64,000 nucleotides of DNA from Eledone cirrhosa (Eukaryota): assembly GCA_964016885.1 (NCBI GenBank), contig OZ024748.1, forward strand, positions 38,812,001 through 38,876,000. Reading direction: 5' to 3'. The notes under the pieces are model-generated. The model saw only the letters and a list, made by a program, of their open reading frames with translations. It had not been told where the DNA came from and did no database searches. Positions 1-64,000 of the stretch are shown here, in pieces (position 1 is the stretch's first letter; each line of letters begins with the position of its first letter). Both the position numbers and the translations under genes were made by a program.

Positions 1-160
1 ATTAAACATCAATGCTATGTATTAAAGTACATATACATCTGTAACACGTGTCTCTACATGTTCACTCTTCATGTGTAAATATATATATAAACAGTTTAGG
101 ATCAAATATATTGTAACATTTTATTTACATATCAATTTTACTCTGTACACACATACTCTT

Positions 161-162
<2 letters not shown>

Positions 163-210
<48 letters not shown>

Positions 211-361
211 GCACACATAGAAACACACACATACACACGCACACAGACACACGTGCATGTGTTTACATATACATGCAAATATATATTTGTGTAAAAATAC
301 AAATAATGTATGTGTGTATGTACTGACGCCTGTGTGAGTATGTACCTATGTTTATCGACCG

Positions 362-402
<41 letters not shown>

Positions 403-1560
403 TGTGTGCGTGTGTGTGTGTGTGCGTGTGTGTGTGTGTGTGTGTGTGCAATTGTAGGTGAGTGTGTATGTCTGTGTGTGTGTGTCAGTTTGTTTATGTG
501 TGTAGTATGTGTGTTGTAGGTAAGGTGTGTATGTGTGTGGTGTAGGTAAGGTGTGTATGTGAGTCTCTATGTATGTGTGTAGACTGTAAAATATTTTCAC
601 AACAGAACTAGACAGGGGTGAATCAATAGAGGAGGACATGGAATACTGTTGCTTAGTGAAACAACAGCAACAACAACAATGGCAACACAACAGCAACAAT
701 GGCAACAATGGCAACAACAACAGCAACAACAACAGCAACAATGGCAACAACAACAGCAACAACAATAACAACAACAACAGCAACAATGGCAACAACAACA
801 TCAACAACAATAGCAACAATGGCAACAACAACATCAACAACAATAGCAACAATGGCAACAACAACATCAACAACAATAGCAATAACAACAACAGCAACAA
901 TGGCAACAACAACAGCAACAACAATAGCAACAACAACAGCAACAATGGCAACAACAACAGCAACAACAACAGCAACAATGGCAACAATAACAGCAACAAC
1001 AACGGCAACAACAACAGCAACAACAACAGCAACAACAACAGCAACAATGGCAACAATAACAGCAACAACAATGGCAACAACAACAACAACAACAGCAACA
1101 ACAATAGGAATAACAACAGCAACTGTAACATCTACAACAACAAACTGAATGTTTATACATCAGAAAAAAAGGGATTACACCAACAACAACAGCAATGACG
1201 CCATTACAACAACAACAAAGACAACACTAGCAACAACAACAACAACAGTAATGACGCCATTACAACAACAATAACAACAACAACAGCAATGTCGCCATTA
1301 CAACAGCATTACAACAACAACATCAGCAATGACGCCATTACAACAACATTATAACAAGAGCAATGACGCCATTACAACAACATTATAACAAGAGCAATGA
1401 CGCCATTACAACAACATTACAACAACAGCAATGTCGCCATTACAACAACATTATAACAACAACAACAACAATATCAGCAATAATTACTAAAACAACAAGA
1501 AAAACAACTGCAAAATTACGAGAACATTTACAATAACAAAGACAGCAACATGTTCTTGTA
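163..1560. repeat. Compound microsatellite field: (CA)n/(TG)n followed by degenerate (CAA/CAG)n
   Basis: Direct reading. The poly-N/T/L ORFs here are translations of the repeat. Confidence 0.95.
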
Positions 1561-2086
1561 CAGCAATAACATGTAGAAACATAATTACTTCAGTTGATGG
1601 GGGTGGTGGTGGTGTAGTGGTGATGGTGGTGGTGTGGTGTGGTGGTGGTGGTTGTGGTGGTGGTGGTGGTGATTGAAGGGGTGTGTGTGAGAGGATGGTG
1701 GGCGAGTGGTGGAGTAGTGGGGTGAGGGTGTAGTATTACGTAAAATGAACGCCGCTGTAACAACAGGTGTATAGTGTTAAGAGGTAGTAGTGATGGTAGT
1801 GGTGGTGAGGGTGGGGGACTGTGATGGTGGTGGTGGCTTTGTTGTTATTGGTGGTGGGGGAGAGGGGCGATTTTGATGGTGGGGGACGGGGTTGTTATTA
1901 ATAGTGGTGGTGGTAGTGTGGAGGTGGGCGGTGTTGTTATTATTAGTGGTGGTGGTAGTGTGGAGGGACGGGGTTGTTATTATTAGTGGTGGTGATGGTA
2001 GTGTGGGGGCGCGGTGTTGTAATTAATAGTGGTGGTGGTGTTTGTATTATGTTGATAACATTTCATTCATGAGAAAACCAGCTTCT

Positions 2087-2294
2087 TGGAATAGTAGAGC
2101 GTCGGACAAGATCCTTTGTGGCACAGAGTTACGGCTCTTTATATTCTGAATTCAAATCCCGTCAAGGTTAGCTTTGCTTTTCATCCTTACGGGGTCGATA
2201 AAATAAAGTACCAGTAACGCACTGGTATCGTTTTAACTGACTTTTCCTTTCACCAAAAATTGTTGGCCTTGTGCCTAAAGTAGAAACTATTATT
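2087..2294 (+). mobile_element. tRNA-derived SINE with Nin/Deu-type core (octopus-like family)
   Basis: B-box-like GAATTCAAATCCC, core CTTTCATCCTTACGGGGTCGATAAAATAAAGTACCAGT, tail GGCCTTGTGCCTAAAGTAGAAAC. Eleven related copies in the window. Confidence 0.85.
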
Positions 2295-2309
2295 TTTGAC
2301 AGACATTTT

Positions 2310-2505
2310 ATACAGAACAACATTAGTTTATATAGGACAACATTAGTTTATATAGGACAACATTCGTTTATATAGGACAACATTAGTTTCTATAGGACAA
2401 CATTAGTTTATATAGGACAACATTAGTTTATATAGTACAACATTAGTTTATATAGGACAACATTAGTTTATATAGTACAACATTAGTTTATATAGGACAA
2501 CATTA
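2310..2505. repeat. 20-bp tandem minisatellite TATAGGACAACATTAGTTTA, about 9 copies
   Basis: Direct reading. Confidence 0.95.
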
Positions 2506-3267
2506 ACAACAAAAACAACAACTAAACGGCAGTAGTGGTGAATTTCGAGTGATATTTGGCTGTTATTTCGAGCGGCCATATCACCAAACGGGAGACTATC
2601 CCGGTTTCGTAGGAGTTAAAGCAACTCAGTACACCTGAAATTCACATCACAATTAACTCACGCCCACCACTACCACAACCACCACTACACACTATTACCA
2701 CCACAACCACCACCACAACCACCACTACACACTATCACCACCACAACCACCACCACCCCACCACCACCACACCACCACCACTACCACTACCACCACCCCA
2801 CCACCACCACTACACACTATCACCACCACCACCACTACCACCACCACCATCACCACCACTACACACTATCAACACCACAACCACCACAACCACCACCACC
2901 ATCACCACCACTACCAACACCACCACAACCACCACCACCACCACCACAACCACCACCACCACTACCAACACCACCACCCCACCACCACCACCACCACCAC
3001 CACTACCACCCCACCAGTGGCTGTTGTGACCCTCACATTATGAAACAAGTGAAGGAAGACCCGACTGCCTGGTCCAAAAGTCGATCCTATGACCTTAGTA
3101 TTGTATCTAGAACATTCTGGAGATAGACGCTGGACTAAAGTTAAAGGTGAACTTCGTCAGAACATTCTTACATTCTCCTGTCTCATTCTCATTGATTTTC
3201 GTTGGATTTCAAAGTATTTTCAACATTACCGAAAGGCCAGCCCGGGATTACCACCAAGGCCATATGT

Positions 3268-3350
3268 ATACAGGATGTCCCCAAAAAATGTATACACACT
3301 TCAACAGCATTCTAATTCTAATCAGAGTATTTACACATTTTTGGGGCTAC
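3268..3350. mobile_element. Short Tc1/mariner-like MITE
   Basis: Terminus TACAGGATGTCCCCAAAAAATGTATACAC with an imperfect inverted end. Related copies at about 29028-29130 and 37541-37600. Confidence 0.55.
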
Positions 3351-4400
3351 CGGTCCCCGATCTCACTAGCTTTGCCGGCGTATCTTTCGTCGGTAACCTC
3401 GTGCCGCGTCCTCGTCAGCAGGGTTCTTCAAAACACAACAGAACCCTCTGTGTTCAGAGAACGTGAGGCCGCCTGTGAGACGTGGGACCGGCTGGGACTT
3501 AGCCCAGTAGACGTCCCTCCTCCTTCTCCCCCTGTTGACGTCAAGTTCCCCCAACGCACTTGGGATGCCATCCAGTGCAGCCTGGCCTCAGACAGACTCA
3601 CGCGCCAGCTCGACCAGCACCGCCTTGCTTGTTTTCGTGCGGCCTCCAAACCCCACAGTGCTGCCTGGCTCCATGCTCTGCCCTCCTTCTCCACTGGCAC
3701 GCAGCTAGACAACCATAGCCTGCGAATCCGCGTTTTCCTGAGGCTCGGCCTCCGGATCTGCCAACCACACCAATGTCGCTGCGGTTCCCCCGTGGACTCT
3801 TTCGGCCTTCACCCGCTTTCCTGTCGCCACAGTGCCGGCCGCATTCCACGCCATACTGCCCTCAACGAGGTCATTAAGCATGGCTTGGACGCTGCAGGCA
3901 TCCCTTCCCAGCTCGAGCCGGTGGGGCTGGATCGAGGGGACGGCAAAAGGCCAGATGGCATGACCATCTTCCCGTTCTGCGGTGGCAAACCCCTCGTCTG
4001 GGATGCCACTTGCACTGACACTTTCTGCAGCCGCAACCTGGTGCAGTCTGCGACTGACCCAGGTTGTGCTGCACGTCGGGCTGAGGAGGGGGGGGGGGGC
4101 AAACTCCTCAAATACCGGTCGCTCTCCGACAGGTTTGCGGTCGTTCCCCTGGCAGTGGAAACTTCTCGTGTCCTCGGCCCCAGGGCTACCTCCTTACTCA
4201 CCACCATAGGCGCTGAACTGGCCAGCCGCAGGTGTGAGCCCCGCAATTTGGAGTGGCTTTTCCAGCGCGTCTCCCTTGCCGTCCTCCGGGGAAACGCCTT
4301 CTCCATTCTGTCCGCCGGGGCTGTGGGTGGGCCCCATCGCGTACCAATACATTAGTTTAATTTATCATACTTATGTCGTCCACCAACAACTCAACCTTAC
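3350..4400 (+). mobile_element. 5'-truncated non-LTR retrotransposon, CRE-like clade (zinc knuckle plus restriction-like endonuclease)
   Basis: ORF 3147..4355 contains CRCG...GLHPLSC, RIPRH, KRPDG, LVWDATCTDT, PLAVET and WLFQRVSLAVLRGNA, typical of RLE-bearing CRE-type elements. No RT core is present. The block is GC-rich, and the ORF start runs through unrelated upstream DNA. Confidence 0.8.
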
Positions 4401-4598
4401 ACTCCATAAAATGTTATAAATGGGTTTATAAAGAACAGAATGAGATAAACAAGACAAAGTTAGATAAAATATTAGCAGAAGGGATATTCAATTTGCTGAT
4501 AATTCAACAAATAGAAAGGTTTACAACTGATTCAGATTTTCTGGAGTATAATATACAATGATATTAATAAATGGAAACTATATTTATAAAACCATATT

Positions 4599-4660
4599 TA
4601 TTCTATTATATATATTTCAAGGGTACCAACAATTTTGGTACGCTATCATCAGATAAAATA
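4599..4660 (-). ncRNA. Type I minimal hammerhead ribozyme
   Basis: Minus strand: TATTTTAT-CTGATGA-stem II (GTACCAA/TTGGTAC)-GAAA-TATATA-TA-ATAGAATA. 8-bp stem I, palindromic stem III, AUA triplet. Confidence 0.8.
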
Positions 4661-4718
4661 CGAAGTGTGTTTTATGAATTTTGACATAACCAAGGAAAAT
4701 ATAGCTTAACGGTTCAAG

Positions 4719-4763
<45 letters not shown>

Positions 4764-4955
4764 ATTGGATCCATTACCAAAGATTTCTGGATCCCAGACA
4801 ATAATAATATACGTTTGGATCGGTTGTCATCGTCTGGGAACCAGAAACCTTTTGTAATAGAGTAGTTATTTTTGGTGTTGTTTACTTTCTAATTAAATAG
4901 CTCTGTTCTATACGTAGAGCACTCTTTTTTCTTTTGCTTTTCCTTCGGAATTACC

Positions 4956-5020
<65 letters not shown>

Positions 5021-5024
<4 letters not shown>

Positions 5025-5243
5025 GACAGGGGGGAAGAAAAAATGGCTTCACTTGTGCTTTCAACAAATTTATTTTCTTCACAAAATCCAAAAAAATTTT
5101 TCTTAAAAAAAATGATTTTATAAATTAAGTTGTTGGTTTATAAAATAATTTTTTTTAAGAAAAATTCTTTTTGGATTTTGTGAAGAAAATAAATTTGTTG
5201 AAAGCACAAGTGAAGCCATTTTTTCTTCCCCCCTGTCTTAATA
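5021..5243. repeat. Fold-back element, about 105-bp arms and 12-nt spacer, adjoining (TA)n
   Basis: TTAAGACAGGGGGGAAG...TTTTATAAA is mirrored by TTTATAAAA...CTTCCCCCCTGTCTTAA. Confidence 0.9.
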
Positions 5244-6264
5244 TACCTAACTGTACCAAGGATTACACACATTTTCCAATATATATATATATATATATAC
5301 ATACACACTGGCTGTAATATAGGAAGGAGGTTACTCAAATGAACACAATACCCCCTCACCAGTAATCTACCAATTGAAGTAGGCCAATGACCTCTCCTCT
5401 TCATTTGTGATGTAGAGACGTAATGGGAATATAGTTACACATCTTTAATTACAATTATGGTTTTTTGTTAATTAAAAATCTGTTCTTTCTTAATAATCAG
5501 CCTCTAGTTGTCCTTTAGTTATTTGATGGCGACGATGATGATGATGGTGTAGAGGTGATGGTGTTGGTGATGATGGTAGTGGTGATGGTGATGGTGATGA
5601 TGGTGTAGAGGTGATGATGGTAGTGGTGATGGTGATGATGATGATGGTAGTGGTGATGGTGATGATGGTGTAGAGGTGATGGTGATGATGATGATGGTAG
5701 TGGTGATGGTGATGGTGATGGTGATGGTGATGGTGGTAGTGGTAGTGGTGATGGTGATGATGATGATGGTAGTGGTGGTGGTGATGATGATGATGATGGT
5801 AGTGGTGGTGGTGGTGGTGGTGATGATGATGATGGTAGTTCCCCCCCACACACACACTGCCCAGTCCCCCCCACACACACCCCACACCCCACCCCATCCC
5901 ACCCCCACTGTCTAGTTCCCCCACCCACACCGTCTATCCCCCTCCCCCACGCCAACACTTCTAGTTCCGCCGTCACCCCCCTACCTCCACCCCCCAACCC
6001 CCCACGTCTAGTTTCTGAAATAAAATACCATTTATTTGTTTCAATTTTATCAATAATTACGTTTTATTAATATTTTACACCAAATCTGTTTATCAGAACT
6101 TAGAACTAGACTTAATTGCTTCATAAGTCATTTAAATGTGGTTGTATATCATAGATTCAGTTGGATACACGTGTCAATGCAATATATTAGATTACACAAC
6201 TTTCATTTTAATGTCTCCTCAATAAAATTTTAGACTTGTCGTCTTATGTATGTATGAATGTATG

Positions 6265-6296
<32 letters not shown>

Positions 6297-6512
6297 TGCA
6301 TGTATGTATGTAGTATGTATCTATGTATGTATGTGTGTGTGTGTGTATATGTAAGAATGTGTGTCTATGTATGTATATATCTATGTATGTATGAGTGTAT
6401 GTATGTATATGTATGTATGTATGTATGTATATGTATGTAGTATGTATGTATGTATGACTATGTATGTATGTCTATGTAGGTATGTATGTATGTATGTTTG
6501 TATATATGTATG

Positions 6513-8475
<1,963 letters not shown>

Positions 8476-9033
8476 ATGTATGTATTTATGTATATATGTA
8501 TATATATATTATATATATACATATACACATACATATATTTATATATGTATATATTTATATATGTATATATATATTACACTCGTTCAGCGCATCGGTAGGG
8601 GTTCTCCTACATGGATATAAAGTAGTGGCCGTACTCGAAAACGAGTTGGCAGCCACCATATATGTATATATGTTAAACCACTGGGAGCGAAAGACCCCTA
8701 GCCTTTGTCAGGGCATTCTTCTAGGAGAAGGCAACTCAGGAAACTGGGAAAATTCTGATATAAAACCTGCGGCTCAGTAGTTACCGATGATGTTGATCTT
8801 TTCTTCTTTTCGGGTTATAGCTACTGTCGCTCAGAGAGTGGGATTGGCTCGGTGCCCAGTCTTTCCTCACTTTAAAAAATATCTTCACGCACAGGCATTG
8901 CACGATAGAATTAATTAATAATTATTAATAATGGTATATCGTGCAATGGCCATACTCGATAATGAGGGGGCAGCCATCATGTATATATGTATATACGTAT
9001 GTATGTATATATGTATGTATATACGTATGTATG

Positions 9034-9067
<34 letters not shown>

Positions 9068-9419
9068 TGTATGTATGTATGTATGTATATATGTGTGTAT
9101 GTATATATATATATGTATGTATGTATGTATATATGTATATATGTGTGTATGTATATATATATGTATGTATGTATGTATGTATATATGTGTGTATGTATAT
9201 ATGTATGTATGCATGGACCCGTAACATTTAGAGGCGTCGTAAGGGGTCACGATAATGCTACATGGCGTGTCCTGGTTATTTAACCGTGTCTTGGTTAGTT
9301 AACCGTGTCTTCCAAAGAGAGACTGATAAAGAGAAAACGAAAAACACTTATAGAGGAGAAATGAATCCAGTATTAAACTGGTATTTTTATGGACTTGGAA
9401 AGGATGGGACGCAACGTTG

Positions 9420-11868
9420 ACCTCTCCTATATTTCTATAGTTACCACCTGTGTTGTCACCTCTCCTATATGTCTATAGCTACCACCTGTATTGTCAGCTC
9501 CCCTATATTTTTATAGTTACTCCCTGTATTGTCACCTCTCCTATATTTCTATAGCTACCACCTGTGTTGGTCCCCTCTCCTATATTTCTATAGTTACCAC
9601 CTGTATTGTCACCTCTCCTATATTTCTATAGTTACCACCTGTATTGTCACCTCTCCTATATTTCTATAGCTACCACCTGTATTGTCACCTCTCCTATATT
9701 TCTATAGTTACTCCCTGTATTGTCACCTCTCCTATATGTCTATAGTTACCACCTGTATTGTCACCTCTCCTATATTTCTATAGTTACCCCCTGTATTGTC
9801 ACCTCTCCTATATTTCTATAGCTACCACCTGTATTGTCACCTCTCCTATATTTCTATAGTTACCACCTGTATTGTCACCTCTCCTATATTTCTATAGTTA
9901 CCACCTGTATTGTCACCTCTCCTATATTTCTATAGTTACCACCTGTATTGTCACCTCTCCTCTATTTCTATAGTTACTCCCTGTATTGTCACCTCTCCTA
10001 TATTTCTATAGCTACCACCTGTATTGTCACCTCTCCTCTATTTCTATAGTTACTCCCTGTATTGTCACCTCTCCTATATTTCTATAGTTACTACCTGTAT
10101 TGTCACCTCTCCTATATTTCTATAGTTACCACCTGTATTGTCACCTCTCCTATATTTCTATAGTTACCACCTGTATTGTCACCTCTCCTATATTTCTATA
10201 GTTACCACCTGTATTGTCACCTCTCCTATATTTCTATAGTTACTACCTGTATTGTCACCTCTCCTATATTTCTATAGTTACCACCTGTATTGTCACCTCT
10301 CCTATATTTCTATAGTTACCACCTGTATTGTCACCTCTCCTATATTTCTATAGTTACCACCTGTATTGTCACCTCTCCTATATTTCTATAGTTACCACCT
10401 GTATTGTCACCTCTCCTATATTTCTATAGTTACCACCTGTATTGTCACCTCTCCTATATTTCTATAGTTACCACCTGTATTGTCACCTCTCCTATATTTC
10501 TATAGTTACTACCTGTATTGTCACCTCTCCTATATTTCTATAGTTACCACCTGTATTGTCACCTCTCCTATATTTCTATAGTTACCACCTGTATTGTCAC
10601 CTCTCCTATATTTCTATAGTTACCACCTGTATTGTCACCTCTCCTATATTTCTATAGTTACCACCTGTATTGTCACCTCTCCTATATTTCTATAGTTACC
10701 ACCTGTATTGTCACCTCTCCTATATTTCTATAGTTACCACCTGTATTGTCACCTCTCCTATATTTCTATAGTTACCACCTGTATTGTCACCTCTCCTATA
10801 TTTCTATAGTTACCACCTGTATTGTCACCTCTCCTATATTTCTATAGTTACTACCTGTATTGTCACCTCTCCTATATTTCTATAGTTACCACCTGTATTG
10901 TCACCTCTCCTATATTTCTATAGTTACCACCTGTATTGTCACCTCTCCTATATTTCTATAGTTACCACCTGTATTGTCACCTCTCCTATATTTCTATAGT
11001 TACCACCTGTATTGTCACCTCTCCTATATTTCTATAGTTACTACCTGTATTGTCACCTCTCCTATATTTCTATAGTTACCACCTGTATTGTCATCTCTCC
11101 TATATTTCTATAGTTACCACCTGTATTGTCACCTCTCCTATATTTCTATAGTTACTACCTGTATTGTCACCTCTCCTATATTTCTATAGTTACCACATGT
11201 ATTGTCATCTCTCCTATATTTCTATAGTTACCACCTGTATTGTCAACTCTCCTATATTTCTATAGTTACTACCTGTATTGTCACCTCTCCTATATTTCTA
11301 TAGTTACCACATGTATTGTCACCTCTCCTATATTTCTATAGTTACCACCTGTGTTGGTCCCCTCTCCTATATTTCTATAGCTACCACCTGTATTGTCACC
11401 TCTCCTATATTTCTATAGTTACTACCTGTATTGTCACCTCTCCTCTATTTCTATAGTTACTCCCAGTATTGTCATCTCTCCTATATTTCTATAGTTACTA
11501 CCTGTGTTGGTCACCTCTCCTATATTTCTATAGTTACCACCTGTGTTGGTCACCTCTATGACAACAGTATATCTCCTATATTTCTATAGTTTCCACCTGT
11601 GTTGGTCACCTCTATAACAACAGTATATCTCCTATATTTCTATAGTTTCCACTTGTGTTGGTCACCTCTATAACAACAGTATATCTCCTATATTTCTATA
11701 GTTACCACCTGTGTTGGTCACCTCTATGACAACAGTATATCTCCTATATTTCTATAGTTTCGACCTGTGTTGGTCACCTCTATGACAACAGTATATCTCC
11801 TATATTTCTATAGTTTCCACCTGTGTTGGTCACCTCTATGACAACAGTATATCTCCTATATTTCTATA
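9420..11868. repeat. Satellite: about 55 copies of a 38-bp unit (CACCTCTCCTATATTTCTATAGTTACCACCTGTATTGT) ending in about 6 copies of a 56-bp variant
   Basis: Period 38 (e.g. 10501 and 10539). Period 56 from 11551 (11551, 11607, ...). Confidence 0.97.
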
Positions 11869-12199
11869 TAAGATCTGTCACTCTCTTTACAAGTAGCACA
11901 AACATGACAGAAAATGTCAGGTTGACATTTTTACAGTTATGAGACAAGGTAAATAAACGGCAATGACCTGCGAATGACCTGAGACTAAAATATGAACTTA
12001 TTAAAAATATTGTTAATTATACATAATTAGTAATATCTGAGAACCTGTAACAACTGTACATGTTGCTTAGAGTTCTGAAATCCTCAGTCAAAATGGTTTC
12101 TAGCCGACTCTCAAATCATCTGTGATGGAAATTCTTTGTTAATGAGTGTAGTATGTTTGATAGTTGGTAGGTGAAAGATTGGCAGGAATAGATACATGG

Positions 12200-13420
12200 G
12201 ATGTTGTGGTATGGTGGTGTGGTGGTGTGGTGGTGTGGTGGTGTGGTGTTGTGGTGTTGTGATGTTGTGGTGTGGTGGTGTGGTGGTGTGATGGTGTGGT
12301 GGTGTTGTGGTGTTGTGGTGTTGTGGTGTGGTGGTGTGGTGGTGTGGTGGTGTGGTGGTGTTGTGGTGTTGTGGTGTTGTGGTGTGGTGGTGTTGTGGTG
12401 TGGTGGTGTGGTGGTGTGGTGGTGTTGTGGTGTTGTGGTGTTGTGGTGTCGTGGTGTCGTGGTGTTGTGGTTTTGTGGTGTTGTGGTGTGGTGGTGTTGT
12501 GGTGGTTGATAGTGGTGTTGTTGTGGTGTTGTTGTGGTGTTGTGTTGTTGTTGTGGTGTTGTGGTGTTGTGGTGGTGTGGTGTTGTGGTCGTGGTGGTGT
12601 GGTCGTGTGGTGGTGTTGTGGTGTTGTGGTGTTGTGGTGTTGTGATGTTGTGGTGTTGTGGTGTGGTGGTGTGGTGGTGTTGTGGTGTTGTGGTGTTGTG
12701 ATGTTGTGGTGTTGTGGTGTTGTGGTGTGGTGGTGTTGTGGTGGTTGATAGTGGTGTTGTTGTGGTGTTGTTGTGGTGTTGTGTTGTTGTTGTGGTGTTG
12801 TGGTGGTGTGGTGTTGTGGTGTTGTGGTCGTGGTGGTGTGGTCGTGTGGTCGTGTGATGTTGTTGTGGTGGTGTTGTTGTGGTGGTGTGGTGGTGTTGTG
12901 GTGTTGTGGTGTTGAAAGAGAGGAGGAAAGGGTAAATAAAAATTATCTACCGTACACTTAATAACTACTACTACTACTACCACTACCACTACCACTACCA
13001 CAACCACTACTACTACTACTACTACCATATACACATGTTGTATTAAGACAATATTTATGTAGTTATACACTGTTGTTTCCAGCAGACGCCACCAACATCT
13101 TTAAACTATTACAAATCTCATCACCGCCACCATCACACCCCCACCACTCACCACCCCGCCGCCACCATCACACCCCCACCACTCACTACGCCACCGCCAC
13201 CTTCACACACCCACCACTCACCACCCAACCGCCACCATCACACCCCACCACTCACCACCCCACCGCCACCTTCACACCCCCACCGCTCACCACCCCACCG
13301 CCACCATCACACCCCGACCACTCACCACCACCACCACCACATTCACACCCCCACCACTCACCACCACCACCACCACACTCCACCACACCATCACCACCGC
13401 CACCACCACAATCACCACCG
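12200..13420. repeat. (GTG/TTG)n and (CAC)n low-complexity field
   Basis: Direct reading. Confidence 0.9.
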
Positions 13421-13859
13421 CCATTGACTGTCATCATCTACTATTTTCCCACGACTGTCGACCTAGTATCTTGGGGAGGTGGGGGTGAGGGTATCCTGGG
13501 GTGGGGGAGACAAGGTCTGTGGGGTGGATGGGGTGTATATCTTCTTGGGTAGGTGGGGTGATAGGTAGCGGAGTAATGTTTAATGTAAGAGAGGAGGGGG
13601 CGATGTAGCATGTGTCTCTTTGAGAATGTGTATATGTATATACATATATATATATATGTGTGTGTGTATGTATGTATATATATATATATATATATAGTGT
13701 GTGTGTGCGTATATACACACACAGATATATACATATGTGAGTGAGTGTAAGTGTAAACATAGCTACACATATACGCAAGATTATACAATAGGTATTCTCG
13801 TAGATACATCATGAGTTATACACGCATACAGACACATACATAAACACATATACACATAT

Positions 13860-14273
13860 ATACGCATATACCTTCATACATACAAATACATTTATACATA
13901 CAGATATACACTCATATACACATATACCTTCATACATACATGTATACCTTCATACATATATATATACATACCTTCATATATACATATATACCTTCATACA
14001 TATATGTATATACCTTTATATATATATATATACCTTCATTCATATATACATACCTTCATATATACATATATACCTTCATTCATATATACATACCTTCATA
14101 TATACATATATACCTTCATTCATATATACATACCTTCATATATATATATATACCTTCATTCATATATACATACCTTCATATATATATATACCTTCATTCA
14201 TACATATATACCTTCATACATATATATATATATTCATACATATATATATATATATACCTTCATTCATATATAT

Positions 14274-14321
<48 letters not shown>

Positions 14322-14860
14322 CATACATATATGCATACCTTCATATATATATATATATATATATGTACCTTCATACATACATATATGCACCTTTATACAT
14401 ATACATATCTTCATACATATATATACCTTCATATATACCTTCATATATACCTTCATATATATATATATACCTTCATACATATATACATACCTTCATACAT
14501 ACATATATACCTTCATATATATATATATACCTTCATACATATATACATACCTTCATACATACATATATACCTTCATACATATATACATACCTTCATACAT
14601 ACATATATACCTTCATACATATATACATACCTTCATACATACATATATACCTTCATACATACATATATACCTTCATACATATATACATACCTTCATACAT
14701 ACATATATAGCTTCATACATACATATATACCTTCATATATATATACCTTCATACATACATATATACATACCTTCATATATACATACTTCCATACATACAT
14801 ATATACCTTCATACATATATACATACCTTCATATATATATACCTTCATACACATATACCT
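13860..14860. repeat. Degenerate minisatellite of about 22 bp, TACCTTCATACATATATACATA
   Basis: Recurrent TACCTTCAT core with TA/CA-rich spacers. Confidence 0.9.
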
Positions 14861-14915
14861 TGCCGTATAATTCAACGTCAATGTCGTAAAGATGTTACAA
14901 CCGTGTACAAATCTA

Positions 14916-15105
14916 TAATTGTTTCTACTTTTGGCTCAAGGGCAGCAAATTACCCAGTACATTACTGGTACTTTATTTTATCGACTCCGTAAGGAGGAAA
15001 GGCAAAGTTAACCTCGGCGGGATTTGAACTCAGTCCGTAAGGGGACGTAACTGTGCTGCAAAGCATGGCGTCCGACCCTCTACCGATACTGCCAATCTCT
15101 CGCCC
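14916..15105 (-). mobile_element. Nin/Deu-type SINE
   Basis: Reverse complement of the core and B box (GGGATTTGAACTCAG). Confidence 0.85.
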
Positions 15106-15189
15106 CCTATCTAAAACAAATCTGTAATACATCAAATAAAGACAGAATTAATTTTATCATTACAAAGTAGGAAGTGATTGCGTGGGATG

Positions 15190-15520
15190 TCCCTTTACGT
15201 GGGTGTGACGCTACGTGGCTGCGACGTTATATGGATTTGACGTTAGGTGGGTGTGACGTTACGTGATTTTAACGTTACGCTCATGTGACGTTACGTGGCT
15301 GTGACGTTACGTGGATTTGACGTTACGTGGATATGACGTTACTTGTGTGAGGTTACGTGCATTTGACGTTACCTGACGTGACGTTATGGGGCTGCGACGT
15401 TACGGGGATTTGACGTTTCGTAGATGCGACGTTACGTGGATGCGATGATACGGGGATTTGACGTTACGTGGCAGCGACGTTACGTAGATGGAACGTTACG
15501 GGGATTTGACGTTTCGTGTA
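15190..15520. repeat. CpG-rich degenerate tandem repeat of about 17 bp (TGACGTTACGTGGATT-like)
   Basis: About 19 GACGTTACG-like cores. Confidence 0.85.
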
Positions 15521-15915
15521 ATATTTATTTCATCTAAATGTATGTACATGCCTCTGTGTGTATGTGTGCGCGCGCGTGATAGTGTGTGTGTGTTCCTATC
15601 TTCTCAAAAATACTTTGGTTCATTCATATTACTTTATGTGTGTGTATGTATATATATTTATATATAATGTGTGAATGTGTATATCTGTAGCCAGAACAAT
15701 ATTGTGGAGCAACATGGCCGCCTGGTAGCCACAGCATTCATGAAAGTATTAATTGAATAACAATAATTGCACTTTATACAAAAGTATTGAGTACGTTCTC
15801 TCTTGTTTCTTGTAAACATATTACACACGTACACATACACCTTCTGTATGTTGAAATGTGTGTATATACTTATGGGTTTCTGTGTGCACATCTATACTTA
15901 TGTATGTAAGTGTGA

Positions 15916-16008
<93 letters not shown>

Positions 16009-16587
16009 CGTTAATTTATATGGTCTGTGTCCGTTGTAGACTTAATAAAAGCGAAATAAAGGGAAGATTTTTGCTGAGACAGCTCTTAATATATTTAGTT
16101 TGATGTGTTTAGGTTTTCCATTTGATTGAAAGCCAGGCATTATTCAACACTTGAGAACACACGTAAGAAGCCATCTGCTTGTTTCATGTCTGCACAGGAA
16201 TTATTTCCAATGATAAGAAAATGTTGAACGAAAGATTTTTAGCAACGAAATATTAGCTCACTGCTCTTAAGTTGGAAAAATATACGCGTCGAAAATTCTA
16301 GAAAACAATTTGCCATCATTGTTAATGGCGAGATGGTAAGATAGAACACTTCACTTTACTGATAAAAATAATGGAGCCATACGTGTGTAAAGGCGATGGC
16401 TGGTTTAGAGAGAATGTGGTGATGGTGGTGGTGGTGGTGGTAGTGGCGGTAATGGTGGTAGTGTTTGCGGTGGTGGTAGTCGCGGTAATGGTGGTGGTGG
16501 TAGGGGGGGTTAGGGATATGGTTGGGGTTCAGCTTGTGATTGAAGTTGGTGCTTGAGAAAATTATAAAATGTGTGTTTGCATGCGGC

Positions 16588-16674
<87 letters not shown>

Positions 16675-16735
16675 GTATATATGTTTATATATATATATGT
16701 GTGTGTGTGTATATATATATATAAATACATATACG

Positions 16736-16799
<64 letters not shown>

Positions 16800-16809
16800 C
16801 ATATATATC

Positions 16810-16975
16810 TTTCACCGTATTTTTGACACTAAAGGAATTTTAGCCTGATTATGGGGTTTAGAACCCTCAGATAAATGGAAAAAGATGATAAATGGAAAAA
16901 GATGAGCATTGACGTACTGAGGGTTCTAAACCCCATTATTAGGCTAAAATTCCTTTAGTCAAAAATACAGTGAAA
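16810..16975. repeat. Inverted repeat with arms of about 50 bp, between (TA)n tracts
   Basis: TTCACCGTATTTTTGAC...GAACCCTCAG pairs with CTGAGGGTTC...GTCAAAAATACAGTGAA. Confidence 0.85.
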
Positions 16976-17032
16976 ACTATTCTATTTTCTAATTTCAAAC
17001 CTGCTCAATGTTTCAAAACATACTTACTTGCC

Positions 17033-17118
<86 letters not shown>

Positions 17119-17215
17119 AGCGGGTGTAACTAAGAGTTACTTGCAGGTTCACCCGTGAGAGCACTTGAAGTTTAGGTTCACTTCTGTGATGAAGTGTAGA
17201 GCTATACAGAGTGTA

Positions 17216-17408
17216 ATATATTGAAAGGATAACAAGGACGATTGATTATTCCTTCATTGCATTTATTGATAGGTGACGCGCGTTTCGCCACTGATCAGCT
17301 CAAGGTTCGATCTATCGAACCTTGAGCTGATCAGTGGCGAAACGCGCGTCACCTATCAATAAATGCAATGAAGGAATAATCAATCGTCCTTGTTATCCTT
17401 TCAATATA
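17216..17408. mobile_element. Perfect palindrome of about 190 bp carrying an HHR 3' half (PLE-type terminal fold-back)
   Basis: Arms of about 95 bp around a 2-nt loop at about 17312. Each arm reads GAAAC-GCGC-GTC-ACCTATCAATAAA. The right end runs into (TA)n. Confidence 0.8.
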
Positions 17409-17447
17409 TATATATATATATACATACATATATACACATATATATAC

Positions 17448-17566
<119 letters not shown>

Positions 17567-17579
17567 CATATATATATAC

Positions 17580-17644
<65 letters not shown>

Positions 17645-17706
17645 CATATATGTATATATATATATGTATATATATATGTATTCATATACATATATGTATT
17701 TATTTG

Positions 17707-17756
<50 letters not shown>

Positions 17757-17809
17757 GCATATATGTATATATATATATATACATATATATATATGCATAT
17801 ATGTATATA

Positions 17810-17843
<34 letters not shown>

Positions 17844-18013
17844 CATAGATATATATATATATATACATACATATATATATATATACATATATATACATAT
17901 ATATAATGTATATATATATATGTATATATATATATGTATATATATATATATGATATATATATATGCATATATGTATATATATATATATACATATATATAT
18001 ATGCATATATGTA

Positions 18014-18044
<31 letters not shown>

Positions 18045-18079
18045 GCATATATGTATATACATATATATATATGCATATA

Positions 18080-18115
<36 letters not shown>

Positions 18116-18277
18116 CATAGATATATATATATACATACATATATATATATACATATATATACATATATATATGTATATATATATATGTATATATATATAT
18201 ATGTATATATATATATGTGCATATATATATGTATATATATGTGTATATATATATGTATATATATATATGTGTATATA

Positions 18278-18315
<38 letters not shown>

Positions 18316-18758
18316 CATATATGCATATATATATATGGAATAGAATGAAACGAAATTTCATTTCTCACTCTTAGCACGGCACTTACTTAAATGTAAGTAT
18401 GTATGTATGTACACGTACATACATATATATATATATACAGACGTACAGTAGTATGTATATGTATACATACACACATATACATATGCACGTATCGGTTTAC
18501 CGAACATTTATTATAATGTTCGGTTTGTTTGTTTGAATCAGCCAGATCCATACAATGATCATGTCTCGAGCTACCTGCGCGGCGAAACAATTGTAACACG
18601 CAATAAACTGAGTCCAGATGCATCACTGATTTTTCGTTTTCTTTATACTATCCACACTCTGCTCTGTATGAATAGTGAGTGCTAATTTTGGCATACCGCC
18701 TATGGAAGCACCATAGCTACCATTATACACACGAAAATATATATATGTATATAATATA

Positions 18759-18885
<127 letters not shown>

Positions 18886-18892
18886 ATAATAC

Positions 18893-18924
<32 letters not shown>

Positions 18925-19098
18925 AATACATATATATATACATACATATATATATAAATATATATACATATATATATATATACACACACACATATATATA
19001 TATAAACATATATAGATTTATATATATATATAAACATATATACATATATACATATATATATAGATTTATATATATATATAAACATATATACATATATA

Positions 19099-19568
<470 letters not shown>

Positions 19569-19780
19569 ATAATACATATATATATATATATATTATATAT
19601 ATATATAATACATATATATATACATACATATATATATAAATATATATACATATATATATATATACACACACACATATATATATATAAACATATATAGATT
19701 TATATATATATATAAACATATATACATATATACATATATATATAGATTTATATATATATATAAACATATATACATATATA

Positions 19781-19875
<95 letters not shown>

Positions 19876-19876
<1 letters not shown>

Positions 19877-20099
19877 ACGAAGGAAATGTGGTAAGGAACC
19901 AGGTGGGCCATAACGCACCAAATCACTCAATACTTAGGGTAGTAGAGTGGGTAATAGGAACAAGTAAGACCCCGACGGCTGAGCTCAAGCCGTCTCGACG
20001 GCTGAGCTCAAGCCGTTTCGACGGCTAATTCTGGACGCAATTCAGTCCAGAATTATCCGTCGAAACGGCTTGAGCTCAGCCGTCGGGGTCTTACTTGTT

Positions 20100-20104
<5 letters not shown>
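19876..20104 (-). mobile_element. F1 copy 2, part of a tandem duplication of about 685 bp
   Basis: Identical to 19192-19420, including the flanking microsatellite interruptions. Confidence 0.8.
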
Positions 20105-20192
<88 letters not shown>

Positions 20193-20233
20193 ATATATAT
20201 ATATATATATATAAACATATATATATATATATA

Positions 20234-20290
<57 letters not shown>

Positions 20291-20527
20291 ATATATACAT
20301 ATATATATATACATATATATACGGGGGCGGAGAAAATGCGGCGTAAATTAGATTGTTATTGTTGTGGCTTTTATTGCTATTTCTGTTGAGGAATGGTAAA
20401 AGATTCAGTAAAGTGAAACTGTCTCTCAATTGATAAACTGGGGTTGATGTTCTTCAATTAACCCTACCCGAAACGACGGTTTAGCCTGGAGTAGTAGTAG
20501 TAGTAGTAGTAATGGTAGTAGTAATAC

Positions 20528-20575
<48 letters not shown>

Positions 20576-20580
20576 TAGTG

Positions 20581-20613
<33 letters not shown>

Positions 20614-20786
20614 ATGGTAGTAGTAATACTGGTAGTAGTAGTAGTAGTAGTAATGGTAGTAGTAATACTGGTAGTAGTAGTAGTGGTAGTAGTAGTAGTA
20701 GTGGTAATGGTAGTGGTAGTAGTAGAAGTAGCTGTGGTAGTGTTTTTTGGGTGATGGTGGCGGTTGGGAACGTGGTGTTGGTGATG

Positions 20787-20871
<85 letters not shown>

Positions 20872-21177
20872 GTTGCTTGTGGTGTTGGTGTTGGTATTGC
20901 TAGTGGTGATGATGATGGTGTTGGTAATGGTGTTGCTAGTGGTGATGGTGTTGGTGATGATGTTGGTAGTGGTGATGGTGTTGGTGTTGCTAATGGTGAT
21001 GGAAGAAAGGTTTGGTTTTGGTGACGTAATAATGCATAATTTCTCTCATTTTCATATCTCATTGTGACATCTTAATGTTATATCTTATTGTTATATGATA
21101 GTGTCATAGCTTGTCATATCTTATTGTCATATCTTAATATCATATCTTATTGTCATATCTTAATATCATATCTTATT

Positions 21178-21365
21178 GTGGATTGACAGTATTGGTAGAG
21201 TGTCGGATGCCATGCTTTGGCGCATAGAGTTACGGCCCTTGCCATTCTGAGTTCAAATCCCGCCGAGGTTAACTTTGCCTTTCATCCTTACGGGGTCGAT
21301 AAAATAAAGTACCAGTAATACACTGGGTATTTGCTGGCCTTGTGCCTAACGTAGAAACAATTATT
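21178..21365 (+). mobile_element. Nin/Deu-type SINE inserted in a 13/26-bp AT-rich tandem array (21060-21630)
   Basis: Full head (TGGTAGAG...GAGTTCAAATCCC), core and tail. Confidence 0.85.
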
Positions 21366-21643
21366 TTATCTTAATGTCATATCTTATTATTATATCATAA
21401 TGTCATATCTTATTATTATATCTTAATGTCATATCTTATTATTATATCATAATGTCATATCTTATTATTATATCTTAATGTCATATCTTATTATTATATC
21501 ATAATGTCATATCTTATTATTATATCTTAATGTCATATCTTATTATTATATCATAATGTCATATCTTATTATTATATCTTAATGTCATATCTTATTATTA
21601 TATCATAATATCATATCTTAATATCATATCTTGTCTTTTACAG

Positions 21644-21671
21644 ATGTCTGTGATGGTCGGATTATCAACAG
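21644..21671 (+). CDS. Candidate 28-nt upstream exon of the VWA gene (MSVMVGLST-G)
   Basis: TTGTCTTTTACAG acceptor and CAG|GTCAGT donor. It ends in phase 1 and joins in frame to the exon at 23456 (G+GA). No independent support. Confidence 0.35.
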
Positions 21672-21719
21672 GTCAGTACACATCCTTACATATTTATACC
21701 TTTTGACTTCTCTCTCTCT

Positions 21720-21778
<59 letters not shown>

Positions 21779-22035
21779 ATACTTGGGGAGGGTCATATTT
21801 GTGTAATATTGCCAGAATTAATAACAGAAAACACTCACTGTTTGGTTGGTTTTCTCTTCTCACTGTATTTTATATCTGTAATCTAGCTTAGTCGGTACTC
21901 AATGTTGCCATTGACTGACCGACGGTCAAAAATAATACAGATACAATATAGACACAAACACATATATATAGTTTGCATAATTTACATAAATCTTTCGTTG
22001 CACATCTGCATATATATATATATATATATATATAT

Positions 22036-23240
22036 GAATAACGTGGTCCTTCATCAGTGATCTTCCAACCATCATCGATATTTCTTCGCTTTAAAGACCA
22101 TATACCTCCGGTTGGTGCGAGCAACGGCTAAAGAAAGTCGTTGGGACATGTAAATAAAGGGAACAGCAAGAGTGTAAACAAACAAAGATGGTGAAGCCAC
22201 GAAAAGTGAGGAAGAACGAGTCAAGTCCCAAATTTACATGAATATAAGTTCGGTGAAATCGTGAACGAGAGAGAATAAAGACCATCAAACCTGGTTGGAA
22301 TGTGAGCAAGGAAGGAATTCCGTACAGGTCTAACGGGAGGAAGAAGGAATCTAGTCTGTGAATTCGGTGAACATAAGTTCTGTGAAATCGTAGACGAGAG
22401 AGAGAAAAAATGCCGACCGGCCTGGCCAAGCGTGCGAAAGAAAAGAATTACGCACAGGTCAAACGGGAAGTATATGGTCTTTAAACCGGAGGTATATGGT
22501 CTTTAAAGCGAAGAAATACCGATGATGGTTGGAAGATCACTGATGAAGGACCACTTTATTCATATGTAACCCATTTGCAACTCCGCAGCACGTTTATTCT
22601 CATATTTACACATATTTTTTTCTCCCGCTATGACCCGTCTATTTCGTTCTTACTGCTTCCTCTTTCTCTGTATCTTTACCCTCTCTAACAGTCACTCTCT
22701 CTGTTAGCCTCTTCCTCACCCTTCACTCACTCACTCTCTGTTACTACCTTTCCTCCTCCTCCTTCTTCCCGTTTGACCTGTGCGTAATTCTTTTCTTTCG
22801 CACGCTTGGCCAGGCCGGTCGGCATTTTTTCTCTCTCTCGTCTACGATTTCACAGAACTTATGTTTACCGAATTCATAGACTAGACCCCTTCTTCCTCCC
22901 GTTAGACCTGTGCGAAATTACTTCCTTGCTCACATTTCAACCAGGTTTGATGGTCTTTATTCTCTCTCGTTCACGATTTCACCCAACTCATATTCATGGA
23001 AATGTTTGGACTTGACTCGCTCTTCCTCACTTTTCGTTGCTTCACCATCTTTGTTTGTTTACACTCTCGCTGTTCCCTTTATTTACATGTCCCAACGACT
23101 TTCTTTAGCCGTTGCTCGCACCAACCGGAAGTATATGGTCTTTAAAGCGAAGAAATACCGATGATGGTTGGAAGATCACTGATGAAGGACCACTTTATTC
23201 ATATGTAACCCATTTGCAACTCCGCAGCACATTTATTCTC
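22036..23240 (+). mobile_element. Non-coding element with an inverted 5' copy and duplicated tail (PLE-like architecture)
   Basis: 22036-22470 is the reverse complement of about 22765-23203. The tail at about 22490-22605 repeats at about 23128-23240. (TA)n at both ends. Confidence 0.6.
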
Positions 23241-23252
23241 ATATATATATAT

Positions 23253-23360
23253 AGGCTACTGGTCAAGCTAAGGCTATAGTTTAAGCTACTTGCCCAAAGT
23301 GCTACGAAGTGGGATTGAACCGCATTTTACGGAACGAAATCCCTAACCACACAGCCGTAT
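23253..23360 (-). mobile_element. CORE-type tRNA-derived SINE fragment
   Basis: Minus strand: GGCTGTGTGGTTAG...GGTTCAATCCCAC...CACTTTGGGCAAGT...ACTATAGCC. Confidence 0.6.
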
Positions 23361-23455
23361 CTACACCTATTGGTCATAAAGTTTTAGTTTTGATTTAATA
23401 TAAATGTAGTCACATGTGTTTCATTTTGTTTTATTTCTACATGTCTTTCTTGCAG

Positions 23456-24037
23456 GACTTTCATGTGGCAAACAAGGAGCAGACATTGTCTTCGCTTTAG
23501 ATGCTTCATACAGCATTTGGCCGCTTCATTTCAAGAAACAGCTACAATTCGTCGTAAATGTCGTTGACCAATTCCCTATTGGAACCAAACAGAGTGATTT
23601 CCACGTTGCCGTGGTAACGTACAGTGAAAATATCACCGTACAATTTAATTTACGTGACTTCTTCCACAAGGACCAATTAAAGAGGGCCGTTATGCGAATC
23701 ACTCAATATTCCCCCGGGGGAACTTACACTCACAAGGCCATTGAATACATACGGCGACAGATGTTCACTATCCGAAATGGAGGACGAACCTACTCCGATA
23801 AAATCGTGGTTGTCATTACAGACGGATTATCGCAGGACCCTAAATCAACAAGAATGGAAGCGGCACGAGCACATTACGAAGGGATTCAAATTTTTGCTAT
23901 TGGGGTCGGAGCAGGGGTTGACAAACATGAACTAGAGTTTATAGCCTCGTCACCACCTCGGAATCACGTGTTTACAGTAGATAACTACCCCTTTCTTAAT
24001 TCCATTAAACGGAAGGTTGCCAGAGAAACATGCAAAG
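23456..24037 (+). CDS. VWA-domain exon 1 of a multi-VWA extracellular-matrix protein (matrilin/collagen VI-XII-like)
   Basis: TTTCTTGCAG acceptor, AAAG|GTGAGT donor, 582 nt, phase 1/1. Motifs [11 protein letters not shown] (MIDAS DxSxS), GGTYT, VITDG, IFAIGVG, with flanking Cys. Confidence 0.93.
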
Positions 24038-24084
24038 GTGAGTATATATCGTGAGGTTGTATATATATATATATACGCCCACAC

Positions 24085-24147
<63 letters not shown>

Positions 24148-24322
24148 CTCTGACTTCTTCAACGGAAACTTCAACACTTATATATATATATATATATATA
24201 TATAAAGATATATGTATATATATATATACATATATCTTTATATATATATATATATATATATACATATATTTGTAGATATGTATGTATATATATGTATATA
24301 CATATATTTGTAGATATGTATG

Positions 24323-24372
<50 letters not shown>

Positions 24373-24377
24373 CATGT

Positions 24378-24557
24378 AATAATTGTTTCTACATTTGGCA
24401 CAAGGCCAGCAATTACCCAGTGCATTACTGGTACTTTATTTTATCGACCCCATAAGGATGAAAGGCAAAGTTAACCTCGGCAGGATTTGAACTCAGATCG
24501 TAAGGGGGCGTAACTATGCTGGAAAGCATGTCCGACTCTCTACCGATACTGCCAATA
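24378..24557 (-). mobile_element. Nin/Deu-type SINE
   Basis: Reverse-complement copy of the family. Confidence 0.85.
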
Positions 24558-25010
24558 TTATTTATAGTTATATATACAGTATATACAACTATAAATAGGA
24601 AAGGTCAGTAATTTATTACTACCTTATTATCAGTAGAATGAGTACTCAATACCAAAGTAGGGTTCAATAATATCCTTTGATTCTGACTAAGTTATGAGTC
24701 TTGTTACTCTGGAGTTTCCCCTGTTAGACAAGAGTCATCACTTAGCTATAATAAAAACATATATATATAATTCTAAATTAAGATATATGTATATATATAT
24801 ATAGTGAGAGATAGGACTATATATCGAGAATACACAATATTTTGTATATATACAAAGCACATATTTCAAAGACAATATATATATAATGTAGAAGGTGAGT
24901 AATATTTTAGAACAATAAATCTATGCATATATCAGTAGCACTCAACAGTTGGTAGAACTGGAGTATATATAATAAAGAAGAAATTAAAACATGGTTAAAA
25001 GAGTTCCATA

Positions 25011-25080
25011 TATTTTATTATGCGCATTTCGAATACAAAATCATCCTGGGACAAAAATTGTGTTTTCATCAGATAAAATA
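25011..25080 (-). ncRNA. Type I minimal hammerhead ribozyme (inverted pLTR copy)
   Basis: Minus strand: TATTTTAT-CTGATGA-stem II-GAAA-TGCGCA-TA-ATAAAATA. Confidence 0.8.
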
Positions 25081-26705
25081 AGGTAACATGATATGAGGTA
25101 TAATAGCACTTATTTACAGGAAAGTACTAAGTCTACATATGACAGAAATATAGGTGTTAATACTATAGTAAGAAATAGATAGGAAAATAGAAAAAAAGGA
25201 AAGAAGAGGAGAAAAAGGAAAACGAAAGAGAAGAAAGGAAAAAAAGAAGAAAAAAAGGAAGCGAGAGAGAGAGAGACTTTTGATGTCAATGTAAACTCTA
25301 GACAAAATAACACAAGTATAAATACGTCAAAATTAACTTTGAGGAATGCATCAAATAGTAATGTAAATCTGGAAACTTTAGCACCTCCTTTAGTTAATTC
25401 CACCACTCCAGTTCCTAATATAATTAATCCTGGGCCACTTGCAAATAACTCTGTAAATAATCTTAATCGTAAATGCAACTGCCTTATTAGAACTAATTGT
25501 CCTCTTAGTAATTTCTGTCTCGATAAAAACCTAGTATACGAATGTAAAGTGGTAACTAGTACCAATTCCTATACCTACATTGGCTCTACTTCTACCTCCT
25601 TTAAAACAAAATTCTATAATCATTCTTCTACATTTAAATCTCCACTTAAAAGGACCAGCACCGCACTCTCAGAACTTATTTGGTCCCTAAAAGACAAAAA
25701 CATAAATTACGAAATTTCTTGGCGTAAAATCTACAACGCATCTCCATACTCCAATGCTTCCATATCTAGTGTTTGTAATTTATGTCTAGTTGAAAAATTT
25801 ACCATTATCTCGAATTTCAACACAATAATAAATCGAAGAAGCGATTTATTTGGACTTTGTAATCATAAATCCTACAAGACCTTTCACAAAGTATATAGCT
25901 GATGTCCTATAACATATTCCATGAGTCACGGTTATCTTTACACATCTTTCATTATACTCTACAATGTGTTAATTTGGTTTTCACATATTAAACCCTTTTC
26001 ATATATTAAACCCTTGATCTTTTTTTCTATAGCCTTAGATTTTCGCTCAAACCTTCGTAGATTTTGTAAACAAATTATGACGTCATGTTTTTCTACGTTT
26101 ATAAATCTTTCTAGCAATTTCCTTTATTTACTTGTTGATATAAAATAATAATTAAATAGTATACCCCACATATATAGATTTTTACTTGAAATTATTAATT
26201 TTGACATAGATAGACTATTTTTATTTTATTTTATAAAAATATTTTTTATATTTATTTTATTTTATTTTATTTTATTAATACATTTTTACACTTCTTAATC
26301 CTATTTTTAGTATTTAAACCCAATATAAAATAATATAGCCAGTTTCTATATTTAGACCTCTCATATTTGAATACCATCTATAATATTCGCACATACACCT
26401 CATCAATTTACTTTTTAACCGTTATTTACAGGTGTTTTCATTTTGACAGCGTTCCTGATCAAAAGTTTCTCTCTCTCTTTTTTTTCTTTCTCTCTCTCTC
26501 TCTCCCTCTTTCTCTCTCTCTCTCTCTTCCTTTTTTTCTTCTTTTTTCCTTTCTTCTCTTTCTTTTTCTTTTTTCTCCTCTTCTTTCCTTTTCTTCTATT
26601 TTCCTATCTATTTCTTGCTATAGTATTAACACCTATATTTCTGTCATATGTAGACTTAGCACTTTCCTGTAAACAAGTGCTATTATACCTCATATCATTT
26701 TACCT

Positions 26706-26775
26706 TATTTTATCTGATGAGAACACAATTTTTGTCTCAGGATGATTTTGTATTCGAAATGCGCATAATAAAATA
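26706..26775 (+). ncRNA. Type I minimal hammerhead ribozyme (3' pLTR)
   Basis: TATTTTAT-CTGATGA-GAACACAA...TTGTATTC-GAAA-TGCGCA-TA-ATAAAATA. Perfect 8-bp stem I and palindromic stem III (ATGCGCAT). Predicted cut after 26767. Confidence 0.88.
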
Positions 26776-26877
26776 TATGGAACTCTTTTAACCATCTTTC
26801 AATTTCTTTATTATATATATATATATATATATACAAACACACATACACACACGCGCGCGCACGCACACGCACGCACG

Positions 26878-26991
<114 letters not shown>

Positions 26992-27322
26992 TATGCTCTA
27001 CATACCCTCAGAAACGAGAAAAAGCCAGAACTGACAGTAAAATCAGTTATATGTAACCTTTGTTATTTGAACCAGAATAGTTCATATTTCTAGTTTACTG
27101 TTACTAATTAATCGTCCTGACTTCTTCCACAACAAACCTGACATCGCCTAACATTTAAGTACAAATGTAAGTCTAAACTGATCGATCATATCGTGTAAGG
27201 CGAATCTCGACTTGTCATTTCTGGTCCAACTTAATATTTCACTATTTCATTACATAACGTAGAAAGTAACCTGAATCATCACATTAGACAAGGGCGTATA
27301 AAAGAGGGGTAGGTGGGGGCGG

Positions 27323-27486
27323 GTCAAGCGGTACATTGGCCTGAGTCCCAGAGGACCAGTGGGGGAGGGTGGGGCGTCAAGCGGTACATTGGCCTGAGTC
27401 CCAGAGGACCAGTGGGGGAGGGTGGGGCGTCAAGCGGTACATTGGCCTGAGTCCCAGAGGGCCAGTGAGGGAGGGTGGGGCGTCAA
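27323..27486. repeat. 53-bp G-rich tandem repeat, 3 copies
   Basis: GTCAAGCGGTACATTGGCC... at 27323, 27376 and 27429. Confidence 0.9.
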
Positions 27487-27565
27487 TATTTGACGCCTCC
27501 ACCTAAACAGAAAATGTAAAACCAGCTCTGTGGGGTTCTCTATTATCATGTTATTTATAAAATAC

Positions 27566-27775
27566 GGGCGGTGGACTGGCAGTACTCGGTAGAGCGTCGA
27601 ACAACATGCTTTGCAGCATAAAGTTACGTCCCTTTACGTTTTGATTTCAAATTCCGCCGAGGTTAACTTTTCCTTTCATCCTTACGAGGTCGATAATATA
27701 AAGTACCAGTAATACACTGAGGTTGATTTAATCTACTTTCACCATCCCCTAAAATTGCTGATCTTGTGTCTAAGT
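27566..27775 (+). mobile_element. Nin/Deu-type SINE
   Basis: Head, core and tail are recognisable. Confidence 0.8.
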
Positions 27776-28217
27776 CACAGTTAAGACGCGTGTTATACTA
27801 CAACACACAGATTTAAGCAAGTAGTTACGACGTCTGTCTCAAAACATACATATTACACTATACACACGCACACACATATATTACATTACATCACACACAT
27901 ACATACATACATATTACACTACATGACACACACACACACTACACACATACACACACACTATACACACACACACACATATTACATTACATCACACACATAC
28001 ATACATATTACACTACATCACACACACACTATACACACACACACACACATACATACATATTACACTACATCACACACACACGACACACACTACACACACA
28101 CACACACATACATACATACATATTACACTACACCACACACACACACACTACACACACACACACACATACATATATATAAACAACTGTTAGTTTTAACTTT
28201 ATAATTCTTTGTTTCAG

Positions 28218-28292
28218 TTCCAATCAGGCGAGAAAAACCCAGAAGTGATATCGATCCTTCGATAGTCTATGCTAAGAAGAAACTAACAAAAA
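28218..28292 (+). CDS. 75-nt linker micro-exon (VPIRREKPRSDIDPSIVYAKKKLTK) of the VWA gene
   Basis: TTCTTTGTTTCAG acceptor and AAA|GTAAGA donor. Phase 1/1, stop-free, joins VWA1 to VWA2 in frame. Confidence 0.75.
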
Positions 28293-28525
28293 GTAAGAGA
28301 TCCCATTTATATCCAGTACCCTCTTTTGATGCTATATATATTTCGTTTCTGCCCTTCCTGTTAACTCTTCTCTGTCTTTTTCAATTCTCTTTAATTTTTC
28401 ATTCTATTTTCTGATGAAAGACTAGTGTCCGAGACATTAAGATTCTTTTCATACAACATCAAGCGTAAAATGATATATTTCTTCATTGTACTGTGCTGTT
28501 TGCTTTGTTATTTCTATTTACTTCT

Positions 28526-28627
<102 letters not shown>

Positions 28628-28673
28628 TATATGTATATATATATATGTATATGTATATGTATATATATATATG

Positions 28674-28728
<55 letters not shown>

Positions 28729-28813
28729 GCGTAGAGCGAATTTTTATTATATGTACAGATTAAAGTTTAAGCAAAGAATCACTGCTTTTACACTTCTACG
28801 GGATCTTCTGAAA

Positions 28814-28852
<39 letters not shown>

Positions 28853-28853
28853 A

Positions 28854-29130
<277 letters not shown>

Positions 29131-29137
29131 ATATATA

Positions 29138-29173
<36 letters not shown>

Positions 29174-29398
29174 GAGAGAGGGGGAGAGACACTACAGGTA
29201 TATTATGTACCTGTATTACTAAGTAACAATACCTATTTACAGTATTGCTCTCTTAATTAAAATGGCTGACGTTTCTCATTTTCAAAGTCTTTTTTTCATC
29301 TTTGAACAGAAAATAATCGTATTTTTTTATTTGTTGCTTTATTTTAATTGTTCTGATTTTTTTAATTCATTTATTCTTTGCCTTTTTGTTGTTTTTCT

Positions 29399-29523
<125 letters not shown>

Positions 29524-30019
29524 TCCCCTCTCCCCCCTCCTCCCTCTCTCTATATGTAATCTACCAGTCCTAATTACAACTAAACGACTGTTTTGAGAAC
29601 ATAATTAACTGTTATACGCCACAAACTGAATGAAAACCAAGTCTTTTGTGTTTCTCTATTTTCATCTCCACCTTTTACATTTTTCTTTCAAACCAGTTCT
29701 TATTTAAGACTAGAAACAGACAGAGAGAGAGACAGAGAGAGAGATAGAGAGAGAGATAGACAGAGTGACAGACAGAGAGAGAGATAGACAGAGTGACAGA
29801 CAGACAGATAGACTGACATACAGAGTGACAGACAGAGTGACAGACAGACAGATAGACTGACATACAGAGTGACAGACAGAGTGACAGACAGACAGCTAGA
29901 CAGACACGCAGGCCGAGACAGAATAGGAGACCTAATTATAGACAAGTCTGGGAATATTTATAAAATGTTATTGACAAAAATATGACACAAGTAAATGTAA
30001 AGACCAAGTTTTCGGTGAG

Positions 30020-30508
30020 ATGATATTGATCCCTGTACTGATGATATTGATCCCTGTACTGATGATACTGATCTCTGTACTGATCACTGTACTGATGATA
30101 CTGATCTCTGTACTGATCCCTGTACTGATGATACTGATCTCTGTACTGATCTCTGTACTGATCCCTGTACTGATGATACTGATCCCTGTACTGATCTCTG
30201 TACAGATCCCTATACTGATGTACTGATCCCTGTACTGATGATACTGATCTCTGTACTGATCTCTGTACTGATGATACTGATGTACTGATGTACTGATCCC
30301 TGTACTGATCTCTGTACAGATCCCTGTACTGATGATACTGATCTCTGTACTGATCTCTGTAGAGATCCCTGTACTGATGATACTGATCTATGTACTGATC
30401 CCTGTACTGATGATACTGATCTCTGTACTGATCCCTATACTGATGATACTGATCTCTGTACTGATGTACTGATCCCTGTACTGATCTTTGTACTGATGAT
30501 ACTGATTT
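30020..30508. repeat. 12/9-bp tandem repeat TACTGATCTCTG / TACTGATGA
   Basis: Direct reading. Confidence 0.9.
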
Positions 30509-30870
30509 ATGATTTAGGCACAAGACCTACAATTTGGGGGAAGGAAAGGTCGATTAAATCGACCCCCAGTGTATTACTGGAACTTAACTGTATCGACCAC
30601 GTAAGGATGAAAGGCAAAGCTTACCTCGGCGAAATTTGAACTCAGAATGTAAGGGGACGTAACTCTATGCTGCGAAGTATTGTGTCCGACGCTCTACCAA
30701 TACTGCCAATCCACCAATAATATAATACGACCCTTTGCATTTTGAGTTCAAATCCCACCGAGATCAATTTAACATTTCATCCTTACAGGGTCGTAAAAAT
30801 AAAGTACCAGTAACGCACTGGGGTCGATTTATTTAACTTCCCCCTCCCTCAAGATTGTTAACCTTGTGGA
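30505..30870. mobile_element. Two divergent Nin/Deu-type SINEs (minus about 30505-30715; plus about 30728-30870)
   Basis: The core is present in both orientations. Confidence 0.8.
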
Positions 30871-31499
30871 TGAACATCAGAAACCAATTGTTAGCCATTA
30901 CAAGGGCCAAGGCTGAGCAGACGACATTACAGAGACTAATAACAAACATTTAGGGGTTTTAATATGATATAGTAATGGAACTGGAAGGAACCCCCCACCT
31001 CCCAATAAAGGAAATAACCCCCCCCCCCCGGTTATTCTAAACCCTACACCCCCACACCCACACCCCCGGGGTTATTCTAAACCCTACACCCCCGCGTTAT
31101 TCTAAACCCTACACAACGCGGGTTATTCTAAACCTTACACCCCACCCATCCCACCCCGGTTATTCTAAACCCTACACCCCTCCCCCGGGTTATTCTAAAC
31201 CCCACCCCCCACCGACACACCCGGGTTATTCTAAACCCTATCCCTGGGTTATTCTTACTACTAAAATATTTAATAATATATATTAACAGCATGTTTTCTA
31301 TATGATTTCCTTATTTTGCAAATCTTCATAATTCTATAATTCCAGTCTTTGTTATTAATCTTTTTATTTTACTTTATGGATGTTGGTGTTGTGTTTGTTT
31401 ATTGGTTTTATCTATTTATTGATTTTTTTGTTTATTTATTTATTTTCATTTCGTCTCCTTCTATAACAAAAATTGCATATTTAGATAACAACCCATTGT

Positions 31500-31576
<77 letters not shown>

Positions 31577-31605
31577 TATTAGGAAAATCTGCTTCGTAGA
31601 ATCAA

Positions 31606-31701
31606 GACGTATCTGAGGACCTTGCGATTTTCAGAGTCAGGTTCGATCATCACACCGATCGTGCCTCGAGCTGGTCGCCAGAGAAACGATTGTAATATGT
31701 C
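31606..31701 (+). ncRNA. Type I hammerhead ribozyme with extended stem II, in a (TA)n-flanked PLE-type terminus (about 31580-31828)
   Basis: GACGTAT-CTGAGGA-[GCGATT...GGTCGC]-GAAAC-GATT-GTA-ATATGTC. 7-bp stem I, GUA triplet, AATAAA just downstream. A related 3' half lies at about 18560-18725. Confidence 0.8.
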
Positions 31702-31826
31702 CAATAAATTCCATTCGTCACAACACTGAATCCCTTTTTTTCTGTGATATCATACTCCTCTCTATGAGAGCATCGAATGCTCAAACGGCCTACCGCATAC
31801 GGACGCTTTAAGCATCCAACACCAAT

Positions 31827-31861
<35 letters not shown>

Positions 31862-32212
31862 AGATCCCCGGTTAAATCGGGGATAACCACAGTAAGTAAG
31901 GTACTCAATACATAGCAGAGTAAAAGTAATTTAATATAGAAATGTCTTCTACAGGACTAGAACTGTTTCATTCGGAGGAAATCATCATATATATATATAA
32001 TTTAGAAGTTTATATACATAAACTAGACAGAGCCATAGATATAGATATATATATGTGTGTGTGTTTTTGGCAACCATTCATGGTTTGGCTCAATGACGAA
32101 TTAATTAATTAAATAATAGCCTCGTTTAAATGATTTTTTGTATGGTTGATTATGCTGATTGGGAGAAGAAATGCTGTATATATTTTATCTAATGATTCTA
32201 TGGACTTACTTT

Positions 32213-32249
<37 letters not shown>

Positions 32250-32297
32250 TATGAAAGTAAAACAAAGAAGCCTTCAATACATCAAAAGTCTTTATTA

Positions 32298-32335
32298 GCC
32301 AACAATGTTTCGTCCTATTAAGGACTCATCAGGGC
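32298..32335 (-). ncRNA. Type I minimal hammerhead ribozyme in a non-coding PLE-like remnant (about 32248-32990)
   Basis: Minus strand: GCC-CTGATGA-GTCC-TTAATA-GGAC-GAAAC-ATT-GTT-GGC. The element end at 32248-32287 is inverted at about 32847-32886. Confidence 0.82.
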
Positions 32336-32984
32336 AATTAAAACAACAAGAAGTATTATCGGCCAATACAAGCCGAAAACTCTGAAGAATATGGAGTGTA
32401 CATACACTAAAGTATTGCAAGATTATGGGTAAAAATATATAATAAAAATCACTAAGGAGGTGTATAACATTTAGAACCATATTACAAATATAGTCCAAAG
32501 CAAAAAAACCTAGAGCTAAACAAAGGTGGTTATATAGAGCGGGAATGATATATAATACTATATAATATAATATAATATACTTGTAACAATATTAAAATTA
32601 CAATAAAAATTAAAAGGTACAATATACATATGTATATATGTACGCACACGTACGCACATATACACATACATCAATACACATATCCATCTTCAACAGCACA
32701 AATTAAACCTTATTAAGAGTTTAAATATAAATAAGCAAGATAGGAATAAAAATAATAATAATCATAATAATACGTATATCTAATATACATGATATTAGAT
32801 ATAATATGATATGATTATAAGTAGCACATATAATATAATAATAAATTTTTGATGTATTGAAGGCTTCTTTGTTTTACTTTCATAATTCTTCGGCTCTGTT
32901 TAATTACATTGAGCTATACCTTTTACTGTCATTTCTATAATACGAAGAGGGTGTTTAACTCCAACACGCTCCAGTATTTTAATC

Positions 32985-33033
<49 letters not shown>

Positions 33034-33418
33034 TTGAATATATATCTCTTTATAAAACTTATTTTTTAGTTTTAATAATATTTTAAACCTTGTGTATGTA
33101 TGTGTGTGTTTGTGCTTGTGTGTGTTTGTGTGTGTTTGTGTATGTTTGTGTGTGTGTGTGTTTGTGTATGTGTGCGTTTGTGTCTCCGCACATCAACGTG
33201 TGCGGTTAACCAGCTTCTGTATGTCGTCTGTTAACCTGTCAATCTGGATTCCTATGTAATCCCATTAATAGGTGTTAACCACAAATTACAGGTAAGTCAC
33301 AAGAAATGTTCACCAACGTGTACTTCTTTATTCGGTTTAATATATTCGAGTCCAGGTACAATTGTTTATATGCCTCGTATGGAGGTATATATATTACATG
33401 TGTGTGTGTGTGTGTAGA

Positions 33419-33472
<54 letters not shown>

Positions 33473-34158
33473 ATGTCTGTGTATATTACGGTCCGTCTAT
33501 CTGACCTGTTATGTATGTATAATGAAGCTACAGAGTCCATGTGTCCAGAAGGTAAAGGAAAACAAAACAAAACATAAAACACAGAAAAAGACATCAGGAC
33601 AAATACAAACCTTGTAAGATACGTAAGATTAAAAGTCACATTTCCTTTATTTTAATTTTATAACCTTTGACCTTAAAAGAGCCCCAAAATTGTTCGTCAA
33701 CTCCCTTTAGTATATAACACCAATCCTTGCCTCATTCTAACAACTCCAAACATAACAGCAACATCACCGGCTTTTACAATCACCAGCTCCTCCTAACCGC
33801 CTTATAACACGTCATATCATCATATTTTAAATAAATTCCTTCATCCTGCACCCAACTGTTTCACCCTCACTAGTAGCCTGTTAGTCTTATAACCTTAACA
33901 CTACATCCGTAGATCCCCCCCCCTCACCAGCACCACCGCCACCACCAGTAGCTCCAGCGCCACCTATATAGACTCACTAAAATGTCACATCTTTTCATCT
34001 GCATCACTCAAGTACTAAACGACTCCATTTTGTTTTGTGTTTTTTTTTTGTTTTTTTTTTTTGCATTTTTGTTTTTAGAAATTATATTTGGCTTCATCCT
34101 CATTTCAAATTAATTCATGTGTGTGTATATAAATATACATACATGCTCATACAACTAC

Positions 34159-34240
<82 letters not shown>

Positions 34241-34300
34241 TATAGCAAGTGATATGCTGCTATTCATTCTGCTAAATTTCTTTTTCGATCGTAAGATGCT

Positions 34301-34360
<60 letters not shown>

Positions 34361-34523
34361 TAAGTATGTATACGCACATACATATATGTATACAGACGTA
34401 CAGTACTATGTATATATATATATATATACATACATGCACCTATATATATGTACGTATACATACTTATATTTAAGTATCAGCCGTACTAAGAATGAGAAAT
34501 GAAATTTCATTTCATTCTTTTCC

Positions 34524-34560
<37 letters not shown>

Positions 34561-34960
34561 ATGTGACAATTTATTTCGATAAGGGAGTGTTCAGTGTGGT
34601 TTTATGAGGTTTTAGAGATAGTGTCAAGCAACTGAGATCATGGAACAGTAATACGTTGAACTGTAAATTCTGAAGAGTTTCAAAAGAATACTTCACTTAA
34701 AGAGATATATCTATTGTCATTGGAAGAGCCTGAATCAAATCTTGCTAGAGAAATACTTATGAACTGGTGGCATTTCAACTGGAATGGAATATACTCTATT
34801 ATCTTCAATAATCAAAGAAACCAAAGAAATAACAAAATATATTCCCGTTCACAGAACTACTTCCTCTCTAAATTATCCCCCTTGTTACTTACTCTCTAAT
34901 ACTAAAGAAAATAAACTTTGTACTTTCACTTGTATTTTTTTTTTTATCTATTATTACTAG

Positions 34961-35527
34961 AATGTGGAGGCAAGCCAGCGGATGTTTACTTCTTACTGGA
35001 CTCTTCCAGTAGCATATGGCGACCTGATTTTGAGAAAGAAATAAACTTTGTGGAACATGTTATGGATCTTTTCAATACGGAAAACAGTAACACGAAAATT
35101 GCTTTGGTTACCTTCAGTGACAAGGTCCAACCTGTAATGAATCTGGCTTCTTATAACAAAAGTAAAGTGAACGAGATGCTTTCTCGGCCGGAAATCTATT
35201 TGACTGGTGGAGTGACAGACACAGCTGAAGCCATTAAATATGTGAGACAGAACGGTTTCCAAGGGCCACAAGCACGTAAAGGTGTGGCTCAGATCATGAT
35301 CGTCTTGACAGATGGCCAGTCAAAAGATTACGAGAATACGGTACGAGAATCTCGTCTCACTCACCAGGCTGGTATCTATGTGTTCGCTATAGGTATCGGA
35401 AAGGACGCTGATTACAAAGAACTGAAGCAAATCGCCAGTGACCCGGATATAAACTTCGTCTTCCGTGTCGATGTCTTTGATGCACTGGAATCGATAAAAG
35501 ATATTTTGGTGTTCAAAACTTGTGAGG
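34961..35527 (+). CDS. VWA-domain exon 2
   Basis: TTATTACTAG acceptor, GAGG|GTGAGT donor, 567 nt, phase 1/1. Motifs DVYFLLDSSSS, GGVTDT, VLTDGQS, VFAIGIG, with flanking Cys. Confidence 0.93.
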
Positions 35528-36694
35528 GTGAGTTTTCAAAGATATACTTATTGCCAGAGAAAAGCGACTCGCTCTCTCTCTCTCTCTCTCTCCCTCTTGC
35601 TACACGCTTACCATGTCATAAAGGAGACAGACAGAGAAGACAGATAGATATATAGATAGATAAGTATATACAGTGGTATATAGATAAACAAGTATATACA
35701 TATATAGATAAACAGTTAGAGACGTTGATAAACAAATAGATAGATAGATATGTACATAAGTTCATGGGTTGATATTTGAAGCAATCAGTGGTGTATCTCA
35801 GCAGAGAATTCGAAATATTCTTGACCTGACAGCATTGGAGGAAATTTCTCCTGAAAATTTTCCAAATGTCAGAATCCTCTAGGTTGGACGTCACAAATTC
35901 ATAGTGTTCCGTTCTAACGGTAGCCGAAATGTTATAACTATAGACATGAGCTTGTTAACTCTCATATTACAGTTTAGCCATTTTCTTTGATCAGCAAGAT
36001 TTTCTACCACGTGACATGGGTTGACAAGTGAAGATATGTTTAAATATTACTCAACATCTGTCACGAAACATCATCTTATCGATCACAATTTCTTGAGAAA
36101 CTCCTCCTAGTTGCAATGGAGTGAATCTCCAGTTGTTATCATATATATATATATATATATATATGTGTGGGAGGGAGGGTGAGGGATGTATGTGTGCCTA
36201 TGTGTACATATGTGCCTATGTATATATACCTATGTATATGTGAGCATATGTGTGTAGAGAAAGAGAGAGTGAGAGAGAGAGAGAAAGAGAGTAATAGAGA
36301 GCCAGTAGACACAACATGAGAGCTAAGTATACAGATATATAGGGAGATAGATATTAGGCGTTCCAACGTGATTCGCCGAACTTTGTTACTTTGGTTGGAA
36401 CTTCCTCTTATTATTCTTTATTTCTGCTTCGATCTTCAACTTCCATATATGGGCATTGCCTACAGTACATACGGATCAATGGTATTTGGTCATCAACCAA
36501 ATATATGTCACTTCTGCTTCATAAATCCATCTTGTATTGATTATTGCTTCAAATACTCTTATTGGTTGATTTACCTTGCACACACACACACACACACATA
36601 TACACACAGACACTCGCACACACACACACACACACAGACTCACACACTCGCACACACACTCACACACTCGCACACGCACACGCGCGCGCGCGCG

Positions 36695-36756
<62 letters not shown>

Positions 36757-36951
36757 CGCACACACACACTCGCACACACACACACACTCGCACACACATA
36801 CACACATATACAAGTACATACGTATACATATACACATACATAGATATATAGACACACACACACACACACCAACTATTTCGTACATACATACACTTACATA
36901 CATATACAAGTACATACGTATACATAAACATATATATATACACATACATAG

Positions 36952-37023
<72 letters not shown>

Positions 37024-37183
37024 GTATATATATATTAATAGTTTTACTTACCATTGGTTTCATAGACAGGCGTGTTCACTTCTATGAAATCGAAGGTAAT
37101 ACAGGAATGTCCGACAGTGAATACATATATTTATCTGCCACACTATTTTGCTTGCTCTTTTCATTCGTTTACACGTGAACCTG

Positions 37184-37252
<69 letters not shown>

Positions 37253-37326
37253 CACCACTGTTTTTTGCATGTCAGTCACTTATTTGCACAAGCATAAGAT
37301 AACTAACAAATATTCCTTTCTCTCTC

Positions 37327-37389
<63 letters not shown>

Positions 37390-37605
37390 CATATATTCCG
37401 TAGGTACCTTTACCATTTTCCAGTCCTAATTTGCATGAAATAGCTTCTACAGCCACTGCTAATGTGACTTATATTTACATATGCATGTATGTGCACGCCT
37501 ATTTACTGACATAAAATAATTATCTTTTATGCATGCATTTATAGGGTGTCCCCAAAAAATGTATACACACTTTTATTAGAATGCTGTGGAGTGTATATAC
37601 ATACA

Positions 37606-37636
<31 letters not shown>

Positions 37637-37657
37637 GTATATATATATATATATATA

Positions 37658-37850
37658 TAGGAACGAGTAGGACCCCGACGGCTGAGCTCAAGCCGTTTCG
37701 ACGGCTAATTCTGAGTCCAGAATTAGCCGTCGAAACGGCTTGAGCTCAGCCATCGGGGTCCTACTCGTTCCTATTACCCACTCTACTACCCTAAGTATTG
37801 AGTACTTTGGTGCGTTATGGTCCACTTGGTTCCTTACCACATTTCCTTCG

Positions 37851-37852
<2 letters not shown>
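37658..37852 (+). mobile_element. F1 fold-back mini-element, copy 3
   Basis: Same structure, with arm variant GAACGAGTAG/CTACTCGTTC. Confidence 0.8.
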
Positions 37853-37919
<67 letters not shown>

Positions 37920-38023
37920 TAAAAGGAATTCCAACTTTGTCTGATTAACTCGTTTTATTTACAATCCTTTAAAATTATAATGATATTATAATGAAATAGT
38001 ATGGTAGAATATTAGATGTTAAT

Positions 38024-38062
38024 TGAACAAGTACTTTCATGCTTTCGCAATCTTCAGGTTCA
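38024..38062 (-). ncRNA. Type I minimal hammerhead ribozyme (3' pLTR)
   Basis: Minus strand: TGAAC-CTGAAGA-T-TGC-GAAA-GCA-T-GAAA-GTAC-TT-GTTCA. Confidence 0.75.
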
Positions 38063-38959
38063 TATTCAATGTTGACAGTCAAGTTTGCAATTTTCGACTG
38101 TAATGAGATGGCTAAAAGTTGTGCCTTATATACAATAAAAAGGGGCTACAGAATGCTAAGTTTTGCAAACTGTATTTCGACCAATCGGTGTGTGGTTTCA
38201 TTAGATTACTAAAGCTGATTGGTTTAGGCGTCACGGTTGGTTGAGCATGTCTAACGACTTCTATTTGACCCTATCCAAAGCATTAATTGTTTTGCTATTT
38301 TTAGAAATGATGAAAATAGCATTTTCTAGGGTTTTTATAAAAAATCTTCAGTAATCATCACTATCAACATCACTTTTATTATTATTATTGTTGTTGTTGT
38401 TAGTGGTGGTAGTCGACATGGTCGTAGTCATAGTAGAAGTAATACCCCTAAACATTATTATTGTTCATTTAACTTGGGTTGGAATCTATCAATAAAATTA
38501 TTTTCTTTGATTTTTCTTTTGATTTCACTTGGGCTGTGTAATTTGTAGAATGGAAATATTATAAACATTTTCTGACCACATGTTGCTAGATGGTTACTCA
38601 GTCGTATCTGGCGGACTTTTGGGTCTCTGATTTGCTATCGATGCACCCGTGCACGTTCCGATAGTGCATCTCCAGACCGACATATAGTTCTTCACAATTC
38701 GGGCATTTAATGCAGTAAATTATAATTCTGCTTTTGCAGTTCATATTTGCATTTGGGAATATTTTTCCAGTTTTTGTGTTCATATATTGACCAGTATCTA
38801 TGAACTGACATGTGCCACATCGACTATCATTGCATTTAGATACAGTGAGTGATTGGTCTTTGTTGTTATTCTGTAGCCCCTTTTTACTGTATATAAGGCA
38901 CACATTTTAGCCATCTCATTACAGTCGAAAATTGCAAACTTGACTGTCACCACAGAATA

Positions 38960-38998
38960 TGAACCTGAAGATTGCGAAAGCATGAAAGTACTTGTTCA
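38960..38998 (+). ncRNA. Type I minimal hammerhead ribozyme (inverted pLTR copy)
   Basis: TGAAC-CTGAAGA-TTGCGAAAGCAT-GAAA-GTAC-TT-GTTCA. Palindromic stem III (AGTACT). Confidence 0.75.
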
Positions 38999-39150
38999 AT
39001 TAACATTTAATATTCTACCATACTATTTCATTATAATATCATTATAATTTTAAAGGATTGTAAATAAAATGAGTTAATCAGACAAAGTTGGAATTCCTTT
39101 TATTAATATAATCTTCTATACACAATCATACACACCCGTGTATATTTATT

Positions 39151-39225
<75 letters not shown>

Positions 39226-39497
39226 GTATATATTTATAGGGTGGTACAAATGTCGAGCACCAGTAAAATAATACTTTGCCATAATTGATTGTTGTCTTTC
39301 TTATATGAACGGTTTTTCTCGTGATTATGGCGGTGCATGACTTTTGCGCCACACTGTATATATTAAAAGTCTCCCTCAAAATGGAGGCGGTAAAAACCAG
39401 TTGGAACATCAGAGTGCTCGATACTTGGGTTGGGGTAGTAGAGTGGGTAATATGAAAAATTCGGGACCCCTAATTTTTCATATAATATATATATATA

Positions 39498-39690
39498 TAG
39501 GAAAAAGTATGACCCCGACGACAGAGCCCAAGCCGTTTCGACGGCTATTTCTGGACTGAAATACCCGTCGAAACGGCTTGAGCTCTGCCGTCGGGGTCAT
39601 ACTTTTTCCTATTTTCCACTCTACTACCTTAAGTATTGAGTACTCTGGTGCGTTATGGTCCATCTGGTTCCTTACCACAATTCCTTTGTT
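39498..39690 (+). mobile_element. F1 fold-back mini-element, copy 4
   Basis: Arm variant GAAAAAGTAT/ATACTTTTTC. A further inverted fragment lies at about 39410-39470. Confidence 0.8.
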
Positions 39691-40252
39691 ATATATATAT
39701 ATATATATATATATATGCAGTGGCGGACTGGGCAGGTTGCCCAATGGCAAGTGGGCCCCTGAGGGCCCACATAGCATTGCAAGGCCCACTATAGTATTTT
39801 AGAGGACAATGCTTAGCTTTCAAAAAGTACCTGAAGTCTAAGAGAAAGAATAAACATTTTTTTTTAAATAAATAAAACAACTAAGCAAAACATTTGGTCA
39901 ACGACATCACATAATTTTGTTTTGAAAATTTTAAAAGTAGGTTTATAAGTATGAATTTTCACAAGATTGTCGTAGTTGTCTCAGTGGCCTAGCGGTAGGT
40001 ACTAGAGACGGTGGAGATCCCGGTCTTGGGTTCAATCCTGGTCAAGAGGTACTTGTAATGTCTTTCAGTTTTTATTTTACATCCCATAGAAAAAAAAACT
40101 TAAAAGGTTTACTGGGAACCCTACTCCCGACCAGGATAACCACCGTCTATGATTCTTCCAGCTAGGCCACCGGACAGTTGCAAAAGTATAATGTATATAT
40201 ATATATATATATATGTGAAGTAATTCCGTCGAAAAAGTAGACGCCAGGATTT

Positions 40253-40313
40253 TTTGATTCTGATGATTGAAAGCAAATTTTTTTTGCTCTTAAGAAACCA
40301 CTGGTAAATGAAA
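40253..40313 (+). ncRNA. Type I hammerhead ribozyme; a second direct copy at about 40508-40570 has a mutated cleavage triplet (GCA)
   Basis: ATT-CTGATGA-TTGAAAGCAAA...TTTGCTCTTAA-GAAA-CC-ACT-GG-TA-AAT. One mismatch in stem I. Confidence 0.7.
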
Positions 40314-40338
40314 TAATTGCCTTATGTTGTTTATTACA

Positions 40339-40395
<57 letters not shown>

Positions 40396-40595
40396 GAAGT
40401 AATTCCGTCGGAAAAGTCCAGGAAAAAAGAGTGCTCTATGTAGGTAACAGAGCTTAATAGTTATGTAATAAACAACATTAGGCAATTATTCCTGGAGACC
40501 AGGATTTTTTCATTCTGAGGATTGAAAGCAAAATCTTTTGCTTTTAAGAAACCACCACTGGCAAATGGAATAATTGCCTTATGTTGTTTATTACA

Positions 40596-40649
<54 letters not shown>

Positions 40650-40773
40650 TCTCTCTCTGTATACATATATATATATATGTATATATATATTGTTGTGTGA
40701 GTGTGTGTGTTGAAAGGTAAATAAAAGATATACTCTATACCTTTTGTCTCTGCAGGTCAACATGAATCAGCAG

Positions 40774-40819
<46 letters not shown>

Positions 40820-41612
40820 ACACATTCTATTTAGAAATTCACTTCCTCCCGCCACCTTTTCTCCCACCTCTCCTCCCTGACCCCTCTCCCTCTCGTTATA
40901 GTACTATCAATGTTATATCTTTCTATATTTTACACCTCTACCACCACCCTCCATCACCCCCCCCCCCCCCATCCATCACTCCCTCCATTCTTCCTTTTCC
41001 CTCTTCTTTTTCCTCTTCAATTTTCCTTTTCTTTTCCTTTCGCTTTTTCTTTTTTCCAACTTTTTCTTTTCTTCTTCCCCTTCTCCTCCCCCACCCTCAC
41101 GTCCCACCCGTCACCTCCCCCCGTCACCTCACCGCGTCGCCTCCACCCGTCACCCCACCTATTGCACCATAACATGTTCAGCTAAAGGTATACAGTGTTG
41201 ATATATATCCAACATAAACATCATACCAACCTTACAACGACACAGTCTAACAACTCAGTACTATACTGCGCTGCAGTTTAATTATTATAGCAACATTGCA
41301 AATGGCGGTATTTATTAATAAGCGGTGCTGAGTGAAATTTGCTGAGCGCCATGTTTTTAATAGCGTTTGCTCTCGTTTTATGAGAATATGTGCATGTATG
41401 TGTGATGTGTGTGTGTGTATATACACATAACACATGTAGGCCTGTACTTTATATATATGTGTGTGTGTGTGTGTATGTGTGTGTGTGTGCGTGCGTGCGT
41501 GCGTGTATGTCGATGTATATATATATATATATATATATAATATGTGTGTGTGTGTTTATGTATGGATATATATATATATATGTATGTATGCATATATATA
41601 TGTGTATGTATA

Positions 41613-41649
<37 letters not shown>

Positions 41650-41716
41650 GTATATATATATATGTATATATATATATATGTATGTATATATATATGTATG
41701 TATGTATATATATATG

Positions 41717-41773
<57 letters not shown>

Positions 41774-41774
41774 G

Positions 41775-41842
<68 letters not shown>

Positions 41843-42014
41843 TGTTCATGCAGGTGTTTATGTGTTTCCTCATCTATTTACGACTAGACAACTATCAGCA
41901 GAGATCTGGCGATTGTATCTTATATATATCAGACATTACCGCACTCAACATCTACTCCTACACTCGACTATCTTTGTCTGTGTAATAAATACATACCATA
42001 TGTCATACTTATAT

Positions 42015-42109
<95 letters not shown>

Positions 42110-42111
<2 letters not shown>

Positions 42112-42312
42112 ACGAAGGAGGTGTGGTTAGGAACCAGATGGACCATAACGCACCAGAGTACTCAATACTTAGGGTAGTAGAGTGGGCAATAGGAAACTGT
42201 TTGACCCCCGACGGCAGAGCTCAACCCGTTTCGACGGCTATTTCTGGACTCAATCCAGAAATAGCCATCAAAACGGCTTGAGCTCTGCCGTCGGGGGTCA
42301 AACAGTTTCCCA
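42110..42312 (-). mobile_element. F1 fold-back mini-element, copy 5
   Basis: Arm variant GAAACTGTTT/AAACAGTTTC. Confidence 0.8.
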
Positions 42313-42376
42313 TATATATATATATATATATATATATTTTTAATTTACATATATATATATGTAATATATATAATAT

Positions 42377-42446
<70 letters not shown>

Positions 42447-43144
42447 GTATGTATATATATATATCTATGTGTGCGTGTGTTTATGTATATATGTGTGTAT
42501 ATATGTGTGTATGTACATGCATGTGTGTATATATGTGTATATATAGATATTCTTGTATGTATATGTGTATGTGTATATTTATATACATAATAATGTTCAT
42601 CCAATATAAAACGCTGTATATATATATATATGAATTGTATAAACATATACATCCATAATTGTATAAAATTCTACACACCTGTCTGTATAAAAATATATAT
42701 CTTTACAGTACCATCAGGTGATATGATGACCAGCAAGAGAAAGTTGTAGACACGTTAGAGTTGTCATAAAGTTGACATGAACTATATACAGGTGTGGAGA
42801 GACATATATCTTAGACATTAGAAGGGACAGAGATGAGTTACCTTCGATGGTCGGATGACTCAGGAAGAAGAAGATATATACGGTGGAATATTACAGGCTT
42901 ATCTTACATATAAAGTCTTTCACGTCTCGTATATACTATACGAAGTTTATATCACATATATCCACTAGAAACATGATATACATATAATATATATGTATTT
43001 ATTTTCGTATATCACCTTATCATCTTCATTTGGTGTTATTTCCTCTAAGCTATTTTTTCCATATGATATATTATTGCTCAGAAAATCTCACTAAAACATT
43101 ACACCAAGAAATTTTCTTATGTTTGCAAATTTTATTTCTACCCT

Positions 43145-43270
<126 letters not shown>

Positions 43271-43558
43271 TGTGTGTGTGTGTGTGTGCGTGCGTGCGTG
43301 TGAGCGTGTGTGTGTGTGTAAGTATGTATCTGACCTGCCAAGCTCTAAAAATCCAAACGGGGAGAAATGATACAAAACGGGGAGATTTTATATAATGAAA
43401 TATATAAAAAGTTTAAGTGATTTGATGATACATGTTAAAGGTCAATATGATTTTATAGTCCACAGCAAAATATGTAAACAGTTCAGAGTTTAATCCAATG
43501 GGTTAATTTCCAATCACAGTAGTGAAACGAAACATTAAACAAGGTCTATTATTATTAT

Positions 43559-43708
43559 ACAGCATAGTTACGCCCCTTTACGATCTGAGTTCATATCCCG
43601 CCGAGGTTGACGTTGCCTTTCATCCTTACGGGGTCGATAAAATAAAGTACCAGTAATGCACTGGGTAATTGCTGGCCTTGTGCCTAAAAGTAGAAACAAT
43701 TATTATTA
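43559..43708 (+). mobile_element. Nin/Deu-type SINE (5'-truncated)
   Basis: B box, core and tail. Confidence 0.85.
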
Positions 43709-43940
43709 TAGAATTTAATGAATTTACGACCGTTTCGTTAGATTTACAAGAATACTCCATTCCTTTAAGAATAACTCCTCAGAATCGATCAAATACAAAT
43801 AAATACCCTTTTACCCAACGAAGTACAATTTCTTTACTCTTTCATTCTTAAATAATGTATATGTGTGAAATATGAAGAAAAGCAAATATTTACTTTCTCG
43901 TCTACAATATGTAACAAAAGTCTTTGTCTTCTCATTGCAG

Positions 43941-43973
43941 TTGCTGTAGATATACCAATGCGAAATCCTCCAG
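43941..43973 (+). CDS. 33-nt linker micro-exon (VAVDIPMRNPP) of the VWA gene
   Basis: TCTTTGTCTTCTCATTGCAG acceptor and CAG|GTAAGA donor. Phase 1/1, stop-free, joins VWA2 to VWA3 in frame. Confidence 0.78.
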
Positions 43974-44104
43974 GTAAGATTCCTTTACATAGCTTTTCAA
44001 ATATATATATATATTAGGGAAGTCGTCGACTTTATTCAAGTGAACCCCGGCCCTAGCTCACACTCTCCATGCAATAACAAGTGTGCCTGCATTGCAGAGC
44101 GAAT

Positions 44105-44140
<36 letters not shown>

Positions 44141-44145
<5 letters not shown>

Positions 44146-44562
44146 TAAATCTTTCGTTGCACATCTGCAACATCGTCAGTGGTGTTATCGTTTCCTCCTG
44201 TTGTATTATATGTCTACGCCATTTTTATTCAGTCTGCCTATATATTTATTTGCTTGTTTGTTTATTTTATTGTGTCTTCTTTGCGCATGCGTTTGCGTGT
44301 GTGTAGTGTTTTGTTTGCTGTGTGATGGGTGACTAGTGTGTGTTTATGTGCTTGTTGTTATTGTGTTTGTGTATGTATTTATTTATTTATTTAAATAAAT
44401 ATATAGACAGACTGAATAAATAAATATATAGACAGACTGAATAAAAATGGCGTAGACATATAATACAACAGGAGGAAACGATAACACCACTGACGATGTT
44501 GCAGATGTGCAACGAAAGATTTATGATAAACTATATATATATGTGTTTGTGTCTATATTGTA

Positions 44563-44567
<5 letters not shown>
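44141..44567 (+). mobile_element. Non-coding PLE-like remnant with inverted termini and a degenerate HHR (44486-44527 plus; 44142-44183 minus)
   Basis: About 44141-44245 is inverted at about 44425-44528. ACCA-CTGACGA-T-GTTGCA-GATG-TGCAAC-GAAA-GATT-TA-TGAT. A family fragment also occurs at about 21940-22010. Confidence 0.65.
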
Positions 44568-44606
<39 letters not shown>

Positions 44607-44660
44607 TTCAAGAAAGAAGAGTGACATGGTTGGCTATACAATAAGGGCTTTATTCACATT

Positions 44661-44767
44661 GCTGACAATTGTTTCTTTGATCTGGTAGGTCTAAAGTCCG
44701 CTAATCGCTTGATGTTGCGTCAATCGATCCCCAATACTTTGTTTATCACCAGTCGTTTCATCAGAGC
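44661..44767 (-). ncRNA. Type I hammerhead ribozyme with long stem II
   Basis: Minus strand: GCT-CTGATGA-[CTGGT...ACCAG]-GAAAC-AATT-GTC-AGC, then AATAAA. The base of stem II is imperfect. Confidence 0.65.
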
Positions 44768-44822
44768 GTGCGGAAGTGAGGAAAATACTCAAAGCATGCC
44801 TATAACGATAACCTGTTATCCC

Positions 44823-44864
<42 letters not shown>

Positions 44865-45181
44865 AATAGATACCTTATAATACGATTAATCTTCCCTGTA
44901 TATATTCCATTAAAGAAATATATTTCACCAATTAATCAGATGGTAAACCACGGAAGTGGAGACTTGGATTTTCAACAAGGAAGAAGTTCCAGCGATCCGT
45001 GTTTACACTTCAAGTTCAAATCAGCGACTGGCCAGCACCACATGATGTATATACTAGAAATACACACATCATACTAGCTTCGTCCCAGTGGCGTGAATAG
45101 GGTAATCGACAACTAGAAACAGCAGTCGAGTCCTTTCAACAGAGTTAGCTCTACAATTAAGGAGCCGTATTTATATAATTT

Positions 45182-45230
<49 letters not shown>

Positions 45231-45537
45231 ATATATATATATAATCATGTATAATACCATTTTTTACTCAATGATGGTTTCAATGTACCAGCGACCATTG
45301 AATGGTTGAACTTAAACGTCTTTTAAATACTTCTATTCCGTCATCTAGGACTGTTCCAAATTACCATCCGGAAGTTTGTTCTACATTTTGCGAGATGTGA
45401 AGTAAATAAGTAGGACTTTACAGCCCAGAGGGTGTGGGTATATGTGTAAAATTAATAGCAATAGCCTTAGTTTTAGTATTTCATACTATGGTATCAATAG
45501 AGCTCTCATTTCCCATATATTCTATTAGTTTATGTGT

Positions 45538-48500
45538 AATATAGAACGGCAGTGAACGGTGTGTGTGTTATATAGAACCGCAGTGAACTGTGTGTGTGTT
45601 ATATAGAACGGCAGTGAACTGTGTGTGTGTTATATAGAACGGCAGTACACTGTGTGTGTGTTATATAGAACGGCAGTGAAGTGTGTGTGTGTTATATAGA
45701 ACGGAAGTGAACTGTGTGTGTTATATAGAACGGCAGTGAAATGTGTGGGTATTATATAGAACGGCAGTGAAGTGTGTGTGTGTTATATAGAACGGCAGTG
45801 AACTGTGTGTGTATTATATAGAACGGCAGTGAACTGTGTGTGTGTTATATATAACGGCAGTACACTGTGTGTGTGTTATATAGAACGGCAGTGAAGTGTG
45901 TGTGTGTTATATAGAACGGAAGTGAACTGTGTGTGTTATATAGAACGGCAGTGAAGTGAGTGGGTATTATATAGAACGGCAGTGAAGTGTGTGTGTGTTA
46001 TATAGAACGGCAGTGAACTGTGTGTGTAGTATATAGAACGGCAGTGAACTGTGTGTGTGTTATATAGAACGGCAGTGAACTGTGTGTGTGTTATATAGAA
46101 CGGCAGTACACTGTGTCTGTGTTATATAGAACGGCGGTGAAGTGTATGTGTATTATATAGAACGGCAATGAACTGTGTGTGTGTGTATTATATAGAACGA
46201 CAGTGAACTGTATGTGTGTTATATAGAACGGCAGTGAACTGTGTGTGTGTTATATAGAACGGCAGTGAACTGTATGTGTGTTTATATAGAACGGCATATG
46301 AACTGTGTGTGTGTTATATAGAACGGCAGTGAAGTGTGTGTTTGTGTTATATAGAACGGTAGTAGAGTGTGTATGTGTTATATAGAACGGCAGTGAACTG
46401 TGTGTATGTGTTATATAGAACGGCAGTGAACCCTGTGTGTATTATATAGAACGGCAGTGAAGTGTGTGTTATATAGAACGGCAGTGAACGGTGTGTGTGT
46501 TATATAGAACGGCAGTGAACTGTGCGTGTTATATAGAACGGCAGTGAACTGTGTGTGTGTTACATAAAACGGCTGTGAAGTGTGTGTGTATTACATAGAA
46601 CGGCAGTGAACTGTGTGTGTGTTACATAGAACGGCAATGAAGTGTGTGTGTGTGTGTTACATAGAACGGCAGTGAAGTGTGTGTGTATTACATAGAATGG
46701 CAGTGAACTGTGTGTGTGTTATATAGAACGGCAGTGAAAGTGTGTGTGTTATATAGAACGGCAGTGAAGTGTGTGTGTGTGTGTTATATAGAACGGCAGT
46801 GAAGTGTGTATGTATTACATAGAACGGCAGTGAAGTGTGTGTGTGTTATATAGAACGGTAGTGAACTGTGTGTATTATATAGAACGGCAGTGAAGTGTGT
46901 GTGTGTTACATAGAACGGCAGTGAACTGTGTGTGTGTTATATAGAACGGCAGTGAACTGTGTGTGTGTTATATAGAACGGCAGTGAAGTGTGTTTGTACT
47001 ATATAGAACGGAAGTGAACTGTGTGTGTGTGTTATATAGAACGGCAGTGAACTGTGTGTGTGTTATATAGAACGGCAGTGAACTGTGTGTATTATATAGA
47101 ACGGCAGTGAAGTGTGTTTGTGTTATATAGAACGGCAGTGAACTGTGTGTGTATTATATAGAACGGCAGTGAACTGTGTGTGTGTTATATAGAACGGCAG
47201 TGAAGTGTGTGTGTGTTATATAGAACGGCAGTAAAGTGTGTTTGTATTATATAGAACGGCAGTGAACTGTGTGTGTGTTATATAGAACGGCAGTGAACTG
47301 TGTGTGTGTTATATAGAACGGCAGTGAAGTGTGTTTGTATTATATAGAACGGCAGTGAACTGTGTGTGTGTTATATAGAACGGCAGTGAACTGTGTGTGT
47401 GTTATATAGAACGGCAGTAAACTGTGTGTGTGTTATATAGAACGGCAGTGAACTGTGTGTGTGTTATATAGAACGGTAGTGAAGTGTGTGTGTGTTATAT
47501 AGAACGGCAGTGAAGTGTGTGTGTGTTATATAGAACGGCAGTGAACTGTGTGTGTGTTATATAGAACGGCAGTGAACTGTGTGTGTATTACATAGAACGG
47601 CAGTGAACTGTGTGTGTGTTATATAGAACGGCAGTGAACTGCGTGTGTATTATATAGAACGGCAGTGAACTGTGTGTGTGTTATATAGAACGGCAGTGAA
47701 CTGTGTGTGTATTATATAGAACGGCAGTGAACTGTGTGTGTGTTATATATAACGGCAGTACACTGTGTGTGTGTTATATAGAACGGCAGTGAAGTGTGTG
47801 TGTTATATAGAACGGAAGTGAATTATGTGTGTTATATAGAACGGCAGTGAAGTGTGTGGGTATTATATAGAACGGCAGTGAAGTGTGTGTGTAGTATATA
47901 GAACGGCAGTGAACTGTGTGTGTGTTATATAGAACGGCAGTGAACTGTGTGTGTGTTATATAGAACGGCAGTACACTGTGTGTGTGTTATATAGAACGGC
48001 AGTGAAGTGTATGTGTATTATATAGAACGGCAATGAACTGTGTGTGTGTGTATTATATAGAACGACAGTGAACTGTATGTGTGTTATATAGAACGGCAGT
48101 GAACTGTGTGTGTGTTATATAGAACGGCAGTGAACTGTGTGTGTGTTTATATAGAACGGCATATGAACTGTGTGTGTGTTATATAGAACGGCAGTGAAGT
48201 GTGTGTTTGTGTTATATAGAACGGTAGTAGAGTGTGTATGTGTTATATAGAACGGCAGTGAACTGTGTGTATGTGTTATATAGAACGGCAGTGAACCCTG
48301 TGTGTATTATATAGAACGGCAGTGAAGTGTGTGTTATATAGAACGGCAGTGAACGGTGTGTGTGTTATATAGAACGGCAGTGAACTGTGTGTGTTATATA
48401 GAACGGCATTGAACGGTGTGTGTGTTATATAGAACGGCAGTGAACTGTGTGTGTTATATAGAACGGCAGTGAACTGTGTGTGTGTTACATTAAACGGCTG

Positions 48501-49790
48501 TGAAGTGTGTGTGTATTACATAGAACGGCAGTGAACTGTGTGTGTGTTACATAGAACGGCAATGAAGTGTGTGTGTGTTACATAGAACGGCAGTGAAGTG
48601 TGTGTGTATTACATAGAATGGCAGTGAACTGTGTGTGTGTTATATAGAACGGCAGTGAACTGTGTGTGTGTTATATAGAACGGCAGTGAACTGTGTTTGT
48701 GTTATATAGAACGGCAGTGAAGTGTGTGTGTGTGTGTTATATAGAACGGCAGTGAAGTGTGTATGTATTACATAGAACGGCAGTGAAGTGTGTGTGTGTT
48801 ATATAGAACGGTAGTGAACTGTGTGTATTATATAGAACGGTAGTGAAGTGTGTGTGTGTTATATAGAACGGCAGTGAACTGTGTGTGTGTTATATAGAAC
48901 GGCAGTGAACTGTGTGTGTGTTATATAGAACGGCAGTGAAGTGTGTTTGTACTATATAGAACGGAAGTGAACTGTGTGTGTGTGTTATATAGAACGGCAG
49001 TGAACTGTGTGTGTGTTATATAGAACGGCAGTGAACTGTGTGTATTATATAGAACGGCAGTGAAGTGTGTGTGTGTTATATAGAACGGCAGTGAACTGTG
49101 TGTGTATTATATAGAACGGCAGTGAACTGTGTGTGTGTTATATAGAACGGCAGTGAAGTGTGTGTGTGTTATATAGAACGGCAGTAAAGTGTGTTTGTAT
49201 TATATAGAACGGCAGTGAACTGTGTGTGTGTTATATAGAACGGCAGTGAACTGTGTGTGTGTTATATAGAACGGCAGTGAAGTGTGTGTGTGTTATATAG
49301 AACGGCAGTGAACTGTGTGTGTGTTATATAGAACGGTAGTGAAGTGTGTGTGTGTTATATAGAACGGCAGTGAAGTGTGTGTGTGTTATATAGAACGGCA
49401 GTGAACTGTGTGTGTGTTATATAGAACGGCAGTGAACTGTGTGTGTATTACATAGAACGGCAGTGAACTGTGTGTGTGTTATATAGAACGGCAGTGAACT
49501 GCGTGTGTATTATATAGAACGGCAGTGAACTGTGTGTGTGTTATATAGAACGGCAGTGAACTGTGTGTGTGTTATATAGAACGGCAGTGAACTGCGTGTG
49601 TATTATATAGAACGGCAGTGAAGTGTGTGGGTATTATATAGATCGGAAGTGAAGTGTGTGGGTATTATATAGAACGGCAGTGAACTGTGTGTGTGTGTTA
49701 TATAGAACGGCAGTGAACTGTGAGTGTGTATTATATAGAACGGCAGTGAAGTGTGTGGGTATTATATAGAACGGCAGTGAAGTGCGTGTG
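45538..49790. repeat. Satellite with a unit of about 31 bp (TTATATAGAACGGCAGTGAACTGTGTGTGTG), about 135-140 copies
   Basis: Constant core plus variable (TG)n. Internal higher-order duplication of about 1.9 kb. Confidence 0.97.
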
Positions 49791-50018
49791 TGGCGGAATA
49801 GGCGACCGTCTACATAACTCTACATAAACACATACAAACATCTATATATGTATACCAACTCACACATTTATATTACTTTCTGTCATTGGACTACTGCAAA
49901 GATGGGTTTTCGTATTGAAGTCTGGGACATTATTTTATCGAGTGCATATTGTCAAACCGCTAACAAGGTTTTATATATATATATAAAATTGAAAAAGTGG
50001 AGAATAACATGGTCAACA

Positions 50019-50066
<48 letters not shown>

Positions 50067-50576
50067 CCAGAAGCCTAACATTATTTATGTAAGCGGACAA
50101 TACTTGATTTTGGAGCCGCAGAAACCCAAATACTGGATTTTACCAACCTTCCAGGGGTCCGGGTAAATTTTCAATCACAGATATTTTTTATTTGTTTGAC
50201 CCGAATTACTTGATCGTTTTTTTGGCTATGCGAATGATTGTTTAACCATCGTCTCATTGTGTTTGGCCTTTAACGTTTGTTATAGCTCTGGTTTATTTGA
50301 ATCATTGAGCACTTGCCACACATCTCGGAGGTTTTTTTTCGTTATTTCGTGGGCCGAAATGCGATTCTCGATAATTTATGTTTGTTTATATATATATATA
50401 TATAATATATATAGTTTTAATATAGATGAGATTCTACAGGACTAGAACTGTTCTAGTCCTGTAGAATCTCATCTATATTAAAACTTTTATACTCTGCTAT
50501 CTATTGAGTACCTTACTTACTGTGATTACCTCCGATTCAACCCGGAATAACTTACCTATATATATATATATATATA

Positions 50577-51238
50577 AAAATGAAAGTGGAGAATAACATG
50601 GTCAACAGTACAAAAAAGGGGATTTATTTACAGTTTAACAATTGTTTCACTGATAAAGTTTTCTAAAAACAGCTGAACACTAGAAGCAGTGCCACTCAAT
50701 TTTAAATACGTTGTTAGCTCGATCAGATCTTCGGAAACTTATTTGTAAAACCAACCCAATCCATTGCATCACACATAAGTTGATATTTTTCTTGGTAGGA
50801 TGATAAATTTGTCTTAACAATCTCCTCACAATTTTCTGCATATCTAAATGATCTGCAATTTTTTAGTAATAGTTCTTCTTTCTTTTCTTCTGATAATCCA
50901 GCAAAAATGTAATAGAATATATGAAAATTCAATTCTCCTGCGTTCTGGAACACTACACGAGATTTTTCAAGCAAATATTCAGAAATGTTTCCACCTTTTA
51001 CTAATCCATCAATAAATTTGAGTTGAATATATTTTCCAAAACGGCTTGAATTATCATTCATGAGTGTTTGTGTTAGTTTTACAAATAAGTTTCCGAAGAT
51101 CTGATCGAGCTAACATCGTATTTAAAATTGAGTGGCACTACAATTTTTAGACAACTTTATCAGTGAAACAACTGTTAGACTGTGAATAAATCCCCTTTTT
51201 TGTACTGTTGACCATGATATTCTCCACTTTTTAAATTT
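50577..51238 (-). mobile_element. Inverted-repeat-flanked insertion (PLE-like termini) carrying a myosin fragment
   Basis: The left arm (about 50577-50751) is the reverse complement of the right arm (about 51076-51238). The arms contain ACT-TTATC-AGT-GAAAC-AA(T/C)T-GTT...AATAAA, a degenerate HHR 3' half. (TA)n on the left. An isolated terminus copy lies at about 49985-50019. Confidence 0.7.
50738..51073 (-). pseudogene. Intronless myosin motor-domain fragment (switch I region; class III-like)
   Basis: TQTLMNDNSSRFGKYIQLKF..G.ISEYLLEKSRVV.Q..GE.NFHIFYYIFAGL...FRY...MDWVGFT. No other myosin exons in the window. The class assignment is tentative. Confidence 0.88.
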
Positions 51239-51593
51239 GATTACTCCAAGATAAACTTGCATAGGAATACAAGTGAAATCATAAACTCGCCATCTACGTA
51301 AACCTCTTGTTGAGTTAAACAACGCCGTACGCTAAAACTATCCATAATAAGAAGTATTCACAACCTCTAACTGGATTACCTATAACGATATTTTGTTATT
51401 TTGTTATCCCTTATATATATATATATAACTACTCTGGTGGTCTTCATCATCTTCTCCAACTGATCCGACTGGATTTCCGAGACCCCACCACCACCACAGA
51501 GCTCCTGGATGTCTAAATTCAAATAAAACACCTTTGTCTCAGGGATAGAAACCGTTGGTGGGGGGTGGTTGAAATATACAGCATGAAGTACTA

Positions 51594-51626
<33 letters not shown>

Positions 51627-51803
51627 TCATACATACACTCATATGTACAAACATATATACATACGCCCACACTCACACACATCACACATACACACACACA
51701 CATCACACACACACCCACATAAACAGACTCTAACAGATATCAACGTGACTAATCAGTGTAACAAATGTCTGTTGTAAAATCCTGTACTTGTATTGTTTAT
51801 ACC

Positions 51804-51864
<61 letters not shown>

Positions 51865-51883
51865 AAGACACACATATATATAT

Positions 51884-51953
<70 letters not shown>

Positions 51954-51958
51954 ACACA

Positions 51959-52022
<64 letters not shown>

Positions 52023-52624
52023 CATACACACACAAACATAAATATATGTATGTATATATATATACGTACACCACACACACAAACACATATAATAGTCAGT
52101 GCCCTGCTGAATGGTTTAACTTGTTTTAAACTGGTATATACCAGATCTGTCTCCCCCCTCCCCTCTCTCTCTTGGGTGAGAGAAAGAGAAAGAGAGAGTG
52201 AGAGAGCGACAGACAGAAAGAATGATGTGCTCATGCGCGTAGATGCTATGAAAATAGTTTATATATTAGGGTGAAGACCCTTAAAATACGGAAAAAGAAG
52301 TTGCCATTGCCCGCTGTGAGGAATCGAACCCCGTATCTCCCAGATACCAGCTAGCCGCTTTAACAATCTTCACCCGACTTTATAGCATGAATCTCTGCCA
52401 ACAGCAATGCTATGGGTGTGTGTAAGTGTTTGTAAACGTGTTTGTGTGTGAATCTGTGTGTGTGTGCGTTTGTGAATGTGTGTGTGTAATACAATCGATA
52501 GAAAAGAGCACTCAATACAGTGTGTAGTGTGTATTTATAAGTAAATAATATATGATCCACCTTCTTGTATTTTACATAAAGTTTCACACACAAAAAGGCC
52601 TTTTTCTGGGATGTGTGTGCGTGT

Positions 52625-52656
<32 letters not shown>

Positions 52657-54373
52657 GTACACACACATTAACATCAGCAACACTAACACAGAACCACCAC
52701 CACTATGTCCAACACCACCACTGCCACCACCACCACTACCACCCCCACCACTGCTACCACTAACACTACCACTATGTCCAACACCAACACCACCACTACC
52801 ACCAACACCGCAACTACCACCACTACCCCCACCACACACCACCCCCACCCTCACCAATACTGTCCTCCACCCACCACCGCCACCATCACCACACACCACC
52901 ACACACCACACCCACCCTCACCAATACTATCCTCCACCCACCACCACCACCACCATCACCACACACCACTACCACCACACACCACCACCACCCTCACCAA
53001 TACTATCCTCCACCCACCACCACCATCACCACACACCGCCACCACCACACCACCACCACCCTCACCAATACCATCTCCCCCACCCCTCAAAGAAGTCAAT
53101 TGTTCATTTGGTTCGATTTGACAGAGAGTCTGTTCTGACATCTGGTCTGTCATCACGTGTCGTTGTAGTTTCTGAAATACACGAGTGGCGGCGCCACCAA
53201 TCAAATGCAGAATCTGCCACATCAAAGATGGCTGCCACTACAAGACTTCAATTGTTTTTTGGTTTGTTTTCATTAGTTATGCGTTTGTTTTTGATTGCTA
53301 TCTTATTTTGTTGTTTTTTTCTTTTTCTTTACTTATTTGACCTCGTCTTGTCTGTGACTACCATCTGTATTTACTCCCACTATATATACACATACATATA
53401 TATACATACATATATACACATATATATATACACATACATATATACACATACATATATACACACATATATATATACACATACATATATACACATACATATA
53501 CACACATACATATATACATATATACACATATATATATACACATACATATATACACATACATATATACATATATATATATATACACATACATATATACACA
53601 TATGTATATACACAAACATATATACGCATACATATATACACATACATATATATACACATACATATATACACATATGTATATACACAAACATATATACGCA
53701 TACATATATACACATACATATATATATACACATACATATATACACATACAGATATACACATATATATATATATATACACATACATATATACACATATATA
53801 TACACATATATGTACATATATTTATACACATACATATATACACATACATATATACACATACATATATACACATACATATATACACATACATATATACACA
53901 TACATATATATATACATATATATATACACATACATATATACACATATATACACATATATATACACATACATATATACACATATATATAAACACATATATA
54001 TATATACAAATACATATATACACATATATACACATATATATATATATATATATACACATACATATATACATATATATACACATACATATATATACACATA
54101 CATATATATACATATACATATATACATACATATATACACATATATGCACATATATATATACACATATATACACATATATATATACATATACATATATACA
54201 GATAGATATATATACATATACATATATACACACATATATACACACATATATATACACACATATATACACATACATATACACACACATAAACATATACACA
54301 CAGACGTAGGCATAACCCCATGCGCACATACACATACGCACATACACACATGTAATGTGTCTGTACGTAGATA

Positions 54374-54420
<47 letters not shown>

Positions 54421-54579
54421 TGTATGCATATATAAATATATATATGTGCGTGTGTGTGTGTGTGTGTGTGTGTAGTGTAGTGAAAAATCAGAAGATTATA
54501 CCCAAAATTGGTAGAGCACTCAGTCCAAAAGACGAGTTGGGTGTAGAATTAATTTCACGACCATTATATATGTGTATAT

Positions 54580-54725
54580 AATCAGCTGGAAATGAGTACC
54601 AGCAATATCTGGGGGTTTCACTCTGCGATTGACTGGCGTCCTCTCCAGGGGGAAGTCTTGTACTCTCAATCGTTTAAGGTCTCTGAAACCGGGGTAAGCA
54701 GCCTTCGGGCTCGAGGCAGACTTTT
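54580..54725 (+). mobile_element. SINE fragment (V/Deu-like core)
   Basis: AAATGAGTACCAGC...CTGCGATTGACTGGCGTCCTCTCCAGGGGG. Confidence 0.55.
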
Positions 54726-54857
54726 AGGGTTTACACAACAACAACGACAATAACATCAACAACAACAATACCAAAAGCTCCCTAAAATAAACCTGCTAAC
54801 CCCTCAGACTCATATCGATTGGAATAATCATTTAGCTTTCTTCTTGTTTCTTTTCAG

Positions 54858-55412
54858 TGACTTCGAAGTTCCCAAAAAAACGTCTGGACGTTATGTTTCT
54901 CGTTGACGACTGTCAGTTCGGACACAAGAACCTACATCGCATTAAAGAGTTCATAGCCGGCCTAACACGACAAATGCATATTGGATCTTACTGGACAAGG
55001 GTTGGTGCATTCTCCAGCCAATGCAGTCAACAACATAACGATATTTACCTGACAGAGTACCGAACGTCGAACGACTTCATCGCCGATTTCACAAAACCAG
55101 ACACACACAGCTTAGCATGGCTGATACGCCGCCTAAGACATCACGGTTTCGATCCTGCCAACGGTGGTAGAGATGATGCTCCACATGTAGGTATTCTGTT
55201 TGTTGATGACAAACTCAGTCAGCTTGATGCTAGTATCGTGGAAGCAAAAAGGGCTCGATTTAAAGGAATAAAACTCTTTGTTGTTGCTATTGGCAAACAA
55301 TATTCATTTAACGAAGTTAGACAACTGGCCTACAGGAATATGTACATCCGGGTAAAGGATTACGTTTACTTAGAAAGACATATCAGTGATTTTATGGATA
55401 CATTGCTAAAAG
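54858..55412 (+). CDS. VWA-domain exon 3 (degenerate MIDAS)
   Basis: TTTCTTTTCAG acceptor, AAAG|GTAAGT donor, 555 nt, phase 1/1. Motifs LDVMFLVD, TRVG, GGRDDAPHVGILFVD, GIKLFVVAIG. Confidence 0.9.
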
Positions 55413-55480
55413 GTAAGTTTTTAAATATATATATATATACGATATTAAACAAATGGAAACTATATTTATAAAACCATATT

Positions 55481-55546
55481 TATTTCATTATACATATTTC
55501 AGGGATACCATATTAAAAATATGGCATGCCTTCGTCAGATAAAATA
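55481..55546 (-). ncRNA. Type I minimal hammerhead ribozyme (same family as 4599-4660)
   Basis: Minus strand: TATTTTAT-CTGACGA-AGG-C-ATGCCATATT..AATATGGTAT-C-CCT-GAAA-TATGTA-TA-ATGAAATA. Confidence 0.82.
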
Positions 55547-55614
55547 CAATAAAATAAACAGTTTTATAAATAATTTTGACGTACCATAATATAAGCGACC
55601 ATTAAATTAGGAGG

Positions 55615-55720
<106 letters not shown>

Positions 55721-55851
55721 CAGGAGAGGGTGTTTTCATTACAGGATTTAAACCACCAGCATGAAGAGAATATAAGCTTATAGAGGTATAGGAGAAACAT
55801 AATAATTAAAAGGATAAATTAAAATTAAAAACCAGCCTCATAAACTAAACA

Positions 55852-55930
55852 ACACCTGTACAAATTCGCTAAGAATTCGTTTCACTGTGTTAGTGCTTAC
55901 AAACTCACCTCTTGGCTCATCAGCAGGTGC
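55852..55930 (-). ncRNA. Type I hammerhead ribozyme with full-length stem III
   Basis: Minus strand: GCACCTG-CTGATGA-GC...GT-GAAAC-GAATTC-TTAGC-GAATTT-GTA-CAGGTGT. Stem II is partly decayed. Confidence 0.78.
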
Positions 55931-56059
55931 AAAGCTGATATATATATATATATATATATAAAGGAACGATTGACTTTCGTCAAATCGGACCGAGGGAACA
56001 ATGTTTCCGTTGGTCTTTCCAATTGCTAATACTATCTATCGGTCGCAACTCCAGGTAGA

Positions 56060-56177
56060 AGGAGCAACGTGAAATAAAGTTTCTTGCTCAAGAACATAAC
56101 GCATCGCCTGCTCCAGGAATCGAACTCACAACCTTACGATTGCGAATCCAATTCTCTAACCACTCAGCCACACGCCT
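56060..56177 (-). mobile_element. tRNA-derived CORE/V-like SINE head
   Basis: Minus strand: GGCGTGTGGCTGAGTGGTTAGAG...GAGTTCGATTCCTGG...GTTCTTGAGCAAGAAACTT. Confidence 0.7.
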
Positions 56178-56179
56178 AT

Positions 56180-56236
<57 letters not shown>

Positions 56237-56360
56237 AAACACAGTAAATTTCGTGTCTAAAATTACGAGGGTAGAGAATACCACAAATGTTTTAATATTT
56301 AATCTTAAACATAACATACAGTAGGATATAATTTTATACCGACCGTATCAAAAACATTTC

Positions 56361-56449
56361 ATCTCTCGGACAGATTAGAGATTTAATCTGTTTCGCCCTG
56401 AAAATTGTGTTTGTAACAGATAATCTGTAGGCTATCATCAGCGAGAGAT
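56361..56449 (-). ncRNA. Type I hammerhead ribozyme, full-length stem III, two extra nucleotides after CUGAUGA
   Basis: Minus strand: ATCTCTCG-CTGATGA-TA-GCCT...GGGC-GAAAC-AGATTA-AATCTC-TAATCT-GTC-CGAGAGAT. 8-bp stems I and III. Confidence 0.82.
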
Positions 56450-56671
56450 TAAATCAAATGAAACAAAACACATCTAACAGCAACCGGAGGAGTAAAAATA
56501 TGCTCCTCGTGGGCTGCACGCTATACGTGGTATGAGTGGTTATGCTAGGAATAATAGCCTTATGACACTCAATGTATAAGCTCACCTAGATAGGGAGCCG
56601 AAATACAAATAAAATACAGAGTTATTAACTCATATTGATACCCTACAATTAAACAAGCTCAAAGTATAAAT

Positions 56672-56796
56672 ACTAGAGAGTCGGACACCATGCTTTGAAG
56701 CATAGAGTTACGTCCCTTTATGATCTGAGTTCAAATCCTGCTGAGGTTAACTTTGCCTTTCATCCTTACGGGGTCGATAAAATAAAGTACCAGTAA
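56672..56796 (+). mobile_element. Nin/Deu-type SINE, 3'-truncated
   Basis: B box and core. It abuts the next element. Confidence 0.8.
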
Positions 56797-56799
56797 GGA

Positions 56800-57536
56800 T
56801 TCACTAATCAAAAGATTGGACATTCAGAGAATTTCCAATGGAAAGAATTAGATCTTCAGACAGCTATTTCCATACTATAAGGGTATAAAGCCTCATAGTA
56901 AGTTAATATTTCACTTCCTGCCCGTTGCATGCGGTCAAGCCGTTAAAGTGACTTACACACAAAAATAGGCCATGAGTAAAAGCGGGTTATTATAAACTTC
57001 ACAACTATTATAAACACCATGCATATTTCTGTAGGTACTTAGTGCCTGTCGGAATATCCATACCCTTTAATAATTTTTCTCCTATATTTAGAGAACAAAA
57101 CCTTGTATCGCGCTGCTATTTTTAGCGGCATGATCAACAAGTTTATAATAACCCGCTTTTACTCATGGCCTATTTTTGTGTGTAAGACACTTTAACGGCT
57201 TGACCGCATGCAACGGGCAGGAAGCGAAATATTAACTTACTATGAGGCTTTATACCCTTATAGTATGGAAATAGCTGTCTGAAGATCTAATTCTTTCCAT
57301 TGAAAATTCTCTGAATTTCCAATCTTTTGTTTAGTGAAACCGTCGGTAACGGCAATAGAACAGGTGAATATTTAAATCGTTTTTTAATTCTTTTAAAAGA
57401 TTGTTTGATGATTACTTGTTCCGCTCATTTTTATAGCTCTGGTATCTCAAATTAGTACCATCGAACCACAACTATTATAAACACTATGCATATTTCTGTA
57501 GGTACTTAGTGCCTGTCGGAATATCCATACCCTTTT
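56800..57536 (+). mobile_element. Non-coding PLE-like element: inverted 5' copy, duplicated tail, HHR
   Basis: About 56801-56999 is inverted at about 57139-57338. The tail at 57000-57067 repeats at about 57467-57535. It ends in (TA)n. Confidence 0.7.
57274..57353 (+). ncRNA. Type I hammerhead ribozyme
   Basis: GCTGT-CTGAAGA-TCTAA...TTAGT-GAAA-CC-GTC-GG-TA-ACGGC. Confidence 0.78.
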
Positions 57537-57890
57537 ATATATATATATATATATATATTAATTTTCAATTGTTTTCATATTTTAATGTGATGTATCAATG
57601 GACGGCGTAGACCCTCTGAGAACTGTGGTGTCATTGGCGTTAATATCAGTCTCAAATAGATGTAAGTTGAGAGCTACAGATAACAAAACATTGCTAAGCA
57701 GAGGTTTCAGGGAAATCTCGTTCTGGGGAGGAAGGAATAGATGATATGGTTATAAAGAGATATATGATACGGTGTTAATGTTTAGGGTGTCATTGCAGTA
57801 AGCCTGATATTTGCACCGTGATGTCAAGAAATTGGAATATTTACTCCGAGGTTCTTTTTATTCTGTTCTCTCTCTCTCTCCCTCTCTCTC

Positions 57891-57948
<58 letters not shown>

Positions 57949-58338
57949 GAGAGAGAGAGAGATCAGGATTTTGTGAGTTTTAAACTAGTAAGATCATTAT
58001 TCAGCAGAGTACTCAATACTTGGTATAGTAGGGTGTAAATATATTAGAGAATCGGGTCCCATCAGCTGAGCTCTTGCCGTTTCGACATCATATTCCAGAA
58101 TTTGGAATTTTCTGTTGAAACAGCAAAAGCTCAGACGTCTGGCCCCGATTCTCTGATATATTTATATATATGAGGGGGTGGGCTGTTTGGGGTAATATTT
58201 TATGTTAGCAACATTATGTGATAGAGGACCCCAATACATCAACATGGCCTCCCTTAATGGATTATACAGTCGTTTGTCTTAGCAGAAATATATATTAATG
58301 AGGCACAGGTTTGTTGTCCTTTTGTCTCTCTCTCTCTG

Positions 58339-58420
<82 letters not shown>

Positions 58421-58531
58421 TTCTTTCTTTCTTTCTCTCTCTTTCTTTTGTTCTTTCACTGTCTCTCCTTCATTCACACTCAAACCTGTACACACACTCA
58501 CACACACACACACACACATATCTATATATAA

Positions 58532-58567
<36 letters not shown>

Positions 58568-58666
58568 ATGTATGTGTGTGTGTATATATGTATGTATGTA
58601 TGTATGAATGTATATATATGTGCACATATTTACATACATATACATATGTATGTATATATATATATA

Positions 58667-58762
<96 letters not shown>

Positions 58763-58857
58763 CTTCGTGCGAGTGAAATACGTGAAGGAATGTGCATGGA
58801 TATGCATAAATGTATGTTATGGAAGACCACACCTCTATGCACGTCATGCATATTTGC

Positions 58858-59002
<145 letters not shown>

Positions 59003-59026
59003 TATATATATAATTATATATATTAT

Positions 59027-59085
<59 letters not shown>

Positions 59086-59189
59086 ATATATATATTATAT
59101 ATATATAATTGTGTTAGTGTATAATTCGGTCAATTACAAAACCAACCATGATACTATGATATATAATTATGTATGTGTATATATATATA

Positions 59190-59244
<55 letters not shown>

Positions 59245-59424
59245 ATATATTAATGCGTGTGATCATATTATCTCCCATATTTATATTATAATATTATATA
59301 GTTTTGAAGACATGTTGTTCTTTAGGGCAGGGGGAATGAGATATTGCGACGTCTATGTGTCTCCCAAATGACTTCCGTAAGATAGGGGATTGTGCTATAC
59401 ACAAATACACACACACATATACAT

Positions 59425-59487
<63 letters not shown>

Positions 59488-59592
59488 CGTAAAATAAGAA
59501 AATTATAAAATTAACTTACTTACTAAAATTTCACACCAACTAATTAGTTTCTGAAAGTGAATAAACATAGTTTATATATATCCAATATATTA

Positions 59593-59712
59593 GCTGAGTT
59601 CAAATCCCGCCGAGGTTAACTTTGCCTTTCATCCTTACGGGGTCGATAAAATAAAGTACCAGTAATGCACTGGGTATTTGCTGGCCTTGTGCCAAAAGTA
59701 GAAATAATTATT
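59593..59712 (+). mobile_element. Nin/Deu-type SINE (5'-truncated)
   Basis: B box, core and tail. Confidence 0.85.
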
Positions 59713-59853
59713 ATAAAGGATATTAAATACTAATATAGTCTACATAAAACAACACACCCCTGACATGATTCGATCCACTGATTTCTCTCTATCCTGTCAA
59801 CCTTGTTATCTCTCATATCTTTCTTCTGTATATTTTCACTTCTTTCGCTCATT

Positions 59854-59958
<105 letters not shown>

Positions 59959-60157
59959 CAAGATAAACAAAGCGAACACAGATATACAATAACACAAAGT
60001 CTTATTAGTTTCACGCTTGTTGGAAAAATGGAAAAAGAAAAATGAAGGTTTCAACGTATTGGAGGTTTGTCTATCATCAGAAAAGTGCAAAGTTCGGAGA
60101 AAGTGTGGGCTGGAGAAAAGTAAAGGCATGGGGTTGGGTGATGTTACAAGTATGTTA

Positions 60158-60217
<60 letters not shown>

Positions 60218-60340
60218 CCGAGTTTTTCGAATATTAATAATAACATTCGATTCGTTTGCAATTATGCAAACAAGCCTCAATTTATAGCCATGTCAGTAGA
60301 ATGAACCCTTCATTCTTGCACTTGTGTTGGCATGTGAACA

Positions 60341-60390
60341 GAACTGCAGACACTAATGTTTCTGGGTATCACCCTTCATCAGTACAGCTC
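60341..60390 (-). ncRNA. Type I hammerhead ribozyme
   Basis: Minus strand: GAGCTGTA-CTGATGA-A-GGGT-GAT-ACCC-A-GAAA-CA-TTAG-TG-TC-TGCAGTTC. GUC triplet. Confidence 0.82.
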
Positions 60391-60749
60391 ACTGTTCACC
60401 TGATATATATATAAGGATTAACCCAGTATTTAACTAGTTAGACTGTTATCCAACAGAGTACTCGATACTTGGGATAGTAGAGTGTGACTATATTAGAAAG
60501 AGTCGGCTGAGCTCTTACCGACTCGACAGATTGTTCCAGACAAAGATGTGGTGATAATGGGAATGATGATGATGCAGGTAATAATGGGTTGGGTGTTTTA
60601 ATAGGATGAGCTGTAGGAAGAATACACATACATACACATACATACCACATACATACCACACACCAACATACATATATACATTTATGTGCGTATATAACTA
60701 TCTATCCATATATCTATCTATCCATCTATCTATCTATCTATCTATCTAT

Positions 60750-60905
60750 ATGTGTTACCCATATAAACTGTCTCCCTCTATTGGGGAAAATCGACTAACT
60801 TTTAAATTCCATCTGTGATAACATTTTACACGTTTTTATTGTATGTAAACTTCCCCCTTTGTATTTGTCCCCTTCTTTTGTGCCCCTGTGGCTAATAAAG
60901 AAATA
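60750..60905 (+). mobile_element. Tx1-like LINE 3'-UTR fragment
   Basis: Near-identical to about 63545-63697. It ends GGCTAATAAAGAAA and runs into (TATC)n. Confidence 0.75.
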
Positions 60906-60932
60906 TATCTATCTATCTATCTATCTAACTAT

Positions 60933-62785
60933 CTCGGAGCCGTTCAAAATCGCGCGGTCCATCCGACAAGGGTGCCCTCTCTCCTCCCTTCTGTATGTGT
61001 TGACTCTCGAGCCACTACTGCGGAAGTTGGAGTTGTTGCAGGGCATCCCTTTGGAACTGGGATTGCGGAAAGCGGTGTCGGCCTACGCCGATGACGTGAC
61101 AGTAATGGTGTCGACGGCCTCCGAAATCGAGGCGGCCAGCACCTTACTGGAGGAGTACGAAAGGTTCACAGGGGCTAAGCTGAACCGGGACAAGTCGATC
61201 GGTTTGCAACTCGGCACGTGGAGGGGCAGACCGATGCCCTCCGATGGCGTCGTCGGACGCTGGACGGAGGGCCCGGTGAAGTTGCTCGGGGTCTGGTTCG
61301 GACCGGACCTCCAGGTGGAGAAAAACTGGGCGGAGGTTACGAACAGGGTGTTTGCACTGACCCAGAAGTGGGCCAGTTGCAAACTATCCCTGAATGGTCG
61401 GGCGGAGGTGGCGAACACCTACATAGCGTCCGTCATCTACTACCGCCTGACCGTAGTGCCCTGCCCAAGGGAAACCCTCACCAAGATGGAGCGCGCGCTC
61501 TTCCAATTCCTTTGGAAGAGGCGGGCTCCTATGGTGAGGAGATCCATCTGCTGTCAACACCCTTCGAAAGGAGGGCTGGGGATGCCGTGGCTAATGATGC
61601 GTAAACACGCATTAAGGCTACGGCACCTCTACGTATTCCTCACCGGACAACCGGTGTGGGCCTCGTTTGTGAGACGAACCTTTCCCAGACTCGTCTCACT
61701 CACCGAGCTGCAATCCTGGGTCAAGCAAAGACCGAGAAAACTGGGCGCCTGGCACACTCAGTGTGCCCAGGCTCTCACCGCCCTCTGGCAGGCGGATCCG
61801 GTTATCAGTGGAGACTCCACCGCAACATTCTATAGAGGGCTGGTACGCAGCAGGTGCGACGACGCCCTCGGAGAAGCCCTAGACATGGAGGAGGACGAAC
61901 TGGCCAGCCTGTTCGGTAGGACATTCAGCCCGGGACCTATGGACAACTTCCAGAAGTCCCTGGCCTGGCAGTGCTACCGAGGAGCTTTACCCGTTCGAGA
62001 AAGGCTCTACAGACACGGGCGCCCGGGTAGGGACCCCGCCAAAAAGAACTGTCCCAGATGCGTGTGCAACGAGGAAACCGTTGCACACACATTGGTACAC
62101 TGCTCGGGCGTAGCCGATCTGTGGGGCTATGTCGAACAACTGCTGTCAAGGGTGGGACCGATCCGGTTGACCACCGAGTCTATTGTAATGATCAAGCCGC
62201 CTCCCCCCTTCAAAGATGCAGCAGAGGCGGTGTTTCTGTGCGTAATAGCCATGGCGAAAGAGGTTGTATGGTGGACGCGTCTGAAAGGACTAAGGTCAGG
62301 CACCTTTCTCTCTGGCCAACAACTGGTCCGTTTCTTCCGATATCATTTCGGAAGAAGGATCAGGATGGAGAGAGAGGTGCTGCACCCCAGTCGTTTTTAT
62401 GAAAGGTGGGTGAAAGTGGCGAGAATGGCCCGTGTGAATGGGCCTTCACTCTACATCAGACTATAGGTGAGGAAGATGAAAGACCAAGGGAGCACCCCTT
62501 CTCTGTGCTCCTGAGGAAAAGGGTTGCACACTTTTTCGGGGGTGTGTGCGACCCCCCAAGGCGCCTCCTCTCTATTGAGGATTTTGTTATAAATTTTATT
62601 TTTTGTTATATTTTATAACAAAATCCTCTATTGAGGAATTTGTTATAATTCTATTTTTTGTTATATTTTATTTTATTTTTATATATTGTTATTGCCTCCT
62701 CCCTATTGAGGACGCCTTGTTTTGTAAACTCCCCCCATTGTACTTGTCCCACTTTTGATGCCCTTGTGGCAAATAAAAGAAACAT
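60933..62785 (+). mobile_element. 5'-truncated L1/Tx1-clade LINE ORF2 (RT C-terminal half and zinc-binding domain) plus 3' UTR
   Basis: The frame is open to 62466: SIRQGCPLS, AYADDVT, NRDKS, LGVWF, KGGLGMP, CPRC..EETVAHTLVHC. GC-rich. It ends AATAAAAGAAAC and runs into (TATC)-like repeats. Confidence 0.92.
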
Positions 62786-62822
62786 ATCTAACTATCTACC
62801 TATTTATCTATTTATCTATCTA

Positions 62823-62879
<57 letters not shown>

Positions 62880-62950
62880 ATAATATCAATAAATGGAAAA
62901 TATATTTATAAAACCATATTTATAAAGATATATTCCATTTATCAATATTA

Positions 62951-63048
62951 TTAACTTTGCCTTTCATCCTTACGGGGTCGATAAAATAAAGTACCAGTAA
63001 TACAGTGGGATAATTGCTGGCCTCGTGCCAAAAGTAGAAAAAATTATT
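62951..63048 (+). mobile_element. Nin/Deu-type SINE 3' part
   Basis: Core and tail. Confidence 0.8.
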
Positions 63049-63142
63049 GATATTAATGATACTCCGGATAAAAACTGATGAGTGCTTCTAATCTGTTGTA
63101 AGATTAACATTGTTGAATAATCAACAAATCAAATAACTCATT

Positions 63143-63202
<60 letters not shown>

Positions 63203-63207
<5 letters not shown>

Positions 63208-63371
63208 AACGAGTAGGACACCGATGGCTGACTCAGTCCAGAATTAGCCGTCGAAACGGCTTGAGCTCAGCCTGCGGGGTCCTACTCGTTCCTATTACCC
63301 ACTCTACTACCCTAAGTATTGAGTACTTTGGTGCGTTATGGTCCATCTGGTTCCTTACCACTTTTCCTTCG

Positions 63372-63373
<2 letters not shown>
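63203..63373 (+). mobile_element. F1 fold-back mini-element, copy 6 (left arm partly deleted)
   Basis: Same termini and the CTCAGTCCAGAATTAGCC centre. Confidence 0.78.
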
Positions 63374-63422
<49 letters not shown>

Positions 63423-63454
63423 TATTTATCTATCTACCTATCAATCTATATCAG

Positions 63455-63700
63455 CCTGTAGGTTGAGGAAAAAGAGGAAGAGAGGAAAGGGGTACTCACT
63501 CTTCGTACTCCTGGAGATGAGGGTTGCACATTTTTTCGGGGGTATGTGTTACCCATATGTAATGTTTCCCCCTATTGGGGAAAATCGATTCATTTTAAAT
63601 TGCATTTGTGATAGTATTTTACACGTTTTTATTGTATGTAAACTTCCCCCTTTGTATTTGTCCCCTTCTTTTGTGCCCCTGTGGCTAATAAAGAAACATA
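63455..63700 (+). mobile_element. Tx1-like LINE 3'-UTR fragment
   Basis: Shares AGGGTTGCACA.TTTTTCGGGGGT.TGTG with the 62467-62785 UTR. Flanked by (TATC)n. Confidence 0.78.
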
Positions 63701-64000
63701 TCTATCTATCTGGATGAATGGATGTATATATGGTGTCAGTGTTCTCTTTAAATACCGATTCTCGTGAGAGCCACGCCAAGAATTAGCAACATCCCATTCA
63801 TCAAGCCACAATGTCCACAATTGTTATTGTTTCTCTACTACTTCTGGTTGTTATTTGTACTTTTAACAGTAGAACATCCTTGCCCACCCCCACGGGACAT
63901 GCCAATATCTTCCAGAACTGCAAACCAGGGTGTCGGAAATATCTACCGCCGTCCCCCACCCTCCGATATATTTCCAATTTGCCCTAGGTCCTGGCAGGAA

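Follow-up and report, generated by a model that had tools for sequence, protein, structure and literature searches.

Intronless myosin exons framed by inverted Penelope-type termini in Eledone cirrhosa

This study used sequence inspection and genome comparison to characterize a single myosin retrocopy fragment of Eledone cirrhosa, which was made by Penelope-like machinery of the Hydra type. The sequence shows the loss of its introns, its junction at an exon end, the linkage of its flanks to a Penelope-like family, and its two-arm layout. The fragment belongs to an insertion at positions 50577-51411 of the window, that is, of the whole 64,000-nt stretch analyzed (GenBank assembly GCA_964016885.1, contig OZ024748.1, positions 38,812,001 to 38,876,000 of the forward strand). 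We propose, with a probability of about three in four, that spliced myosin exons were joined to a Penelope terminal repeat (pLTR) by splicing to the AG of the repeat, and that the chimeric RNA was copied twice in trans. A first-pass annotation of this DNA had suggested such a joining of a spliced transcript to a Penelope-type terminus; our analysis supports the suggestion, and splicing is probably the joining step, being the best supported.

Results

Structure of the insertion

Mapping of a 615-residue protein located a plus-strand gene with three VWA domains in the window, with exons at 23455-24036, 28217-28282, 34960-35526, and 54857-55414 (+). The insertion is situated in the last intron of this gene, which is 19 kb long and separates the last two of these exons, and the cargo is antisense to the gene; the earlier placement of the myosin fragment within an intron of an unrelated gene was accurate. 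The four exons seen for this host gene (23455-55414, +) are 82-92% identical to P0140, and relatives of the encoded protein carry the labels cartilage matrix protein or collagen VI-like.

The insertion consists of two opposed copies. A (TA)n target tract (50557-50576) precedes pLTR arm 1 (50577-50737, minus strand), which carries a hammerhead-like core and an AATAAA, has no tail, and runs from the base after an acceptor-like AG to the first fixed 3' end of its family. The cargo follows on the same strand and comprises a complete 106-nt exon C (50738-50843; parent C5:121804546-121804441, ending AAG|GT in the parent), a complete 157-nt exon B (50844-51000; parent C5:121807110-121806954), and the 3' 70 nt of a 5'-truncated exon A (51001-51070; parent C5:121809259-121809190). 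The second copy, on the plus strand, begins with the last 22 nt of exon C (51068-51089, two changes relative to the parent) and is joined at the same point to pLTR arm 2 (51090-51238), which has a private 14-nt deletion; the annotation had correctly read the last myosin codons inside this arm. The insertion therefore holds 333 nt of myosin on one side and 22 nt on the other, which meet at a 5-nt microhomology (51068-51072) that reads TTGGG at both meeting places in the parent and has one change in the window copy. A one-sided tail of 173 nt (51239 to approximately 51411, plus strand) extends from arm 2 to the second fixed 3' end of the family and is followed by the right (TA)n target tract (51412-51427).

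The inverted arms (50583-50759 versus 51068-51230) are 86% identical over 177 nt, with one 14-nt gap. The inverted arms of approximately 165 bp described previously were confirmed to this extent, but the right arm runs 173 nt further, so the layout is asymmetric: arm 1 stops at the first fixed 3' end and arm 2 at the second. The adjoining (TA)n, which is present on both sides, and the AATAAA in the arm were also as described, and a poly(A) looked for in the insertion sequence was absent. The myosin-pLTR junction is the same in both arms. Each arm differs from the family majority by approximately 3%, through private changes with no derived changes in common, and the cargo differs from its parent by 2.4%; these values indicate a single age for the arms and the cargo.

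A spliced cargo derived from myosin exons of a different chromosome

The cargo (50738-51070, minus strand) is open over 111 codons of myosin motor-domain sequence, in agreement with the approximately 110 uninterrupted codons noted earlier, and matches Pfam Myosin_head with an E value of 1e-33. A genome search with the cargo returned only four matches, one of them the window itself and the others three exons of contig C5, and thus revealed no other processed copy of the parent myosin. The parent gene (C5:121732231-121841454, minus strand, 27 matched segments) is located on a chromosome other than that of the insertion. Two parent introns of 2079 and 2407 nt, both with GT-AG ends, are absent exactly from the cargo (2/2). 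This precise intron loss shows that the cargo is an RNA-based gene copy, or retrocopy; two exon junctions are crossed, and the fragment is not a DNA-level duplication of a single exon. The 3' end of the cargo coincides with the exact end of the third exon, where the parent reads on as AAG|GTACAT into a 9849-nt intron; the AATAAG that had been proposed as a splice boundary is accordingly an exon end followed by GT. In a spliced 2969-nt contig from sequencing run X4, the next parent exon is joined precisely at the position of 50738.

Eight differences separate the cargo from its parent, and the identical eight were found relative to the X4 contig. Six of them are non-synonymous, so selection on the cargo was rejected and its open frame is expected by chance; the cargo is probably a dead copy, a decaying fragment without function. 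Run X1 may come from the individual that was assembled; its contigs are identical to the window across both exon-exon junctions, have a depth there like that of the parent allele, and stop exactly at 50738 and 51070. Contigs from run X5, which represents another organism, contain the three exons separately and show no depth for the arms, although such contigs cannot prove absence. Among the sequencing-run contigs compared, no record crosses an arm-cargo junction.

The nearest proteins that carry a name are from octopods, with 84% for an Octopus bimaculoides protein labelled myosin-IIIb. The Pfam list for this protein contains motor and SH2 domains and no kinase domain, and we take it and the parent myosin to be class XXVIII.

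The arms belong to a Penelope-like family

A genome-wide search for the arm yielded 2172 first-look candidates, and the best among 40 that were scored are 94-97% alike; arm 1 matches many genomic copies at 93-97%. At locus L040, the arm occurs twice on the same strand (positions 1675 and 5183), 3.5 kb apart, as direct pLTRs in a partial tandem, and the two copies flank broken coding sequence with RWK, DKT, YRDD, CxCx5C, and IVY..IGST motifs. Across L040-L042, YRDD and IVY..IGST..KRW motifs lie between arm copies in broken ORFs, which bears out a linkage of the arm to RT/GIY-YIG coding sequence. Pfam matches were below the cut-off, both for the family ORF (RVT_1, E 0.011) and for its homolog P0122 (RVT_1, E 0.004; GIY-YIG, E 0.035), and a PDB sequence search with the homolog gave no match. 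Judged by eye, CCHH is not present in the family coding sequence. From these motifs, the arm family is classified as EN+ Penelope-like, with a pLTR linked to one ORF that carries RT together with a GIY-YIG-type domain at its C terminus.

As given in the text of Craig et al. 2021 (PMC8557442), the Hydra clade is defined by RWK, DKT, a CxCx5C linker, the lack of CCHH, and insertion into (TA)n. The arm family matches this definition at the level of sequence motifs, by which the assignment was made; unlike the elements of that clade, which are generally under 3 kb, its unit is approximately 3.5 kb.

Inverted, 5'-truncated copies with a one-sided tail were found in the window and at L011, L020, L021, L041, and L042. 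Among 149 anchor sites, 47 stop at the first fixed 3' end and 39 at the second, each in (TA)n; one site continues into the ORF, and the other 62 were unclassed for their 3' end. The first-pass annotation had recognized a degenerate 3' half of a hammerhead ribozyme in the arm. A whole hammerhead-like core is legible by eye, but a search of the arm in Rfam gave no hammerhead match and the fold of minimum energy departs from it. The motif CTGAAGA occurs in 56% of 118 family copies, and both window arms have CCGAAGA.

The window contains several further repeats. A 37-nt terminal fragment of the arm family lies between two (TA)n tracts at 49983-50019, 590 nt upstream of the insertion, and a related, older terminus with 74% identity to the arm adjoins (TA)n at 44585-44681. 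A near-perfect palindrome of 72 nt at 50413-50484, just left of the insertion, is part of a very high-copy repeat. Two Penelope-like insertions are present, one at 24964-26819 with a Hydra-type CxCx5C endonuclease (43% to the arm family) and one at 37852-39196 with a different cysteine-rich endonuclease. They had been described as sharing the layout of the myosin insertion; inverted arms are indeed present, of 313 and 329 nt, but neither insertion has a DNA match to the arm family, and both are members of other families. Two LINE-type RT open frames of more than 550 codons lie at 6514-8208 and 60799-62466.

The exon end is joined at an acceptor-like AG

Native copies of the family read ...TTTTTTATAACAG|TTTCC at the junction, that is, a T-rich tract followed by CAG, so that the arm is preceded by AG as had been anticipated. 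Upstream of this AG, 274-452 nt are free of other AG dinucleotides in nine of the 11 native sites checked, a zone that, given its composition, is no more than mildly unusual (P 0.03-0.06). In the window, the end of the myosin exon takes the place of all native sequence up to the bar at the acceptor-like AG, and the junction keeps no native upstream bases beyond the AG. This exact replacement is the pattern that splicing would give. The junction lies at the 3' end of a host exon and after an AG of the element, as would be expected of exon trapping.

In D. virilis Penelope, an intron ends where hammerhead helix I has its 5' end (PMC4209133, available text), and a short exon and an intron precede this hammerhead-side intron end (PMC2377424, available text). 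By our by-eye assignment, the AG of the window would sit at the same place as the D. virilis intron end; a counterpart of the short upstream exon and intron was not found in the arm family. The annotation had also expected the arm sequence in the downstream intron of the parent, and this expectation failed: neither that intron nor the 220 kb around the parent (C5:121681001-121901000) contains arm-family sequence of at least 40 nt.

A second chimera and a census of family sites

The same joining point was found in L073 (C17:22576296-22576550), in which an inverted tail tip is followed by an 84-nt piece from a different hammerhead-like repeat and then by the AG junction and pLTR. The 84-nt piece ends at a GT donor of its own repeat, and other copies of this second repeat continue as AAG|GTAAAA in all five of the other loci inspected. 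These sequences support the use of the pLTR AG as a putative acceptor. At the donor of the second repeat, the 15 non-G variants comprise 12 point changes and three rearrangements; because all three rearrangements follow AG, they fit either splicing or AG microhomology. Another copy of the second repeat, L233 (C5:26520318), is without exactly 19 nt that start with GT and end with AG, a gap that could stem from splicing across tandem copies or from deletion by microhomology.

Five patterns for the sequence preceding the anchor gave 14, 14, 6, 106, and 14 sites; 100 of the 106 loci were inspected, and nothing was gained with a degenerate pattern. Ahead of the anchor, 88 of the 149 sites have native upstream sequence, 47 an abutting opposite arm, and 14 other sequence. 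The classifier behind these counts is rough: it placed two chimeric sites in the native class and counted fold-backs twice. A hot spot of 5' ends lies at -7 to 0 before TTTC (47/149 sites); its position near the AG likely marks the 5' end, or start, of element RNA. A 7-nt quasi-palindrome at the hot spot may aid it. Most hot-spot joins retain 4-7 native upstream bases, and the arm-to-arm joins L015, L016, L063, and L067 keep just the AG, with no GT donor. Two further loci were rejected as carriers of host cargo: L092 is a fold-back with another repeat, and L195 has a 20-nt piece inside the arm of another family. L069 is probably an old repeat, and foreign pieces also lie upstream at L029, L080, and L087. 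The myosin fragment is the one host-gene cargo found among the 149 family sites examined.

Discussion

Alternative explanations

Instead of splicing, a template jump may be envisaged, in which RT runs to the end of a short element RNA, whose 5' terminus is at the AG, and hops to a myosin RNA, either to a 5' exon that was released and has its 3' end free or by the 2-nt AG microhomology. The strong hot spot at -7 to 0 is what such a jump would use, LTR elements are documented to capture partial mRNAs by way of microsimilarity (PMC5131818, available text), and the arm-to-arm joins that hold only AG do so with no donor. The lack of a donor element in the 220 kb around the parent, the mild degree to which the AG-free zone is unusual, and the finding of just one host-gene cargo also count against splicing, and the three rearranged donor variants of the second repeat can be explained as AG microhomology. 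However, exon ends account for just three of the 21 AG dinucleotides in the cargo, so that a jump would need to land on one of these, and the window join keeps nothing beyond the AG, whereas most hot-spot joins do. A jump must also produce the same junction twice, with the 22 myosin bases of the second arm added either when it was copied again later or through conversion between the arms; the genome, with its four cargo matches, contains no other chimera with this myosin cargo, and L073 likewise lands on a GT donor. We regard a template jump as unlikely, though still a serious contender.

The insertion might instead have arisen from a myosin retrocopy made by a LINE and later framed by an unrelated element, or from DNA-level capture between inverted repeats of the Pack-TIR type. 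Other RT-bearing retroelements are indeed present in the window, but this origin is very improbable. A LINE-type processed pseudogene was rejected because the cargo has no poly(A) and no mRNA 3' end and stops mid-gene, an internal exon end being joined to a pLTR; a DNA transposon with terminal inverted repeats, or Pack-TIR capture, is ruled out by the asymmetric arms, the spliced cargo, and the RT encoded by the family. The arms moreover contain cargo sequence and end at the two retro-type 3' ends of the family, and both the duplicated junction and the absence of another processed copy in the genome disfavor either route. An assembly artefact or cDNA contamination is scarcely credible: the arm-cargo junction is spanned by no record among the run contigs, but the cargo differs from the parent and its mRNA at eight positions, and the X1 contigs match the window across both exon-exon junctions at about the depth of the parent allele.

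Proposed mechanism

Under the preferred reading, the GT donor of the myosin exon would have been spliced to the pLTR AG, giving a covalent exon-pLTR RNA. The acceptor, ...TTTTATAACAG|TTT, could have been supplied by an element copy in the next 9.8-kb intron of the parent, now absent from the assembly, or by a separate element transcript; given the empty 220 kb around the parent, we infer that the donor element was on another haplotype, was lost, or acted as a separate transcript. Both arms cross the same junction, which argues for a covalent chimeric template, and this shared junction together with the single age of the parts suggests that the two cDNAs were likely copied from one exon-pLTR RNA species. 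By analogy with the enzyme described in PMC11167929 (available text), a dimeric element protein would nick both strands of the AT-rich (TA)n target, and two cDNAs would begin at the two internal start sites of the family, 173 nt apart. One cDNA would run 333 nt into myosin and the other 22 nt, their ends would be joined at the 5-nt microhomology, and the copy would then have decayed neutrally.

A wider possibility is that the pLTR is a general splice-in tag, whose AG-free pyrimidine tract and acceptor take exons in trans and whose tagged RNA is copied twice by one dimer; this generalization is tentative and rather doubtful.

Comparison with known systems

Each of the comparisons below relies on the accessible part of the source cited. 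In Adineta vaga, a host NRPS gene flanked by pLTRs was mobilized in trans; it retained all of its introns and had an 8-bp TSD (Arkhipova et al. 2013, PMC3846280). The myosin insertion resembles this capture in having host coding sequence between pLTRs, in trans, with an inverted pLTR and a one-sided tail, but the A. vaga cargo is a whole gene, whereas the myosin is spliced, 5'-truncated, and joined at an exon end, with the junction in both arms. SVA_F1 (MAST2) and pt_SVA_D6 (STK40) arose by exon trapping followed by retrotransposition, with splicing deduced from exon-end coincidence (PMC6139936); here too, the exact 3' end of a host exon is joined to an AG inside a retroelement and then retrotransposed, and splicing at the myosin junction is argued from the same coincidence. 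The SVA cases differ in their use of LINE-1 proteins, poly(A) priming, TSDs, and 84-94 copies, in contrast to the Penelope-type termini and single-copy, head-to-head arrangement of the myosin insertion.

The Poseidon element PAc has two internal RT start sites that define its tail, both strands of its AT-rich target are cut and extended by a predicted dimer, and its substrate is unprocessed RNA (Frangieh et al. 2024, PMC11167929). Two fixed 3' ends that yield a one-sided tail, and an AT-rich target, are shared with the arm family; the PAc tail is 30-40 nt, unlike the 173-nt tail here, whose template, as read from sequence, includes host exons. In LTR-mediated retroposition (Tan et al. 2016, PMC5131818), the copy lies between direct LTRs and its junctions are microsimilarity switches, with a median of 6 bp, that can fall at any point of the mRNA. 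Its products are likewise partial retrocopies that have no poly(A) and are bounded by retroelement ends, whereas the myosin copy has its 3' junction at an exon end, 2 nt shared, and inverted arms. The available text of Craig et al. 2021 (PMC8557442) makes no mention of host-gene capture by the Hydra clade. Penelope host-gene capture with introns kept and SVA exon trapping are each known; their combination, spliced host exons joined to a pLTR, was not found in the literature searched, which consisted mostly of open-access main texts, including PMC6431247 and PMC13282606.

Implications

As a fossil, the insertion preserves host exons that are fully spliced, with Penelope-type ends around them and one RNA junction in both opposed arms. 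Retention of introns during movement is a known trait of Penelope-like elements. The one host-gene capture described for them also kept introns (PMC3846280, available text), which together with the intron-keeping moves has left open to what extent these elements use spliced RNA. The spliced exons and the same RNA junction in both arms support an RNA template that was copied in trans and had no more than the pLTR and tail in cis; they also support a yield of two cDNAs per insertion from a single RNA species. The term exon shuffling, used in the first-pass annotation, overstates this outcome, because the product is a decaying fragment and the one host-gene cargo found among the family sites examined. 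The finding nevertheless bears on how an intron-keeping class of retroelements uses spliced RNA, and if the pLTR does act as a splice-in tag, Penelope-rich genomes would hold hidden retrocopies, with inverted arms and no poly(A), that retrocopy pipelines miss.
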